This document shows, one piece after another, positions 1-64,000 of a stretch of DNA of 64,000 bases. Source of the DNA: an uncultured Actinomycetota bacterium (lineage in GTDB: Bacteria; Actinomycetota; Actinomycetes; Actinomycetales; Dermatophilaceae); contig CAWBEH010000008.1 of NCBI GenBank assembly GCA_963787725.1, positions 64,806 to 128,805 on the forward strand, in the 5' to 3' direction. How positions within the stretch are numbered: position 1 is the first letter of the stretch; the number at the start of each line of letters is the position of its first letter. Under the pieces are notes generated by a model. That model did not search any database. It was not told the origin of the DNA and was given only the letters and a program-made list of their open reading frames with translations. The translations under genes were made by a program, and so were the position numbers.

Positions 1-193
1 TCTCGAGCGCGTCGACCGAGCCGTCCTCGTTCTTGGTGAGAATGAGAAGATCCAGCACCCGGATCAGACCGGACTCCGAGAGCCGGGCCAGCTCCTCCGC
101 GACCTCACCGGTGAAGTTCTGCTGACCCGCCGGGAACTCGACGACGAGGTAGTCGACGGGGCCGAGCTCTTCCAGTGTTGTCTCCGTGGTCAA
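1..193 (-). CDS. DUF6325-like hypothetical protein, 5' part (runs off window start)
   Basis: Manual translation from TTG at 193: MTTETTLEELGPVDYLVVEFPAGQQNFTGEVAEELARLSESGLIRVLDLLILTKNEDGSVDALE; AAGGAG RBS upstream. The GPVDYLVVEFP...IRVLDL pattern is typical of this family. Confidence 0.75.
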   Translation of the reverse strand, partial: MTTETTLEELGPVDYLVVEFPAGQQNFTGEVAEELARLSESGLIRVLDLLILTKNEDGSVDALE

Positions 194-296
194 CCGGAAT
201 CACTCCTTGACGTTGTGGACGTGCACGCGGTCGCGCTACACCACGGGATCCTTCCCCCCGCGCCCCGAGCGGGCATCACCTCAACCAGATGAGACG

Positions 297-419
297 TCAG
301 TGCGACGTCAGATGAGACCCCGACGCGGCGGTCCACGATCTGCCGCTCATCACCGCAGCGCCAGTGCTCATGGGCGTCGTCGTCCTTCGGGCGGAGCTCG
401 TCCCGAGGTGGATGGGCAT
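297..419 (-). CDS. possible 40-aa hypothetical protein upstream of the DUF6325-like gene
   Basis: ATG at 419, MPIHLGTSSARRTTTPMSTGAAVMSGRSWTAASGSHLTSH; co-oriented with the downstream gene; no recognisable domain. Confidence 0.25.
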   Translation of the reverse strand: MPIHLGTSSARRTTTPMSTGAAVMSGRSWTAASGSHLTSH

Positions 420-589
420 CGACCTGATCGTCCCAGCGGATCTGCTGTCCTTGTACACACAGGGCAGGCCCCAGGGACTTCGCCCCGTGACGGCGGCGGG
501 GGTCACACCTGGGAAACGCTGAGAATGAAACAGGCCTCGGCCTTGAGAGCGACGCTAGGACACCTCCCCGGGTGACAAGACGACCGTCG

Positions 590-685
590 GACGGTTCACA
601 TCTGCAGGTCCACGACAACGCCCAGGCCACGCTGAACGCCAACGGGACCGTCACGGTGTCGTTTGACCACCTGTCCTTCGCCTGA
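590..685 (+). pseudogene. orphan 3' fragment of an unknown gene
   Basis: Reads DGSHLQVHDNAQATLNANGTVTVSFDHLSFA* with protein-like codon usage but no start codon. Confidence 0.3.
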
Positions 686-809
686 TCCACCGAGGGGTCG
701 CGACGCGACGACCGGCATACGGCTGGCAACGCCGTACGCCGCTCTCACATGCGCTCGCCGTGCTCCTCCCCACGGGATCCTTGCCCTCCTCGACCTGGTC
801 GGTAGTTCC

Positions 810-1001
810 CCTCGTCACGTAGGAGGACATGCGCGCACCACCGGTGGCCGACGCTCCGGCACCGGCCGCACCACCCGCCGCGGCGCCGACGAAGACCAGC
901 TCACCAAGATCCGCGAATGGGCCTGCGCCAACGGCCACCAGGTCTCCGACCGCGGCCGCATCAGCACCGCCGTCCAAGAGGCCTACCACGCCGTCAACTG
1001 A
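810..1001 (+). pseudogene. lsr2: Lsr2 C-terminal DNA-binding domain fragment (N-terminal dimerisation domain absent)
   Basis: ...VGGHARTTGGRRSGTGRTTRRGADEDQLTKIREWACANGHQVSDRGRISTAVQEAYHAVN* contains the Lsr2 IREWA-x-NG-x-VS-x-RGRI motif; the upstream frame has no Lsr2 N-terminus or good start. Confidence 0.75.
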
Positions 1002-1254
1002 AAGAACCCACTACCCGAGGTGCGGGCCTCCGTCCCAGGCGGTGGGCGGCTTCACGGTCCTTCAGGAACCGGTGCAGCGGCATCGGGTCCAGCGTCGGCG
1101 TTCAACTGCGTCACCCCGAATAATGTCTGACGCGATTCACGATCGCGGTGCTAGAGGTCCGCGTCCGACTCCCCCGGCACGCGCCCGGTGGGTCGGCTCG
1201 ACGATCTGGTGCTGGTCGCTCCATAACGGTGGTGCTGTGCGGTGGGGTTCCTGG

Positions 1255-1746
1255 AGCCGAGATGGTGGCCTGAAGGTCCCGCATCGGCAGGTATCTGAAT
1301 CGCGGGTCGCTGTCGACGCTCGGAACCCAAATCGGGAAACGAACCCGGGCGCACGGTGTCACCCCGTGCGCAACGACACGCCGGCTCGCACGGCGGGCCC
1401 GACCGCGGCGGCAAGCTCCAACGCGTGCCACGTCAGCCACGTGCCCAGGCCCCGCCGCTGCCACCGCCGATCGACCCCGAGACGGGACACGACGACCGCC
1501 GACACCGGCAACCGCTCTACCCTCGGCGACCTCAGCGAAGTCAACGGTCGTCAGCCTGCACCTGGAACGAACCCAGCCGGTAGCAGCCAACCACCCGCCC
1601 TCAGTGGCGACCTGGACTGCCACACCCCGTTCCGCCGCGACCTCGTCCAGCCGCAGCCAGTCATCCACCACGGGATCACCGCAGCCGAAGTCCGACCGGT
1701 CATGCCGGCCAGGATCGATCCGCTCGATCCGGACAGCACCCACCAA
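1255..1746 (-). pseudogene. GNAT N-acetyltransferase (TacT/AtaT-like fold), frameshifted
   Basis: Segments in different frames: RIERIDPGRHDRSDFGCGDPVVDDWLR; VVGCYRLGSFQVQ (then in-frame stop); LPVSAVVVSRLGVDRRWQRRGLGTWL (acetyl-CoA motif); DSDPRFRYLPMRDLQATI. Confidence 0.65.
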
Positions 1747-2064
1747 CCCGCAGTCTTCCAGCCGGCGCGCTCCCGGATCGAACCCTGCTTCCGGCCCGCC
1801 CGACCTGCCAAGAGGCTCGCGGAGAAGCGTCCTACCACCCGCCGAGCGACGGGTGCGTTTGGTGCTGCAGTCCGGCGCCCAGAAAGGGCGCGGTCCCGGG
1901 TGGTGCTGACACCGCCTCGAGTCGAGATGGTCGCCTCAACGCGAGTCGCGGTCGAAGGATCGGAACCCGAACCGGTCGAGGAACCGGTCCAGGAACCGGT
2001 CGCGGGGACGGGCAACAGTGCGGCTGCAAGCTCGTCGACGGAATACGATCGTGGTTCGGTTCGG

Positions 2065-3018
2065 CTACCGCCATGCCCGGGTCGCCGTGTCGAGGGCGTC
2101 GATCTCGTCTTGGGTCAGTTGGAACGTGAGCGCCTCGGCGTTGGCGGTGGCCTGCTTTCGGTTCTTGGCCCCGGGGATGGGCAGAACCGTGTCGTTCTCG
2201 ATCAGCCAGCGCAGGGCCACCTGCCCAGGGGTTTTGCCATACCGTGCGCCTATCTGTTGAAGCAGGGCGGTGACCGGCTCGAGCGCCGTCAGATCCCGGC
2301 CACGGAACGGTTTGCCGAAACGCCGCAGGCCACGAGGCCGGTTGGTCCGGGTGTACCGGCCGGTGAGCGCGCCGCTGGCCAGCGGCTGGTAGGCGATCAG
2401 GGTGATGCCCAGCTCCCGGCAGACATCCAACACCCCGTTTGTCTCCGGCCGGCGGTGCAGCAGCGAGTACCCCACCTGGTTGGACGCCAGGGGTATGCCA
2501 CGCCGGGCAAGAGCGGCATGCGCCAGGCGCATCTGGTCGGCCGAGTAGTTGCTCACCCCGACGGCGCGGACCTGCCCGGCCGCGACGGCGTCGGCCATCA
2601 GCTCCATCAGGCGCGGAATCTCCACCCGCCGTGACGGGAAATGGTGCTGGTAAAGGTCGACGCGTTCACGGTGCAGCCGGGCCAGGCTGTCGGCGAGGTG
2701 CCGTGGCATGTCGTCCGCGGTGGCCCATATGGTGGCCGGGAACTTGGTGGCGATCACGGCCGCGTCGCTGGACAACTCCCCCAGCCGTCGCTCCGACGCG
2801 CCACCGGCATACATCGCTGCCGTGTCGAAGAGAGTCACCCCCGCCGCGACGCTAGCCTCCCAAGCTCCACGCTCCTCGTCGCGACCCTCGGCACCGCCGT
2901 AGGCGATCTTGGCCGGGTGCAGCCGGGCCAGCCCATGCGCCTCTCCCCAGGTCATCGCCCCGACGCCGAGCCGCGGCACCAGGACGTCGCTACGTCCGAG
3001 CGGCTGTACAAGTGGCAT
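2065..3018 (-). CDS. aldo/keto reductase
   Basis: MPLVQPLGRSDVLVPRLGVGAMTWG; FDTAAMY, IATKF, DLYQHH, VGVSNY and PIPGAK AKR motifs; ATG at 3018. Confidence 0.9.
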   Translation of the reverse strand: MPLVQPLGRSDVLVPRLGVGAMTWGEAHGLARLHPAKIAYGGAEGRDEERGAWEASVAAGVTLFDTAAMYAGGASERRLGELSSDAAVIATKFPATIWATADDMPRHLADSLARLHRERVDLYQHHFPSRRVEIPRLMELMADAVAAGQVRAVGVSNYSADQMRLAHAALARRGIPLASNQVGYSLLHRRPETNGVLDVCRELGITLIAYQPLASGALTGRYTRTNRPRGLRRFGKPFRGRDLTALEPVTALLQQIGARYGKTPGQVALRWLIENDTVLPIPGAKNRKQATANAEALTFQLTQDEIDALDTATRAWR

Positions 3019-3205
3019 GGCCAACCGTCCTGTCCACTCCTGGTCCTCACCTGAGGGTACGCATCGAGTCCATGCCGAGGACACCCGCGAGCGTCCCGGT
3101 TCCCTGCGCGAGGCAACGGCAGAATTGAAGACTCTCACCGGCAAGGAATGGAAGGCGCATAGACTCGGGATTGCCATATACGACGACGGCTCGGATTTTT
3201 GGTCT

Positions 3206-3778
3206 ATGGGGGGCGGAGGCGCAGGGCGCCTTCTGCTCACGGTACCTGAACACCGTTGGCGTGCGTGCTTGCAGGCGTTTGAGAAGCCGACGCCTTTCTC
3301 GGCAAGTCCTGAGATTGGTCTCGCCTATAGCCTGTTCTCCGGGGCCGATTTGGTCGGAAACAATCCGTATGCCCGCTTAGTACTTCTTGTCGCGGCGATA
3401 GAAGCAATAGCGGTACGTAAGGAAAAGCCTGCTGGATGGGTAGCGGAAGTACGCAGGGTAGAGGAGATGCTCAAGGCTGAGAGCGTTGACCCCATCGTCA
3501 TGCAGAGGATTCTCTCAGCGTTCCAAGAGATTCGCAGAGAGTCTATTGGTGAAGCGTGTCAACGGGCTGCGGGCGAAACTGAGTGGACGACGCTCCACGG
3601 CCTGTCGGCGGCGGCTTTTGTCAAGAAGTGCTATCGGGCGCGAAGCCTTATCGTTCATGGTTCCCTTGAGCGGCCGCCACACGCTGAAGTTGGGTTAATG
3701 GCTGCGGAGTTGAGTGGACTCGTCGGCCTGCTGATTGCCGGGGCCAACGTCGCTAGGGCGGCGAAGGCATCGCGGTAG
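3206..3778 (+). CDS. HEPN-domain protein (ApeA/MAE_28990-like), probably 5'-truncated
   Basis: RLVLLVAAIEAIA helix and KCYRARSLIVHG (Rx4-6H motif); AT-richer codons than the flanks. The frame stays open upstream of ATG 3206 and runs into the AKR gene, so the start is uncertain. Confidence 0.55.
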   Translation: MGGGGAGRLLLTVPEHRWRACLQAFEKPTPFSASPEIGLAYSLFSGADLVGNNPYARLVLLVAAIEAIAVRKEKPAGWVAEVRRVEEMLKAESVDPIVMQRILSAFQEIRRESIGEACQRAAGETEWTTLHGLSAAAFVKKCYRARSLIVHGSLERPPHAEVGLMAAELSGLVGLLIAGANVARAAKASR

Positions 3779-3809
3779 CCGGCTCGCGGCTCCTCCAGCC
3801 GCGTAGAGG

Positions 3810-4209
3810 CCCGTCGCCGCTCGGCATACTCTTCGACCGCCGACTCGGTGAACCGCACCAAGCCGCGTGAGAGCGCGTGCGCCTCTCAGGTCCCTTCAGT
3901 CTCGGCCTCCATCGAACTTCCCCGGGTCGTCCTTCCCGCACTTGCTGCAGCGTCGGTAAGCGCCGTCCGCTGAGTGCTCCATATGCCACTTGTGGTGGAT
4001 GTTGAGTCGGCAGAGCAAGGGCTTACGGCTTGGGGCCGGGCTTGTGGTCATGTCCTTCTCCTTGGTGAACGCCTGAGGAGCACCCCACCTGCCAACCGAA
4101 CCGAGAGTCGCGGTGTCAAACTCCGAGGGTAGACCCGTTCAGGGCTCACCCGGAGGTAGTCGGCGACCTCGGCCTCGGTCATCATCGGCGGCGACGATTT
4201 CCCCATCAT
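3810..4209 (-). pseudogene. excisionase-like HTH (HTH_17) gene interrupted by an insert
   Basis: N-half MMTEAEVADYLRVSPERVY (4185-4129) and C-half GLVRFTESAVEEYAERRR (~3864-3810) are in the same frame, separated by stops and a small ORF. Confidence 0.5.
3896..4051 (-). CDS. 51-aa Cys/His-rich small protein (putative zinc ribbon), below the ORF-track cutoff
   Basis: MTTSPAPSRKPLLCRLNIHHKWHMEHSADGAYRRCSKCGKDDPGKFDGGRD*; strong AAGGAGAAGGA RBS; C-x4-HH...CxxC pattern. Confidence 0.65.
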   Translation of the reverse strand: MTTSPAPSRKPLLCRLNIHHKWHMEHSADGAYRRCSKCGKDDPGKFDGGRD

Positions 4210-4324
4210 CTCCGGGAGCGTGGCACGGGCCGACCAGCTTGGGCTAGAGGCTCGGTGTCGCCGCTCCGGCCTACCCTCGACTATGGCGTGGTCGCATGGC
4301 CCTCCCCGACAGGAGCGCGGGACC

Positions 4325-4493
4325 ATGGTCGATTGGACCGCCGAGGACGGCGACCGCGACGTGTGGCTAGGCCGGTGGCTCGCCAACGGGGTGGCGGTGC
4401 GAGTACCCGTGGGCGGGTACGGAGGTAGTCATCAACGGGCGACTCGTTCGGAGGTACGCGCTCATCCGGGACGAGGGACCGCCCTCGGCCTAG
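4325..4493 (+). pseudogene. short hypothetical ORF, copy 1 (frameshifted)
   Basis: MVDWTAEDGDRDVWLGRWLANG then, after a shift, CEYPWAGTEVVINGRLVRRYALIRD; paralogous to 4875-5033. Confidence 0.5.
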
Positions 4494-4780
4494 CCCGGTT
4501 CGCGCGGAACGAACTTGCCGTCAACGAACTCTCCATCCCGAGGAAAGAGAGTGCTCCGCCGTACGTAGCTGTAATTGTCTGCTTGGCGCATCGCCTCGAC
4601 CATCAACCGCGTCTCGGGACTCGCCGCCGCCCACAGGGCATCGCGCTCCCGCAGCAGGGGTTGCAGCAACGCCCATCGAATCTTGACGAACTGCGTGCGG
4701 GGCCGCTGCACGGCCGCTGACCGCATGGCTTGTAGCCAACCGGGTTCGGTGTCGGCGTCGGAGTCTTGGGGCTCGCTCAT
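4490..4780 (-). CDS. hypothetical protein (96 aa)
   Basis: MSEPQDSDADTEPGWLQAMRSAAVQRPRTQFVKIRWALLQPLLRERDALWAAASPETRLMVEAMRQADNY...; protein-like composition; lies between the two paralogous copies. Confidence 0.4.
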   Translation of the reverse strand: MSEPQDSDADTEPGWLQAMRSAAVQRPRTQFVKIRWALLQPLLRERDALWAAASPETRLMVEAMRQADNYSYVRRSTLFPRDGEFVDGKFVPREPG

Positions 4781-4874
4781 TCGGCGAAGGGTAGGTCGGG
4801 GTTTCCGCGATGTCCGCCGAATCGGACCAACGGTGACCGGATAGCCGAGACCCCTCGGCAAGAGGCGCCGGAGG

Positions 4875-5033
4875 ATGGTCGATTGGACGCCGGAGGACGG
4901 CGACCGCATACGAGTGGCTCGCCGGGTGGCTCGCCGCGGGTCGAGCTGCGAGTATCCGTGGGCGGGTGTCGAGGTCGTCGTCAATGCGTGGCTCGTGCAC
5001 CGGTACGCGCTGATCCGCGACCGCCAGGTGTGA
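4875..5033 (+). CDS. short hypothetical ORF, copy 2 (52 aa; possibly with compensating internal frameshifts)
   Basis: MVDWTPEDGDRIRVARRVARRGSSCEYPWAGVEVVVNAWLVHRYALIRDRQV*; the alternative frame gives YEWLAGWLA, matching copy 1. Confidence 0.45.
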   Translation: MVDWTPEDGDRIRVARRVARRGSSCEYPWAGVEVVVNAWLVHRYALIRDRQV

Positions 5034-5062
5034 CCCTCCTCGGCGGAACGCGCGAGCCTCTC

Positions 5063-5095
5063 ATGTTCCGTCGATGTTCCGCCGATGTTCCGCCG
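5063..5095. repeat. 3 x 11-bp tandem repeat ATGTTCCG(T/C)CG beside the tRNA-Val 3' end
   Basis: Units at 5063-5073, 5074-5084 and 5085-5095. Confidence 0.85.
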
Positions 5096-5103
5096 GGCGA
5101 AAG

Positions 5104-5138
5104 CGGAGGCCCTCCCCGAATCCGGGAAAGGGCCTCCG
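5104..5138 (-). terminator. hairpin downstream of the tRNA operon
   Basis: CGGAGGCCCT (5104-5113) / AGGGCCTCCG (5129-5138) perfect 10-bp stem, 18 nt past tRNA-Val. Confidence 0.65.
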
Positions 5139-5155
5139 ACCTGCGGTTTTACTTG

Positions 5156-5227
5156 TGGGCGATACTGGGTTTGAACCAGTGACCTCTTCCGTGTCAAGGA
5201 AGCGCGCTACCACTGCGCCAATCGCCC
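5156..5227 (-). tRNA. tRNA-Val(GAC)
   Basis: GGGCGATTGGCGCAGTGGTAGCGCGCTTCCTTGACACGGAAGAGGTCACTGGTTCAAACCCAGTATCGCCCA; cloverleaf, anticodon GAC. Confidence 0.97.
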
Positions 5228-5270
5228 GAGTCCGGCCGTGTTCCGGCCGGTGGTCTCCCGGTGGTTCCCG

Positions 5271-5341
5271 AGGTGGAGACGGGATTTGAACCCGTGTACG
5301 CGGCTTTGCAGGCCGCTGCCTCGCCTCTCGGCCACTCCACC
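5271..5341 (-). tRNA. tRNA-Cys(GCA)
   Basis: GGTGGAGTGGCCGAGAGGCGAGGCAGCGGCCTGCAAAGCCGCGTACACGGGTTCAAATCCCGTCTCCACCT; anticodon GCA. Confidence 0.97.
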
Positions 5342-5370
5342 GCGAAGGCAAGTTGTTCTCGGTGCCTCCG

Positions 5371-5443
5371 AGCGGACGACCGGGCTCGAACCGGCGACCT
5401 CAACCTTGGCAAGGTTGCGCTCTACCAACTGAGCTACGTCCGC
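5371..5443 (-). tRNA. tRNA-Gly(GCC)
   Basis: GCGGACGTAGCTCAGTTGGTAGAGCGCAACCTTGCCAAGGTTGAGGTCGCCGGTTCGAGCCCGGTCGTCCGCT; anticodon GCC. Confidence 0.97.
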
Positions 5444-5553
5444 GGATGATCGGCGGTTTCACTCCCCCGCTCGATGCACGGTAGACAGTAGCGGACCCGG
5501 CGGACGATTCCCAAACCGGCCAGGCCGCCTCCGCAACGCCGGTATGCCGGTGC

Positions 5554-6346
5554 TCACGAGGCCCTCCGATGCTCGACCTGGCGAGGCTCCGACGGCCACG
5601 CCAGATCCAGATACTGCTGCTCTGAGGCGATGAGATCGTCGAGCAGGGGATCGCCCTCGCCCTCACCGTACGACCGCCGCCCCTCCATCTCGGTACGAGC
5701 CCATTCGACCAGCCGCGCGGTGGGCGCGAGTCGCACCGAGACCGGCCACAGCACCCGCGTCGCGGCGTTCAGACCGGCACCGACGAGCACGGCGATCGCC
5801 AGCGCACACAGCCAGATCAGCACGACGATCGGCGCCGAGAGAGACCCGTTGACGGACGTCCCGTCCAGCGACAGGCCGACGGTCCCGCGGACCACGAACG
5901 AGGCCACCACCCAGATGACCAGCGCCAGCCCCGCGCCCGGCGCCGCGCGCCACCAGCGTGCGTTGCGCGGCGTGGCGACGTGGAACAGCGTGGTGAGCGC
6001 AGCGACCGTGGCGACCGCGACCGCCGGCCAGTAGAGCAGCCCCGGCGAACCGCATCCGCTCCGGAAGCCAGCCGTCGACGATCGTCGGACCGAGCAGCAC
6101 CAGCGGGAGGACGACGACCCCGAAGACGAGGGCCGCGAGGTAGAGCGCTAAGGACAGCGCCCGGGTCCGGACGATGCCGCGGACTCCGCTCTGGCCGTAC
6201 CGAATCCCGATGGTGATCGCGATGGTGTCGACGAGGACGTTCAGGTAACGCAGAGTCGCGCGGATGGTCTCGAGCACCAGCCGCGCGGTCGTCGTGGCGC
6301 CGTGGACCTTGTCCAGCTCACGGCGCATCCGGGCCTTCACCGTCAT
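5554..6346 (-). pseudogene. YihY/virulence factor BrkB family membrane protein, with a +1 frameshift and an apparent internal deletion
   Basis: LNVLVDTI...YGQSGVRGIVRTRALSL and RAAPGAGLALVIWVVASFVVR...LSAPIVVLIWL motifs; frame change at the C4 run 6040-6043; total 793 nt (3n+1). Confidence 0.75.
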
Positions 6347-6434
6347 CGGCGACCACGTTAGCCACGGGCAAACCGGGATCCAGCCTGTGACACGGGTGAC
6401 GGAAGTGACGATTGGGACTCGTTACCATCGCCTG

Positions 6435-8081
6435 GTGGCGACGCATGCGGTGACCAACCAGGTCCCGCCCCTCGAGGACTATGACGTCCTGGGCACCGAC
6501 CCCGTCCTCGTCGAGGCCGTCGCCCGGTGGGGTGAACCGGCCGACGTCGACGGCCTGCACGCACTGGGCCGGACCGCCGGATCGGCCACCGCGCAACGCT
6601 GGGCCGACGACGCCGACCGCAACCCGCCGCGGCTTCGCACGCACCGGCCGACCGGGGAGCGGGCCGATGATGTCGACTACCACCCCGCATACCACTCCCT
6701 CCTGCGCACCGCCGTCGCGAACGGCCTGACCGCGGAGCCGTGGACGCGCCCGCCCGGGTCCCGCGCGCACGTGCGCCGCGCGGTCGGGTTCGTCATCTGG
6801 AGCCAGGTCGAGGCCGGCCACGGCTGTCCCGTGTCGATGACGTATGCGGCAGCGCCGGCCCTGCGCCACGACCCGGACCTCGCCGCGCTGTGGGTTCCGC
6901 GTCTCGCCTCCCGCGAGTACGAGCCGGAGCTGCGTCCCGTCGGTGACAAGGACGGTGCCCTCTGCGGGATGGGCATGACCGAGAAGCAGGGCGGCTCCGA
7001 CGTTCGCGCCAACACCACCAGGGCCGAGCCGGCCGCCCACGGGCCGGTGCCCGGAGCCGCATACCGGCTCACCGGTCACAAGTGGTTCTGCTCGGCGCCG
7101 ATGAGCGACGGCTTCCTCATGCTCGCGCAGACGCCGGGCGGCCTCACCTGCTTCGTGGTGCCGCGCGTCCTGGACGACGGCACTCGCAACCCGTTCGCCC
7201 TGCAGCGGCTCAAGGACAAGCTCGGCAACCGGTCCAACGCGTCGTCCGAGGTCGAGCTCGACGGCTCCTGGGGCTCACGGCTCGGTGAGGAGGGCCGCGG
7301 AGTCCGGACCATCATCGACATGGTCGCCGCGACCCGCCTCGACTGCGTCCTCGGCTCCGCGGCCACAATGCGCGCGGCGGTCACCCGCGCGGTCCACCAC
7401 GCCCGTCACCGGTCGGCCTTCGGCACCGTGCTCGTCGACCAGCCGCTGATGAGGGTGGTGCTCGCCGACCTCGCCGTCGAGTCGGAGGCGGCGACGCTGC
7501 TCGGTATGCGGCTGGCGCATGCGGTCGACGACCAGGAGTCGGCGTTCCTCCGGCTGGCGGTGGCAGCGGCCAAGTTCTGGGTGTGCAAACGGACCCCACC
7601 GATGGTGGCGGAGGCTCTGGAATGCCTGGGTGGCAACGGCTACGTCGAGGAGAACGGCCTGCCCCGGCTCTACCGCGAGGCGCCGCTCAACTCCATCTGG
7701 GAAGGGGCCGGCAACGTCAACGCGCTGGATGTCCTGCGCGCCGTCAGCCGGGAACCACTCGCCGTCGAGGGCCTCGACAAGGAGCTCTCCCAGGCGCGGG
7801 GACTCGACCGTCGGCTCGACGCCGCGATGGACCGGACGCTCGCCGCGGTCCGGGCGGCCGCCTCGGCCGAGCCGGTCGAGGCGCAGCTGGGCGCCCGGCG
7901 GCTGGTCCAGGACGTCGCGGTGACCCTGCAGGCCGCCCTGCTGGCGCAGCACTCCCCGTCCGTGGTCGCCGAGACCTTCGTCCAGAGCCGGCTAGGTGAT
8001 CAGGACGGCCGGGTGTTCGGCACGGTGCCGATCGGCGCTGACGCGGCCGGGGCGATCGTCGAGCGCGCGTTCGCCGGCTGA
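6435..8081 (+). CDS. aidB: acyl-CoA dehydrogenase family protein, AidB-like
   Basis: MATHAVTNQVPPLEDYD; GHGCPVSMTYAA, GMGMTEKQGGSDVR, GHKWFCSAPMSD, RLKDKLGNRSNASSEVE and REAPLNSIWEG motifs. Confidence 0.85.
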   Translation: MATHAVTNQVPPLEDYDVLGTDPVLVEAVARWGEPADVDGLHALGRTAGSATAQRWADDADRNPPRLRTHRPTGERADDVDYHPAYHSLLRTAVANGLTAEPWTRPPGSRAHVRRAVGFVIWSQVEAGHGCPVSMTYAAAPALRHDPDLAALWVPRLASREYEPELRPVGDKDGALCGMGMTEKQGGSDVRANTTRAEPAAHGPVPGAAYRLTGHKWFCSAPMSDGFLMLAQTPGGLTCFVVPRVLDDGTRNPFALQRLKDKLGNRSNASSEVELDGSWGSRLGEEGRGVRTIIDMVAATRLDCVLGSAATMRAAVTRAVHHARHRSAFGTVLVDQPLMRVVLADLAVESEAATLLGMRLAHAVDDQESAFLRLAVAAAKFWVCKRTPPMVAEALECLGGNGYVEENGLPRLYREAPLNSIWEGAGNVNALDVLRAVSREPLAVEGLDKELSQARGLDRRLDAAMDRTLAAVRAAASAEPVEAQLGARRLVQDVAVTLQAALLAQHSPSVVAETFVQSRLGDQDGRVFGTVPIGADAAGAIVERAFAG

Positions 8082-8100
8082 CCCGAGCCGCCTCGGGTCA
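8079..8100. terminator. bidirectional hairpin whose stem ends are the two convergent stop codons
   Basis: TGACCCGAG-ccgc-CTCGGGTCA, perfect 9-bp stem. Confidence 0.6.
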
Positions 8101-8601
8101 CTCCCCCGTCGCACCGTCAGCTAGCTCCCGCACGATGTCGAGATGCCCGGCGTGCCGCGCGTACTCCTGGATCAGGTGCAGCAGGACCCGCTCCAGCGGC
8201 GGCGGCCGGCCGTCGTCCCACCTGTCGCTCGGCGCGCCGAGGTCGCCGAGGTCGTGCGCCATGACCACCTCACGGGTGCGCTGTCCGCCGGCGTCGAACG
8301 CGTCGAGGAGGTCCTCGACGCGTTCGTCCGGCCCCGCATACCAGCGCTCGTCGCGTTCCTCGGCCCACGGGTCCGGCACGTCCACCCCCTCGAATCCCCA
8401 GACGATCCACCGGCGCTCGACGTTGAGCAGATGCTTCACGAGCGCGATCGGGGTCCAGCCGGAGGAGAGCCGACTGGTTCGCAGAGCAGAGTCGTCGAGG
8501 CCGGTGACCTTCTCGCGGACCACCCAGCGGTAGTAGTCGAGGTACTCGAGGAGCACCTCCCGTCGGTCGTCGCGCGGGTTCGTCGGTTCCGGGAACTCCA
8601 T
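8098..8601 (-). CDS. DinB/DUF664 family protein
   Basis: MEFPEPT...EVLLEYLDYYR...SGWTPIALVKHLLNVERRW...HLIQEYARHAGHLDIVRELADG; start overlaps the ppk2 stop. Confidence 0.85.
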   Translation of the reverse strand: MEFPEPTNPRDDRREVLLEYLDYYRWVVREKVTGLDDSALRTSRLSSGWTPIALVKHLLNVERRWIVWGFEGVDVPDPWAEERDERWYAGPDERVEDLLDAFDAGGQRTREVVMAHDLGDLGAPSDRWDDGRPPPLERVLLHLIQEYARHAGHLDIVRELADGATGE

Positions 8602-9464
8602 CAGCTGGCGTCGAGCCGAGCCAGCTCCGCTGCGACGTCGAAATCCATCACCGGCCAGGTCGGCGCCATGTCGGTGAGCGCGTCGAGCAGCAGCTGCTGC
8701 ACGGCGTACCGCGCGTACCACTTCTTGTTGGCCGGCACGACGTACCAGGGCGCCCCGTTGGTCGACGTCCTGGTGAGCGCGACCTGGTACGCCTCCATGT
8801 AGTCGTCCCAGTGCATCCGCTCGTCGACGTCACCAGGGTTGTACTTGTAGTGCTTGTCCGGCCGTTCGAGCCGTTCGCGCAGCCGGGCCTTCTGCTCGTC
8901 CTTGGAGATGTGCGTCATCACCTTGACGATGCGGGTGCCCGACGCGATGACCTCCCGCTCGAAGGCGTTGATCTGGGCGTACCGCTTCAGCCACTCGCTC
9001 TTGGGCACGAGGTCATGCACCCGGACGACGAGGACGTCCTCGTAGTGGGACCGGTCGAACACCCCGATCTTCCCGGGACCCGGCAGCGCGTTGCGGATCC
9101 GCCAGAGGAAGTCGTGCTTGCGCTCCTGGTCGGTCGGGGCCTTGAAGGCGGTCGCCCGAATCCCCTCGGGGTCGATCTGGCTGACCACGTGGCGCATGAT
9201 CCCCCCCTTGCCGGAGGTGTCCATCCCCTGTACGACCAGGAGGACCGAACGCTTCCCGCCCCCTCTCGACTCGGCGTGGAGCTTCTCCTGCCAGTCGCCC
9301 AGCTCGGCCGCGTGCTCCGCCAGCGCCTTCTTGCCCTTGGTCTTCCCGCCGTCGAACCCGGGCGTGCTCTCGCAGTCGACGTCCGCGAGTCGGAACCCCT
9401 CGCCTACGCGGAGCAGCTCTTCGATCGTCGCCGAGGGGGTGTCCTTCGCCTTTGTCTTCGCCAT
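8601..9464 (-). CDS. ppk2: polyphosphate kinase 2 family (class III-like)
   Basis: QGMDTSGKGG Walker A, FKAPT, FDRSHYEDV, ISKDEQKARLRERL, PWYVVPANKKWY. Confidence 0.92.
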   Translation of the reverse strand: MAKTKAKDTPSATIEELLRVGEGFRLADVDCESTPGFDGGKTKGKKALAEHAAELGDWQEKLHAESRGGGKRSVLLVVQGMDTSGKGGIMRHVVSQIDPEGIRATAFKAPTDQERKHDFLWRIRNALPGPGKIGVFDRSHYEDVLVVRVHDLVPKSEWLKRYAQINAFEREVIASGTRIVKVMTHISKDEQKARLRERLERPDKHYKYNPGDVDERMHWDDYMEAYQVALTRTSTNGAPWYVVPANKKWYARYAVQQLLLDALTDMAPTWPVMDFDVAAELARLDAS

Positions 9465-9515
9465 GTCAGCCATCCTGCCGGGGCCGGCTGGGCCCCGCCA
9501 CGCCATACTCACCGC

Positions 9516-10271
9516 ATGCGCCTCCTCCTGGCGGACCTGCCCGCCATCGGGGACCTCGGCCTCGGCGAGCCGCTCGACGACGCGGCGCTCTCGGCGCTCT
9601 ACGTGGCGCTCCCCCGCGACGGCGTCTGGGTCCGGGCGAACTTCGCCACCAGCCTCGACGGCGCGATCACCGGCCCCGACGGCCGGTCGGGCTCGGTCAA
9701 CTCCGCCGCGGACCATGTCGTGTTCGAGCTGCTCCGGGGCCTGAGCGACGTCGTCGTCGTCGGGGCCGGCACGCTGCGGTCCGAGGGCTACACCGCCCTG
9801 TCGGTGGCGAACCGCTGGCAGGCAACGCGATCCGCGTTCGGTCTCGCTGCCGCGCTGCCCCTGGTATGCGTCTCGAACTCGGGCGAGGTGCCTCCCCGGC
9901 TGCGTGACGCACCGCGCGGCACGGTCCTGATGGCGACGCATACCGGCTCTCCCGGGCTAGCGGAGGCGCGAGCGGTGCTCGGCGACGAGCAGGTGCTCGT
10001 CTGCGGCGAGGAGGCCGTCGACGACGTCCGGCTCGTCGCGATGCTCGCCGACCGGGGGTGGGACCGGATCCTCACCGAGGGCGGTCCGCACCTGGCAGGG
10101 TCGATGGTCGCTGCCGGCGTCCTCGACGAGGTGTGCCTGTCGCTCACTCCCGTCGTCGTCGGCGGTCACGGGCCGCGGATGACCTCCGCCGTGGCGACCG
10201 TGACCGGCTACCTCCCTCGGGTGCTGGTCGAGGAGGACGGCACGGTGATGGGCCGCTGGTTCCGCACCTGA
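9516..10271 (+). CDS. RibD C-terminal / dihydrofolate reductase family protein
   Basis: WVRANFATSLDGA, DVVVVGAGTLRSEGY, ILTEGGPHL, DEVCLSLTP. Confidence 0.85.
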   Translation: MRLLLADLPAIGDLGLGEPLDDAALSALYVALPRDGVWVRANFATSLDGAITGPDGRSGSVNSAADHVVFELLRGLSDVVVVGAGTLRSEGYTALSVANRWQATRSAFGLAAALPLVCVSNSGEVPPRLRDAPRGTVLMATHTGSPGLAEARAVLGDEQVLVCGEEAVDDVRLVAMLADRGWDRILTEGGPHLAGSMVAAGVLDEVCLSLTPVVVGGHGPRMTSAVATVTGYLPRVLVEEDGTVMGRWFRT

Positions 10272-10276
10272 CCGGC

Positions 10277-11464
10277 TCAGCGGGTCAGGAAGGCGGCCAG
10301 CACCCGCTCCCAGCGGACCGTGTCGAGGTTCCACTCCTTGCAGTGCCGGGCGGTGTCCCACGGCTCCAGCGTCACGACGTCGGGCCGGGCCTCCGCGAGG
10401 GCGAGGGACGGCCCGGCGGGGACGAACTCGTCGTCCACCGAGTGCTGGATGAGGATGCGGTGCCGGATCTCGTCGGCCCGGGCCACCCAGTTGGTCAGGG
10501 CGACGTCCACGGGGTCATGGACCCCGACGAGGTGCCTCGTGGCGCGGCGGCCCATGACCAGCGTGCCGAGGTCACGCAGTGGCGGTGGGATGTGGTGCAG
10601 TCGGGCGTGGTGGGCCAGGACGTCGCCCCAGTCCACCACCGGCGCGTCGAGGAAGACCGCGTCGACGAAGTCGCCGGTCGCGGTCTGCTTGAGCGTCTGC
10701 AGGACCACCGCTCCGCCCATCGACCACCCGCCGAGGACTGCTCCCGACGCACCGGCGGCCGCCGCATACTCCAGGGCCGACTCGACGTCGCGCCACTCGC
10801 TGAGACCGAGGTTGTAGCGCCCGTCCGGCGCCGGCGGAGCGTTCGGGTCGTTGCGGTACGTGATGACCAGGCAGGTGAAGCCGAGCCGGAGGAGGACGGG
10901 CAGCGCGCGGAGGCACTCCTCGCGGCGGGCCGCCCGGCCGTGGACGAGCACCGCCCAGCGGCCGTTCGCCTGCCGCGGTTCGAGCAGCCACGCCGGCATC
11001 GGGCCGAGCTCGCCCTCGACGGCCACGTCGCGGTACGGCAGACCGATGCTCGTCATCGGGTCGGTCCAGTAGTAGTACGAGTTCCAGCGGGCCGGCCCGG
11101 GCGTCAGCTCCCCCCTGTCGACCGCGATGAGCTGGCGGACCACGGTTCCCGCACGGTCGTCCCGTTCGAGAATGTCGCCGACGCGTGCGTGGCCGGCGCC
11201 GCCGCCGAGCCAGAGGCCGTACCGCCCGGGGACCACCGTCTCGGGCCCCAGGGCCAAGGTGACCCGGTCCAGCCCCACGTCGAGGATCTCGGTGTCGTCC
11301 GGGCGCCGGTGGTCCGGAGTGAGCACCTTGCGCGCGAAGTACGTGGCCGTGACGAGCGACCCGCTGACCGCGGCGCCCACGACCGCCGCGCTGCTGGCCC
11401 CGGTGATCCACAGCACCTTCTGCGCCGTCCGGGCGTCGACGCGGGTGGGTGGCACGCCCGCCAT
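10277..11464 (-). CDS. alpha/beta hydrolase (S9-like) with N-terminal hydrophobic anchor
   Basis: VLVHG oxyanion loop, GWSMGG nucleophile, HSVDDEFVP, ARHCKEWN. Confidence 0.85.
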   Translation of the reverse strand: MAGVPPTRVDARTAQKVLWITGASSAAVVGAAVSGSLVTATYFARKVLTPDHRRPDDTEILDVGLDRVTLALGPETVVPGRYGLWLGGGAGHARVGDILERDDRAGTVVRQLIAVDRGELTPGPARWNSYYYWTDPMTSIGLPYRDVAVEGELGPMPAWLLEPRQANGRWAVLVHGRAARREECLRALPVLLRLGFTCLVITYRNDPNAPPAPDGRYNLGLSEWRDVESALEYAAAAGASGAVLGGWSMGGAVVLQTLKQTATGDFVDAVFLDAPVVDWGDVLAHHARLHHIPPPLRDLGTLVMGRRATRHLVGVHDPVDVALTNWVARADEIRHRILIQHSVDDEFVPAGPSLALAEARPDVVTLEPWDTARHCKEWNLDTVRWERVLAAFLTR

Positions 11465-11520
11465 CGTCTCAGGCGAGCCGTTGCGGCCCCTCTCGACGTC
11501 CCACCCGACTCCCCGTCCGT

Positions 11521-11583
11521 CGCCGAAAGGCCAACTTCGGTCGTCAAAAGGCTCGGATAGCGACAGAAGTTGGCCTTTCGGCG
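11521..11583. repeat. REP-like intergenic palindrome, copy 1
   Basis: Arms CGCCGAAAGGCCAACTTC (11521-11538) / GAAGTTGGCCTTTCGGCG (11566-11583). Confidence 0.85.
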
Positions 11584-11653
11584 GGAGGTGGCGGAGCTCT
11601 GAGCAGAGTCAGGACAGGGACCAGGGTTGGTAGGCCTCGGTAGGTTGGCCGGC

Positions 11654-12727
11654 GTGAAGCAGCCTGTCGACCTGCCCGTCTCTCCCATGCTCGCCAAGGC
11701 CGTCAAGGAGGTCCCCGCCGCCGACAGCGTGGCCGGCGGCCTGGTCTACGAGCCGAAGTGGGACGGGTTCCGCTGTCTGGTGCTGCGGGACGGGGACGAG
11801 GTGGAGCTGGCCAGCCGGGGCAGCAAGCCGCTCACGCCGTACTTCCCGGAGGTGGTCGAGAACGTCCGACGCCTCCTCCCGGAGAAGTGCGTCGTCGACG
11901 CCGAGATCGTCGTGCGCAGTGGCCCGCGCGGTGAGGAGCGGCTGCAGTGGGAGCACCTGTCCCAGCGCATCCACCCGGCGGAGTCACGGATCCGCAAGCT
12001 CTCCCAGGAGACGCCGGCGGAGCTGGTGTGCTTCGACCTCCTGGCGCTGGGCGACGAGTCCCTGATGGACCTGTCCTTCAAGGAGCGCCGGGCGCGCCTC
12101 GAGAAGGCCCTGAAGAGGCTCAAGGACGACGACCCCATCCACCTCACCCAGGTCACCACGGACGCCGACGTCGCGCGCGACTGGTTCGAGCGGTTCGAGG
12201 GAGCGGGGCTGGACGGCGTGGTCGCCAAGCCGCTCGAGCAGGCGTACGCCCCCGGCAAGCGCACCATGCTGAAGGTCAAGCACCACCGCACCGCTGACGC
12301 CGTCGTCTACGGGTATCGGGTGCACAAGTCCGGGCAGGGCGTCGGGTCTCTTCTGCTCGGGCTCTACACCGAGTCCGAGGGCGAGGACCGGCTGGTCGGG
12401 GTAGGCGGCATCGCGGCGTTCACCCAGAAGCGTCGCCTGGAGCTCGTCGACGAGTTCGAGCCCCTGGTCGTCCGGGACGAGGACGGCGCCCCGAAGGAAG
12501 CGGCGACCGACCGCTCGCGGTTCTCGTCGGCCAAGGACGTCTCCTATGTGCCGGTGCGTCCGGAGCGCGTGGTCGAGGTGGCCTTCGACCAGATGGAGGG
12601 GTCCCGGTTCCGGCACGCGGTGACCTTCCTGCGCTGGCGGCCGGACCGCGAGCCGACCTCGTGCCGGCTCGACCAGGTCGAGCGCGCCCCGGCCTACGAC
12701 CTCGCCGAGGTCCTCACGACCGGTTGA
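11654..12727 (+). CDS. ligC: ATP-dependent DNA ligase LigC
   Basis: PMLAK, YEPKWDGFR (adenylated Lys), DAEIV, FDLL, GLDGVVAK, KVKH, RFRH...RWRPDR. Confidence 0.92.
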   Translation: MKQPVDLPVSPMLAKAVKEVPAADSVAGGLVYEPKWDGFRCLVLRDGDEVELASRGSKPLTPYFPEVVENVRRLLPEKCVVDAEIVVRSGPRGEERLQWEHLSQRIHPAESRIRKLSQETPAELVCFDLLALGDESLMDLSFKERRARLEKALKRLKDDDPIHLTQVTTDADVARDWFERFEGAGLDGVVAKPLEQAYAPGKRTMLKVKHHRTADAVVYGYRVHKSGQGVGSLLLGLYTESEGEDRLVGVGGIAAFTQKRRLELVDEFEPLVVRDEDGAPKEAATDRSRFSSAKDVSYVPVRPERVVEVAFDQMEGSRFRHAVTFLRWRPDREPTSCRLDQVERAPAYDLAEVLTTG

Positions 12728-13124
12728 GCACGGCGGCCATGACCGGCAGCTGGAAGTACGCGGCCGTGGCGCGGGCGTCGGGCGAGCCCAGTGCCGGGTC
12801 GGCGCCCGCGTCGAGGAGGGCCTCGACGATCCCGAGGTTCTGACGGAACACGGCGGCCACCAACGCGGTCTGGGCGCGGCCGCTCACCCGGTTCGGGTCG
12901 GCGCCGCGCTCGAGCAGCGCCCGGACCAGGTCCGGGTGCTCGTGGTAGGCCGCGAGGAGCAGCAGCGTGTCGCCGTTCGCGTTGGTGAGGTCGACCGGCA
13001 CGCCGCGGTCGACGTAGGCAGCCACCGTCGCCGCGTCGCCGGCCCGGACCAGGTCGAACACCGTGTTGAGGAACTCGACCTGCTCGTCGGTCAGCTCGAC
13101 CCGCTCCTCGGACCGGTCGCTCAC
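12714..13124 (-). CDS. ankyrin-repeat protein
   Basis: NANGDTLLLLAAYHEHPDLVRALLERGADPN and GRAQTALVAAVF...LLDAGADP repeats; GTG overlaps the Prim-PolC stop (GTGA). Confidence 0.85.
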   Translation of the reverse strand: MSDRSEERVELTDEQVEFLNTVFDLVRAGDAATVAAYVDRGVPVDLTNANGDTLLLLAAYHEHPDLVRALLERGADPNRVSGRAQTALVAAVFRQNLGIVEALLDAGADPALGSPDARATAAYFQLPVMAAVLNRS

Positions 13125-14248
13125 CGTCTCCTCCGCCTCGGCGAGTCCCAGCCGCCGGGCGGCTCCTCCGGGTTGTCCCGCATGTAGCCACCCTCGTCCG
13201 GGAGATACTCGGAGTCCTCGTAGCGCTTCTTCGACGGCTGCACCCGGGGCGGCTCGCCCGGCATCTTGGGGTAGTCGGGCGGGAAGTTCAGCTCGGGCAG
13301 CCCGTCCGCCGCGTCCCGCTCCCACCAGGCGAGCGCTCCGTCGATGGTGCCCACCGAGTCGGGCATCGACGCCCAGGGGTCCTGGCCCTTCTCGACCAGC
13401 GGGGGCACGGTCCGCACGGTGAAGTCGGACGGGGAGACGTCGGTGAGGTCGTCCCAGGCCACCGGCATACTCACCGGCGCTCCCTTCAGCGGGCGGGGGC
13501 TGAACGCCGAAGCGATGGTCCGGTCGCGGTTGGCCTGGTTGAAGTCGACGAACACCTTCTCGCCGCGCTCCTCCTTCCACCACGACGTGGTCACGAGGTC
13601 GGGGAGGCGGCGCTCCAGCTCGCGAGCGATGGCGATGACGCCGTGCCGGACGTCGAGGAACTCGTGGGTCGGCTCGATCCGGGCGTGCACGTGCACCCCG
13701 CGGTTCCCTGAGGTCTTCGCGTATGCGGTGAGGTCCAGGTCCGCGAGCACCGCCTTGAGCTCGAGGGCGGCCACGGCCGCGTCGTGGAAGTCGCGGCCGG
13801 GCTGCGGGTCGAGGTCGATGCGCAGCTCGTCGGGGTTGTCGGTGTCGCCCTTCCTGCCGGTCACCGACACCGGCCAGGGGTGCAGGGTGATGGTGTTCAT
13901 CTGGACCGCCCACACCGCGACGGCCAGCTCGTTGAGGACCAGCTGCGGATGCTTCCGGCCCGACGGGTAGGTGAGCGTGACGGTCTGGGCGTACTCGGGG
14001 ACGCCGCGCGGCGGGTTCTTCGCGAAGAACTCCTCGCCGTCGATCCCCGTCGGGAACCGCTGCAGGGTGATCGGTCGGTGGCCCACGATCGGCATGAACC
14101 ACGGGCCGACCGTCACGAGGTACTCGGCCAGCTCGAGCTTGGTGATGCCGGTCCCCGGCCAGAGCTCGCGGCCCGGGCTCGAGATGCGCACCTCGCGGGC
14201 GCCGTCCGGGCCGGGGACCTCCAGCGTCGTCGCGTCCTTGGCGGCCAT
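13121..14248 (-). CDS. stand-alone LigD-type primase-polymerase (Prim-PolC)
   Basis: ITKLELAEY, LQRFPTG...FFAKNPP, DELRIDLDP, KTSGNRGVHV, VFVDFNQ, PVSMPVAW. Confidence 0.9.
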   Translation of the reverse strand: MAAKDATTLEVPGPDGAREVRISSPGRELWPGTGITKLELAEYLVTVGPWFMPIVGHRPITLQRFPTGIDGEEFFAKNPPRGVPEYAQTVTLTYPSGRKHPQLVLNELAVAVWAVQMNTITLHPWPVSVTGRKGDTDNPDELRIDLDPQPGRDFHDAAVAALELKAVLADLDLTAYAKTSGNRGVHVHARIEPTHEFLDVRHGVIAIARELERRLPDLVTTSWWKEERGEKVFVDFNQANRDRTIASAFSPRPLKGAPVSMPVAWDDLTDVSPSDFTVRTVPPLVEKGQDPWASMPDSVGTIDGALAWWERDAADGLPELNFPPDYPKMPGEPPRVQPSKKRYEDSEYLPDEGGYMRDNPEEPPGGWDSPRRRRR

Positions 14249-14402
14249 GTCCGCCAGCCTAGACAAGGCGGCCGCAATTCTTGACCCGGTGTTTACCCGG
14301 TATGCCTCGCTTTCGCGCGGTATGCGGGGCTAGGTTTCTCCGATTCGCGGCGTCACCCTGCCGCGGTGTCTCTCTCCGTCCACCCGAGATCCGGAGCGCC
14401 CT

Positions 14403-17400
14403 GTGTCGTTGTCGTCGCTGTCCTCCCCTGCCCGCCGCCTCGCCGCCTTTGCGTTGCTCCCCCTGGTGGGAACCGCCGCCCTCGTCAGTGCCGCTCCCAC
14501 CGCCCAGGCCGTCGACATCACGTCGCCGGTGGTGATCAGCGAGGTCTACGGAGGTGGCGGGCAACAGCGGCGCGCCGTATCAGCAACGACTTCATCGAGC
14601 TCTACAACAACGGGACCACCACCGTCGACCTCTCCACGTGGTCCGTCCAGTACGCCGCGGCGGCCGGGCCGACCGGAACGCTGAACTGGAGCATCAAGAC
14701 CAACCTGAGCGGCTCCATCCCGGCGAAGTCGTTCTATCTCATCCAGGAGGCGGCGGGCACCACGCCCAGCACGCCGCTGCCGACCCCGGATGTCGTCGGC
14801 ACCATCGCCATGAGCGCGACGGCTGGAAAGGTGGCGCTCGTGAGCAACCAGACGAACCTGGCTTGCGGCAGGTGACTGCGACGGGTCCGTCTGGGGTCGT
14901 CGACTTCGTCGGCTACGGCGGCGCCAACGATGACTTCGCCAGGGCTCCGGCGCCGGGCTTGCGCAACGACGAACTTCACGTCGGTCCAGCGCAAGATTGA
15001 CCCCTTCACCAATACGGGGAACAACGGCGACGACTTCACGGTGGGGGCACCGACACCGAAGGCTCCCCCGATTGTGGTGACCCCGCCGGTCGACTGCGCC
15101 GCGAGCCCGGCTGACCCCGCCTGCCAGCCGGGCCCGAAGTCCATCCAGGACATCCAGGGCAGCGGCTTCCTCTCGCTCGACAACGGGGCAACCGTGGACC
15201 GCGTCCCGGGAATCGTCACGGCTGTCCGCACGATCGGTAGCAGTCCAGGCTTCTGGATCCAGCAGACCAGCGCCGACGGCTCCCGGCCGGCGGCGTCGTC
15301 GGGGATCTTCGTCTTCACCGGAACCGTCGCCATCACCATGCCTGCCATCGGTGACTCGGTCCTCGTGACCGGGAGAGTCTCCGAGTTCTACGTCAGTGGC
15401 GCACCAGCGACCTCCGACAGCGTCTCCATCACGGAGATCACCCCGACCCTCGTGACCAAGGTCAGCTCCGGCAACGCGCTGCCCGCCCCGCTGGTCATCA
15501 CCCCGACGTCCGTTCCCGACACCTACGTTCCGCCGCTGCCGGCCGGCACGAACAACGTCGAGTCGATCACCACGGTCGACCCCAGCCGTTCCACACTGGA
15601 GTTCTGGGAGGCCCACGAGGGGATGCTCGTCACGGTCAACGACGTGCGCGTCGTCGGTCCGGGCCAGCAGGAGTTCGGTGAGATCTACGTGACCACCAAG
15701 CCGGGTGAGCTGGCGACGCCCCGCGGCGGCACGTACATCAACAGCTATACCGAGACGCCCACCGGCCGGCTGCTGATCCTGCCGGTCAACCGCCAGGTCC
15801 CCGCCGCCAACGTGGGCGACGTCCTCAGCGGAGCCACGACCGGGCCCGTCGACTGGTCCACCTTCGGCGGCTATGCCGTCGCCGCCACCACCGTCGGCAC
15901 TTACGTCGACAACGACCTTCAGCCGACCTCGGCGACCGCGCAGGCGGCCGACCAGCTGGCCATCGCGACGTACAACGTCGAGAACCTCGACGCCGGGCGA
16001 CGCCGACGACAAGTTCGCCCGGCTGGCCAGGGGGCATCGTCGACCAACCTCGAGTCGCCGGACATCATCGCGGTCGAGGAGATCCAGGACAACAACGGGG
16101 CCACCAACAACGGGGTCGTCGACGCGGACGCAGACCCTGAACCAGCTCACGGCGGCTATCACCGACCGCCGGCGGACCGACCTACGAGTGGATCGCAGAT
16201 CAACCCGGTGAACGATCGGGACGGCGGCGAGCCCGGCGGGAACATCCGCTCGGCGTTCCTCTACGACCCCACGCGGGTCAGCCTCGCGCCGGGGACGGCC
16301 GGCGGCTCGACCCAGCCCGTCGCGGTCTCGGCCGGTGCCGACGGCACGGCGACGCTCAGCCTCAACCCCGGCCGCGTCGACCCGACGAACGCCGCGTGGA
16401 CGGCCTCGCGAAAGCCGCTCGCCGCGGAGTTCGTGTTCCAGGGCCGCAAGGTCATCGTCGTGGCCAACCACTTCAACTCCAAGGGAGGCGACCAGAGCGC
16501 CGACGGCCGGTTCCAGCCGCCGAACCGGTCCTCCGAGGTCCAGCGGACGCAGCAGGCCACGGTGCTCAACGCCTTCGTCAAGCAGGTGCTGGCCGCCGAC
16601 CCGAACGCCAACGTCGTGCTGGCCGGTGACTTCAACGACTACCAGTTCTCGGGGCCGATGAAGACTCTGACGGACAACGGAGCGACCCTCACCGACCTCA
16701 TCACGACGCTTCCGGAGAACCAGCGGTACACCTACATCTTCAACGGCGTGAGCCAGGTCCTGGACCACATCTTCGTGACCAAGCCGGTGACCGACGTGCA
16801 GTACGAGGTGATCCACAACAACGCCGAGTTCGCCGACCAGGCCTCCGACCACGACCCGCAGGTCGTGCGGATCCGGCCGACGATCCGGCAGGGGACGCTG
16901 ACCCTCGACCCGGCCACGGTCACCGTGCCGGGCACAACGACGGTGCGGCTGGCCGGCTGGTATCCCAACCGGACGTTCACCGTGACCCTCGACGGGAGCA
17001 CCACGCTCGGGACCGTCACCACGGACGCCACCGGGGCCGCCACCCTGGTCGTCCCCGTCACCGGCGCCACCGGCGTCGGGACGCACACGGTCGCGGTGAC
17101 CTCGGCGACCGACGGGGCCACGGCCAGCGCCACCCTGACGCTCAAGGCGACCCTCGGCACCGTCGTCCTGTCGCCGCCCAAGGTGAAGTCCGGCAAGCAG
17201 GTCAAGGTCGAGCTGTTCGGCTGGTCCCCCGGCCTTCCGCTGACCGTCCTGCTCGACGGCACCACTGCCCTGGGCACGCTGACCACCGACGCCTCGGGCT
17301 ACGCGCAGCTCAAGGTCACGATCGCTGCCGGGACGTCTGCGGGAGCCCACCAGGTCGTGGTCCGAGCGGCGGACGGCAGCCAGGTGTCGGCGGCGCTCGA

Positions 17401-17413
17401 GGTGAGCCGCTGA
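14403..17413 (+). pseudogene. secreted ExeM/NucH-type endonuclease (signal peptide, lamin-tail domain, OB fold, EEP nuclease, two C-terminal Ig-like repeats) broken by multiple indels
   Basis: VVISEVYGGGG/NDFIELYN (LTD), SIQDIQG, ATYNVENL, PDIIAVEEIQDN, NHFNSKGGD, LAGDFND, LDHIF, SDHDP; the reading frame jumps repeatedly between ~14560 and ~16200. Confidence 0.8.
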
Positions 17414-17474
17414 TTCCGAGGAGGCCGCCCGGCGTCGGCGGCGTCAACACGAGGGTGTGCGCAGACCCGAGGGT

Positions 17475-17519
17475 CGCGCGCAGGTTCGAGTCATTGCGCG
17501 CAGGTTGCAACCTGCGCGC
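17475..17519. repeat. 24-bp perfect palindrome with an adjacent direct copy of one arm
   Basis: GCGCGCAGGTTG|CAACCTGCGCGC at 17496-17519; CGCGCGCAGGTT also at 17475-17486. Confidence 0.75.
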
Positions 17520-17702
17520 GGCGTGAGTTAGCTGCGCGAACTCTCGCGCCGGAGCGTGAGCGGTTCTTGACACCAGGGAGTCAAAGGGCAGTGAGCGGAG
17601 GTTGTGGCCGGCTTACGGCCCTCGCGGCGGTTGGCGCGAGGGGAACGTCGTGCGCACCATGGATGTTGACCAGGGTGCCCACCCGACCTTGAGGAGCCGT
17701 TC

Positions 17703-18209
17703 GTGAGCCTGTTCAGCAAGAAGTCCCTTCCGTCGACCGACCCGGCGGGCGCCGCATACCCCGTGGCGAAGACTGATGAGGACTGGCGCGCGGAGCTGTC
17801 GCCGTCCGAGTTCCACGTCCTGCGCGAGGCGGGCACCGAGCGGCCGTTCGTCGGCGAGTACACCGACACGAAGACCGAGGGCGTCTACTCGTGCCGCGCC
17901 TGCGGGGCCGAGCTGTTCCGCAGCGACACCAAGTTCGACTCGCACTGCGGGTGGCCGTCGTTCTACGCCCCCCTCGCTGAGGACCGCGTCGAGTACATCG
18001 AGGACCGGAGCTTCGGCTCCGTGCGCACCGAGGTGCGTTGCAAGAACTGCGGCTCGCACCTCGGGCACGTCTTCGAGGGCGAGGGCTACGGAACCCCGAC
18101 CGACCAGCGGTACTGCATCAACTCGATCAGCCTCCGCCTCGAGCCCAAGACGGTGCCGACCGACGCACCGGAGCGGCTCGACCGGGAGCAGCTCCGCTCG
18201 GACCGCTAG
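17703..18209 (+). CDS. msrB: peptide-methionine (R)-S-oxide reductase
   Basis: [39 protein letters not shown]. Confidence 0.95.
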
Positions 18210-18210
18210 G

Positions 18211-18924
18211 TCACCGTAGGTTCGCGACGAGGTCCTCGATCGACACCCGAGTGCCGGTGTAGAAGGGGACCTCCTCGCGGACGTGCCGTCGCGCCTGTGA
18301 CGCGCGCAGGTCGCGCATCAGGTCGACGATGCGGTGCAGCTCGTCGGCCTCGAAGGCCAGGACCCACTCGTAGTCGCCCAGGGCGAACGACGCCACGGTG
18401 TTGGCGCGCACGTCCGGGTAGTCGCGGGCCATCTGGCCGTGCTCGACGAGCATGTCGCGGCGCTCGGCGTCGTCGAGCAGGTACCAGTCGTAGGACCGCA
18501 CGAAGGGGTACACGCAGACGTACGCGCGCGGGTCCTCCCCGGCGAGGAACGCCGGTACATGGCTCTTGTTGAACTCCGCCGGCCGGTGCAGCGCGACGAC
18601 GGACCACACCGGCTCCAGCGCGGCACCGAGCTCGGTGCGAAGGAACCGGTGGTACGCGGACTGGAGCTGCTCGACGGTCTCGGCGTGCCACCAGATCATG
18701 ACGTCGGCGTCGGCCCGCAGACCCGCGACGTCATAGATCCCCCGCACTACGACGCCGTCGTCGACGACGTCGGCGAGGAGAGCCGCCGCCTCCGCCGCCA
18801 CCTTGTCGCGGTCCTCCCCCACAGGCTGGACCGAGGCGAACACCGACCACATGGCATACCGGATCGAGTCGTTGATCTCCCGGACCACGGACGGCGCGGG
18901 TTTGCGGGTGGGGCGTTCGCTCAT
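18211..18924 (-). CDS. hemQ: coproheme decarboxylase (ChdC)
   Basis: [46 protein letters not shown]; in the heme cluster. Confidence 0.92.
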
Positions 18925-18928
18925 GACC

Positions 18929-20305
18929 TCATTGTGGCTGGCGCAGGGAAGCGAGCACCTCGCGGGCTGCCCGGCGACCCGACGCGACGCAAGCCGGTAT
19001 GCCCACGCCCTCGTAGGCGGCTCCGGCCAGTCCCAGCCCAGGGAGGGTCGCGGCCGCGTCAAGGACGCTCTGGACGCGGGTCAGGTGGCCGACCGCGTAC
19101 TGCGGCAGCGCGCCGCCCCACCGCTGCACATGGGCGTCCACCGGCGCGGGAAGGTTCCCGAGCACGGTCCGCAGGTCGGCGACGACCGTCTCGACGAGGT
19201 CGGCGTCGTCGTGCTGCAGCACCTCGACCTCCCCGGCCCGGCCGAGCGAGGCGCGCAGGAGCACGACGTCACTCGCCGCCTCATCGAGCCAGGCCCACTT
19301 CGTCGAGCTGAAGGTGGCCGCCTTGATCGTGAGCGGCTCGACCGGTGGCACCAGGAACCCGGACCCGTCGAGCCGGCTCGCGGCCGAGCGCGGGAGGGCG
19401 AGGGTCACGATGGCCACCGACGCGTACTCGAGCGCGTCGAGCAGGGCGGCGGCCGACGGCGCCGTCGCGTGGAGCAGGCGAGCGGCCGGCGTGGCCGGCA
19501 CGGCGAGGACGACGCCGTCGACATCGAGCTGCTCGGCGCTGATCGTGGGTCCGACCGTGAGGCGCCAGCCGCGCGGATAACGAGCCAGCTCGCGCACCGT
19601 GGCACCGGTCAGGATCTCCACACCACGGGCCGTAAGACCCCTGGCCACGCCGGCCGCCAGGGCGCCGAGGCCCCCGCGGTAGCCGGCGAAGACGGGTCCA
19701 CCCGCGTCGGTCGCCACCGGCTGCCCCACGATCGGCGTCCCGGAGGCGGCCGCGGCCCAGAGCGCGGGAACCGTCGCGCGCAGGGAGAGCCGGTGGGCGT
19801 TACCGGCGTACACGCCAGCGAGGAGCGGTTCGACGAGGCGGTCGACGACCGCCGGACCGACGCGGTCCTCGACGAAGCGTCCGACGGACACGTCCTCGAC
19901 GAGCGGCGGCCCGACGTGCTCGTCCGCCGCCCGCACGATCTCCTCCGGGGTCAGGACCCCCGCCGCGGTCGCCGGCTCGGTAGGGACACCCATGACCGTG
20001 CCGCGGGGCAGCGGCTGTCGCCGGCCACGGCTCCAGACCGCGGCCGGTACCGGGTTCGGATGGGTGAGGTCGGCCTCGAGGCCCAGCTCCGTGGCCAGGC
20101 CGGTCGCCTCCGGACGACGGACCAGCATCGACTCGGCGCCGACGTCCACTGCGTGGCCGGCGACCTCCGCGCTCCGGAGCTTGCCGCCCACGACAGCGGC
20201 GGACTCGAGGACGACGACACGAATACCGCTGTGCTGCAACAGCTCCCACGCGGCGGCCAATCCGGCGACGCCGCCGCCCACGACGGCGACGGTGCGATTG
20301 GGCAT
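18929..20305 (-). CDS. hemG: coproporphyrinogen/protoporphyrinogen oxidase (HemY/CgoX)
   Basis: [15 protein letters not shown] motif, [37 protein letters not shown]. Confidence 0.92.
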
Positions 20306-20400
20306 GGGTCCACTGTCGCAGCCGAACCGTTATGGAACGGTCCCGGGCCGCTCGAGTGTCCTCACGGGTGAATCACGCACTGCCAGCCAGGAGGTATGCC

Positions 20401-21939
20401 GTGTCCCTTCCCCGTCGTCATCGCCCACTAGCCGCCGTGGGCGCCGGGCTCATCGCCGTTCTCGCGCTCGGCGCCTGCTCGTCGGCCGGTTCCGGCTCAG
20501 CGTCCGCCGGCGGCTCCGGAGCCAGCGCCGTCGCCCCGGCCAACCCCGAGATCGGGGCGCCGGACGCCGACGCGGCCGACGCGGGGGCTGCCGCAGCCGA
20601 CGCGCAGAAACTGACCGAGTCGTCGGGACAGTCAGCGGGCACCGTCCCGGGGTCGGGGCCGGCGGCTCGGAATTCGACGACCGCGGCCGACATCGCCGCC
20701 GCGGACAAGCTGGTCCGCACCGCCTCGCTCCAGGTACAGGTCGACGACGTGGAGGCCAAGGCGACCGAGGCGCGTCAGATCGCGCTCGCCGCCGGCGGGA
20801 TGGTGGTGTCCGAGAACAGCTCATCGGTGCCGATGGGTGACGGTGGCGTGGACAAGCAGGGCAGCCGCTCGACGATGGCGCTCGCCGTGCCCTCCGACAC
20901 GCTGGACCGGGTCCTCGACGAGCTCGGCAGGCTCGGCACGACGGTGCAGCGGTCGTCCTCGGCGCGGGACGTCACCTCGACCTACGTCGACACGCAGTCC
21001 CGGATCTCGACCATGAAGGCCAGCCTGGACCAGCTGCGAGCACTCCTGGCCAAGACCACCGACCTCAACCAGATCATCGCGCTGGAGACCGAGATCGCCC
21101 GCCGTCAGGCCGACCTCGACTCGCTGCAGGCTCAGCTGAACGCCCTCGACAAGAAGGTCGCGATGTCCACGGTCAGCGTGACCCTCGTGACCGCCGCGAA
21201 CGTCGTGGTGCCCGAGGAGGACTCGTCCGGGTTCCTCGGCGGCCTCAAGTCCGGATGGAAGGCGTTCCTCGGAGCGAGCAGTGGCGTCCTGACCGCCCTC
21301 GGCGCCGTCCTGCCCTTCGTGGTGCTCCTGGCCATCGTCGCGGTGCCGCTGCTGTGGTGGCGGAGGCGGCGCACCTCGAAGCAACCGGCGACGCCCGCGT
21401 ACGCGTCGTGGGGTCCGCCGGCCGCGGGCTCCGGTGACGGAGGCGGCTCGGCCGGCCCGAACGGCGGCTCGGGAGGTTCGGGAGGTCCGGGTGGACCGGA
21501 CGGCGGCCCCGGAGGTCACGAGGGCGGCGACGGTGGCGCGGAGGCGCCGGCTCGAGGCTCCGGAACATCGGGCCAATCCGGTTCGACGGAGGGTTCCGAA
21601 GGCCTCACTGGTGGGTCGGGTTCGGAGACCGGCGACAACGGCGGCTCCGAGCAGCGCGAGCCGGAGCCAGCAGGAGCCGGCAGCCCGCTGACCTTGCCCA
21701 CGACGGTGGGGTGGCCGCGCACGCAGGGGGCGCGCGGTCACCCCCTTCAGCGGGCCGAGGCCTCGTGCACCAGCTCCACCACGCGGGTGAGGACGTCCGG
21801 GTCGGTGTCGGGAAGCACCCCGTGGCCGAGGTTGAAGATGTGGCCCGGGGCCTCGCGGCCCTCGGCGACGATCCGCCGGACCTGCTCCGAGAGCGCCGGC
21901 CACGGCGCGAACAGGCTGGCCGGGTCGAGGTTGCCCTGA
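20401..21939 (+). CDS. DUF4349 lipoprotein; the true stop is probably TGA 21689-21691 (apparent +1 read-through)
   Basis: LALGAC lipobox, [29 protein letters not shown]-terminal TM; the annotated frame overlaps hemE by 193 nt. Confidence 0.8.
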
Positions 21940-22805
21940 ACCGCATACGACGTGCCAAGGCGACGCACGGCGTCGGTGAGGGAGACCCTGAAGTCCACCC
22001 CGACGACCTCCGCGCCGGCGGCGCCCATCGCGGGCAGCAGCTCGCCGGTGCCGACGCCGAAGTGGATCCGAGGGATCCCGAGGTCCTCGACCGCGGCCAG
22101 TGCGGCCGCGGAGTGCGCCTGCACGTACGTCTCGTAGTCCGCGAGCGGCAGCGCTCCGACCCACGAGTCGAACAGCTGGACGACGCTGGCGCCGGCTTGG
22201 GCCTGGACGCGAAGGAACGCGCCGGAGATCTGCGCCAGGCGGGCGCAGAGGTCGTTCCAGAGCGCCGGGTCCCCGTACATCAACGCCTTGGTGTGCTCGT
22301 GGTTGCGGCTGGGGCCGCCCTCGACGAGGTAGGAGGCCAGGGTGAACGGCGCGCCGGCGAACCCGATGAGCGGCGTGGCGCCGAGCGCCTGGGTGATGCG
22401 GCGGACCGACTCGGCGATGTCCGGAACCTGGTCCGGGGTCAGCTCGGGCAGCCGGTCCAGGTCGGCGTGGGTCCGGACCGGCTTCGCGACGACCGGGCCG
22501 GTCCCCGGGACGATGTCGATGTCGACCCCGACCGCGGCGAGCGGGACCACGATGTCGCTGAAGAAGATCGCCGCGTCGACCCCGTGGCGACGGACCGGCT
22601 GGAGGGTGATCTCGGTGACGAGGTCCGGGGTCCGGCACGCCTCGAGCATCGGCGTGCCCTCGCGGGCCTCGCGGTACTCCGGGAGGGAGCGGCCGGCCTG
22701 GCGCATGAACCACACCGGCGTCCGCTCGACCGGTTGCCGGCTCGCCGCCCGGACCAGGAGGCTGTCGGAAGGTCTCGCGTCGGCGGCAGCGCTCACGCCG
22801 GCCAT
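21747..22805 (-). CDS. hemE: uroporphyrinogen decarboxylase
   Basis: [56 protein letters not shown]. Confidence 0.95.
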
Positions 22806-22826
22806 GGTCGCACGCACTCGCTTCTC

Positions 22827-22896
22827 CCCCGCCGAGAGGCCAACTTCGGCCGTTCTGAAGGCCTTCAAAGCGGCCGAAGTTGGCCTCTCGGCGGGG
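22827..22896. repeat. REP-like intergenic palindrome, copy 2
   Basis: 26-bp perfect arms CCCCGCCGAGAGGCCAACTTCGGCCG / CGGCCGAAGTTGGCCTCTCGGCGGGG. Confidence 0.85.
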
Positions 22897-22928
22897 TGGT
22901 GCGGCTCCGGGCGGGTCGAAAGGGTGGC

Positions 22929-23756
22929 TCAGCCGGTGGCGATGGCCACCACGCCGGCCAGGGCGAGGACGACGCCGACGTTCTGGATCAACCGCAGCCG
23001 CTCGGCGAGGAACGCCCGCGCCAGCAGGATCGTCACCACCGGATAGAGGGAGCCCAGCACCGCCGCCACGCTGACCAGCCCTTGCGTCGACGCCGCCGCG
23101 AACAGCGCGTTGGCGCCGAGGTCGGCCAGGCCCACGAAGGCCAGCGTCGACCAGTCGCGGCGCTCGACGCCTCCGGTCGACCGTCGTACGAGGGCCACCG
23201 CCGCGAACAGCAGCACGCTCGTGAGGCGCATACCCCACAGCGTCGAGACCAGAGAGACCCGCGCTCCGCGGTCCATGCAGAACAGGACCGTCCCGAACCC
23301 GACCGCCGCCACCCCGGCCAGGAGGACCGGGCGGACCGGCAGCCCGGAACGGATCTCCGGGCCGCTGGCCAGCACCGTCCCGAACACGGCGACCCCCATC
23401 CCGACCCACGCGAGCGGGCTGGGACTGTCCCCGGTCGCGACCCCGAGCAGCACCGGCACCGCGGCCCCGAGCGCCGCGATGGGCGCCACCACGCTCATCG
23501 TCCCGGTCGACAGGGCCGCGTAGAAGGCCGCCAGGGCGATGGCGCCGGCCACGCCGGAGGCGACCGCCCAGCCCTGCCAGCCCGAGGCGGTGAGGGGGTT
23601 GCCCATCACGACGACCACGACGCAGAGCGTGATTAGGCCGACCAGCTGCGACCAGCCGACGACGGCGGCCGGGGGCAGCGTCTTGGACTTCAGGCCGGCC
23701 ACGAAGTCGCTCGTGCCCCACAGGAGGGACGAGCAGAGCGCGAGGAGAGCCGACAC
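22929..23756 (-). CDS. DMT/EamA family transporter
   Basis: About ten hydrophobic segments; WGTSDF, GTMSVVAPI and SLYPVVTILLA signatures. Confidence 0.88.
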   Translation of the reverse strand: MSALLALCSSLLWGTSDFVAGLKSKTLPPAAVVGWSQLVGLITLCVVVVVMGNPLTASGWQGWAVASGVAGAIALAAFYAALSTGTMSVVAPIAALGAAVPVLLGVATGDSPSPLAWVGMGVAVFGTVLASGPEIRSGLPVRPVLLAGVAAVGFGTVLFCMDRGARVSLVSTLWGMRLTSVLLFAAVALVRRSTGGVERRDWSTLAFVGLADLGANALFAAASTQGLVSVAAVLGSLYPVVTILLARAFLAERLRLIQNVGVVLALAGVVAIATG

Positions 23757-23818
23757 GGGCGCCACCGTAACGGCGAGCCTGTCTGTGCAGAGGCGCCGTA
23801 CCGACATACGCTCGTCCG

Positions 23819-24400
23819 GTGCGAGGTCGATCACTGACGGGCGAGCACCCTGCCGAGTTCGCCCGCGCCATCAGCGCCCTGCGGGAGGCTCGCCTGCGCC
23901 CCGAGGTCCGCCTCACCGAGGTGCCGGCGCCGCAGCGGATCGCCCCGTACGCCGTCGCCCTCACCGCCGACGTCGTGTCGAACGCCTCCGACGAGGACGA
24001 GCTGGCCTCGGGACGCTTCGTCCTGCTCCACGACCCGTCGGCGCCCGGCCCGTGGGAGGGCGAGTGGCGCGCCGTCACCTTCGCCCGGGCCGAGCTCGAA
24101 CCCGAGCTGGCCAGCGACCCCATGCTCGGCGCCGTCGGCTGGTCCTGGCTGGTCGACGCGCTGGACGCGCGACAGCTGGGCTACGTCGCGGAGGCCGGCA
24201 CCGTCACCCGCGTCGTCTCCGAGAGCTTCGCCGGGCTCGCCGACCGCGAACCGACCGTCGAGATGGAGGTCCGCGCGTCGTGGACCCCGCGCGGCGAGAT
24301 CGGCGGCCACCTGCTGGCATGGTCCGACCTCCTCTGCACGATCGCCGGGTTGCCGCCGCTCCCGGAGGGGGTCGTGGCACTGCCCGGCCAACGGCGGTGA
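23819..24400 (+). CDS. DUF3000 family protein
   Basis: PAPQRIAPYAVAL, ASGRFVLLHDP, VGWSWLVDAL, GTVTRV, RASWTP; conserved position before rnd. Confidence 0.88.
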   Translation: MRGRSLTGEHPAEFARAISALREARLRPEVRLTEVPAPQRIAPYAVALTADVVSNASDEDELASGRFVLLHDPSAPGPWEGEWRAVTFARAELEPELASDPMLGAVGWSWLVDALDARQLGYVAEAGTVTRVVSESFAGLADREPTVEMEVRASWTPRGEIGGHLLAWSDLLCTIAGLPPLPEGVVALPGQRR

Positions 24401-25674
24401 CCTCCGGCTCGGGGGCCGGCCACACCGACGAGGACGTCACCGACGAGGACATCGTCGAGGCAGCAGATGCCGAACCCGAACGGCCGCTGACGCCACTGCT
24501 GGCCCCCAGCGACGGTGTGCCCGACGTCGTGGTCGACGAGCGCCGGCTGGTCGAAGCGGGCCGGGCGATCGCCGGCGGTACCGGTCCCGTGGCCGTCGAC
24601 GCCGAACGCGCCTCCGGCCACCGCTACGGCCAGAAGGCCTACCTCGTGCAGCTGCGTCGCGCCGGTTCGGGCACCTGGCTCATCGACCCCGTGGCGTGCC
24701 CGGACCTCGGCCCGGTCGCCGAAGGCATCGGCGACGCCGAGTGGGTACTCCACGCGGCGACGCAGGACCTGCCGTGCCTCGCCCAGGTCGGCCTGAGACC
24801 GGCGAAGCTGTTCGACACCGAGCTCGGGGCCCGGCTGGTCGGACTTCCCCGCGTCGGGCTCGGCGCAGCGGTGGAGCACTATCTCGGCCTGTCCCTGGCC
24901 AAGGAGCACTCGGCCGTCGACTGGTCGACCCGGCCGCTGCCCGAACCCTGGCTCCGGTATGCCGCGCTCGACGTCGAGGTCCTCGTCGAGCTGCGCGACG
25001 CGATCGCCGCGGACCTGGCCGCCCAGAGCAAGACGGGGTGGGCCGACGAGGAGTTCGACGCTCTGCTCACGTTCGCGGGCCCACCAGTCCGCGTCGACCC
25101 CTGGCGCCGTACGTCGGGGATGCACCGGATCCGCAAGCGCCGCGGCCTCGCCACCGTCAAGGAGCTGTGGACCACCCGCGACCGGATCGCCGAACGGCGC
25201 GACACCTCGCCCGGCCGGGTCCTGCCGGACAGCGTCATCGTCGAGCTCGCGACCCTCGCTCCCACGACGGCCGAGGAGCTGAACGAGGTCCGCGAGCTGC
25301 GTCCTGCGCGCCGCAACGCCAAGGTCTGGCTCGACGCCGTCCGCCGGGCCCAGAGCCTCCCGGAGAGCGCGCTGCCGCCGCTCGCTCTGCCCGGTACCGG
25401 CCCGCCACCCGCGCGCGCGTGGACCGAACGCGACCCCGTGGCCGCCGCCCGGCTCGCCCAGGCGCGCGAGGAGCTTCTCGCCTTCGGGACGGAGCATTCC
25501 GTCCCGGTCGAGAACCTGCTGACTCCCGACGTGCTCCGCCGCCTCCTGTGGACGCCGCCGGCCGACCTCAGCGAAGCGGGGATCGCCGCCGTGCTCTCCG
25601 CCCTCGGGGCCCGACCGTGGCAGGTCGGGATCGCCGCGCCCATCGTCGCTCGGGCCTGCGCCGACCACTCATGA
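24397..25674 (+). CDS. rnd: ribonuclease D (3'-5' exonuclease + HRDC)
   Basis: AVDAERASG, LHAATQDL, FDTELG, YAALDVE, DTSPGRVLPD (HRDC). Confidence 0.9.
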   Translation: MTSGSGAGHTDEDVTDEDIVEAADAEPERPLTPLLAPSDGVPDVVVDERRLVEAGRAIAGGTGPVAVDAERASGHRYGQKAYLVQLRRAGSGTWLIDPVACPDLGPVAEGIGDAEWVLHAATQDLPCLAQVGLRPAKLFDTELGARLVGLPRVGLGAAVEHYLGLSLAKEHSAVDWSTRPLPEPWLRYAALDVEVLVELRDAIAADLAAQSKTGWADEEFDALLTFAGPPVRVDPWRRTSGMHRIRKRRGLATVKELWTTRDRIAERRDTSPGRVLPDSVIVELATLAPTTAEELNEVRELRPARRNAKVWLDAVRRAQSLPESALPPLALPGTGPPPARAWTERDPVAAARLAQAREELLAFGTEHSVPVENLLTPDVLRRLLWTPPADLSEAGIAAVLSALGARPWQVGIAAPIVARACADHS

Positions 25675-25747
25675 CGCACCACCACCGATAACCCCCGGCG
25701 GGTATCACCGCCGCCGCATCGCACTCCCTCAACTCGAGGGGGACGAC

Positions 25748-26293
25748 ATGAACGGCAGTGCGCGCCGGGCACGGACCAGGCTGCGCGCTGCCCGCTGGCG
25801 CTTCTGGCTTCGCCGGTACGGGCCGGCCGAGGTCGCCTGCCTCGTGACGATGCTCGCCGCGAGCATCGTGGCCGCGCGACTCACGACGTCCCCTCCGCTG
25901 CTCGCCGCGAGTGCCATCGCCGGCGCGACGGTCGGGTTCTACGGGGTCCTCGTCGTCGCCGTCGTCCGGGAGCAGCGCCTCATCGTCGACCCCGCATTGC
26001 CGCGGTATGCGGGTCGCCTCGTCTCCCGCACCCTCCTGCTGCTCACCGCGGAGTTCGGTGCGGCGGAGCTGCTCGACACGTTCGTGTGGCGGCCCGCGCT
26101 GATGATGGGGGCGGTCGTGGTGCTCGACGAACCCGTGTGGGGGCTGCTGGCCGGGAAATTGGCCGCCGACGTCCTCTTCTACGTCGTCTCGGCGTTCGGG
26201 TACCGCGTCACCGAGCTCACCGGCATCCGGCACGCTCGACGTTCGGCCGCCGCGGAGCCCAGGGCGCCCCGCGAAGCGATATCTCATATGTGA
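25748..26293 (+). CDS. hypothetical membrane protein
   Basis: RRYGPAE...GFYG...EFGAAELLDT...GKLAADVLFY; four to five hydrophobic segments; GAGGGGGA RBS. Confidence 0.7.
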   Translation: MNGSARRARTRLRAARWRFWLRRYGPAEVACLVTMLAASIVAARLTTSPPLLAASAIAGATVGFYGVLVVAVVREQRLIVDPALPRYAGRLVSRTLLLLTAEFGAAELLDTFVWRPALMMGAVVVLDEPVWGLLAGKLAADVLFYVVSAFGYRVTELTGIRHARRSAAAEPRAPREAISHM

Positions 26294-26301
26294 GATAGGG
26301 T
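26280..26301 (+). promoter_or_regulatory. palindrome TATCTCA-N4-TGAGATA overlapping a putative -10 (TAGGGT)
   Basis: AT-rich 7-bp inverted repeat at 26280-26297; TAGGGT at 26296-26301 lies 7 nt before GTG 26309. Confidence 0.6.
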
Positions 26302-26308
26302 GTTCGGC

Positions 26309-27844
26309 GTGACCGTCACCGACACCTACCTCGAGCGGATCGGCTCCCTGATCCGCGACGCGCGCCGCCACAAGGGGCTCACGCAGTCCGAGCTGGCGCG
26401 CTCGCTGGGGACCAGCCAGAGCGCCGTCGCCCGCATCGAGCAGGGCCAGCAGAACCTCAGCCTGGACACTCTCGCCCGGATCGGCGAGAGCCTGGACTCC
26501 GAGTTCGTGTCGCTCGGACACTCCGGCCCGCAGCACCTGCGCATCGTCGGCGGCCAGAAGCTCCACGGCGCCATCGACGTCAAGACCTCCAAGAACGCCG
26601 CCGTCGCCCTGCTCTGCGCCTCGCTGCTCAACCGCGGGCGCACCACCCTGCGCAACCTGGCGCGCATCGAGGAGGTCAACCGGATCCTCGAGGTGCTGCA
26701 CTCTCTCGGGGTCCGCACCCGTTGGATCCCCGGGAGCAACGACCTCGAGGTGGTCCCGCCGGCCCAGCTCGACCTCGACGGCATCGACGTCGAGGCCGCC
26801 CGCCGCACCCGGACGGTGATCATGTTCCTCGGGCCGCTCCTGCACGACCACCCGTCGTTCCGGCTGCCGTATGCGGGAGGCTGCGATCTCGGTACCCGCA
26901 CCGTCGAGCCGCATCTCTCCTCGCTGCGCCACTTCGGCCTCGACGTCGTCGCGACCCACGGGTTCTACGAGGCGACCTCCGACCCGAACCGTCGGCCGAC
27001 CCGGCCCATCGTGCTGACCGAGCGCGGCGACACCGTCACCGAGAACGCCCTGATGGCGGCCGCGCGGTACGCCGGCACCACGGTGATCCGCAACGCCAGC
27101 CCGAACTACATGGTCCAGGACCTCTGCTTCTTCCTCGAGCGGCTCGGCGTCCGGATCGAGGGCATCGGCACGACCACCCTCACCGTCCATGGCGTCGACG
27201 TCATCGACGTCGACGTCGAGTACTCCCCCTCCGAGGACCCGATCGAGGCGATGAGCCTGCTGGCGGCCGCCGTCGTCACCGGGTCGGAGATCACCATCCG
27301 TCGGGTGCCCATCGAGTTCATGGAGATCGAGCTCGCGACGCTCGAGGGCATGGGCATGGAGTACGCCACGTCGGAGGAGTACCGGTCGGCCAACGGGCAG
27401 ACCCGACTGGTCGACCTCACCACGGTGCCCGGTCCGCTGCACGCGCCGATCGACAAGATCCACCCGATGCCGTTCCCAGGCCTCAACATCGACAACCTGC
27501 CGTTCTTCGCCCTGATCGGCGCCGTGGCCGAGGGCTCGACGCTGATCCACGACTGGGTCTACGAGAACCGCGCGATCTACCTCACCGAGCTGACCAAGGT
27601 GGGCGCGAAGGTCCAGCTCCTCGACCCACACCGGGTCCTCATCGAGGGTCCGACCCGGTGGCGGGCGGCCGAGGTCATGTGTCCGCCGGCGCTGCGCCCG
27701 GGCGTCGTCGTACTGCTCGCCATGCTGGCCGCGCCGGGGACGTCGGTGCTGCGCAACGTCTACGTCATCAACCGCGGCTACGAGGACCTCGCCGACCGGC
27801 TCAACGCGCTCGGCGCGACCATCGAGGTCTTCCGCGACATCTGA
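26309..27844 (+). CDS. murA: XRE-type HTH fused to UDP-N-acetylglucosamine 1-carboxyvinyltransferase (MurA paralogue)
   Basis: N-term IRDARRHKGLTQSELARSLGTSQSAVARIEQGQQNLSL; MurA SKNAAV, AGGCDLGTR, HPMPFPG and INRGYE. Confidence 0.88.
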   Translation: MTVTDTYLERIGSLIRDARRHKGLTQSELARSLGTSQSAVARIEQGQQNLSLDTLARIGESLDSEFVSLGHSGPQHLRIVGGQKLHGAIDVKTSKNAAVALLCASLLNRGRTTLRNLARIEEVNRILEVLHSLGVRTRWIPGSNDLEVVPPAQLDLDGIDVEAARRTRTVIMFLGPLLHDHPSFRLPYAGGCDLGTRTVEPHLSSLRHFGLDVVATHGFYEATSDPNRRPTRPIVLTERGDTVTENALMAAARYAGTTVIRNASPNYMVQDLCFFLERLGVRIEGIGTTTLTVHGVDVIDVDVEYSPSEDPIEAMSLLAAAVVTGSEITIRRVPIEFMEIELATLEGMGMEYATSEEYRSANGQTRLVDLTTVPGPLHAPIDKIHPMPFPGLNIDNLPFFALIGAVAEGSTLIHDWVYENRAIYLTELTKVGAKVQLLDPHRVLIEGPTRWRAAEVMCPPALRPGVVVLLAMLAAPGTSVLRNVYVINRGYEDLADRLNALGATIEVFRDI

Positions 27845-27904
27845 GCTGATGCGCCGCGGAAAATCTCGTCGCGGTCGGCGTGCTCGCCCGCCTAGCGTGA
27901 GCGC

Positions 27905-28675
27905 GTGCCCCTACCGTTCGACGCTGCCGGGACCGGTTCGCCGGTCGTCCTCCTCCATGCCGGCGTCGCCGACCGACGCATGTGGGCGGCGCAGATCCCC
28001 GCTCTCGCGGAGCGGTACCGGGTGCTCGCCCCCGACCTTCCGGGGTACGGCGACGCTCCGCTCGCGCCGGGACCGCTCTCGAACGTGGCAGAGGTCGTGG
28101 GCTTCCTCGACGACCAGGGCATCGCGGCCGCCGCCTTCGTCGGGGCATCGTTCGGCGGGCGGGTAGCCCTGGAGGTGGCGACCGCCCACCCGGACCGGGT
28201 GACCGGCTTGGTCCTGCTCTGCCCAGGCCTGCGCGGGGTCGCTCCCACGGCGGCGTCCGACGCTTTCGACGAGGAGGAGGAGACACTCATCGAGACCGGG
28301 GACGTCGACGGCGCGGTCGCGCTCAACGTCGACACCTGGCTCGGACCCGACGCCGACGACGACGCCCGGCGGCTGCTCACCGAGATGCAGCGCCGGGCCT
28401 TCGACGTCCAGATCGCGGCCGACGAGTGGCCCGACCCGCCCACCCTCGTGCACGACGAGGTCGAGCTCGCGACGATCACCGTGCCCACCACGGTCGTCCT
28501 CGGCGCGCTCGACGTCGACTGGCTCCAGACGGCGGCTCGCGAGGTCGCCGCCGGGGTGCCCGGCGCCACCCTCGTCGAACTGGACTGGGCAGGCCATCTC
28601 CCGGGTATGGAGCGACCGGCCGAGGTCTCCGCACTCGTCCTTGCCGCGCTGGGAACCGCCAGCTCCGGGACGTAG
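27905..28675 (+). CDS. alpha/beta hydrolase
   Basis: VVLLHAG, PDLPGYG, GASFGG nucleophile, AGHLP. Confidence 0.88.
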   Translation: MPLPFDAAGTGSPVVLLHAGVADRRMWAAQIPALAERYRVLAPDLPGYGDAPLAPGPLSNVAEVVGFLDDQGIAAAAFVGASFGGRVALEVATAHPDRVTGLVLLCPGLRGVAPTAASDAFDEEEETLIETGDVDGAVALNVDTWLGPDADDDARRLLTEMQRRAFDVQIAADEWPDPPTLVHDEVELATITVPTTVVLGALDVDWLQTAAREVAAGVPGATLVELDWAGHLPGMERPAEVSALVLAALGTASSGT

Positions 28676-28710
28676 CGTCCACGCATACCGGAACAGCCGA
28701 AGTATGGGTG

Positions 28711-28748
28711 GCCACGACATGAGCCGCACCGAAGCCGCTCCCTAGTCT
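28711..28748 (+). promoter_or_regulatory. GCCACGACATGA motif 20 nt upstream of -10 TAGTCT of the bdh gene
   Basis: The same motif and spacing recur upstream of the ABC operon (37159-37196); the -10 lies 7 nt before the ATG (leaderless-type). Confidence 0.55.
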
Positions 28749-28755
28749 CCCGGTC

Positions 28756-29541
28756 ATGCCACCGTCGCCGCCGGCCTCTGTCGCCCCTGTGGACCTGTCC
28801 GGACGCCGGGCCCTGGTCACCGGCGCGGCCAGCGGGATCGGGGCGGCGATCGCGGAACGGTTCGTCGCGGCCGGAGCGGTCGTCGTCGCGGTGGACCGGG
28901 ACGAGACCGGCCTCAAGGAGCTCGCGGGGCGGCTCGGCGAGGGCGCGGTCGAACCGGTCCTGGCCAACCTCGCGGACCTCGACGCCATCGCCGACCTACC
29001 CGCCGACGTCGACGTCCTCGTGAACAACGCGGGCATCCAGCACGTGGCTCCCATCGAGGAGTTCCCCGTCGAGACCTTCGAGCTGATCCTCGACCTCATG
29101 CTCCACGCCCCGTTCCGGCTGGTCCGGCAGAGCCTGCCCCACATGTATGCGCGGGGCTGGGGCCGCATCGTCAACGTCTCCAGCGCGCACGGGCTGCGGG
29201 CCAGCGCCTACAAGTCCGCGTACGTCACCGCCAAGCACGGGCTGGAGGGCCTGTCCAAGGTGATCGCCCTCGAGGGCGCCGCACACGGGGTCACGAGCAA
29301 CTGCCTCAACCCGGGCTACGTGCGCACCCCGCTGGTGGAGAAGCAGATCGCCGACCAGGCGGTCACGCACGGGATCCCCGAGGACGAGGTCATCGAGAAG
29401 GTCATGCTCGAGGGCATGGCGGTCAAGCGGCTGGTCGAGCCCGGCGAGGTCGCCGAGCTGGCGGCCTTCCTGTGCGGACCGGCGTCCGCGTCGGTCACCG
29501 GCGCGTCGTACGCGATGGACGGCGGGTGGACGGCCCGATGA
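28756..29541 (+). CDS. bdhA: 3-hydroxybutyrate dehydrogenase (SDR)
   Basis: TGAASGIG, NNAGIQHVAPIEEF, WGRIVNVSSAHGLRASAYKSAYVTAKHGL, PGYVRTPLV. Confidence 0.85.
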   Translation: MPPSPPASVAPVDLSGRRALVTGAASGIGAAIAERFVAAGAVVVAVDRDETGLKELAGRLGEGAVEPVLANLADLDAIADLPADVDVLVNNAGIQHVAPIEEFPVETFELILDLMLHAPFRLVRQSLPHMYARGWGRIVNVSSAHGLRASAYKSAYVTAKHGLEGLSKVIALEGAAHGVTSNCLNPGYVRTPLVEKQIADQAVTHGIPEDEVIEKVMLEGMAVKRLVEPGEVAELAAFLCGPASASVTGASYAMDGGWTAR

Positions 29542-29599
29542 CCGGTGTCGCGCTAGGTGGTGCGCGAGCACACCAGCGAGCCTTCTAGACTCCGCGCCC

Positions 29600-31489
29600 A
29601 TGGCGTCCCGCACCACCGACAACCCCTCGGAGCCCGGCTCAGAGACCGCGGCCCTGCGGCTACTGCGGCTGCTGGCCAACAACGGCACGGTCGCCGACAT
29701 CACCGAGCTCGACGCCCCCGAGACCGAGCGGGACCTCGCGCTCCGGGTCCGCGAGGACTTCGACCGGCGCCGCCGCCGCGAGGTCGAGCTCTCGGCTCTC
29801 GTCGAGACCGCGCGAGACCTCGCCTCGCTGAGTGACCCCAACGGCGTCCTCGACGCCATCGTCCGCCGCGCGCGGGCGCTCCTCGGCACCGACCTGGCCT
29901 ACCTCACCCTCTTCGACCCCGAGCGGGGCGACACCTTCATGCGGGCCACGGACGGGTCCATCTCCGCCGAGTTCCAGTCGGTGCGGCTGAGCCTCGGTGA
30001 CGGGCTCGGCGGACTCGCCGCCAAGACCCGCAAGGCGTACTGGACCGCCGACTACTTCGCCGACCACCGGTTCCAGCACACCGGGGTCATCGACCACGCC
30101 GTCGCCGACGAGGGCATCGTCGCGATCTGCGGTACGCCGCTCATCGCCGTAGACGACTTCGTCGGCGTCCTCTTCGCGGCGAACCGGTCACCCCGCCCGT
30201 TCACCCACGACGAGGTGGCCCTGCTCAGCTCGCTGGCGACCCTGGCCGCGGTCTCCCTGGTCCAGGTCCGCGCCCTCGCCGAGACCGAGCAGGCCCTGGC
30301 CGCGCTCTCGGAGGCCCACGAGACGGTGCGCCGCCACACCGCCGGCGTCGAGCGGGCCGCGGCCGCACACGACCGGTTCGCCGACCTCGTCCTCGGCGGT
30401 GGCGGCGCCGACGACATCACCAAGGCGTTGGTCGACCTGCTGGGCGGCTGGGCCGTCGTCCTCGACGACGCCGGGGTCCGGCGCAGCGAGGCCGGCGACG
30501 CCCCCGACGGTGCCGCGGACCCCGGCGACCGCGACCCGCTGGCCGACGGTCCGCCCGGCGCGACGGCGATCGGGTCCGGGCGGATGTCGCAGCACGGCGA
30601 CCGGTATGCGGTCGGCATCGCCGCGGGACATGAGCCCCTCGGTCTCCTGGTCCTCGGCGGTCTCGAGTTGCCGCCGGACGACGCCGACCGTCGCACCGTC
30701 GAGCGGGCGGCCATGGTCACCGCCCTCGTCATGCTGTTCGAGCGGCAGACCACCGAGGCCCAGCAGCAGATGCGGACCGACCTCGTCGCCGACCTCGCCG
30801 CCGGTCGCGGCGACCGCGCCGAGCTGATGACGGCCGCTCGTGCGTACGGGCTGGACCCGACCCGACCCTTCTGTCTGCTGGCGCTCGTCGGCGACGACAG
30901 CGCCCGCCGCCGGGCGCTGGTGCTCTCCACCCACGCCGCTGTCGGCTCTCGCGGCATCGTCGGCCAGCACGACGGCGTGGTCGTCGCCCTCGTCACCGAC
31001 ACGAACCCGGGCGCGCTGGCGACATCGGTGTCGGCGCGACTCGGGCGCGCCGGGGGCACCACGGTGGCCGGCGTCGGCCCACTGGAGGACGTCGCCGAGG
31101 TACCCGCCGCGTTCACGGAGGCGGTGCGCACGGTACGGGCGATGATCGCGCTGGGTCACTCCGGAACCGGCGCCGCGGCCGCCGACCTGGGCTTCGCGGG
31201 CCTGGTCGTGGGGTCGGAGCCCGACGTCGGCGCGTACGTCCAGCACACGCTCGGCCCGCTGTCCGCCTACGACGAGGCCCGCGGTACCGACCTGGTCGGC
31301 ACGGTGGAGTCCTACTTCGCCGCCGGTGGAAGCCCCCGGCACACCGCCACGCTTCTCCACGTCCACGTCAACACGGTGGCGCAGCGCCTGGAACGCGTCG
31401 GCAACCTGCTGGGGCCGAACTGGCAGCAGCCGGACCGCTCGCTGGAGATCCAGCTCGCGCTGCGGCTCCGCCGCCTCATGCCTCGCTGA
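29600..31489 (+). CDS. GAF-domain CdaR/PucR family transcriptional regulator
   Basis: GAF (GDGLGG...DEGIVAICGTPL) and C-terminal HTH TATLLHVHVNTVAQRLERV. Confidence 0.88.
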   Translation: MASRTTDNPSEPGSETAALRLLRLLANNGTVADITELDAPETERDLALRVREDFDRRRRREVELSALVETARDLASLSDPNGVLDAIVRRARALLGTDLAYLTLFDPERGDTFMRATDGSISAEFQSVRLSLGDGLGGLAAKTRKAYWTADYFADHRFQHTGVIDHAVADEGIVAICGTPLIAVDDFVGVLFAANRSPRPFTHDEVALLSSLATLAAVSLVQVRALAETEQALAALSEAHETVRRHTAGVERAAAAHDRFADLVLGGGGADDITKALVDLLGGWAVVLDDAGVRRSEAGDAPDGAADPGDRDPLADGPPGATAIGSGRMSQHGDRYAVGIAAGHEPLGLLVLGGLELPPDDADRRTVERAAMVTALVMLFERQTTEAQQQMRTDLVADLAAGRGDRAELMTAARAYGLDPTRPFCLLALVGDDSARRRALVLSTHAAVGSRGIVGQHDGVVVALVTDTNPGALATSVSARLGRAGGTTVAGVGPLEDVAEVPAAFTEAVRTVRAMIALGHSGTGAAAADLGFAGLVVGSEPDVGAYVQHTLGPLSAYDEARGTDLVGTVESYFAAGGSPRHTATLLHVHVNTVAQRLERVGNLLGPNWQQPDRSLEIQLALRLRRLMPR

Positions 31490-32447
31490 CGCCCCCGGAG
31501 ACATCGAGCCGGCGCTCGATGGCGTCGACGACCGCCGCGGTCCCGGCCGGCGCGAACACCGCCGTGTAGTGGTTGACGTCCTCGATGGGGGTGATCCGAA
31601 TGTCCGCCGGCAGGCTGAGCGCGGCGATCCGGCCCTCGTCGTAGAGACCCTGGGCCTCGTTCTGCAGCCCGCGCGCCGCCCAGAGGAACTCGGTCGCGAC
31701 GCCGGCGGCCACGGCCTTCGACGCCCCGGCGTGGGTCTCGGGGTGCGCGAGGACGTCGGCACCGTCCGCCCGGATCGCGTCGAGGACGCACGAGCTGACC
31801 CAGTCGCCCTCGTCGGTCTGGATGAGGTCGTGCAGCACGTACTGACGCACCTCGGGGCTCTGTGGCCCGCTGAGCGCCGGACCGAGCGCCGGGTGCGCGC
31901 GCCAGAAGTCGAGGTAGGCGTCGGGGCTGGCGAACCGCATGCTCAGACGGGTCATCGCGGGCCCGATGACCGCCGTGAGGGCGGCGTCGATGTCGAACTC
32001 GGCCGGTGGCGGGAAGGCGAACCCGCCGTCGACGAGGACGGAGCCGGCCACCCGCTCCGGCGCGCGCGAGCTGGCCAGGGCCGTGACGAACGCCCCCATC
32101 GAGTGACCGACCAGGACCGGCCGGGTCCCGAACACGTCGGCGATGGCGAGGACGTCGTCGGCGTGGCTCGTCAGGCCGTACGGGCCTGGGGCATACCGGC
32201 TGCACGCCCGCCCGCGCAGGTCGGGAGCGAGGAACCGGACGCTCCCGGGCCCCCGGCGCCGGAACAGCTCCTCGGCGACACAGAGCCAGCTCAGCCCGTT
32301 CGCGGTGATCCCGTGGACCGCGAGGACGACCGGAGCCTGGGGGTCGGGGTCCCCGACACTGAGGTCGTGGATGTCGAGGCTCCCCTCGGGCAGCTCGATG
32401 CGGAACCCACGGAACTGCATACCGTTCTCGGCCGACGAGGCGCTCAC
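31476..32447 (-). CDS. alpha/beta hydrolase (esterase-like)
   Basis: VHGITAN, PDLRGR, GHSMG, VNHY; GTG coupled to the permease stop. Confidence 0.85.
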   Translation of the reverse strand: MSASSAENGMQFRGFRIELPEGSLDIHDLSVGDPDPQAPVVLAVHGITANGLSWLCVAEELFRRRGPGSVRFLAPDLRGRACSRYAPGPYGLTSHADDVLAIADVFGTRPVLVGHSMGAFVTALASSRAPERVAGSVLVDGGFAFPPPAEFDIDAALTAVIGPAMTRLSMRFASPDAYLDFWRAHPALGPALSGPQSPEVRQYVLHDLIQTDEGDWVSSCVLDAIRADGADVLAHPETHAGASKAVAAGVATEFLWAARGLQNEAQGLYDEGRIAALSLPADIRITPIEDVNHYTAVFAPAGTAAVVDAIERRLDVSGGVSEA

Positions 32448-33481
32448 GGTGTCTCCTTCCTCCGGATGAACGGCCGCCGCCGGGACGCCAGGCCGGTGAG
32501 CCCGGCCGGCGCGAAGTAGACGACGAGGATGAACAGCAACCCCAGGATGAACAGCGGCTGGGACAGCACAGCACGGAGCCCGTCCGGAAGTCCGGCGAAC
32601 GCCGAGGTGGCGGACAGCTCGACCAGTCGCGCGTCCGCATACGTGTAGAGGAACCCGCCCAGCACCGCGCCCCACCGTGAGCCTGCGCCGCCCAGGACGA
32701 CCATCACCAGCAGCGAGAGGGTGAACTCGGGCGTCGTGATGTGCGGGTTGGAGCCGCCGAGGACGACCGCGTGGACGACGCCGCCGAGCCCGCCGATGAA
32801 CGCGCCGACCACGACGGCCAGCAGCTTCGTGCGGTACGTGTCGATGCCGAGCACGGCGGCGCGTGGCTCGTTCTCGCGGACGGCGGCCATGGCGTGGCCG
32901 GCCCGGGAGCGGATCAGCCACGTCACGGCACACCAGGCGACGACGAGGAACCCGAGCGCGAGCCAGTACCGGTATGGCGCGTTGGCCACGCCGACGAGCA
33001 GGTCGGGCACCCCGGACCGGGTCAGGGCCTTGCCCTCCTCGCCGCCGGTGGCGTCGCCGGGGTTCCGGAGCACGATGATCGAGGCGGCCTGGGCGAAGGC
33101 GAGCGTGACCATGGCGAAGGCGATTCCCCCGACACGCAACGAGATCGCTCCGACCACCAGGGCCAGCAAGGTCGTCCCCGCCAGAGCGAGCGGCGCCGCC
33201 AGCCAGAGTGGCAGCGACCACGACGCCATCGACATGGTGAGGAAGTAGCTGCCGGCCGCCACGAACAGCGCGTGCCCGAAGCTGAGCAGCCCCGTGCGGC
33301 CGAACAGCACGTCGTAGCTGAGCGCGATGCCGGCCATGGTCAGGCAGACCGCGAGCAGCTGCAGCGAACCGGGGCCGTTGACCCGGTCCGGCAGCAGACC
33401 GGGGACGGTCTGGGGCACGTAGGGCAGATATGCGAGGACCGCCAGGACGAGGACGGCCGGTAGCGCCTTGACGACCCTCAT
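32444..33481 (-). CDS. livM: branched-chain-type ABC permease (LivM-like)
   Basis: GRTGLLSFGHA, TGGEEG, AVRENE, MVVLGGAGSRWGA. Confidence 0.88.
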   Translation of the reverse strand: MRVVKALPAVLVLAVLAYLPYVPQTVPGLLPDRVNGPGSLQLLAVCLTMAGIALSYDVLFGRTGLLSFGHALFVAAGSYFLTMSMASWSLPLWLAAPLALAGTTLLALVVGAISLRVGGIAFAMVTLAFAQAASIIVLRNPGDATGGEEGKALTRSGVPDLLVGVANAPYRYWLALGFLVVAWCAVTWLIRSRAGHAMAAVRENEPRAAVLGIDTYRTKLLAVVVGAFIGGLGGVVHAVVLGGSNPHITTPEFTLSLLVMVVLGGAGSRWGAVLGGFLYTYADARLVELSATSAFAGLPDGLRAVLSQPLFILGLLFILVVYFAPAGLTGLASRRRPFIRRKETP

Positions 33482-34362
33482 GCCCGACCCGCCTCGATCG
33501 ACGGCCGCCGCACGAGCAGCACGACGGCGAGCAGCAGGACCACCGACAGGTCGCCGACGCCGCTGGCCGCGTAGTAGTTCGCCAGCTGCTGAACCAGCCC
33601 CACGACGACCGCGGCGACTGCCGTGCCGACGAACGACCCCATCCCGCCGATGACGACGACGATGAACGCGAAGATCAGCAGCGCCGCGCCCTGGGCCGGG
33701 GAGACGCTCCCCGCGTAGGTGGCGTAGAGGATCCCGGCCAGACCGGCGGCCGCGCCACCCATCGCGAAGACCACGGTGAACGTGCTCTGCACATCGATCC
33801 CGAGGGCTTCGACCATGGTCCGGTTCTCGACGCCGGCCCGGATCACGAGCCCCAGGCGGGTGAACCGCAGCAGGGCGAGCAGTCCGAGAAACACGACGAC
33901 GGCCACCCCGATGTAGAGGAACCGGTCGTTCGGCAACGCGGCGCCCGCGACCTCGGTCGTCCCGGCCAGCCAGTCGGGTTTCTCGAGCGGATGCGGGTCC
34001 GACCCCCAGATGCCTTGCACCGCAGCGGTTCCGGCGAGGGCCAGGCCGACCGTGACGAGGACCTGCTGGATGTGTCGTCGGTAGAGCGGTCGGATGAGAA
34101 CCACCTCGACCACCAGCCCGACCAGAGCCCCGACGGCGGTGGCGACGAGCACCGCGACGAGCAGCTTGAGGCCCACGGGCACCGACGGCGGGAGGGCGCC
34201 CATGGTGAGCCAGCCCGCATACCCGCCGGCCAGCATGAACACCCCGTGCGCGAAGTTGAGCACGCCCATGAGGCCGTAGATGAGGCTCAGCCCGGAGGCG
34301 GCCAGGAAGTACAGCGCGCCCAGTCCGAGACCGGTCACGACGAGGAGGACGGCGGTGCTCAT
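33478..34362 (-). CDS. livH: branched-chain-type ABC permease (LivH-like)
   Basis: GLSLIYGLMGVLNFAHG, TRLGLVIRA, FIVVVIGGMGS. Confidence 0.88.
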   Translation of the reverse strand: MSTAVLLVVTGLGLGALYFLAASGLSLIYGLMGVLNFAHGVFMLAGGYAGWLTMGALPPSVPVGLKLLVAVLVATAVGALVGLVVEVVLIRPLYRRHIQQVLVTVGLALAGTAAVQGIWGSDPHPLEKPDWLAGTTEVAGAALPNDRFLYIGVAVVVFLGLLALLRFTRLGLVIRAGVENRTMVEALGIDVQSTFTVVFAMGGAAAGLAGILYATYAGSVSPAQGAALLIFAFIVVVIGGMGSFVGTAVAAVVVGLVQQLANYYAASGVGDLSVVLLLAVVLLVRRPSIEAGRA

Positions 34363-35084
34363 GCCGACTCCCCCTTCGACCGACGCATTGACACCCCGAG
34401 CAGCTCCCGGGTGAGGTCGGCGTCGGCGAGCAGCGCGGCGGCGTCGCCTTGGTGGACGACGTGGCCCGCGTCGAGGACGACGACGGTGTCCGCGATGCGC
34501 CGGACCAGCGGGAGGTTCTGCTCGACGAGGAGGATCGGCGTGGTCTCGGCGACCCGCGCGAGGACGTCGGCGACCTCGGTCACGAGCTTGGGGGCGAGCC
34601 CCTTGGTGGGCTCGTCGACGAGGAGGAGGACGTTGTCCCGCAACAGGACTCGCGCCAGGGCGACCATCTGTTGCTGCCCACCCGAGAGGGTGCCGGCCCG
34701 CTGCTTCCGTCGAGTGACGAGGTCCGGGAACAGCTCGCCGACCACCGGCGCACCCGCCCCGACGTCGCGACCGACGAGTCGGAGGTTCTCGTCTACTGTC
34801 AGGCCACCGAACACGTCCCGGTCCTCGGGGACGTAGCCGATCCCGCCGCGGACCAGTTGGAACGTCTTGCCTCGCTCGATGTCGTTCCCCTGCAGCACGA
34901 TCCGGCCGCGCCTCGGAGCGAGGCCGAGGATCGCCTTGAGTGTCGTGGTCTTGCCGACGCCGTTGCGTCCGAGCAGAGCGGTGACGCCACGCGCGGGCAC
35001 CTCGAAGGTGACCCCTTGGAGGATGTGGGACCCGCCGTAGTGGACGTGGAGGTCCCCCACCGTGAGCACCGGCGCGGTGGTCAC
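34359..35084 (-). CDS. livF: ABC ATPase (LivF-like)
   Basis: GRNGVGKTT, LSGGQQQM, LLVDEP, LLVEQN. Confidence 0.9.
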   Translation of the reverse strand: MTTAPVLTVGDLHVHYGGSHILQGVTFEVPARGVTALLGRNGVGKTTTLKAILGLAPRRGRIVLQGNDIERGKTFQLVRGGIGYVPEDRDVFGGLTVDENLRLVGRDVGAGAPVVGELFPDLVTRRKQRAGTLSGGQQQMVALARVLLRDNVLLLVDEPTKGLAPKLVTEVADVLARVAETTPILLVEQNLPLVRRIADTVVVLDAGHVVHQGDAAALLADADLTRELLGVSMRRSKGESA

Positions 35085-35839
35085 AGACCCTCGCCCAGGT
35101 AGGCCTGCTGCACGCGCTCGTCGCTGGTGACGTCGTTCGCCGTGCCGATCGCGAGGAGCTGGCCGTGGTGCAGCACCGCGACGCGGTCGGCGAGTCCGAG
35201 GACGACGTCCATGTGGTGCTCGACCATGGCGACCGCGACTCCCCCGTCGCGGACCTCACCGATGATCGTGCCGAGTCCCTCGACGTCCTCGGCGGAGACG
35301 CCGGCCATCGGCTCGTCGAGGAGCAGGACCTTCGGCTCCGACGCGAGCGCCATGGCCAGCTCCAGCTTGCGACGGTCGCCGTGCGAGAGCCCCGCCGCCG
35401 GCACGGAGTCCTTGCCGGGCATACGAACTCGTCCGAGCAGCCCCTCGACGATGGCTGCGTCCCCGGACCGACGGACGAACCGCCAGGGGCTCGACGGCCC
35501 GCCACGCGAGGCCTGCAGCGCGAGCCGGACGTTCTCCGACGCCGGCAGCCCGTCGAAGAGGGCCGACGTCTGGAACGACCGGGCCAGCCCCAGGCGGGCC
35601 CTCCGCGTGGCCGACCGCCGCGTCACGTCCTGGCCGCCGAGGCTGACCCGACCCGTCGTCGGGCGGAGCACCCCCGAGAGGATGTTCAGCAGTGACGACT
35701 TGCCCGCACCGTTCGGGCCGATGATCCCGACCAGCTCGCCGGAGCGCACCTCCAGGCTGACGTCGTCGAGGATCTGGGCGCCTCCGACGCGCCACCCGAT
35801 CCCCTCCGCGGCAACTGCCGGTTCGACCGGACCGCTCAC
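35081..35839 (-). CDS. livG: ABC ATPase (LivG-like)
   Basis: GPNGAGKSS, LSHGDRR, LLLDEP, VEHHMD. Confidence 0.9.
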   Translation of the reverse strand: MSGPVEPAVAAEGIGWRVGGAQILDDVSLEVRSGELVGIIGPNGAGKSSLLNILSGVLRPTTGRVSLGGQDVTRRSATRRARLGLARSFQTSALFDGLPASENVRLALQASRGGPSSPWRFVRRSGDAAIVEGLLGRVRMPGKDSVPAAGLSHGDRRKLELAMALASEPKVLLLDEPMAGVSAEDVEGLGTIIGEVRDGGVAVAMVEHHMDVVLGLADRVAVLHHGQLLAIGTANDVTSDERVQQAYLGEGL

Positions 35840-37083
35840 TTCATCTGGACGGCGGGCGGCGCCACGTCGGCCGGGGCCAGGGTCGCGACGAGCTGCGGGA
35901 CGAACCCCGAACCCTCCTTGACCAGCTTGGCGGTGAACATCGGCTGGAGCAGGGCGTGGTCCGAGGCCCGGATCTCCATGGCGCCCTTGGGTCCTGCGAA
36001 CGTCCAGCCCTCCAGGGCCGTGACCATCTTCTCGACGTCGTCTCCGCCTTCGCTGAGCGCCCGAACCACCATCTGCGCCGCGACGAAGCCGTCGTCGGTG
36101 AAGAGGTCGACCTCCTGACCGGCCTTCTTCAGACCGGCGGCCAGGGCCTGGTACTCGGGGTTGTCGGCGGCACCGGCGAAGAAGTGCGAGAGGAACGAGA
36201 TCTTGTCGCCGGCCTCGCCGAAGAGCGCGTGAGTGGGCTTGATGTCGAGGCCGGTGACGACCTTCGTCGTCGTGAACACGCCCTGCTGCGCGAGGGTCGT
36301 CCACATCTGGGTGGCGTTCGTACCGGCCCACGCGACGAACAGCAGGTCCGGCGCCTGGCCCTTGACCTGGGTGGCGAACGGGGTGAAGTCGGTGGCCGCC
36401 GACGGCACCAGGACCGAGCTGACCGCCGCCCCCTTCGCGCCGAGGACCGCCTTGACGCCGGCCTCGTTGGCCTTGCCGAAGGCGCTGTCCTGCGCGAAGA
36501 CGGTGACCTTCTTGCCGGTGAGGTCCCCGACCATGGTCCCCGCCGTCGCGATGTCCTGGTACGTCTGACGGCCGGAGCGGAAGGTGTACTTGTTCGCCCC
36601 GGTCACGGCGTCGGTCGCGGCCGGCCCGGAGATGAAGAGGACCTTGTTGTCCTTGGCCAGGGGCGCGACCTGGAGGGCGACGCCGGACGCGGTCGAGCCG
36701 GCGATGATCTTCGCGCCGGCGCCGATCGCCGTGGTCGCGGCCGTGACCGCCTTGGCGGGGTCGCCGGCGTCGTCGGCCTCGGTCACCTCGATGGGGTGGC
36801 CGTTGACGGCGTTCGTGCCCTTGGTCGCGTAGTCGAGCCCGACCTTGAACGACGCCTGGTACTGCGCTCCGTAGGCGGCGAGTGCGCCGGTCTTGCTGTA
36901 GACCAGGCCGACCTTGTAGGGCGGGCCACCCGCCGTCGCCGAGCCGCCACCCTCGGTGGCGGCCCCACCGGGGCTGCTCGCGCCGGGCGTCCCGCACGCC
37001 GCCAGCGCAGCCGCTGTGGTCACCGCCACGAACCCGTACGCCAGCCGGGCGCTCCACCGCTTCGACATCCGTCGCTCCGACAT
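35836..37083 (-). CDS. ABC substrate-binding lipoprotein (PBP1/LivK-like)
   Basis: ALAACG lipobox, KVGLVYSKTG, DDAGDP, YTFRSGRQTYQD. Confidence 0.88.
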   Translation of the reverse strand: MSERRMSKRWSARLAYGFVAVTTAAALAACGTPGASSPGGAATEGGGSATAGGPPYKVGLVYSKTGALAAYGAQYQASFKVGLDYATKGTNAVNGHPIEVTEADDAGDPAKAVTAATTAIGAGAKIIAGSTASGVALQVAPLAKDNKVLFISGPAATDAVTGANKYTFRSGRQTYQDIATAGTMVGDLTGKKVTVFAQDSAFGKANEAGVKAVLGAKGAAVSSVLVPSAATDFTPFATQVKGQAPDLLFVAWAGTNATQMWTTLAQQGVFTTTKVVTGLDIKPTHALFGEAGDKISFLSHFFAGAADNPEYQALAAGLKKAGQEVDLFTDDGFVAAQMVVRALSEGGDDVEKMVTALEGWTFAGPKGAMEIRASDHALLQPMFTAKLVKEGSGFVPQLVATLAPADVAPPAVQMK

Positions 37084-37158
37084 CGTCGTCCTTCCGCTTC
37101 CGGCGGGCGGGGCACGCGCCTCTCGCGTGCCCAGGGGCGCCCTCACCCGGCTGGCCCG

Positions 37159-37196
37159 AAGGTATGCGCGCCACCGACGCCGGTTCATGGCGTGGC
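37159..37196 (-). promoter_or_regulatory. GCCACGCCATGA motif 20 nt upstream of -10 TACCTT of the ABC operon
   Basis: 11/12 identity and identical spacing to the bdh promoter motif. Confidence 0.55.
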
Positions 37197-37292
37197 GGGA
37201 CACAATGCGCCGCGTCCGATGTGGGCCGACCCCAGACGACGCGGATGCCCAGGCCCGCCGCGGAGCCCACTCGCCGCCCCCCGGCCCGCCCG

Positions 37293-37349
37293 CGAGAGGC
37301 CAACTTCTGTCGTCATTCAGCAGTCTTGACAGCAGAAGTTGGCCTCTCG
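37293..37349. repeat. REP-like intergenic palindrome, copy 3
   Basis: Arms CGAGAGGCCAACTTCTG / CAGAAGTTGGCCTCTCG. Confidence 0.85.
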
Positions 37350-37394
37350 GCCTGTGGGGCGGGGTCCGCGGGCGGTTCTGGTCAGCGCGACGAG

Positions 37395-39266
37395 TCAGGT
37401 CAGGGCGGCGTGGAGCTGGTCGGCGACCGCGTCGGGCGTGAGCCCGATCTCCTCGAGCAGCTCGCCGCGCGAAGCGTGCGAGAGGAACCGCTTCGGAATG
37501 CCGTGGAGGTGGACCGGGACGGACAGCCCCGCCTCGCGCAGCGCCGCCGAGACCTGGGATCCCACTCCACCGACGACCAGGTTGTCCTCGAGCACCGCGA
37601 CGGCGCCGGCGGTCCGGGCCATCCCGACGAGGTCGTCCGACACCGGCAGGCACCAGCGCGGGTCGACGACCCGGACCGTGTGGCCCTGCGCGCTGAGCTT
37701 CTCGGACACCGCCATGGCCGTGGTCGCCATCTCGCCGAGGCCGACGAGGAGCAGCTCGACCGCGTGGTCGCTCGACGGCTCGGCCAGGACGTCGACGAGC
37801 CCGACGGACCGGACCGCCGGCAGCGCTCCCGGCGGGTTCTGCTTGGAGAACCGGATGACCGTGGGCCCGTCCGTGACGTCGACCGCCTCGCGCAGGGCTC
37901 GACCGAGCTCCTCCGCGTCCCGCGGGGCGCAGAGGCGCAGTCCCGGAATGAGGCCGGTCACCGACATGTCCCACATGCCGTTGTGCGACGCCCCGTCGGT
38001 ACCCGTGATCCCCGCCCGGTCCAGGATGAACGTCACCCCGGCACGGTGGAGCGCGCAGTCCATGAGCAGCTGGTCGAACGCGCGGTTGAGGAACGTCGCA
38101 TACACGCAGACGACCGGGTGCAGCCCGCCGAAGGCGAGGCCGGACGCCATGGTGACCGCGTGCTGCTCGGCGATCCCGACGTCGAAGACCCGGTCGGGGT
38201 GCCGCTCCGCGAACTCCTTGAGACCGGTGGGGATCAGCATCGCCGCGGTGATCGCCACGACGTCGTCCCGTTCCCGCGCCACCCCGAGCAGGGCGTCGCT
38301 GAACTCGTCGGTCCAGATCCGTCCTTTCACCTGCAGCGGCAGCCCGGTCTCCGGGTTGATCCGGTCGACGGCGTGGAACCGGTCGGCGTCGTCGTTGCTC
38401 GCGTGGTCGTAGCCCTTGCCCTTGGTCGTGAGCACGTGCACGATCACCGGTCCCCCGAACGACTTGGCCCGCCTCAGCGCAGCCTCGACCGCCGGCTCGT
38501 CGTGACCGTCGATGGGCCCGAGGTACTTCAGCCCGAGGTCCTCGAACATGCCCTGCGGCGCGACGAAGTCCTTGATGCCCTTCTTCACGCCGTGCAGCGC
38601 GCCGTAGACGACGCCGCCGACGACCGGGGTCCGGTTGAGCGTGTCCTTGCCCCAGCCCAGCACCGACTCGTACTTGCGGGTGGTCCGCAGGGTCGCGAGG
38701 TGATCCGCGAGACCACCGGTGGTCGGCGCATACGAGCGCTCGTTGTCGTTGACGACGATGACGAGCGGCAGGTCCTTGTCGACGGCGATGTTGTTGATCG
38801 CCTCCCACGCCATCCCGCCGGTCAGCGCCCCGTCACCGATGACCGCGACGGTATGCCGGTCGCGCCGGCCGGTGAGGCGCCGCGCCTTGGCGATGCCGTC
38901 GGCCCACGACAGGGCCGTGGAGGCGTGCGAGTTCTCGACGACGTCGTGCTCGGACTCGGCGCGGCTCGGGTACCCCGACAGACCGCCCTTCATCCGCAGC
39001 CGATCGAAGTCGTGCCGGCCGGTGAGGAGCTTGTGCACGTACGCCTGATGACCGGTGTCGAAGACGATGGTGTCCTGCGGTGAGTCGAACACGCGATGCA
39101 GGGCGATCGAGAGCTCGACGACGCCGAGGTTCGGACCCAGGTGCCCGCCGGTCCGCGATACCGAGGTGACGAGAAAGTCCCGGATCTCCTGCGCCAGCTG
39201 GTCCAGCTGAGAGGGGTCGAGCGCCTTGACGTCGTCGGGGCCGTCAATGGAGTCGAGCAGGGTCAC
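37395..39266 (-). CDS. dxs: 1-deoxy-D-xylulose-5-phosphate synthase
   Basis: [34 protein letters not shown]...[21 protein letters not shown]. Confidence 0.97.
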
Positions 39267-39384
39267 GTAGGTCCTCCGGGGGATGCGGGTCGAGCCCGTC
39301 CACTGTAGTTGAGAGATGCTGTGACCCCGCTGAGGTGACGTCACGCGTGCACCCGCACGCGTCGCCCCCTCGGGCGCACGGGTT

Positions 39385-39753
39385 TCACAGCCGGGGGATG
39401 AAGTGCTTGCCCTGCAACGCTTCCAGGAGCAGGGCGGCACTTCGTTTGGCGGCGACCAGCCGGAGGCCCTCAGCCTCGAGGTTGCCCATGATCTCGGCCA
39501 GGGCCTCGGTCGTGACGTGCGGACCCAGCTCGACCCGGGCCTCGCGGTACGCCTGACGCATCGCCGTGACCTGCCCGTCGATGTGCCGGTCGGCGAGCCA
39601 GGCCAGAGCCACCGGGTTCTTCCGCCAGCCCGCATACAGGCGATAGTCGGGCGGGCAGTTGTCGAGCAGCCACGCGACGGCCGGCTCCTCCCACCCGGGG
39701 GTGTGCGCGGGCGGGACACCCGGCGGCCAACCGGGTGGGACGTGCGCGGACAC
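39385..39753 (-). CDS. conserved hypothetical protein
   Basis: PPGWP...[18 protein letters not shown]...PVALAWLA; typical small actinobacterial protein upstream of dxs. Confidence 0.75.
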
Positions 39754-39764
39754 CCGCCCAGTCT

Positions 39765-41075
39765 CTACCAGTTCGCCTGAGCCGGAGCGGGCGGGAGCGC
39801 GACTCCGGCGGGACGGATCACGTAGACGATCCCTCCGCTGCGGGGCACCCAGACGTTCTCGAACTGCGCACGGTCGTAGACGACGCGCACCTGGGCGTTG
39901 TCGGCGATGAGATGGGAGGCCGGGTCGTTGGCCACCACGTCACCGGCAGCGGTGAACCCGCGTATCACCATGAGATGCCCGTTGGTGCCGTACCCCGCCC
40001 CCTTGAGCTCGCCCTTGGAGAACGACACCGACGCGACGAGCGGGATCCCCGCCGCGATGAACAGCTCCGCCTCGGCGAGGGAACGCAGGCGCGTGACGAA
40101 TCCCTCGAGACCGAATTGCGCCGCATACGCCGTGTTGAACGGCCAGTTCCCGCAGCCGTCGTAGGTGTAGTCGTAGACGTTCCGGGCGGCGTGGTCGACC
40201 ACCGCGTCGAGCGGCGGCGTGACCCACGCGGTCTCGGCGGGGGTGGGGCCGGTGCCCCAGAAGCCGACGACCATGGCTGTCGACGTCGGCGAGCACCACG
40301 CCTCTCCTCCGTTGTCGTAATCCGGGTAGTGGCCCTGGTGCAGCTCCTGCGAGTAGGTCGGCACGGCCAGGTCGACCGCTCCGGCCGACGCCGAACCGAG
40401 AGCGCTGACCGGCACCTTCTTGTCCTTGGGCAGCCCGGAGGCCATTGCCGCCACCAGCCGCACTGAGGGCGTCACCGTGGTCCCGGCCCGACGCAGCAGC
40501 GTGACCTTCAGCTGCCAGGTCTGGAGGGTGTGGTCGTTCAGAGCGGCCAGCGTGTCGGTGTAGACGGTGGCGTAGTCCGTCGCCTGGCCGTTCTGGGATG
40601 TGCGGTTGATGGCCCCGCCGTCGTCGGTGTCGTCGGATGCCCAGCGACCGAGCACGTACCAGCCGGCGGTCCCGTCGTCGGCGACCGCACGGACGCAGAC
40701 CTCGACCCAGGATCCGTCGGGGGTCGTCGCGTTCCACGAGGCGACGAGCTCGGTGAAGGTATGCCCGGGGTTGACCACCGGTGAGGTCCAGGAAGCCGTG
40801 TCGTAGCTCGCGGTGTCGCCGGTCTTGACGTCGGTGTACGACCGGCTCCCGGTGACCGACCCGATGACCAGGGCGCCCCCACTGACCGTGGTGCCGCTCG
40901 CCGTTCCCGCGCGCAGCTCGTCACCGCGCCACGCGCGGAAGGTGACGTTCCGGGCGGCGGGTGCCTTCGCGGCGTACGCGCCGGCGGGTGAGCCGAGGCC
41001 CAGCGCGGCGGCGGCCGCGGCTCCGGTACCGAGGACGGTCCGACGGGTCGGGTGCGGGATGCGGCGGTCGGCCAC
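39765..41075 (-). CDS. Tat-exported peptidase C39-like protein
   Basis: TRRTVLG Tat motif; VPTYSQ, GGEAWCSPTS (Cys), GHLMV (His), NDP (Asp). Confidence 0.85.
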   Translation of the reverse strand: MADRRIPHPTRRTVLGTGAAAAAALGLGSPAGAYAAKAPAARNVTFRAWRGDELRAGTASGTTVSGGALVIGSVTGSRSYTDVKTGDTASYDTASWTSPVVNPGHTFTELVASWNATTPDGSWVEVCVRAVADDGTAGWYVLGRWASDDTDDGGAINRTSQNGQATDYATVYTDTLAALNDHTLQTWQLKVTLLRRAGTTVTPSVRLVAAMASGLPKDKKVPVSALGSASAGAVDLAVPTYSQELHQGHYPDYDNGGEAWCSPTSTAMVVGFWGTGPTPAETAWVTPPLDAVVDHAARNVYDYTYDGCGNWPFNTAYAAQFGLEGFVTRLRSLAEAELFIAAGIPLVASVSFSKGELKGAGYGTNGHLMVIRGFTAAGDVVANDPASHLIADNAQVRVVYDRAQFENVWVPRSGGIVYVIRPAGVALPPAPAQANW

Positions 41076-41168
41076 GGTGTCTCCTTCGACGAGGTGGTTC
41101 GCGGTGATGCCAGCAAACCACGCCGGCGCCACGCGCGACGGCCCCGTCGGGTGGGCGACCCGAGCCGG

Positions 41169-43955
<2,787 letters not shown>

Positions 43956-43976
43956 CCCGCGTCCTCTCTGACCAAC

Positions 43977-43994
43977 TATCTTGATATCAAGATA
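43977..43994. promoter_or_regulatory. 18-bp perfect palindrome TATCTTGATATCAAGATA upstream of acnA
   Basis: Ends about 22 nt before the acnA ATG; strongly AT-rich for this genome. Confidence 0.65.
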
Positions 43995-44405
43995 TCTAAC
44001 CACACTCGGGTATGCCAGTGCAGACCTCGTCTCGGGTCGAGCCTATGCCTGAGCTCGAGGGACGGTCCTGATGGAAGGTCGGACAGCTCGACTGGCGGCA
44101 GGGTGCATACCGGCGCTGCGTGGCTCGATTCCCGGGTTCGTGCCAGTCGGGCTGTCCCCGCTCGGAGCGACTCCAGGCGGAACCCGCCGTGACCGGGTAT
44201 GCCACGTCTCGCGCCAGCGCCATATCGCGCGTGACCTCTCGGCCGGCGCCGGTACGCGGGGGGTCGAGGGCAGACGCACGATGGCGGGTGGATTACACCC
44301 CCTGGGAGGGGGACAACCCACCGCCTTGAGCGATTAGCGACCGACTGAGCCAGGCCCGCCAGGTGGCCGGTCCGTCCCAGCGCCGGGCTGCGGTGACCAG
44401 CAGGG

Positions 44406-45740
44406 TCAGCCCTGCGCCGGGGTGATGTTGTGGTTCCTGCGGAACAGGTTGCCCGGGTCCCAGCGCTGCTTCACGCCGCGCAGGCGCGTGAGCGTCTCGG
44501 GTGGGTACATCCGCTCCACCACGTCGGGACCCTGCTCGCTCGTGAAGTTGCCGCATACGGCGTCGGCATCCTCGCCGACCCCCGCCCACACGTCTCGCAC
44601 CCGCGCCAGGTCGTCGTCGGAGGCGTCGGGTGGGAGCATCGCGATCCAGCTCACCATCGCCTCGGCGTCGCGCCAGGCCAGGGCGGTCGAGTCGTTCGGG
44701 ACGTCGCCGAAAGCGCCACCCAGGAACCGAGTCGCGAAGATCGTCGGCGGATGAGCCACGAGCGCGGCGGCCGCGCGGTCGGCCGTCACTCCGGACAGCT
44801 CACGGAAGACCCCGTTCGACCCCGTCCGACGCGGCGGCGGCCCGGGCGGTCCTTCCGGTGGCTCGCTGAGCGTCGACCCGTAGGGCACCGTCTCGAGGTC
44901 CGCCGCGCCCACCCCGGGTGCCGCGAGGACGGATTCCAGAGCGGTGCGGGCCGCGTCCTCGTCGTCACCCGCCCACGCGACCTGCAGGGTCGGCGCGGGT
45001 GCGGTTCCCGGACCCATCGGCGGCAGGGAGACCAGGGTGACCACGAGCTCACGCGGCGCGGCCCGCATCGCGTCTCGGACTCCGACGATCGTCGCCGGCA
45101 GGTCGTCCCCGTCGATCGGCGCGGTTCCGAACACGACGTGTCCGAGTCTGCTCGCACGGAAGTCGAGTCGCGTCGCGACGCCGAAGTTGCCTCCGCCGCC
45201 GCGTAGGGCGGAGAACAGCTCGGGGTTCTCGTCCTCGGACGCCGAGACCACGCCGCCGTCGGCAGTGACGAGCTGCACGCCGACGAGCTGGTCGGCCGCC
45301 AGACCCACCGAGCGGACGAGCCAGCCGACGCCGGAGCCGAGCGTGCTGCCGCCGACACCCACCGAGCGGGTGTCACCCGAGCTGAGGACGAGGCCGCGGG
45401 GCGCGATCGCCTCGGCCACGTCGCCCCAGACCGCGCCTCCCCCGACTCGCACGACGTCGTCGTCGCCGACCTCGACCCGGGTGAACGCGGCCAAGTCGAC
45501 CAGCAGGCCGCCCGGAAGAGGAGCCCAGCTGCCGTGGCCACCGCTGCGAACGGCGACGTCGACGCCGGCCTCAGTCGCCCATCGGAGCGCGGCGCCGACC
45601 TCCTGGGGGGACGTCGGGCGCACCAGGACGTCCGGGGCGGCCGGCGGCCCCCACTTCCGGGCGGCCTCGGCGTAGCCCCCGTCCGCGGGTGTCAGGACGG
45701 GGGTGGACTGTGTCGACCGAAGGTCGTCGACGATGGTCAT
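44406..45740 (-). CDS. FAD-binding oxidoreductase (BBE domain)
   Basis: VRSGGHG, GGTLGSGVG-like SVGVGGSTLGSGVG, ALRGGGGNFGV, KQRWDPGNLFRRN. Confidence 0.9.
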   Translation of the reverse strand: MTIVDDLRSTQSTPVLTPADGGYAEAARKWGPPAAPDVLVRPTSPQEVGAALRWATEAGVDVAVRSGGHGSWAPLPGGLLVDLAAFTRVEVGDDDVVRVGGGAVWGDVAEAIAPRGLVLSSGDTRSVGVGGSTLGSGVGWLVRSVGLAADQLVGVQLVTADGGVVSASEDENPELFSALRGGGGNFGVATRLDFRASRLGHVVFGTAPIDGDDLPATIVGVRDAMRAAPRELVVTLVSLPPMGPGTAPAPTLQVAWAGDDEDAARTALESVLAAPGVGAADLETVPYGSTLSEPPEGPPGPPPRRTGSNGVFRELSGVTADRAAAALVAHPPTIFATRFLGGAFGDVPNDSTALAWRDAEAMVSWIAMLPPDASDDDLARVRDVWAGVGEDADAVCGNFTSEQGPDVVERMYPPETLTRLRGVKQRWDPGNLFRRNHNITPAQG

Positions 45741-45822
45741 GACGTCTCAGCTCCTCGTGGCGTGAGATCTCTTCTCGGCGGCGACCGGTGGCGCCGCTCC
45801 CGGTAGGTCCATGCAAGCACCG

Positions 45823-47052
45823 TCAGGTGTCAGCCGGCCCGAAGACCGCGATGCACTCCACGTGGTGGGTCATCGGGAAGGCGTCGAACGCCCGCAGGGT
45901 CTCGAGGCGGTATGCGGCGGAGCCCAGGTAACCCGTATCTCTCGCCAGCGCGGCGGGGTCGCACGCGACATAGGCGATCCGACGCGGACCGAGCGCGGCG
46001 ATGTCGCGAATCACGTCGCGGCCGGCGCCGGTCCGCGGTGGGTCGAGGACGACCAGGTCCGCGTGGATCTGCTGCCGTACCAACGGACGGATCACCCGGT
46101 CGACCCGCCCGTGCCGCCACTCGACGTGCGGCCGGGATGCCGTGTTGCGCATCCCGTCGACCACCGCAGCCCGGTGTCCCTCGACGGCGAGGACCGACCC
46201 GGACGGGCCGACCGCGTCGGCGATAGCCGCCGCGAAGAGCCCGGCACCCGCATACAGGTCGAGTACCCGCTCCCCCGGCTCAGGGCGGAGCGACTCCAGG
46301 ACGTGAGCGACGAAGGTCGGGGCGGCTCCGGGATGGACCTGCCAGAACCCGCGGGCGCCGATCCGGAACTCCCCCGACCACTCGGGGGTGTCGACCCGCT
46401 GGACGACGGTCGGCACGCGCCCGTCGGGCAGCGCGACCAGCACCGCGTCGGCCGGCTCGTCGGCGGCGACCGCGTCGACACCGGTGCAGCCGGTCCAGGT
46501 CGTCTCGAGCACGCCGCTGTCGATGACCCGCTGGTCCGCGATGAGGCAGTCCGTCAGCGGGACGATCGCGTGAGACCGGTGTTGCCGCAGACCGGCTCGC
46601 CCCTCGTCGTCCACCGCGAACTCGACCCGCGACCGCCACCGCAGCCCCGAGGCGTCGCCCGGCAGCGCTTCCACGCCTTCGCCGTGGCTCCACACCTCGA
46701 CGTCCACGTCCAGCTTCGCCAGCCGCTGGAACTGCTCGCGGACGACGTCGGTCTTGAGCTGCCGTTGGAATGCCATGTCGACGTGCTGGAAGTCGCAGCC
46801 CCCGCAGCGGCCCGGACCGGCATACGGGCAAGGCGGTTCGACCCGGTGGGGCGATCCATCGACAACCTCGACGGCGTCGCCCCGGAGGAAGCGGCTGTCC
46901 TCCTCGCCTTCGGTGATGACGACGCGGACGCGCTCGCCGGGCAGGGCATGACGGACGAAGACGACGCGACCGTCGAGCCGTGCGACGCAGTGACCGCCGT
47001 GGGCGACCGGGCCGACCTCGACGACCGCCTGGGTGCCGACGAGGCTGGACAC
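45823..47052 (-). CDS. TRAM-domain class I SAM RNA (uracil-5)-methyltransferase (RlmD/RumA family)
   Basis: VAHGGHCVAR...HALPGE, CGGCDFQH, LDLYAGAG, LDPPRTG, YVACDP, FPMTHHVE. Confidence 0.9.
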   Translation of the reverse strand: MSSLVGTQAVVEVGPVAHGGHCVARLDGRVVFVRHALPGERVRVVITEGEEDSRFLRGDAVEVVDGSPHRVEPPCPYAGPGRCGGCDFQHVDMAFQRQLKTDVVREQFQRLAKLDVDVEVWSHGEGVEALPGDASGLRWRSRVEFAVDDEGRAGLRQHRSHAIVPLTDCLIADQRVIDSGVLETTWTGCTGVDAVAADEPADAVLVALPDGRVPTVVQRVDTPEWSGEFRIGARGFWQVHPGAAPTFVAHVLESLRPEPGERVLDLYAGAGLFAAAIADAVGPSGSVLAVEGHRAAVVDGMRNTASRPHVEWRHGRVDRVIRPLVRQQIHADLVVLDPPRTGAGRDVIRDIAALGPRRIAYVACDPAALARDTGYLGSAAYRLETLRAFDAFPMTHHVECIAVFGPADT

Positions 47053-47054
47053 CG

Positions 47055-49073
47055 TCAGCGCGGGCCTCGGCGGACCGAGCCGACGACGGGACCGTCGAAG
47101 TCGTCGTCCTCCGCACCTTCGGACGACCGCAGCTGCCACGGCACGCTCGCCACCATGACGCCCGGGCTGAAGAGCAGACGAGCCTTGAGCCGCAGGGCGC
47201 TCTGGTTGTGGAGGACCTGCTCGTACCAGCGGCCGAGGACGTACTCCGGGATGTAGACGATGACGACGTCGCGGGGGTTGCCGGTGCGCAGGGAGCGCAC
47301 GTACTCGATGACCGGCCGGGTGATCTCGCGGTAGGGCGACGACAGGACCTTCAACGGGACCGGGATCTCGCGGCGCGCCCACTCGTTGCGCAGCGTCTCG
47401 GTGTCCTCGGGATCGACGTCGACCGTGATCGCCTCGAGGAAGGTCGGCCGAGTCGCCCGGGCGTATGCGACGGCCCGCATCGCGGGCTTGTGCAGCTTGG
47501 AGATGAGGACGATCGCGTGCACCCGGCTCGGCAGCATCGGCGTCTCGTCCTCGTCGAGCTTCAGCTCCTCGGCCACCTGACGGTAGTGGCGACGGATCCC
47601 GAGCATGAGGACGAAGAGGACTGCCATGGCGAGGATCGCGTACCGTGCGCCGGCCTGGAACTTCGTGATGAGGACGACGAGCAGGACGATCCCGGACATC
47701 GCCGCGCCGACCGCGTTGATCATGCGTGACCGCATCATCCGCGCTCGGACCTTCGGGTCGGTCTCGACCCTGAGGTGCCGGTTCCAGTGCCGGATCATCC
47801 CGCTCTGGCTCAACGTGAACGAGACGAAGACGCCGACGATGTAGAGCTGGATCAGCGAGGTGACCGTCGCCTGGTACGCGACGATCAGGGCCGCGGCCGC
47901 CGCCGCGAGGATGAGGATGCCGTTGGAGAAGGCCAGCCGGTCGCCGCGGGTGTGCAGCTGACGCGGCAGGTAGCCGTCCTTGGCGAGGATCGACCCGAGC
48001 ACCGGAAACCCGTTGAAGGCGGTGTTGGCCGCGAGGATCAGGATCAGGCCGGTCGTGATCGACACGTAGATGATGCCCGGGGTGAAGCCGCCGAACACGG
48101 CGTGCGCCAGCTGGCCGAGGACGGTGTCCTGCGGGTTCTGCTCGATGTAGGCCTCGCCGACCGCCTGTCCGTTGAGCGCGAGCTGCTCGGCCGGCCGCTC
48201 GGCGATCTTGATGTCCGTGGCCCGCCCCAGCCCGACGATCGTGCCGAGCATGGTGATGGATAGCAGGCCCATCATCAGCAGCGTCGAGGCGGCGTTGCGG
48301 CTCTTGGGCTTCTGGAACGCCGGCACCCCGTTGGAGATCGCCTCGACGCCGGTCAGGGCCGCACAGCCGGAGGAGAAAGCGCGCAGCAGCAGGAAGGCGG
48401 TGGCGATGCCGACCATGGCCTCGTGGTCGGGTTCGGGGATGAGCTCGAACTGGGCGCTCTCGGCCCGGCCCAGACTCCCCGTCACCGACTGGACGACACC
48501 GACGAGACCCATCCCCACGATGCCGAGGATGAACGCATACACCGGGACGGCGAAGGCCTTGCCGGACTCGCGGACCCCGCGCAGGTTCATCGCCGTAAGG
48601 AAGATGACGAGGCCGATGGCGACCTCGACCTCGTGGCCGCGCAATGACGGGATGGCCGTGGCGGCGTTCTGGACACCCGACGAGACCGAGACCGCCACCG
48701 TCAGGACGTAGTCGACGAGCAGGGCGCTGGCGACGGTGAGGCCGGCCTTGGGGCCGAGGTTGACCGTGGCCACCTCGTAGTCGCCGCCGCCGCTCGGGTA
48801 GGCGTGGACGTTCTGCCGGTACGACGCGACGACGACGACCATGACGACGACGACGGCGAGCGCGATCTGCCAGGAGTGGGTGACGACGAAGGCACCGCCG
48901 GCAAGGCCCAGCATGAGGAAGATCTCGTCGGGCGCGTAGGCGACCGAGGAGAGCGCGTCGCTGGCGAAGACCGGGAGGGCCAGCCGCTTGGGGAGGAGCG
49001 TGTCGCCGAGTCGGTCACTCCGCATTGCCCGGCCGAGGACGAGGCGCTTGAGGATGCGACCGGAGTTCGCCAC
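47055..49073 (-). CDS. APC family permease (KimA/YdaO-like)
   Basis: PVFASDALSSVAY, YPSGGGDY, GCAALTGVEAISNG, ANTAFNGFP; cytosolic C-terminal domain. Confidence 0.9.
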   Translation of the reverse strand: MANSGRILKRLVLGRAMRSDRLGDTLLPKRLALPVFASDALSSVAYAPDEIFLMLGLAGGAFVVTHSWQIALAVVVVMVVVVASYRQNVHAYPSGGGDYEVATVNLGPKAGLTVASALLVDYVLTVAVSVSSGVQNAATAIPSLRGHEVEVAIGLVIFLTAMNLRGVRESGKAFAVPVYAFILGIVGMGLVGVVQSVTGSLGRAESAQFELIPEPDHEAMVGIATAFLLLRAFSSGCAALTGVEAISNGVPAFQKPKSRNAASTLLMMGLLSITMLGTIVGLGRATDIKIAERPAEQLALNGQAVGEAYIEQNPQDTVLGQLAHAVFGGFTPGIIYVSITTGLILILAANTAFNGFPVLGSILAKDGYLPRQLHTRGDRLAFSNGILILAAAAAALIVAYQATVTSLIQLYIVGVFVSFTLSQSGMIRHWNRHLRVETDPKVRARMMRSRMINAVGAAMSGIVLLVVLITKFQAGARYAILAMAVLFVLMLGIRRHYRQVAEELKLDEDETPMLPSRVHAIVLISKLHKPAMRAVAYARATRPTFLEAITVDVDPEDTETLRNEWARREIPVPLKVLSSPYREITRPVIEYVRSLRTGNPRDVVIVYIPEYVLGRWYEQVLHNQSALRLKARLLFSPGVMVASVPWQLRSSEGAEDDDFDGPVVGSVRRGPR

Positions 49074-49138
49074 GCGGCAACTGTATGACTCACGGGCACC
49101 CGCGCCCGGAGCGGTCCGCCGTAGTAGCGTCTCGTGGC

Positions 49139-49801
49139 GTGCACTTCGTGATCATGGGCTGCGGCCGCGTCGGGTCCACGCTGGCCAAGAGCCTCAGCAA
49201 GCGGGGTCACGACGTCGCGATCATCGACGCGGAGCCCGCCGCGTTCCGCCGGCTCGGCAGCTCGTTCGAGGGCATGACGGTCACCGGGATCGGGTTCGAC
49301 CGCGACACGTTGAAGGCCGCCAGGATCGACGAGGCGTACGCGTTCGCGGCCGTCTCGAGTGGCGACAACTCCAACATCCTCGCCGCGCGCGTCGCCCGTG
49401 AGACCTTCGGCGTCGAACACGTGGCGGCCCGGATCTACGACCCGGGACGCGCGATGGTCTACCAGCGCCTCGGCATCCCCACGGTGGCGACGGTGCGCTG
49501 GACCTCCGACCAGATGCTGCAGCTGTTGCTGCCGCAGGGCTCTATACCGGCCCTCACCGACCCGAGCGGGCGTGTCGTCGTGGCGCAGGTCCCGCTGGCC
49601 CGCTCCTGGGTGGGGCGTCGCCTCACGGAGGTCGAGTCGGTGACCGGTTCGCGGATCGCCTTCATCACCCGTTTGGGTGACGGGCTGATCCCGGGACCCG
49701 ACACGGTGTTCCAGGACGGTGACCAGGTGCATGTCGTGGCGGCGACCGACGACCTCGGTCGTATCGAGAAGGTCTACGACCAGCCGCCACCGGCCCACTG
49801 A
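49139..49801 (+). CDS. trkA: TrkA-type RCK potassium-uptake regulatory protein (CeoB-like)
   Basis: MHFVIMGCGRVG, GIGFDRDTL, GDNSNIL, ARIYDP. Confidence 0.9.
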   Translation: MHFVIMGCGRVGSTLAKSLSKRGHDVAIIDAEPAAFRRLGSSFEGMTVTGIGFDRDTLKAARIDEAYAFAAVSSGDNSNILAARVARETFGVEHVAARIYDPGRAMVYQRLGIPTVATVRWTSDQMLQLLLPQGSIPALTDPSGRVVVAQVPLARSWVGRRLTEVESVTGSRIAFITRLGDGLIPGPDTVFQDGDQVHVVAATDDLGRIEKVYDQPPPAH

Positions 49802-49821
49802 CGTTCGACGAGGGACTAGGT

Positions 49822-50511
49822 ATGCGAGTCGTCATCACCGGAGCGGGCAGTGTCGGGCGGTCCATCGCTCGAGAGCTGCTCCACAACGGCCACCAGGTAC
49901 TGATCATCGACAAGGACGCCGACGACGTCCAGGCGTCGCGCGTCCCGGACGCGGCCTGGCTCCTCGCCGACGCCTGCGAGATCGCGGTCCTCGAGGAAGC
50001 CAGGGTCCACGAGTGCGATGTCGTCGTGGCGGCGACCGGCGACGACAAGGTGAACCTCGTGGTCTCGCTGCTGTCGAAGACCGAGTTCGGCGTGCCCCGC
50101 ACCGTGGCGCGGGTCAACAACCCCAAGAACGAGTGGATGTTCGACGAGTCGTGGGGCGTCGACGTGGCGGTGTCGACGCCGCGCCTGATGACGGCGCTCG
50201 TCGAGGAGGCCGTCAGCGTCGGCGACCTGGTCCGCATCTTCCAGTTCCAGCAGGCCAAGGCGTCGATGGTCGAGCTGACCATGCCGGGCGAGAGCCCCTA
50301 CATCGGCAAGCGGATCGCCGAGATCGAGTGGCCGGACGACACGGTGCTCGTCGGGATCATCCGCGACGACCGGCCGATCGCGCCGAGCCGCGACGACGCG
50401 GTGGAAGCGCACGACGAGCTGCTGTTCATCACGACGCCGGACAACGAGGACGTCCTCGAGCAGATGCTCTCCCCTGGCCCCCGTCCCCCTCGGGATGACG
50501 ACTACAACTGA
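49822..50511 (+). CDS. trkA: TrkA-type RCK protein (CeoC-like); stop codon formed at the IS junction
   Basis: MRVVITGAGSVG, DACE, TGDDKVNL, ARVNNPKNEW. Confidence 0.9.
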   Translation: MRVVITGAGSVGRSIARELLHNGHQVLIIDKDADDVQASRVPDAAWLLADACEIAVLEEARVHECDVVVAATGDDKVNLVVSLLSKTEFGVPRTVARVNNPKNEWMFDESWGVDVAVSTPRLMTALVEEAVSVGDLVRIFQFQQAKASMVELTMPGESPYIGKRIAEIEWPDDTVLVGIIRDDRPIAPSRDDAVEAHDELLFITTPDNEDVLEQMLSPGPRPPRDDDYN

Positions 50512-50589
50512 TATGTAGCGGCTTGTTGTCAAGTGGGCAGGGTGAGGCGCCGCCGGGGTTGGTTCCTGGCGGCGCCTCGTCGCTTCGTC

Positions 50590-50762
50590 GGGCGGGTTGC
50601 TGGCGAGCGTGTCGTTGGCGACGCGCGGTCAGACTGATATGCGCGGGTTGGTTACCGCAGGACGGTGGTTCGGCAGGAGCGGGACCGCGGCTCTAGGGTC
50701 GAGCGTCGCTGTTCCCGAGAGGGATTGGCTGCTCATAGTTGATTCGCGGGTCGCTCCTCGCG
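50590..50762 (-). ncRNA. putative bridge RNA in the 3' non-coding end of the IS110 element (ends approximate)
   Basis: A clear stem-flanked target-binding internal loop and a less well-defined donor-binding loop carry CAACT (50741-50737), CCTAG (50697-50693), ACCGTC (50666-50661) and CATATCAG (50641-50634), which match the target and donor junctions. Confidence 0.7.
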
Positions 50763-50803
50763 CTGCCGTCAGCGGCCGCGGGGACGAAGCGGGCCGTGGG
50801 TGG

Positions 50804-51898
50804 TCAGTCGTCCATGACGGCCAGGGACCAGCACCAGCCGGCGAGCTCGCGGGCGATGGCAACGTTCGCGATGACGTGCCGTTTGTGCCGCTCGGTAAAG
50901 GTGACCCAGCGATGGTGCAACCGCCGGTTGCCCTCGTCGCCGCGGGCTCGCGCGGCGGCCGGAGCCAGCTCCCAGCGCTGCCGCATCGTGGTGCCGACGA
51001 CGTACCGGGCCCGGTGATGCCACGCGGCCTCGACGAGGAGTCGGCGGGCGTGACCGTTGCCGGTCTTGGTGACCGACCCCTGGACCCGGGATGCGCCGGA
51101 GGAGTACTCGCTGGGCACCAGCCCCACGAACGAGCCGATGGTGTTGCCGGTGAACCGGTGCCAGTCACCGATCTCGACGGCAAGGGCGAACCCGGTCAAG
51201 GTCGAGATCCCGCGCAGGCACCCCAGCCGGTGCACCACCGACGTGAACTCGCTGTCCGCGGCCATCGCCGCGATCGCCGCATCGAGACGGTCCCGGCGCG
51301 CCTTGACCGTCAATACCGCTTCGAAGTCGGACTCGAACGCCAGCCGACTCGCTGCCGACTCCAGCCGCTGCCGACGCAGCCACGCCTCATGCGCACCGGT
51401 CCACGCCCGCCCACCGCAGTACACGATGCCCTGCCGCAGCAACAGCTTGGACAGCCGGTGCCGGGCCCGCATCAGATCCCCGCGACAGTCCTCCCGCGCC
51501 CGCACCAGGTCCCGGGCCGCCTCCTGGTCGATGCTGGGCACCGTCACCGACGTCACCTCGTCCATCACCTCGTCGGGGCGCAGCAGCCGCGCCAGGTGCA
51601 ACGCGTCACGCTGGTCGGTCTTGACCCGGTCGCCGCTGGGCCGCTGCAGCTTGCTCGGCGCCGCGACCTGACACCGCACGCCGGCCGCGGTCAGCGCCCG
51701 GTACAGCCCGAACCCCGTCGGGCCGGCCTCATACGTCGCCGCCGCCGTCCCCGGTAGCGCCCGCACCCACCGCAGGATCTCGCCATGATCCGGGGTCAGC
51801 CGGGCCCTGAACACCTCGCCGGTCACCCCATCGATCGCCGCCGCGACCACCGATCGTGCGTGCACATCCAGTCCCACACTCGTACGCTCAGAGAACAC
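50804..51898 (-). CDS. IS110 DEDD recombinase/transposase
   Basis: GLDVH, YEAGPTG, KTDQRDA (RuvC DEDD); GLVPSEYSSG (catalytic Ser motif); TKTGNGHARRLLVEAAW. Confidence 0.95.
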   Translation of the reverse strand: MFSERTSVGLDVHARSVVAAAIDGVTGEVFRARLTPDHGEILRWVRALPGTAAATYEAGPTGFGLYRALTAAGVRCQVAAPSKLQRPSGDRVKTDQRDALHLARLLRPDEVMDEVTSVTVPSIDQEAARDLVRAREDCRGDLMRARHRLSKLLLRQGIVYCGGRAWTGAHEAWLRRQRLESAASRLAFESDFEAVLTVKARRDRLDAAIAAMAADSEFTSVVHRLGCLRGISTLTGFALAVEIGDWHRFTGNTIGSFVGLVPSEYSSGASRVQGSVTKTGNGHARRLLVEAAWHHRARYVVGTTMRQRWELAPAAARARGDEGNRRLHHRWVTFTERHKRHVIANVAIARELAGWCWSLAVMDD

Positions 51899-52028
51899 CG
51901 GGGCCTCCCACACATGTCGGATAGGCCGAGCAGGCAGCCCCCACTCGGTAACCCACGAATCTGAGTGAGTGAGGCCCCGGCCCGCAACCACCCAGCAGAC
52001 CCGAGCAGTCACGCCATACCGTCTAGGC

Positions 52029-52054
52029 GGCTGAACGAGCTGCTCCGTTCGGCT
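52029..52054. terminator. hairpin between convergent trkA and DUF3159
   Basis: GCTGAACG (52030-52037) / CGTTCGGC (52046-52053), starting 4 nt after the restored TAG. Confidence 0.55.
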
Positions 52055-52076
52055 CGACGCAGCGTCAAGCCGAGCG

Positions 52077-52862
52077 TCAGGCCTCGGCCGGTCGAGCGTC
52101 GGGGTCGTCGAGCGGGGTGTTGCCGCGCAGCAGCAACAGACCGATGACCAGCACGGCCAGCAGGTAGGCGGGCCAGCCCAGGGCGATCTTCGCGACGCCG
52201 AGGGCCGCGACCTGACCACCGAGGTACAGCGGGACCATCACGGCCAGCCGGATCACGTCGAGCACGACGATGACCCAGCCGACCCGGCTGGCCACCTTGA
52301 CGACACCCTCGTGACGACGCCAGCCGGTGAGCAGCTCGGTCACCGCGGCCTCGTCGGCCTCGGCGCGCGCGACCGTCTCCGGATCCTGGGGCGCGCCCTT
52401 CTTCGACGATGCCTTGAGCCGTTCGCTGGCCTCGGAGAGCTCCGGGTCGGCCGCCGCGATGAGGAACCCGAACAGCGGCCACCGGATCAGGTTGGTGACC
52501 GCGAAGACCAGCCCGACCGCAGCGGTCTGGATCATGCCCGGCAGGAACGCGTCCTCGGCCCGACCCGACCGCAGCGCGAAGAAGGCGGCGACAGCCACCG
52601 CCACCGCCGCATACAGGAGGAAGCGCAGCGTCTCGCGCCGCATCAGGCGCAGCACCGCGAGGACGGCCAGCGCGGCGCCGGCCGCGAGGACCGCCGTGCG
52701 AACGTCCCGGGTGACCGTCCACAGCACGACGAACGCGATCGTCGGCACCGCCGACTCGAGGGCGCCGCGCCAGCCGCCGATGGCGGCGCTCAGGCGGGCG
52801 CGCAACAGCTCCTCGACGGTGACGTATGCCGCGGCCCCGCCGATGCGCGCCGGCTCAGCCAC
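52077..52862 (-). CDS. DUF3159 membrane protein
   Basis: GGWRGALESAVPTIAF, GRAEDAFLPG, RWPLFGF, KIALGWP. Confidence 0.88.
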   Translation of the reverse strand: MAEPARIGGAAAYVTVEELLRARLSAAIGGWRGALESAVPTIAFVVLWTVTRDVRTAVLAAGAALAVLAVLRLMRRETLRFLLYAAVAVAVAAFFALRSGRAEDAFLPGMIQTAAVGLVFAVTNLIRWPLFGFLIAAADPELSEASERLKASSKKGAPQDPETVARAEADEAAVTELLTGWRRHEGVVKVASRVGWVIVVLDVIRLAVMVPLYLGGQVAALGVAKIALGWPAYLLAVLVIGLLLLRGNTPLDDPDARPAEA

Positions 52863-53277
52863 TCTTGGGGACGATCGTGTAGAAGGGGTTGAACATCGTC
52901 GGGATGCCCCGGTAGTACGACACGCGGCCGCTGGCCTTGAGCTGGACTCCGGCGTATATCCCGGCGATCTCGCGGCGGCCGAGCCAGACGAGGTGAAGCG
53001 GGCGGCTGCCGTCGTAGATCTCGACGACCAGCGCCGGGACGTCGGCCCGCGGCCGCAGGGTCACCGAACGGACCGTGCCACAGACGTCGGCCTTCTCGCG
53101 GTTGGCGAGGTCACAGATGGGCGTCGCGCCCTGGCGGTCGGTCTCGTCGCGCAGCTCCTCCGCCTCGTCCTCCTTGGCGGAGCGGGTCATCCGGTCGGCG
53201 AGCCGGGCGAACATGCCGCGCGGCTCCTCGCGCCGGGAGGAGGGGGTCGGAACCTTGCTCTCGATGCCCATGGTCAT
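52855..53277 (-). CDS. OB-fold nucleic-acid-binding protein
   Basis: GTVRSVTLRPR...PALVVEIYDGS...WLGRREIAGI...MFNPFY. Confidence 0.88.
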   Translation of the reverse strand: MTMGIESKVPTPSSRREEPRGMFARLADRMTRSAKEDEAEELRDETDRQGATPICDLANREKADVCGTVRSVTLRPRADVPALVVEIYDGSRPLHLVWLGRREIAGIYAGVQLKASGRVSYYRGIPTMFNPFYTIVPKSG

Positions 53278-54048
53278 CGCACCTCGGTGATCTCTGGTCC
53301 GCGCTCGAAGGGTCGTAGCTGGTCGGCGCGGCGCGCGGGCGTCGCCGGCGGCTCGTCGGAGGCCGCATCCTCGGCGGCCGCGTCGGCGGCCGCCGTGGGA
53401 ACCCGGAGGGGAAGGGCCTCTCGGGGCGGGCGGGCCTCGTCGTCACGGACGACGACGGTGCTCTGCACGATCTCGAGGAGCGGGGCCGCTTTGTCGGGGT
53501 CGGTCGCCGCGGGTCCGCTGATGACGGCTCGCAGGAACCAGCGGGGCCCGTCGACGCCGAGGAAGCGGACGGCGTTCGGCTGGGACCGGCCGTCGGGGCC
53601 GGGCATCGGGATCGTCGCCGCCAGCTCGCGGCCGAGCGGGCCGTCGACGACCTCGACGGTGCCGCCCTGTGCCGTGATGCTGTCGGCGATCTCGGTGCGG
53701 ATGTCCGGCCAGACGCCCAGGGTCCGCGGTGCAGCGAACGCCTGCAGCTGGACCCCCGAGTCGCCGACCACGGCGTGAGCGCTCATGACCGACTGCTGCT
53801 CCTGGTCGAGCTCGAGCCGCAGCTGCATCCCGTCGACGGGGGTGATGAGCAGGCCGCCGAGGTCGATGCGCTCGACCTCGTCGTCGACCTCGGAGGCGTC
53901 GAACGGTCCGCGGAGGCGGTTCAGCCGCTCCTCGCCGTCGTCGCTCACCGCGACCGCAAGGGTCTCGTCATCGGTCGGCGTCGGCCTCCTCGAGCTCGTC
54001 GAGCTCGTCGACCGGCTCGTCGTTGCGGCTCCGGCGGAAGATTCCCAC
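53274..54048 (-). CDS. DUF3710 protein with an apparent +1 frameshift near 53975
   Basis: GTG 54048 gives MGIFRRSRNDEPVDELDE; the main frame has RGPFD, IDLGG, QLQAFAAPR, GVDGPRWFLR; 775 nt (3n+1). Confidence 0.8.
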
Positions 54049-54112
54049 GGTGGTGTCGTCCTTTGCTCACGTCTACTTGTCGTCAACGACCGGCGGGCGC
54101 TGCGTATGCCGC

Positions 54113-54640
54113 TCAGGTCGTGCGCGGCCCGAAGCCGCCGCTCGCTCCGTGCCCAGTTTCCCCCCGCGAGCTCTCCGAGAGCGAATCCACCTCGAGGAAG
54201 GCCGCCTCCGCCACCCGCTGGACCACCAGCTGGGCGATCCGGTCACCGCGGCGGACCTCGAACGGCTCGGTCGGGTCGAGGTTGACCAGGTTGACGAGGA
54301 TCTCCCCGCGGTACCCCTCGTCGATGGTCCCGGGGGCGTTGACGATGGTGATCCCGTGTCGGGCGGCCAGGCCCGACCGCGGGTGGGTGAAGCCGGCATA
54401 CCCCTCGGGCAGGGCGATCGCGAGGCCCGTCGGCACGAGGACGCGCTGGCCCGGGGCGATGGTCACGTCCACCCGGGAGTAGAGGTCGGCGCCGGCGTCG
54501 CCGGGGTGGGCGCGCTCCGGCATTGGCAGACCCGGGTCCAGTCGCCGCGTCGCAACGATGACGCGGTCAGGGCCGACCCCCTGGGGGATCGGCCCTGTCT
54601 GCTCAAGCGGCGGGCGCTGACCCGCCGGGACGTCGGTCAA
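54113..54640 (-). CDS. dut: dUTP diphosphatase (start uncertain; TTG 54640 or ATG in LPMPERAH)
   Basis: [46 protein letters not shown]. Confidence 0.93.
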
Positions 54641-54936
54641 GCCGCGCACTCCCGGCAGACCATCTTGCCGCCCTTCTCGCTCGCCAGCTGGCTGCGGTGA
54701 TGCACCAGATAGCACTCGGTACAGGTGAACTCGTCGGCCTGCCTGGGGATGACCCGGACCGACAGCTCCTCGCCGGAGAGGTCGGCGCCGGGCAGCTCGA
54801 AGCCCTCGGCCTGCTCGGTCTCGTCCACGTCGACGCTCGACGCGGACTTGTCGACACGCCGGGCCTTGAGCTCCTCGATCGAGTCCTCGGAGAGGTCGTC
54901 GTCGGTCTTGCGCGGGGCGTCGTAGTCAGTCGCCAT
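54637..54936 (-). CDS. DUF4193 protein
   Basis: [13 protein letters not shown]...[28 protein letters not shown]...CRECAA. Confidence 0.92.
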
Positions 54937-55566
54937 GGGTTGTATCGCTCCTGCAGTACGTGGTGGTCGTTCGTATGTGGTGTTGTCGCGCGAAGAGGGT
55001 GGCGTCAGTGGGTGGGACAGTGCTCGGACAGTGGTGGGGAAAGACGGTGAATGCGATGAAGGGACAGTCCTCGATGAGTGGTGGCGGGTCGCGTTCGTCG
55101 CCGTCGACTGCTCCCGCTGGGCGGCGCGTCGGACCCGACGTGGGTGTCAGCCGTGTCGTGCTCCGATGTAACGCAGCCGCCCTCTCGTTTGTGCCCGGCT
55201 CTGTGCCTTCTTCGTCACCGAACCCCGCACCGGACGCGGGTGTCGTGCGAGACCCGCGCGCGGATTGTGCCCTACAAACGGCCCGAAGTCACCTCTCGTC
55301 CTGATGTCGGGCATGTCGCCTCCGTCACACCACCTCCGCGAGAGCCGATTTGACCGGGTACTGACCACGGCTTGTCCCGCGCTTGACCCTCCGTGTGGCT
55401 GACTCGGTCTCGCGTCGGTGGTGAGTGGTGGAATGTGTCACCCAGGCTCAATCTGCACATCGCATACCCGTAACCTGTGGCCCGTAAGGTCGGGCCCGGT
55501 GCCCCAGCGGGGCACCACCAGACGTGACAGACCAGCCACCCAGCGCGTACTCCCAGGAGGTGCCGG

Positions 55567-55758
55567 ATGACCGAGTTCCACGCCCAGCTACGAGCCCGAG
55601 TAGTCGAAGCCGTCCAGGACCTCACCGCGGCGCAGGAGTCCGGTGACCACTTCTCCGTCGACGTGCACCGCGCCGACCTGGAGAACATCGCCCGGATCGC
55701 CCGCGAACACGACCTGAGCCTGCCCGAGCTCGACGAGCTGGGGCTCAGCGCCGCCTGA
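55567..55758 (+). CDS. small conserved hypothetical protein (63 aa)
   Basis: AGGAGG RBS; MTEFHAQLRARVVEAVQDL...DLENIARIAREHDL. Confidence 0.7.
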   Translation: MTEFHAQLRARVVEAVQDLTAAQESGDHFSVDVHRADLENIARIAREHDLSLPELDELGLSAA

Positions 55759-55794
55759 CGTCGCCCCTCGTTCGGGCCGGTCAGCCCGGGCCGG

Positions 55795-56646
55795 TCAGCC
55801 CGGGCCGTCCAGCACGGCGAGCAGCTGCGCCTGCACGACGGGATTCCCCGCAACGGTGAGCGCCGCCGACGGGGGGCCACCGTTCGGGCCGCTGACCACG
55901 CCCCCAGACTCCGTGACCATGAGCCAGCCGGCGGCCATGTCCCAGGAGTTCAGGCCGGACTCGTAGAACCCGTCGAGCCGGCCGCAGGCCACCGAGCAGA
56001 GGTCGAGCGCGGCGCTGCCGATGCGGCGGATGTCACGCACGTGCGGCAGCAGCGCGAGCAGGATGCGGCCCTGGTCGGTCCGGCGCTGAGGGGTGTAGCC
56101 GAAGCCGGTGCCCACCAGCGCTCCCGAGAGGGCGTCGACCGAGCCCACCCGCAGCAGTGTGCCCGGGGTCTGGACCGGCTCGTCCCACCCGCGTTCGTAT
56201 GCGCCGCCGCCCAGGACTCCGTGGTAGACGCGGCGTAGAGCCGGGTCGGCGACCGCCCCCGCGAGGACCTGCCACTCCCCCGGTGTCTTCGGGTCACCGG
56301 CCACGGCGGCGACCGAGACCGCATACGCGGGGATGTCGTAGAGGTAGTTGACGGTGCCGTCGATGGGGTCGACGACCCACGTGATGCCCGAGGTGCCGCG
56401 GTGGTCGTTGCCCTCCTCTCCGAGGAACCCGTCGTCAGGACGTTCGGCGAGCAGCAGTCCGCGGATGAGCTCCTCCGCGCGGGTGTCCATGATGGTGACG
56501 ATGTCGGTCGGCGACGACTTCGTGGCGGACGCCTCGACCAGACGCGGGCGCTCGTCGACCACGAGACGTCCGGCCGCCACGGCGACCCGGGTGGCCAGCT
56601 CCTCCAGCCCGGCGAGGTCCGTCCCCTCGGGCACCTCTGGCGCCAT
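55795..56646 (-). CDS. suhB: inositol monophosphatase family
   Basis: DDGFLGEEG, WVVDPIDGTVNY, IRRIGSAALDL, WDMAAG. Confidence 0.92.
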   Translation of the reverse strand: MAPEVPEGTDLAGLEELATRVAVAAGRLVVDERPRLVEASATKSSPTDIVTIMDTRAEELIRGLLLAERPDDGFLGEEGNDHRGTSGITWVVDPIDGTVNYLYDIPAYAVSVAAVAGDPKTPGEWQVLAGAVADPALRRVYHGVLGGGAYERGWDEPVQTPGTLLRVGSVDALSGALVGTGFGYTPQRRTDQGRILLALLPHVRDIRRIGSAALDLCSVACGRLDGFYESGLNSWDMAAGWLMVTESGGVVSGPNGGPPSAALTVAGNPVVQAQLLAVLDGPG

Positions 56647-57761
56647 CAGTCGCTTCCGCACAGGGCCGGCCGCGCCTGACGAAGGTTGGGACAGCAGCCT
56701 GCCGGGCAGACCGACGGCCGGACGCCCGGCCCGGTCGGTCCGGGCCCGCCGCGGGCCTCGGCGGCGCGCTCCTCGAGAAGGTCGACGAGGCCGGCGACGA
56801 AGTCCTCGTCGATGCCGACCGTGGGCACGCGGACCAGCCGAAGGTCGAGGCGTTCGGCGGTCTTGGCGGCCTCGGTGTCGAGGTCGTAGACGACCTCCAT
56901 GTGGTCGGAGACGAAGCCGACCGGGGCGAGGACGACGACGCTGCGCCCGTCGGCCGCCAGCTCCTCCAGCCGGGCGTTGACGTCCGGTTCGAGCCAGGGC
57001 TGGGTGGGTGGCCCGGACCGGGAGCAGTAGACGACCTCGGCCGAGAGGTCACGGCCCAGGGCGTCACGCACCCGGTCGACGACGTCGTGGGCCAGCGTGT
57101 GGTGCTGCTCCTGGTAGAGCCGGCCCTCGCCGTCGCCCGGTCCGGACGTCTCGTCCATCGTGTCGGGGATCGAGTGGGTGACGAACAGCAGGGCGAGCTC
57201 GGCGTCCGGCACATCGGCCAGATCACGGAGCGCCTCGACGACCAGACGGGCGTTGGGACCGACGAAGCCGGGCCGCAACGCATACGGGCCGATCTTGTCG
57301 ATCTCGAGGACCAGCCCTTCCCCGACTTCGTCGTGGGCCCACTCACGGACCTCGGCGAAGGCGTCGGCGAGGTTCTCGCGGTACTGGCGGCAGGAGGAGT
57401 AGGAGGAGTACGCGCTGGTCGTGACGACGACGATCCGGTGGAGGCCGCGGGCCGCGGCGTCGCGGAGCGCGTCGGGGAGGTACGGCGGAGAGTTGCGGTT
57501 GCCCCAGAGGACAGGCACCTCGATCTCGCGCTCCTTGAGCTCGGCCTCGAGGGCGGCGATGAGGGCGCGGTTCTGGTCGTTGATGGGGCTGCGGCCGCCG
57601 AACAGCTCGTAGTGGTGGGCGACGTCCTGGAGCCGGTCGTCGGGGATCCCGCGGCCGGCCGTGACGCGACGCAGGAAGGGCATGACCTCGTCCGGCGCCT
57701 CGGGGCCACCGAACGAAAGCAGCAGGACCGCGTCGTACGGCGCCAGGGCCTCGGACGTCAC
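56646..57761 (-). CDS. hemH: ferrochelatase (coproporphyrin ferrochelatase)
   Basis: LLSFGGPE, HHYELFGGRSPIN, SYSSCRQY, FVTHSIP, PWLEPD, GFVSDHMEVVYDLD. Confidence 0.94.
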   Translation of the reverse strand: MTSEALAPYDAVLLLSFGGPEAPDEVMPFLRRVTAGRGIPDDRLQDVAHHYELFGGRSPINDQNRALIAALEAELKEREIEVPVLWGNRNSPPYLPDALRDAAARGLHRIVVVTTSAYSSYSSCRQYRENLADAFAEVREWAHDEVGEGLVLEIDKIGPYALRPGFVGPNARLVVEALRDLADVPDAELALLFVTHSIPDTMDETSGPGDGEGRLYQEQHHTLAHDVVDRVRDALGRDLSAEVVYCSRSGPPTQPWLEPDVNARLEELAADGRSVVVLAPVGFVSDHMEVVYDLDTEAAKTAERLDLRLVRVPTVGIDEDFVAGLVDLLEERAAEARGGPGPTGPGVRPSVCPAGCCPNLRQARPALCGSD

Positions 57762-58396
57762 CGGGGCTCTCCCAGCCGGAAGGGTTGCGGCGCGTTGAGG
57801 TGCAGCACGACCGCCACCATACGGATCCCGAACACCAGCGCGGCGGCCCCCCACACGACGAACGGCGAGATGAAGCCCACGTAGTACGCCACGACGACGA
57901 TCGTGGACCCGAGGAGGGCGGGCAAGGCGTACAGCTCCCGCCGGAGTACCTCGGGCACCTGACCGACGAGGACGTCTCGCAAGGCGCCGCCCCCGACCGC
58001 CGTGATGGTGCCGACGATGATCGCCGCCAGCGGGGGTATGCCGGGTCGGGCCAGGGCCAGGAGGGCACCGCCGACCGCGAAGAGCGCCAGTCCGACGGCG
58101 TCGAGGACCTTGACCAGACGGCCCAGCCGCTCGACGCCCGGGTGGTAGACGAACGTCACCAGCCCCGCTGCGAGGGCCGTGGCGACGAGCCGCCAGTCGC
58201 TGATCCCGATGGGCGGGATGAAGCCGATGAGCAGGTCACGGAGGACCCCGCCGCCGAGACCGGTCGCGCCGGCCAGGACGAGCACCCCGAACAGGTCCAG
58301 CCGCTTGCGGACCGCGACGAGCCCCCCCGACAGCGCGAACGCGAACACGCCGATGAGGTCGAGCAGCAGCGGCGACACGACAGGGTTGCTCGGCAT
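57758..58396 (-). CDS. trimeric intracellular cation channel (UPF0126) family
   Basis: DLIGVFAFALSG, GGGVLRDLLIG, LDAVGL, GGGALRDVL. Confidence 0.88.
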   Translation of the reverse strand: MPSNPVVSPLLLDLIGVFAFALSGGLVAVRKRLDLFGVLVLAGATGLGGGVLRDLLIGFIPPIGISDWRLVATALAAGLVTFVYHPGVERLGRLVKVLDAVGLALFAVGGALLALARPGIPPLAAIIVGTITAVGGGALRDVLVGQVPEVLRRELYALPALLGSTIVVVAYYVGFISPFVVWGAAALVFGIRMVAVVLHLNAPQPFRLGEPR

Positions 58397-58550
58397 GGCG
58401 GCGCCCACGCTACTCGGGAGCGGGTGAGTCGTTTGGCGGTCTGGTGCGGCGGCGTGCCTCTGGTCGCCACACCGCGTCGCATGGCAGAGTCGAGCACCAG
58501 TGGCAGGCGAAGCGCATGGTCAGGGCGGCGTGAGTGGTCAGGAGTTCGTG

Positions 58551-59784
58551 ATGCAGGACCTGAGACTCATCGGCGTCGAGGAGGACGGCCAACACCTCCT
58601 GCTCACCGGGCCGGACGGTACTCACTACCGACTGGCCCTCGACGAGGCGTTGCGAGCGGCCGCTCGTCACGACCGGCCCCGCCTGGGCCAGCTCCAGATC
58701 GAGATGGAGGGCGGTATGCGTCCTCGTGAGGTCCAGTCCCTGATCCGCGCCGGGGCGACGGCCGAGGAGGTCGCCGACCGGGCCGGCTGGACGGTCGAGA
58801 AGGTCCGCCGCTACGAGGTGCCGATCCTCGCCGAGCGCGTCCACGTGGCCGACCAGGCCCGGCTGGTGCGGGTTCGGTCGAGGGGCGGTTCGACGGGTGC
58901 GCCGGTGCCGACGCTGCAGGGGCGGGTGGCGCAGCGGATGCGCGAGCGGGGCGTGGACCCCGACTCCAGCGCGTGGGACTCGTGGCGCGGCGTCGACGAG
59001 ACGCTCTGGACGGTCGTGCTGACGTTCGCGGCGGGCGGCCGGCAACGCCAGGCGACGTGGACCTACGACCCGGTGCTGCGGACGGTCGAGGCCGGCGACG
59101 ACGAGGCTCGGTGGCTCAGCGGTGACGAGCCGGCGGCGGTCGGTCCGTTGCCGACGGTGGCACCGCGCGTGTCCAGCGTGTACGACGTCGAGGCCGAGGG
59201 CGGCGTCGCCGCGACGCGGCGGGCCGGGACGACGCCGCGCGGCACTCATGACGAGGAGCCGGTCGACCTCATGACGGCGATGCGGCAGCGGACCACGGTG
59301 GGACGCCGGTCCGGGCGGCGGCGGACCCCGGGCGAACCGGTTCGGCGGGAAGTGGCTCCGGCGCTGCCGCTGGGCGGCGACGCGGAGGTCGACGCCCCCG
59401 TGAGCGAGCCTCCCCTGGCGACGGAGCCACCCGAGACGGTCGTCGAGCCCGGTCGACCGGTCGAGGCACCGGTCGAGCCCGGTCGAACCACCGGCGGAGG
59501 CACCGGTCGAGGCGGTCGAGGTCGACCAACCCGACGAGGTCGCCGACGAGGCGCAGGACGTCGAGCTCGAGCCGGCCGGAGCCGAGACCCCACCGCTGGA
59601 CGAGGAATGGCCCGAGCCGCTCGACGAGTTCAGCACGGACGACAGCGTCGAGGCGACTGAAGCCGCCGAGGAGCCCGACGCGACCGACGAGACGCCGACG
59701 GCCAAGAAGGCGACCAGTCGCCGCAAGCAGCGACCGTCGGTTCCGTCGTGGGACGACATCATGTTCGGCACCAAGCGGGACTGA
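58551..59784 (+). CDS. sepH: septation protein SepH (DUF3071) with an apparent +1 frameshift near 59480
   Basis: MQDLRLIG...MRPREVQSLIRAGATAEEVA; the conserved C-terminus RPSVPSWDDIMFG lies in another frame ending at 59784; 1234 nt (3n+1). Confidence 0.85.
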
Positions 59785-59814
59785 CCCACCACGCGCGTTC
59801 GCGCTGTCTGCTGG

Positions 59815-60501
59815 TCAGGCCGGCGGTGGCGGTGGCGGCACCGGGCAGACGTCCAGGTCGAACGGCAGGACGTCCGGCGACAGCGCGGCCGCGCGGGCCG
59901 CGTGCGACGTCATCCGACGCATGTGATGGCGCCGGCACAGCACCTCGTACTCGACCAGCCCGGACGACGCCGGCGACGTGTCCCCGACCACGACCTGCTC
60001 ACCCTCGACGACCATGACCCCGTTCACGACGCGCGCGTTGTGCGTCGCCCGCCGGCCGCACCAGCAGAGCGCCTCTACCTGCAGCTCCTGAACCCGGTCG
60101 GCCAGCTCGATCATTCGCTGCGAACCGGGGAACAGGGTCGCCCGGAAGTCGGCGGTGATCCCGAACGCGAACACGTCCAGCCCCATCTCGTCGACCAGCC
60201 GGGCGAGCTGCTCGACCTGGGCGGGCGTGTAGAACTGGGCCTCGTCGCAGATGAGGTAGTCGACGCGGCCACCCGCGGTGGCCGCGGCCACGACGTCCTC
60301 CCAGAGGTCGAGGTCGTCGGTGACCTCCCGGGCCGGCGTCGACAGGCCGAGCCGAGAGGACAGCACCGCCGTGCCCGCCCGGTCGAGCTTGGTGAAGATG
60401 ATGCCGGCCCGACCCCGGGCCGCGTGGTTGTGGTGCATCTGCAGCGCGAGCGTCGACTTCCCACAGTCCATCGTGCCGTTGAAGAAGACGAGCTCTGCCA
60501 C
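59815..60501 (-). CDS. tdk: thymidine kinase
   Basis: GTMDCGKST, ICDEAQF, FGITADF, LCWCG, YEVLCRRH. Confidence 0.92.
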   Translation of the reverse strand: MAELVFFNGTMDCGKSTLALQMHHNHAARGRAGIIFTKLDRAGTAVLSSRLGLSTPAREVTDDLDLWEDVVAAATAGGRVDYLICDEAQFYTPAQVEQLARLVDEMGLDVFAFGITADFRATLFPGSQRMIELADRVQELQVEALCWCGRRATHNARVVNGVMVVEGEQVVVGDTSPASSGLVEYEVLCRRHHMRRMTSHAARAAALSPDVLPFDLDVCPVPPPPPPA

Positions 60502-60518
60502 GGCCGGTCACTGTAGTC

Positions 60519-60608
60519 GGGGTCCCCGCGAGGTATCGGAGCGAAGCGTGGGGTCCCCGCGACGGATCGACGCGAAGCGCCGAACGTCGTGGGGAGAACC
60601 TCGTGGGG
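60519..60608. repeat. nested REP-like inverted/direct repeat
   Basis: GGGGTCCCCGCGA twice (60519, 60550); GCGAAGCG twice; outer CCCCGCGAGG/CCTCGTGGGG and inner CCCCGCGACG/CGTCGTGGGG stems. Confidence 0.7.
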
Positions 60609-60611
60609 TGA

Positions 60612-61745
60612 CTAGGCGGTGCGCGCCGGCACGGTGACGAGGGGGATGGCCCGCTCCTCGTCGGTCACCGACCCGTGGAACCCGCGCAGCCGCACCATCT
60701 CGGGCCGCATCCGGGCCGAGTCGACCACCGCGCCGTCGTCGAGCATCAGCACGAGCACGTCGCCGATCCGGGCCAGGACCTCCGGCCGGATCTCGCCGAA
60801 CCAGCCGTCGGCCACCAGCTCGTCCCGGGTCGCGACCCAGGCGCGGTCGGCCAGCCGGTCACGCCACCGCGCCACGACCGCGTCGGCGCCGGTGCTGACG
60901 TGCAGCTGGGTCGCGCGCGGCTCCCACGCGAAATGCCGGACCCCCTGGGTGAGCTCCGTCTCGGTGGCCAGGTCCACACGGTGCGCGTACGGCACGTCCA
61001 CCAGCCCGTGGTCGGCCGTCACGTGCACCGCAGTGTCGTCCGGTACCCCGGCCACCAGCGTCGCGAGGTGCCGGTCGACCGACTCGAGCGCGTCGACCCA
61101 CTCCCAGGACCCCGGACCGTGGACGTGACCGACCTTGTCGATGTCGCCCCAGTACAGGTAGACCAGCGACCGAGGTGCCGCGCGGACGGCCTCCAGCGCG
61201 ACCGCCACCCGGTCGGCCAGCGACGACGCCGCCCGGAACCGGCCGCCGCGCAGCGCCGCGTTGGTCAGCCCGGAGCCGTCGAAGAAGCCCGGCCCGATCC
61301 GGGTCACCTCGACGCCCTCGGCCCCGATCTCCTGGAACACGGTCGGGGTGGGCTGCCAGCGGAACGGGTCGGGCCCGTTCTCCCACGACAGCTCGTTGAA
61401 CACCCGGTCGACCGACGGGTCCAGCACCTCGTACCCCACCAGTCCGTGGGTGCCGGGCGGTGTCCCCGTCCCGAACGACCCCATCGCCGTCGCGGTCGTG
61501 GACGGGAAGCCGGAGTCCAGCCGGAGCGCGGTTCCGAGGAAACCCCGCAGGAACGGGGCGTGCCCGGACCGTCGGACCAGCTGCTCGTACCCCAAACCGT
61601 CCACGAGCACGACCACCGCCCGGCGGGCCGGACCGAGCCCGAGGGCCGGCGCCGCCGCATACCGGGAGGAACCGAGGCTCCTTGCGACGGCGGGCAGCAC
61701 CGAGGCGAGGCTGCCCGACGCGTAGTCGGGGGCGGCCGGGTGCAC
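60612..61745 (-). CDS. alkaline-phosphatase/nucleotide pyrophosphatase family protein
   Basis: VLVDGLG, FPSTTATA, DKVGH, TADHG, GFHGS. Confidence 0.88.
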   Translation of the reverse strand: MHPAAPDYASGSLASVLPAVARSLGSSRYAAAPALGLGPARRAVVVLVDGLGYEQLVRRSGHAPFLRGFLGTALRLDSGFPSTTATAMGSFGTGTPPGTHGLVGYEVLDPSVDRVFNELSWENGPDPFRWQPTPTVFQEIGAEGVEVTRIGPGFFDGSGLTNAALRGGRFRAASSLADRVAVALEAVRAAPRSLVYLYWGDIDKVGHVHGPGSWEWVDALESVDRHLATLVAGVPDDTAVHVTADHGLVDVPYAHRVDLATETELTQGVRHFAWEPRATQLHVSTGADAVVARWRDRLADRAWVATRDELVADGWFGEIRPEVLARIGDVLVLMLDDGAVVDSARMRPEMVRLRGFHGSVTDEERAIPLVTVPARTA

Positions 61746-61771
61746 GCGCGCCAGGACCCGGGACGCCGCGG

Positions 61772-62395
61772 TCAGGACCGGACGGGTCCGCCGATGGCAC
61801 CGGACAGGGTCCGGGCGAAGCGGAGGGCGTCGTTCAGCGCGCGGTCGCCGTCGGCGTCGGCGCTGATCCGCAGCGAGATGTCGTCGGAGGCGACGGTGCC
61901 CTCGAACCCGTGGTCGGCGTCGCAGTCGGGGTCGCCGCAGGTGGCCGGCACGATGTCGATCCGAGCGACGGCGCCCCAGCCGATGGTCAGGGTGATCTCG
62001 CGGCCGAGGGACCCGGGGACGTAGGTGTCCGGCGAGCTGACCACGTGCGTGAGCATCACGCCGCGCACCGAGGTGAGCGGGACCGTCTCGCTCGTCGCCG
62101 TGGCGACCGGCAACCCCGCCTCGCCCTCGGCACCGCCGGGGATGCCCTCGTGGTCGTCGGCATGGGCGATGACCAGCCGGGTCGGCGTCATGGCGAGCAC
62201 GGTGATGTGGCGTCGCACGGCGTCCTGGTCGAAGGTCGTCTCCTGGTGGACCAGGTGTGCGACCACCGTGTCGGGTCCGAGTGCGGACTCGACGACGTCC
62301 GCGACGAGCGCGGGGTAGTAGCCCGCCCGCTCGATCGCGGACGTGAGGTCGGCCGGCAGTGCCGGCGCCGACCGCATGTCGCGTGGTGTGGCCAT
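61772..62395 (-). CDS. DUF5998 family protein
   Basis: IERAGYYPALV, HLVHQETTFD...VRRH, TIGWGAV...PATCGDPDCDADHG. Confidence 0.88.
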   Translation of the reverse strand: MATPRDMRSAPALPADLTSAIERAGYYPALVADVVESALGPDTVVAHLVHQETTFDQDAVRRHITVLAMTPTRLVIAHADDHEGIPGGAEGEAGLPVATATSETVPLTSVRGVMLTHVVSSPDTYVPGSLGREITLTIGWGAVARIDIVPATCGDPDCDADHGFEGTVASDDISLRISADADGDRALNDALRFARTLSGAIGGPVRS

Positions 62396-62492
62396 ATCAG
62401 CATCCTTGCACTTCACGGCGGGCCGACGTCTCCGAGCGCCCGCCGTCGGGACCTCCCCGAGGGCCCGGCCAGCACGGGATAGCCTCGACCGT

Positions 62493-63275
62493 GTGACCTC
62501 GTCACACCGCCCCGAACCGCCGCGGGTGCTCGTCATCGTCCCTGCGTGGAACGAGGAGACGACGCTCGCCGCGGTGGTCGAGGAGACCCGCGCCGCGCTC
62601 CTCGCGAGCGAGGTCCCTGCCGACATCCTCGTCGTCGACGACGGCTCCGACGACGCCACCGGGACCGTCGCCACGGCGTCCGGCGCGCTCGTCGCGCACC
62701 TTCCCGTGAACCTCGGGGTCGGCGGCGCGATGCGGACGGGGTACCGGTACGCGCAGCGGCTCGGGTATGCGGTGACGGTCCAGGTCGACGCGGACGGGCA
62801 GCACAACCCGGCCGACATCCCGGCCCTGCTCGACGCGCTGGCCGACGGCGCCGACATCGTCATCGGCGCGCGGGTGGCCGGGGACGGCGCCTACCTGGCC
62901 CGCGGGCCCCGGCGCTGGGCGATGAGCATGCTCTCCGGCACGATCTCGCGGATCGCGCATACCAAGCTGACCGACACGACGTCGGGGTTCAAAGCGTGCG
63001 GGCCGCGGGCCATCGACCTGTTCGCGCGGTCGTACCCCGCGGAGTACCTCGGCGACACGGTCGAGTCCCTCGTGGTGGCGGCCCGGTCGCAGCTGGTGAT
63101 CCGGGAGGTGGGCGTCGTCATGCGGCCCCGGGCCGGCGGCCAGCCGTCTCACGGACCGGCCCGCTCCGCGGCGTTCCTCGGCCGCGCCGTGCTCGCGCTC
63201 GGGCTGGCGCTCACCCGGCCCCGACCCGAGCTGCGCCGTAGCCCGCACCGGCGGTACGAGGAGCTGGGCGCATGA
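62493..63275 (+). CDS. glycosyltransferase family 2 (polyprenol-phosphate sugar synthase-like)
   Basis: VPAWNE, VVDDGSDD, NLGVGGAMRTG, QVDADGQH, TDTTSGF, YPAEYLGDTVESL. Confidence 0.9.
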   Translation: MTSSHRPEPPRVLVIVPAWNEETTLAAVVEETRAALLASEVPADILVVDDGSDDATGTVATASGALVAHLPVNLGVGGAMRTGYRYAQRLGYAVTVQVDADGQHNPADIPALLDALADGADIVIGARVAGDGAYLARGPRRWAMSMLSGTISRIAHTKLTDTTSGFKACGPRAIDLFARSYPAEYLGDTVESLVVAARSQLVIREVGVVMRPRAGGQPSHGPARSAAFLGRAVLALGLALTRPRPELRRSPHRRYEELGA

Positions 63276-63700
63276 TGCTGCTCTCGCAGAGCGGTTACCC
63301 GTTCGCGCTCGTCGTCGCCGCGGCGTTGCTGGTCGCGCTGTTCTGGCTGCTGCGGACGCAGCGGCTGCGCGAGAAGTACAGCGTCCTGTGGTTCGCCGTG
63401 ATCGTCGGCGTCGTCCTGCTCACGTTCATCCCGGCGATCACGGGTTGGCTCACGGCGCTCGCCGGTGTGACGACCCCGATCAACCTGGTCTTCATCCTCG
63501 CCTTCCTCGTCCTGCTGGTCGTCTGCATCCAGCTGAGCATCGAGATCTCGACGCTCGAGGAGTCGGCTCGCACGGTCGCCGAGGAGGTCGCGCTGCTGCG
63601 CCTGGAGCTGGAGCGCCGCACCGGCGGCGCCGACGGCACCCCCCGTCACGACTCCGAGGCGTCCGAGCCGCGGACGGACGACTCCTCCGCGGCCCCCTGA
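63272..63700 (+). CDS. DUF2304 membrane protein
   Basis: LLRTQRLREKYSVLW, GVTTPINLVF, C-terminal coiled coil LAEEVALL-like; ATGA-coupled to the GT2. Confidence 0.88.
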   Translation: MMLLSQSGYPFALVVAAALLVALFWLLRTQRLREKYSVLWFAVIVGVVLLTFIPAITGWLTALAGVTTPINLVFILAFLVLLVVCIQLSIEISTLEESARTVAEEVALLRLELERRTGGADGTPRHDSEASEPRTDDSSAAP

Positions 63701-63750
63701 CCCGGTTCGTGCTCTGGACCGGTGCGAAATCCGGCTCCAACCCGCACGAA

Positions 63751-64000
63751 TCACGTCATGACGCGCTTGTCGGCGTCCTTCCGCGTCATGGCGGCGTGGA
63801 TCGAGATCTCGGCGTCGAGGACGTCCACGCCCCCGGTCCACGCGTTGACCGGGTTGAGCAGGACGTGGTCGACCTCCGGAAGATCGTCGGCCAGGCAGGA
63901 GAGCCGCGCGACGAGGTCGGACAGCGCCGCGCGGTGGACGGGCATCGCGCCGCGGTGACCGTTCAACAGAGGAGCGGCACGCACCGCGGACAGCAGGTCG
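63751..64000 (-). CDS. C-terminus of an acyl-CoA synthetase (NDP-forming)/GNAT-type ATP-grasp protein (partial)
   Basis: AAPLLNGHRG...LSDLVARLSCLADDLPEV...LNPV...DAEI; runs off the window end. Confidence 0.75.
   Translation of the reverse strand, partial: DLLSAVRAAPLLNGHRGAMPVHRAALSDLVARLSCLADDLPEVDHVLLNPVNAWTGGVDVLDAEISIHAAMTRKDADKRVMT

Follow-up and report, generated by a model that had tools for sequence, protein, structure and literature searches.

The described systems closest to this locus are the IS1111-group elements ISEc11, ISKpn4 and ISPa11, which have a 3' seekRNA (Siddiquee et al. 2024, PMC11187229), and IS621 with its bridge RNA (Durrant et al. 2024, PMC11208160; Hiraizumi et al. 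2024, PMC11208158). A conserved G(L)-P----SG motif has been described for the IS110 family (PMC11187229). The literature that we searched contains no report of stop-codon targeting by IS110 or IS1111 elements. We analyzed a window of 64,000 nt from the genome of an uncultured Actinomycetota bacterium in the Dermatophilaceae, and all positions refer to that window. It carries at 50510-52022, on the minus strand, an IS110-family element of about 1.5 kb with the IS1111 organisation. We consider this very probably a recently active RNA-guided insertion sequence. It interrupts the stop codon of trkA, a gene for potassium uptake, and the evidence supports a TrkA C-terminus that is exactly kept despite the insertion.

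The same genome (G000) encodes a second copy on contig C17 with 99.6% identity over 1515 nt, the length of the element with one core included. The two copies share only the sequence from 50508 to 52026. Because the flanks of the nearly identical copy are unrelated, the ends of the element are fixed, and related copies have the same ends. In both, the junctions are laid out as flank-CT/GATATGTAG...CCATACCGT/CT/AG-flank. The core dinucleotide CT (AG in the element's own orientation) is found at the left junction, 50508-50509, and again at the right junction, 52023-52024, and is the sole repeat at both junctions of the window and C17 copies; related copies likewise have no target duplication beyond it. 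On the plus strand the right junction reads CT/AG (52023-52026), and the comparison of the two copies and of relatives places the original trkA stop, TAG, at 52024-52026.

The transposase (50804-51898, minus strand, 364 aa) starts with GTG after GGGAGG and has the motifs GLDVH, YEAGPTG, KTDQRDA and GLVPSEYSSG in its translation. It matches PF01548, the N-terminal DEDD/RuvC-like domain (E = 3e-13, profile positions 1-151 of 155), and PF02371, the C-terminal domain (E = 2.5e-14), in which GLVPSEYSSG represents the serine motif G(L)-P----SG. A phmmer search of PDB sequences with the transposase gave no match. Downstream of the gene are 294 nt of non-coding sequence (50510-50803) versus 124 nt upstream (51899-52022, minus strand), where the left end begins with ACGGTATGGCGTGAC and, in aligned copies, includes the subterminal repeat TATGG.GTGAC. 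Subterminal inverted repeats of the TATGGAGTGAC type lie 6 nt and 4 nt from the junctions, counting the core; they are a perfect 14 bp in lineage L066 and imperfect in the window copy (the range in the IS1111 group is 7-17 bp). The right end terminates in CTACATATC (50510-50518, minus strand), the last two bases of which, TC, create a TGA on the opposite strand. ATATC/AG was found in 61 of 61 full copies of an independent sample and in copies aligned at the level of the order, and the ends AGAC(G/C)GTATG...CATATC/AG are common to copies in 14 genomes of the genus and in other families of the order. The boundaries given by an earlier, sequence-only reading of this DNA were borne out by the C17 copy and by the guide loops described below.

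Folding of the 3' non-coding end gives z = -4.5 and a consensus with compensatory pairs. This end probably encodes a bridge/seek RNA, the expression of which we infer from the sequence. A search of Rfam returned no matching family and only a chance miRNA-like match. RNAalifold and MFE folds (z = -4.5) place a target-binding stem-loop at 50675-50758 on the minus strand. It consists of outer stems (50758-52/50681-75 and 50750-45/50689-85), a 5' loop AAUCAACUA (50744-36), an inner stem (50735-31/50704-00) and a 3' loop ACCCUAGAG (50699-91), and its loops covary with the flanks. Two donor guides follow on the same strand: CACCGUC (50661-50667), complementary to the left end GACGGT, and CAUAUCAG (50634-50641), of the same sense as the right end plus core. 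Compensatory changes link the first of these to the left end, with CGGUC found alongside GACCG (L059, L044 and L072), GCGUC alongside GACGC (the L074 group) and UCGUC alongside GACGA (L069). In total, four guide segments correspond to the target and to the ends of the element itself, and in more than 30 lineages these segments covary with the flanks or ends. Between the 5' loop guide and the right flank, the mean contiguous matching run is 3.24 nt, compared to 0.77 nt when shuffled; none of 5000 shuffles reached the observed value, and the result holds with one site per distinct guide (34 guides). The 3' loop carries CTAG, TTAG or TCAG according to whether the left flank ends in CT, TT or TC in 54 of 59 sites. 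In the window copy, the guide loops CAACU and CCUAG together spell the target CAACTAGG. Effective recognition is short, about 8 bp, as the targets of the window and C17 copies, which carry one and the same guide RNA, have only CT-AG-nTG in common. This counts against the RNA-guided reading, as do about 20 CAACTAG sites in the genome (two extend to ACAACTAGGG) that are unoccupied.

We also determined how often related elements occupy stop codons. Nearly all targets across the family are (C/T)(T/C)/AG, most often CTAG, a rare tetranucleotide. Of 58 independent insertions, 24 (about 40%) are exactly in the stop codon of a gene, spread over the transposase tree with 20 changes of state, and an in-frame stop is kept at both junctions. 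Genes with Pfam support in this group code for ABC-F, GpsA (twice), an aldehyde dehydrogenase, YflT, an rve integrase and a DsbA-like protein. CTAG occurs at 1386 sites in the 4.69 Mb genome, 0.11 of expectation or about nine-fold depleted, and about 21% of these are stop codons by a crude test. A first estimate of enrichment with nine sites was not significant and the sample was then enlarged. Stop codons were found at 15 of 38 occupied CTAG sites, whereas control CTAG sites within their flanks gave 7 of 73 (Fisher p = 3e-4), and occupancy exceeded the 21% genome-wide rate in G000 (binomial p = 0.007), with the coding test based on ORF length and GC3, and therefore crude, and a small control sample. 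Insertion in stop codons, one of the two patterns that the sequence-only reading asked about, is a habit of the family. Insertion at hairpin bases, the other, is not, with median 44-nt folding energies of -12.7 and -12.5 kcal/mol at the sites versus -13.6 kcal/mol at control positions (p = 0.68).

The trkA gene (49822-50511, plus strand) codes for a 229-aa protein with TrkA_N and TrkA_C domains, and its 3' end reads GAC GAC TAC AAC TGA for a protein ending in DDDYN. In the present stop codon (50509-50511, plus strand), the T is from the core and the GA from the right end of the element. Convergent with trkA on the far side of the element is a DUF3159 gene (52077-52862, minus strand, PF11361). 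Removing the element in silico gives GAC TAC AAC TAG followed by a hairpin, so that the empty site, as reconstructed, is GACTACAA-CT-AGGCGGCTG, or AAC TAG. The exact sequence before insertion would be this reconstruction, and the uninterrupted trkA-DUF3159 spacer is predicted to read ACAACTAGGCGG, with GACTACAACTAGGCGGCTG as the empty site. Exact-pattern scans of genome and metagenome contigs with the reconstructed site and the right flank found no empty site from the same species, and for the site of the second copy the genus yielded no more than a partial match to an empty homologue. The element is absent from the trkA locus in every relative with both flanks found. Scarless insertion at the CT core within TAG, as first proposed from the sequence, agrees with the second copy, the guide loops and the TAG-led flank in the closest relative, and the replacement of AAC TAG by AAC TGA leaves the C-terminus as that proposal stated.

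These features suggest how the insertion probably took place. The 5' side of the target loop (CAACU) would pair with the core and three bases of one flank, and the 3' side (CCUAG) matches three bases of the other flank and the core. The left and right ends of the element itself are matched by CACCGUC and CAUAUCAG. Recombination at the two-nucleotide core CT would have put the element inside CAA-CT-AGG, which at this locus would have been the last sense codon and the TAG stop of trkA. With the right end finishing in ATATC before the core, the trkA strand now reads C-TGA, the old TAG and the hairpins would remain at the far junction, and the TrkA C-terminus would be exact. A circular intermediate would be expected, with a predicted junction of ...CTACATATC-AG-ACGGTATGG. 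Throughout the clade the guide-encoded target contains CTAG, less often TTAG or TCAG, and insertions outside stop codons would more likely be purged by selection. Many copies may be in stop codons because the CTAG target is both rare and often a stop, with other insertions likelier to be lost.

Two hairpins are found between the former trkA stop and the DUF3159 gene (52026-52076). One, at 52026-52044, has 7 bp, and the other, at 52046-52076, is stronger (-31 kcal/mol, z = -2.9). Insertion at the foot of a terminator had been proposed; the hairpins are indeed at the junction, but neither has a U-tract or T-run, they are shared with the convergent DUF3159 gene, and a terminator scan of 50300-52300 found nothing. 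Terminators without a U-tract have been reported in actinobacteria. The right end of the element also has a 16-bp G+C hairpin (50543-50579) that folds on both strands, with a stem that covaries among lineages (pairs 224-246 and 225-245). It may end the bridge RNA or transposase transcript, and it may be a substitute terminator for trkA. With this hairpin 32 nt past the new TGA, read-through from trkA need not reach into the element, and the insertion may have transcriptional consequences for trkA. An outward-facing TTGACA (50527-50532, minus strand), 17 nt from the core, is invariant in 15 aligned lineages and resembles a -35 hexamer; a sigma-70 promoter scan of 50300-52300 found nothing. As when this hexamer was first noted, no -10 partner was found, either in the chromosome or at the circle junction we infer.

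An original trkA reading on past AAC, with the TAG at 52024-52026 brought in by the element and the protein truncated on insertion, is highly improbable. The sequence shared by the two copies does reach through CTAG on the right, and the two copies alone are insufficient to exclude that origin. However, without the TAG the trkA reading frame would continue far into the DUF3159 gene, and the three closest complete trkA genes in relatives end at this very codon (DDY-X-stop). In the closest relative there is, without any insertion sequence, a TAG-led TAGCGGGCTGGACGAGCATGCTCCGTTCGG homologous to the right flank of the window, TAGGCGGCTGAACGAGCTGCTCCGTTCGG, and so the TAG is native chromosome. In addition, the 3' guide loop contains CCUAG, and in other lineages the base adjacent to TAG changes with the flank. 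That the element does not favour stop codons at all and spared TrkA by luck is also improbable, if somewhat less so. The target is short, several better-matching CAACTAG sites in the genome are intergenic and empty, and a TGA simply follows from the end sequence. Mere luck at trkA is argued against by the recurrence of the pattern at 24 of 58 sites, with 20 state changes on the tree, in lineages and genomes independent of each other and with Pfam support for many of the genes.

It is possible, though we propose it only tentatively, that this widespread actinobacterial IS1111-type clade (at least 8000 transposases homologous at E <= 1e-40) is an evolved device for homing to stop codons, its guides and right end selected jointly as a safe harbour. 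The core and the two adjacent target bases would then always be TAG, TAA or TGA on the strand convergent with the transposase, and the terminal TC of the right end would regenerate a TGA, so that an insertion at a gene's stop leaves the protein intact. In agreement, the left-flank dinucleotides at 82 sites are CT (68), TT (7) and TC (7) but never CC or purines. The eight independent changes of this dinucleotide on the transposase tree all stay within the stop-compatible set, and the right end of every recovered copy gives C-TGA on the other strand. The enrichment over control CTAG sites points the same way. In one genome, four of six copies of TGA-type lineages are at GAC TGA stops, and where convergent genes overlap in CTAG (L066 and L068) both keep their ends. 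A mechanistic taste for pyrimidines or for an A/T pair beside the core would yield the same dinucleotides, however, and stop-compatibility holds for three of the four pyrimidine pairs. If about half of intergenic insertions were deleterious, purifying selection alone would lift the expected share in stop codons from 24% to the roughly 40% observed. TT-type lineages had no stop-codon matches, more than half of all copies are outside stop codons, and the enrichment carries the limits of its coding test and controls. If the clade did evolve in this manner, the bridge-RNA loop and core would always spell a stop, with the right end regenerating TGA. Genes approached from either side would keep exact products, and an RNA-guided element would gain thousands of near-neutral landing sites per genome.

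As a probable RNA-guided insertion, the trkA element provides a natural and fully readable bridge/seek RNA of the IS1111 type from high-G+C actinobacteria, in which covariation assigns each of the four guides. It illustrates how a target that is short and encoded by a guide can bring such an element to a place where the host pays no cost. In the known cases, the safe sites of RNA-guided insertion sequences are REP elements or other mobile DNA; a stop-codon habit, if selected and not incidental, would be a new way for them to find such sites. For annotation, a simple rule is predicted: where a gene beside an IS110-family gene ends in C-TGA-TATG, its stop before insertion was probably TAG. Insertions of this kind may alter 3'-end transcription with the protein untouched.

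Like ISEc11, ISKpn4 and ISPa11, the element has a DEDD transposase with GL-P----SG, subterminal inverted repeats, no target duplication and a longer non-coding region downstream of the transposase gene. As in their seekRNA, the top-strand match is 5' of the bottom-strand match. Transposases in our set are 360-364 aa versus the 330-350 aa reported for the IS1111 group (PMC11187229). The hosts, unlike those of the three elements, are high-G+C Actinomycetota, and the target is short, CTAG-centred and often a stop codon, whereas the IS1111 group uses REP elements, attC sites and transposon inverted repeats. Similar to IS621, there are two programmable loops with two guides each, for opposite strands around a two-nucleotide core (CT), and the target and donor are read by the same logic. 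The IS621 RNA is encoded upstream of the recombinase, in the left end, but the RNA here is downstream. IS621 targets REP sequences, whereas the guides here specify only about 3+2+3-5 bp. The transposase has no detectable sequence match to any solved structure. Other elements with safe sites are Tn7, which inserts at attTn7 after glmS, and integrative elements that regenerate tRNA 3' ends. As with these, insertion is in or beside the 3' end of a gene with its product unchanged. They rely on protein-DNA recognition of one conserved locus, whereas here an RNA guide reads a short motif found at many stop codons.

The genome of the window has a G+C content of 70.9%. A tandem pair of genes with TrkA_N and TrkA_C domains lies at 49085-49801 (238 aa) and 49822-50511 (229 aa), separated by 20 nt; paired tandem trkA genes are the usual arrangement in actinobacteria. 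The second gene, on the plus strand, ends GAC GAC TAC AAC TGA. Directly after it, on the minus strand, is a gene for a 364-aa IS110-family transposase (51898-50804; PF01548 and PF02371), with a GTG start preceded by GGGAGG. Beyond the transposase gene, a DUF3159 gene convergent with trkA ends at 52077.

Four related copies of the element, including the one in the window, are found in the 18 contigs of this genome. The second copy (contig C17) is 99.6% identical to the window copy over 1515 nt, while a relative on contig C14 is 75% identical. The third copy, on contig C12 (loci L064 and L004), is diverged (79-89% identical) and interrupted by about 2.8 kb of foreign DNA. Its left end is aberrant, with TGTCGGTATG in place of AGACGGTATG, and the right flank has a repeat of CTGTCGG, possibly the trace of an abnormal recombination. 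The window and C17 copies have only 50508-52026 in common, their flanks being unrelated, and both read flank-CT, GATATGTAG...CCATACCGT, CT, AG-flank. In element orientation, the termini AG-AC(G/C)GTATGG...CATATC-AG recur in relatives of the element from 14 genomes within the genus and from further families in the order. Because the C17 copy and the related copies have the same ends, the element is 50510-52022 plus a single 2-nt core, which reads CT on the plus strand, and the target is not duplicated. Its subterminal repeats, of the TATGGAGTGAC type and perfect over 14 bp in one relative, together with non-coding ends of 294 nt at 3' versus 124 nt at 5', indicate the IS1111-type organization (PMC11187229, PMC11208160).

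Removing the element with one core reconstructs GAC TAC AAC TAG GCG GCT. The former trkA stop, TAG, persists at 52024-26, and the present stop is the TGA at 50509-11, with GA supplied by the element. The sequence-only reading had the element inserted scarlessly in a TAG stop with the TrkA protein unaltered. The finding is real and the interpretation sound, given the ends of the C17 copy, the stop codon of relatives, and the CCUAG in the element's guide loop. Twenty-nine relatives were listed for the trkA locus; G008 and G018 are unpublished genomes and bear no claim. Among complete trkA genes, the three nearest (94-91% identical) also end DDY-X-stop at this codon, which is TAG in two of them. 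In the closest relative an unrelated MITE-like insert of about 100 nt lies exactly at the trkA stop and is followed by TAGCGGGCTGGACGAGCATGCTCCGTTCGG, homologous to the right flank of the insertion in the window, TAGGCGGCTGAACGAGCTGCTCCGTTCGG; this makes the TAG at 52024-26 chromosomal. Comparison with uninterrupted orthologous loci bore the reading out in part: all relatives with both flanks found lack a 1.5-kb insert at the trkA-DUF3159 locus, but exact-pattern scans of genome and metagenome contigs recovered no empty site from the same species. The MITE-like element (L009:2184-2290 in G010, the closest relative, in reverse-complement orientation; also in L013) has inverted ends of the GTC(A)CCCC(A/G)CGAAGT type and what looks like a TA duplication, and its insertion point is the same trkA stop codon (CGC TA-A ... 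TA-G CGG). Another relative has tandem copies of this repeat at the trkA stop. Within the genus, the trkA stop has been hit repeatedly by insertions.

The insertion was also said to have moved a terminator away. The native hairpins (52026-44 and 52046-76) are indeed now 1.5 kb from trkA, where they still serve the DUF3159 gene, but they have no U-tract. Relative to the bridge RNA and transposase, a trkA read-through transcript would be antisense. The element has its own G+C hairpin, a perfect 16 bp, at 50543-50579; it lies 32 nt past the new TGA, folds on both strands and may stop such transcripts. An outward TTGACA (50532-27) is invariant in the 15 aligned lineages; like the earlier inspection, our scan found no credible -10 for it in the chromosome or the inferred circle junction.

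The 3' non-coding ends of 15 lineages were aligned and folded. RNAalifold and the single-sequence fold concur (z = -4.5) on a conserved stem around an internal loop, with several compensatory pairs. In the window copy the putative target-binding loop has AAUCAACUA on its 5' side (50744-36, minus strand) and ACCCUAGAG on its 3' side (50699-91, minus strand), closed by stems pairing 50750-45 with 50689-85 and 50735-31 with 50704-00. The guide CAACU can pair with the core and three bases of one flank, being their reverse complement, and CCUAG repeats three bases of the other flank and the core in the same sense. Combined they spell CAACTAGG, the trkA site, and CCUAG is a third support for the AAC TAG reconstruction. 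The predicted guide assignment rests on covariation across lineages rather than on the single trkA match. The 5' loop guides UCGGCU, GCAACU, CGGGCU, UACACCU, and GUUGUUCU go with flanks after the core of AG CCGA, AG TTGC, AG CCCG, AG GTGTA, and AG AACAAC, respectively. Over 59 sites the mean contiguous guide-flank match is 3.24 nt versus 0.77 nt with flanks shuffled (none of 5000 shuffles is as high), and the result is unchanged with one site for each of the 34 distinct guides. In the 3' loop CTAG, TTAG, or TCAG tracks flanks ending in CT, TT, or TC. The donor guide CACCGUC (50667-61, minus strand) is complementary to the left end GACGGT and covaries with it in three other lineage groups; a second, CAUAUCAG (50641-34, minus strand), is in the same sense as the right end and core. 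In the left end (51899-52022, minus strand, in the window), every lineage has GGTTGCGGGCCGGGGCC and a hairpin that is conserved and covaries. The L053 copy (G012 contig C4, ~2772-4288) carries an insert of about 1.4 kb in its 3' non-coding end, where it separates the target-binding part from the donor-binding part.

Occupancy of stop codons was checked for every copy with both flanks at hand, beginning with the genus and order. Genuine genes end precisely at the junction stop in this first sample, coding for the TrkA of the window, an rve integrase, a DsbA-like protein, two ABC-F ATPases, GpsA (twice), an aldehyde dehydrogenase, and a YflT protein. In addition, genes running in the transposase's direction end in TAG at the left junction. 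At two sites two convergent genes overlap in CTAG with both ends kept; in the case of gpsA, the two proteins terminate at the same residues in the nearest uninterrupted orthologue. Among 80 loci sampled independently from other genera, 38 unique CTAG sites had adequate flanks, and 15 of the 38 are in stop codons. The corresponding figures are 7 of 73 for control CTAG sites from those flanks (Fisher p = 3e-4) and about 21% for all CTAG in the window's genome (binomial p = 0.007). Pooling gives 24 stop codons among 58 sites, spread across the transposase tree with 20 state changes. Other copies do, then, sit in stop codons. The suggestion that they might also sit at hairpin bases failed; hairpins are not enriched next to the insertion sites of family copies, so the position at the foot of a terminator is local to the convergent trkA-DUF3159 spacer. 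Targeting is not always harmless, as one of six identical copies (L082, from G094) interrupts a dehydrogenase-like gene about 25-30 codons before its expected end. Several lineages of different genera (L096, L109, L116, and L143, right flanks; L103 and L120) have the same sequence, (C/A/G)TGTACCCGGCC or GTGTACTGACCG, in front of which they are inserted, and one copy (L054) occupies the stop codon of an rve integrase. For some lineages the target may be the termini of another insertion sequence, as Tn21 repeats are for IS4321 and IS5075.

CTAG is in the target of most lineages. The window's genome has 1386 CTAG in 4.69 Mb, 0.11 of expectation, and a fifth are stops. Genome-wide, CTAG, TTAA, TATA, CTAA, and TTAG are each at 0.07-0.11 of the base-composition expectation and GATC is at 2.1 times expectation. 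Both junctions retain a stop: at the left the flank and core are preserved as C-TAG, and at the right ...ATATC precedes the core in every recovered copy, giving C-TGA on the opposite strand. The two target bases beside the core are CT (68), TT (7), or TC (7) at 82 sites, reading TAG, TAA, and TGA on the convergent strand; CC or purines are found at none of the 82 despite eight dinucleotide changes on the tree. This restriction is suggestive of selection for stop-codon targets, and an evolved homing to stop codons is possible, if on the unlikely side. A mechanistic requirement for pyrimidines, or for an A/T pair, next to the core would also account for the restriction, and purifying selection against promoter and operon insertions could raise the stop-codon share to the level seen. 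Since mechanism or purifying selection would also fit the data, we favor the habit being a by-product of the CTAG target plus selection.

In every testable feature the element agrees with the IS110 family and its IS1111-type branch. From the guide matches and covariation, its RNA probably functions in the manner of published bridge/seek RNAs. The element departs from the published systems in its short CTAG-centred target and in transposases of 360-364 aa; its transposase is distant from that of IS621 and has no sequence match in the PDB. At least 8000 homologues (E ≤ 1e-40) are present in Actinomycetota, annotated just as IS110 family transposases. The element belongs to the known IS110/IS1111 group, and its family-level stop-codon habit, with no report of such insertion by IS110/IS1111-type elements in the literature searched, merits a proper survey.

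What the first reader, a model, noticed from the sequence alone, without database searches (positions are those of the whole stretch)
50590..50762. Readable bridge RNA: four guides in the IS110 3' non-coding end match this element's own target and donor
Seen in sequence: the reconstructed target is ACTACAA-CT-AGGCGGC and the donor (circle junction) is ATACCGT-CT-GATATGT. On the minus strand, downstream of the recombinase, a stem (GGAGCGACC...GGTCCCGCTCC) encloses an internal loop AATCAACTAT / GACCCTAGAGC closed by GAGC/GCTC. Its guides CAACT and CCTAG together specify CAACTAGG, the 8 nt centred on the real target core. A second loop, whose outer stem is less clear, has ACCGTC and CATATCAG flanking a GCGG/CCGC hairpin; these specify ACCGTCTGATATG, 13 nt of the donor. 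The order is LTG-RTG-LDG-RDG. Established knowledge: this is the bispecific bridge-RNA layout of IS110 recombinases (IS621 type, CT core). Inference: this is an actinobacterial programmable bridge recombinase with a 3'-encoded RNA, and its guide-predicted preferred target is about GAATCAA-CT-AGGGTCG.
Basis: partly seen in the sequence, partly recalled or inferred. Interest (0 to 1): 0.9.

Follow-up and report, generated by a model that had tools for sequence, protein, structure and literature searches.

The report
Guide RNA of an IS1111-type element
The non-coding tail of this actinobacterial jumping gene does encode a guide ("bridge" or "seek") RNA that spells out both its landing site and its own ends, but this is a further example of a mechanism published in 2024, not a new one.

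Summary
Window 50510-52024 (minus strand) is an intact 1515-bp IS110-family element with a second, 99%-identical copy elsewhere in the genome. Its 294-nt 3' non-coding end holds a structured RNA with four short guides in the stated order.

In this one sequence the matches are no better than chance (410 of 3000 shuffles do as well). The case rests on about 75 homologous elements. The 5' target-loop bases track the right flank (p<=1e-4). The Y before UAG tracks the left flank (57/57). Changes in the element's ends are matched in the donor guides. The stems, including the hairpin between the donor guides, keep pairing through compensatory changes.

Three points need correcting. By four features tested here it is an IS1111-group element, not "IS621 type". 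Only about 8-9 bp of target are read (NNNN-CT-AR), not the 16 nt predicted. A 3'-encoded bridge RNA is the published norm for this group, and NCBI already names the protein family "RNA-guided transposase".

Side observations: the clade homes on CTAG, often at IS481-family ends or at stop codons, which it preserves. No RNA data could be obtained. Verdict: new member of a known kind.

The parts
50510..52024 (-). Complete IS110-family (IS1111-group) insertion sequence, 1515 bp counting one copy of the CT/AG core. The core copies lie at 50508-50509 and 52023-52024.
   Evidence: 99%-identical second copy with different flanks. Junction coordinates. Orthologous uninterrupted sites.
50804..51898 (-). 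Recombinase/transposase gene: GTG start, 364 aa, RBS GGGAGG at 51909-51904. Motif residues are D11, E57, D95, D98 (DEDD) and S267 in GLVPSEYSSG.
   Evidence: Pfam PF01548 and PF02371. NCBIfam NF033542, 188 bits against a cut-off of 140. Motif positions.
50763..50767 (-). 5' strand (GGCAG) of helix P0. It pairs with CUGCC at 50676-50672 and closes the target-loop domain.
   Evidence: Duplex predictions across the family. An alternative register GGCUGG/CCAGCC appears where the 3' strand reads CCAGCC. RNAalifold pairs columns 6-7 with 125-126.
50676..50757 (-). Target-binding stem-loop: P1 GGAGC/GCUCC, P2 CCGCG/CGCGG, internal loop, P3 UGAGC/GCUCG, variable apical hairpin.
   Evidence: RNAalifold consensus. 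94.1% of cells paired against 87.2% in shuffles. Covariation score 0.161 against 0.056, reached by 0 of 500 shuffles. Compensatory changes in P1, P3 and the apical helix.
50736..50742 (-). Left target guide UCAA-CU-A, on the 5' side of the target loop. It has the same sequence as the + strand of the target and so pairs with the transposase-sense strand.
   Evidence: The 4 nt next to CU match the right flank in 45, 61, 59 and 49 of 61 insertions (p<=1e-4 at each position). The fifth is weak and the sixth shows nothing.
50691..50697 (-). Right target guide CCUAG (50697-50693) followed by the handshake-type bases AG (family consensus AC) at 50692-50691.
   Evidence: The Y before UAG tracks the left flank in 57 of 57 cases, including 4 U/T cases. 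Position -3 is weak (p=0.017). In L106 and L109 the guide reads AAAAUAG and AUAAG, matching flanks AAATAG and ATAAG. AC after UAG equals LE bases 1-2. L003 has ACC with LE ACC, and L111 has UCA with LE TCA.
50661..50666 (-). Left donor guide ACCGUC. It equals the reverse complement of the first 5 bases of the left end (ACGGT) plus the core C.
   Evidence: LE ACGGT pairs with CCGUC in about 55 elements. LE ACCGT pairs with ACGGUC in L003 and L109. LE TCAGC pairs with GCCGAC in L111, and LE TCATC with CACGAC in L112.
50642..50660 (-). Hairpin CUGCGG-UAACCAAC-CCCGCG between the two donor guides.
   Evidence: Invariant in 62 close relatives. Pairing is kept in distant ones through GCGU/ACGC (L107), GAGG/CCUC (L108) and GCGC/GCGC (L110). 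L109 has a 25-nt insertion in the hairpin loop.
50633..50641 (-). Right donor guide (C)AUAUCAG, equal to the last bases of the right end plus the core AG. It is followed by U 50633, a handshake-type base that equals the first flank base T.
   Evidence: RE ATATCAG pairs with AUAUCAG in the main family. RE ACATCAG pairs with ACAUCAG in L111, L112 and L115. For the base after the guide: C goes with flank C in 10 of 14 cases and A with flank A in 1 of 1.
50544..50578 (-). GC-rich hairpin GAGGCGCCGCC...GGCGGCGCCUC, a possible 3' boundary or terminator of the RNA.
   Evidence: MFE fold. Inverted repeat I24, 14 nt at 93% complementarity. There is no U tract and its function is untested.
50510..50532 (-). 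Right end: conserved TTGACA (50532-50527), a degenerate subterminal inverted repeat, and the tip CATATC.
   Evidence: Family alignment of right ends. The subterminal repeat TATG is invariant and reaches 12-13 bp perfect in some members, with a median of 9 of 14. This copy has 8 of 14.
52008..52022 (-). Left end: ACGG extension followed by the subterminal repeat TATGGCGTGAC.

Best explanation
This is an intact, probably active IS1111-group member of the IS110 family of RNA-guided insertion sequences.

The DEDD/Ser recombinase gene lies at 50804-51898 on the minus strand. It is followed, inside the element, by a bridge RNA (also called seekRNA) of about 130-220 nt, read in the same direction as the gene.

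The RNA has two parts. The first is a stem-loop with an internal loop. The 5' side of that loop (UCAA-CU-A) and its 3' side (CCUAG) pair with opposite strands of the target around a CT/AG core. The second part has two guides, ACCGUC and AUAUCAG, flanking a small hairpin. They pair in the same way with the junction of the element's own two ends in the excised circle.

By analogy with IS621, ISEc11 and ISEc21, recombinase subunits bound to the two parts bring donor and target together and exchange strands at the core. The one or two bases 3' of each right-hand guide are complementary to the partner DNA, as 'handshake' guides are in IS621.

What is shown here: the element's ends, the RNA fold, its strand, and the covariation of all four guides with the DNA they are proposed to read. 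What is inferred: transcription, binding to the recombinase, and catalysis.

In this clade the target address is short, about 8-9 bp (NNNN-CT-AR), and is built on the rare palindrome CTAG.
For: Recombinase family:
- Pfam DEDD_Tnp_IS110 and Transposase_20.
- NCBIfam 'IS110 family RNA-guided transposase', 188 bits against a cut-off of 140.
- DEDD and SG motifs are present.

Mobility and ends:
- Two copies, 99% identical, lie at different sites.
- A 75%-identical relative and a broken copy are in the same genome.
- Orthologous empty sites exist in relatives.

RNA fold:
- z = -5.7 for the 3' non-coding end.
- The consensus structure has compensatory changes. 94.1% of cells are paired, and 0 of 500 shuffles reach the covariation score.
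- U-G pairs that hardly vary (61 of 62 and 59 of 62 sequences) fit only the transposase-sense strand.

Guide-to-DNA covariation:
- Left target guide against the right flank: 247 matches against 148.8 +/- 7.0 in permutations, p<=1e-4. This still holds with one site per guide (142 against 71.7).
- Right target guide: Y-TAG in 57 of 57.
- Variants in distant relatives match their flanks (L106, L109, L112).
- Donor guides follow changes in the left end (ACGGT, ACCGT, TCAGC, TCATC) and in the right end (ATATC, ACATC).

Placement and prior knowledge:
- The closest named relatives, ISSso6 and ISEc45 (37-40% identity over the full length), are listed by Durrant et al. as IS1111 group with the bridge RNA in the right end.
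- The guide order, top-strand match 5' of bottom-strand match, is the one reported for IS1111 seekRNAs (PMC11187229).
- All four matches of the RNA model in this genome lie inside IS copies.
Against: - There is no direct evidence that the RNA is made.
- No Rfam family matches.
- In the single sequence the guide matches are not above chance.
- None of the three occupied sites in this genome matches the left target guide perfectly (1-2 mismatches each). Four perfect CTAGTTGA sites are empty.
- Donor ends and donor guides are almost invariant in the close family. Donor covariation therefore rests on a handful of diverged lineages, and some of those keep a mismatch (L105, L111, L112).
- The closing stem of the donor loop is not defined.
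- phmmer finds no solved structure, including IS621, so similarity to the structurally studied enzyme rests on family profiles only.
Confidence: 0.9

Rival explanations
1. The guide matches are coincidences. The 3' non-coding end is merely a structured 3' UTR or terminator region of the transposase mRNA, and target choice is made by the protein.
For: The single-sequence matches are within the range of shuffles. A GC-rich hairpin lies near the end. The occupied sites match the guides imperfectly.
Against: The loop bases change together with the flanks across 61 and 57 independent insertions. They also change together with the element's ends in diverged relatives. Protein-only recognition would not make non-coding loop bases track each lineage's site.
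Confidence: 0.03
2. The conserved segments act as DNA, for example subterminal transposase-binding repeats or DNA-DNA pairing with the target, and not as an RNA.
For: The guides are DNA copies of end and target sequences. Transcription was not shown. IS1111-group elements do carry subterminal repeats.
Against: The conserved helices contain U-G pairs that hardly vary (61 of 62 and 59 of 62) plus G-U variants. These would be A-C mismatches on the other strand or in duplex DNA. Stems are kept by compensatory changes. Homologous systems co-purify with the RNA and need it in trans (PMC11187229).
Confidence: 0.04
3. It is a target-only seekRNA. The first stem-loop is the functional guide RNA. The ACCGUC and AUAUCAG segments are not used as donor guides, and the ends are recognised by the protein through the subterminal repeats.
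For: The abundant seekRNAs of the IS1111 elements tested are 82-96 nt, and the text describes their matches to the target only. Donor guides and ends are nearly invariant in the close family. The outer stem of the donor loop is undefined.
Against: Changes in the left and right ends in L003, L109, L111, L112 and L115 are mirrored in the two segments. The hairpin between them is kept by compensatory changes. Durrant et al. report loops complementary to both target and donor in the IS1111 elements they inspected.
Confidence: 0.1

Closest known systems
IS1111-group bridge RNAs / seekRNAs: ISEc11, ISPa11, ISKpn4, ISPst6 (Siddiquee et al. 2024, PMC11187229) and the right-end bridge RNAs predicted for 93% of IS1111 elements (Durrant et al. 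2024, PMC11208160)
   Same: The RNA is encoded in the long non-coding region 3' of the DEDD recombinase gene. The ends carry subterminal inverted repeats. The guide complementary to the top strand lies 5' of the one complementary to the bottom strand. Insertion is site-specific around a 2-bp core, with no further duplication. Elements of this group often land in other mobile elements.
   Different: The recombinase is only distantly related to the tested enzymes: tblastn aligns just the C-terminal third with ISKpn4-type proteins. At 364 aa it is larger than the 330-350 aa given for the IS1111 family. The target address is short and CTAG-centred. The hosts are actinobacteria, and there are no experimental data.
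ISSso6 and ISEc45 (ISfinder; listed 'RE, IS1111' in a supplementary file of PMC11208160, its file 8)
   Same: They are the closest named recombinases, 37-40% identical over the full length. The predicted position of the RNA is the same.
   Different: They are proteobacterial. Their RNAs and targets were not compared here. The covariance model built on this clade was not tried on them.
IS621 bridge recombinase and bridge RNA (IS110 group; PMC11208160, PMC11208158)
   Same: [quoted passage not shown]
   Different: In IS621 the RNA is encoded 5' of the gene in the left end and the CT core is on the same strand as the gene. Here the RNA is 3' and the CT core is on the opposite strand. IS621 reads 11-14 bp of target and this clade about 8-9 bp. 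phmmer finds no similarity to any solved structure.
IS4321/IS5075 (targets: Tn21-family terminal repeats) and ISEc21 (target: inside IS3-family transposase genes)
   Same: Like these, many members of this clade land at a fixed point of another mobile element. Here that point is the tip of an IS481-family element next to its CTAG target duplication.
   Different: The host element differs. The window's own copy is not in an IS481 end but at a look-alike site at the trkA stop codon.

Membership tests
IS110 family (RNA-guided DEDD recombinases) | Recombinase with an N-terminal RuvC-like DEDD domain and a C-terminal Tnp domain bearing the conserved Ser-Gly | tested here: met
   PF01548 (1.2e-13) and PF02371 (1.4e-14). 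NF033542, 188 bits against a cut-off of 140. D11, E57, D95, D98 and S267-G268 in GLVPSEYSSG.
IS110 family (RNA-guided DEDD recombinases) | Site-specific insertion with no target duplication beyond a shared 2-bp core | tested here: met
   Both junctions share only AG (CT on the + strand). Two copies and orthologous empty sites.
IS110 family (RNA-guided DEDD recombinases) | Non-coding RNA whose loops covary with target and donor DNA | tested here: met
   Permutation tests. Donor and target variants. Structure covariation.
IS110 family (RNA-guided DEDD recombinases) | The RNA is transcribed, binds the recombinase and is required for transposition | not testable with these tools
No experiments were possible.
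IS1111 group | Longer non-coding region downstream of the recombinase gene, with the RNA in the right end | tested here: met
   The left end has 124 nt non-coding and the right end 294 nt. The RNA lies at 50633-50767.
IS1111 group | Subterminal inverted repeats of about 7-17 bp with short terminal extensions | tested here: met
   Met for the family: TATG is invariant, the repeat is 12-13 bp perfect in L014, L015 and L022, and the median is 9 of 14. In this copy it is degenerate (4 bp perfect, 8 of 14).
IS1111 group | The guide complementary to the top strand lies 5' of the guide complementary to the bottom strand, with strands defined by the gene | tested here: met
   The 5' loop AAUCAACUAU is complementary to the transposase-sense strand TAGTTG. 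The 3' loop CCUAGA is identical to that strand. Rule taken from PMC11187229.
IS1111 group | Recombinase clusters with IS1111-group recombinases | tested here: inconclusive
   The nearest named hits, ISSso6 and ISEc45, are labelled IS1111 by Durrant et al.. No tree with reference sequences was built. The protein length (364 aa) exceeds the 330-350 aa range quoted for the group.
IS621-type (IS110 group) bridge RNA | Bridge RNA encoded in the left end, 5' of the recombinase gene, with the CT core on the gene's strand | tested here: not met
   The RNA is 3' of the gene. The CT core is on the opposite strand.

The most novel reading that the evidence does not exclude
This actinobacterial clade may be specialised for a very short address built on the palindrome CTAG, with only four freely programmable bases (NNNN-CT-AG).

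That address would serve two purposes. First, it would home on the tips of IS481-family elements, whose target duplications contain CTAG. Second, it would land on TAG stop codons without changing the protein: the left junction keeps TAG, and the right end (..CATATCAG, read on the other strand as CTGATATG) turns C-TAG into C-TGA.

If so, this is a guide RNA tuned for harmless landing pads rather than for a single long site.
Probability: 0.4. Interest if true: 0.4.

Novelty: new member of a known kind. Interest (0 to 1): 0.27.

Why it matters
It adds an intact, two-copy actinobacterial element to the catalogue of bridge/seek-RNA recombinases. About 75 relatives give a ready-made covariation map of which RNA bases read which DNA bases. 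That map could help anyone who wants a high-GC-adapted recombinase of this kind.

The map also shows that natural guides can be much shorter than those of IS621. The CTAG, stop-codon and IS481-end preference is a modest ecological point about how such elements avoid harming their hosts.

It does not open a new mechanism, and a specialist would not be surprised by it.

Tried and rejected
- Rfam scan at permissive E-values gave nothing relevant.
- phmmer against PDB sequences gave no hit, so no structural comparison with IS621 was made.
- I considered that GACGG upstream (50770-50766) sequesters the left donor guide, as in the single-sequence MFE. Family comparison shows instead a conserved helix GGCAG/CUGCC that closes the target-loop domain, so I dropped the sequestration idea.
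- RNAalifold's alternative fold pairs CCGU with GCGG and puts the right donor guide in a hairpin loop. I rejected it. L003 and L023 break it, while the GCGG/CCGC hairpin is kept by compensatory changes in distant relatives.
- I looked for a junction promoter formed by the conserved TTGACA in the right end. By eye there is no -10-like hexamer at 16-19 nt in the circle junction, so this stays unexplained.
They do not covary.
- The left ends of L104, L107 and L110 could not be located.

Full report
**What is there**

The region is the 3' part of an insertion sequence on the minus strand of the window. The gene at 50804-51898 has a GTG start, encodes 364 aa, and is preceded by the RBS GGGAGG. It matches Pfam DEDD_Tnp_IS110 and Transposase_20. 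It also matches NCBIfam NF033542, which NCBI names 'IS110 family RNA-guided transposase', at 188 bits against a cut-off of 140. The catalytic motifs are present: D11, E57, D95, D98 and S267-G268 in GLVPSEYSSG.

A search of the window's own assembly found three further copies or relatives:
- a 99%-identical copy on another contig (C17)
- a 75%-identical relative (C14)
- a copy split by other insertion sequences (C12)

Aligning the two near-identical copies fixes the ends. The element is 50510-52024, 1515 bp with one copy of the core. In transposase orientation the junctions are GCCGCCT-AG|ACGGTATGG... and ...CTACATATC-AG|TTGTAGT.

Joining the flanks restores a trkA-like ORF ending ...DDYN-TAG. 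Same-genus genomes with an uninterrupted locus end the orthologue at the same codon: DDYQ-TAG in L089 and DDYR-TAG in L091.

**Is the observation more than chance?**

Taken alone it is weak. The longest exact matches of the 264-nt non-coding stretch to the target and donor, on both strands, sum to 26. Dinucleotide shuffles give 23.6 +/- 1.7, and 410 of 3000 shuffles do as well. The 3' non-coding end does fold unusually well (z = -5.7). No Rfam family matches. The question therefore had to be settled by comparison with relatives.

**Comparative evidence for the target loop**

The search for related loci returned 80 homologous elements, 73-83% identical at the protein level, from Nocardioides, Kribbella, Terrabacter, Sinomonas and others. 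Nearly all share three features:
- the left junction YTAG|ACGGTATG
- the right junction CATATCAG|NNNN
- an RNA scaffold GGAGCGACCCGCG-[6 variable nt]-CUAUGAGC...GACGCUCG-[variable]-YUAGACA-CGCGG..GCUCC

For 61 distinct insertions carrying 35 distinct guides, I compared the reverse complement of the variable hexamer with the right flank. It matches at positions +1 to +4 in 45, 61, 59 and 49 cases. Permuted pairings give 21, 36, 42.5 and 26 (p<=1e-4 at each position). Position +5 is weak (23 against 14.7) and +6 shows nothing. With one site per guide the total is 142 against 71.7 +/- 6.3.

On the other side of the loop, only the base before UAG tracks the left flank (57 of 57, including four U/T cases). 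The next base tracks it weakly (p=0.017), and the outer bases do not track it at all.

The real address is therefore about NNNN-CT-AR, 8-9 bp. The extrapolated preferred target GAATCAA-CT-AGGGTCG is not supported.

In this genome the three occupied sites each have one or two mismatches to UCAA. Four perfect CTAGTTGA sites are empty.

**Comparative evidence for the donor loop and the fold**

In the close family the ends and the two donor segments (CCGUC and AUAUCAG) are almost invariant. The exception is the 75% relative L003. Its left end begins ACCGT and its guide reads ACGGUC.

I built a covariance model on 62 RNAs. It matched 13 of the other 400 genomes in a phylum-wide sample (14 of 401 including the window's own). 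In the own genome it matched only inside the four IS copies. The weaker hits supply the missing variation.

| Locus | End sequence | Matching guide |
|---|---|---|
| L109 | LE ACCGT | ACGGUC |
| L111 | LE TCAGC | GCCGAC |
| L112 | LE TCATC | CACGAC |
| L111, L112, L115 | RE ACATCAG | ACAUCAG |

L111 and L112 share one persistent mismatch.

The hairpin between the two guides is invariant in the close set. In distant relatives it keeps pairing as GCGU/ACGC (L107), GAGG/CCUC (L108) and GCGC/GCGC (L110). L109 has a 25-nt insertion in the hairpin loop.

Distant relatives also vary the otherwise fixed CTAG:
- L106: flank AAATAG with guide AAAAUAG.
- L109: flank ATAAG with guide AUAAG. The other guide changes from CUA to CUU to match.

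For the target stem-loop, RNAalifold and an explicit pair count give 94.1% paired cells against 87.2% in shuffles. The covariation score is 0.161 against 0.056, reached by 0 of 500 shuffles. Compensatory changes occur in three helices. U-G pairs that hardly vary (61 of 62 and 59 of 62) fit only the transposase-sense strand. This argues for an RNA rather than a DNA element. A further helix, GGCAG/CUGCC, closes the domain.

**Handshake-type bases**

The bases 3' of the right target guide are AC in the family consensus, and they equal the first bases of the left end. L003 has ACC with LE ACC. L111 has UCA with LE TCA.

The base 3' of the right donor guide tends to equal the first flank base. C goes with C in 10 of 14 cases and A with A in 1 of 1. 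L003 matches 3 bases (CCU with CCT).

This is the arrangement described for the handshake guides of IS621 (PMC11208158). The signal here is suggestive rather than strong.

**Which known family**

The logic is that of the bridge RNA of IS621 (PMC11208160), but the element is not of IS621 type:
- The long non-coding end and the RNA are 3' of the gene.
- The ends carry subterminal inverted repeats. TATG is invariant, the repeat reaches 12-13 bp in some members, and it is degenerate in this copy.
- The CT core lies on the strand opposite to the gene.
- Relative to the gene, the top-strand-complementary guide comes first. Siddiquee et al. report exactly this for IS1111 seekRNAs, and the reverse for IS110-type ISEc21.

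tblastn against plasmids shows that the nearest named recombinases are ISSso6 and ISEc45, at 37-40% identity over the full length. One supplementary file of Durrant et al. (its file 8) lists both as 'RE, IS1111'. A text search of another (its file 4, whose title and column headings I did not read) turned up an unnamed entry labelled Actinobacteria with recombinase motifs much like ours. That paper predicts a bridge RNA in the right end of 93% of IS1111 elements.

The finding is therefore a correct reading of a known kind of system. Earlier notes of this scan on similar elements reached the same kind of verdict. I did not use them as evidence.

**Side observations**

- The clade's address contains the palindrome CTAG. 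This occurs only 1386 times in this 70.8% GC genome.
- A gene ending on TAG keeps a stop codon whichever side it approaches from. The left junction retains TAG. The right end turns C-TAG into C-TGA, as at trkA here.
- By a crude ORF criterion, 18 of 44 distinct sites abut a gene end.
- Eight of 54 right flanks encode an IS481-family transposase within 1.2 kb (NF033577, 327 bits for L012). By my reading of the flanks printed, at least 13 carry an IS481-type terminal repeat (NTGT...GTTGG) directly after the CTAG.
- IS481-family elements are known, from my own knowledge, to insert at NCTAGN. Many members of this clade therefore sit exactly at the junction between an IS481 tip and its target duplication. 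This recalls IS4321/IS5075 at Tn21 ends.

**Limits**

Transcription, protein binding and activity were not tested. No tree against reference recombinases was built.

**Verdict**

- Observation: confirmed.
- Class: new member of a known kind.
- Interest: low to moderate.

Noticed in passing
window 50496-50511 and 52023-52036: The insertion sits exactly on the stop codon of the trkA-like ORF (49822-50511). The original ...TAC AAC TAG became ...TAC AAC TGA, with GA supplied by the element's right end, so the protein is unchanged. Orthologues end DDY[QR]-TAG at the same place.
   Followed up: yes
L009-L088 flanks (for example L012:2700-4071, L019, L022, L037, L055, L076): Many relatives are inserted at the tip of an IS481-family element, right next to its CTAG-containing target duplication. 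8 of 54 right flanks encode an IS481 transposase. By my reading of the printed flanks, at least 13 carry NTGT..GTTGG terminal-repeat-like sequence.
   Followed up: partly
L009-L088 and window junctions: By a crude ORF-length and GC3 criterion, 18 of 44 distinct insertion sites abut the end of a gene-like ORF. Three of them are convergent gene pairs sharing the CTAG. No proper null model was run.
   Followed up: partly
window 50527-50532: A perfect TTGACA is conserved in nearly all family members about 17 nt from the right tip. In the circle junction no -10-like hexamer follows at normal spacing, so it is not an obvious junction promoter. Its role is unknown.
   Followed up: partly
G000 C12:96354-100673 (L004, L005): A third, diverged copy of the element is split inside the recombinase gene by about 2.8 kb that carries an IS3-family and an IS256-family transposase gene (NCBIfam 287 and 237 bits). 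Its RNA region is intact, but its left junction reads TTG|TCGG instead of TAG|ACGG.
   Followed up: partly
G000 C4:8181, C4:462829 (minus), C13:548626, C15:89393: Four sites matching the guide-specified CTAGTTGA perfectly are unoccupied. The three occupied sites each have 1-2 mismatches to the left target guide.
   Followed up: no
whole genome G000: CTAG is about nine-fold under-represented: 1386 sites against roughly 12,500 expected from base composition in 4.69 Mb at 70.8% GC.
   Followed up: no
L062-L073 (Sinomonas sp. ASV322): At least ten copies of one family member lie at contig ends of a single assembly. Their left target guide specifies TTGC and their handshake-position base is C. The occupied sites are a mix of TTGC and CTGC, as if both RNA positions influence the first flank base.
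   Followed up: no
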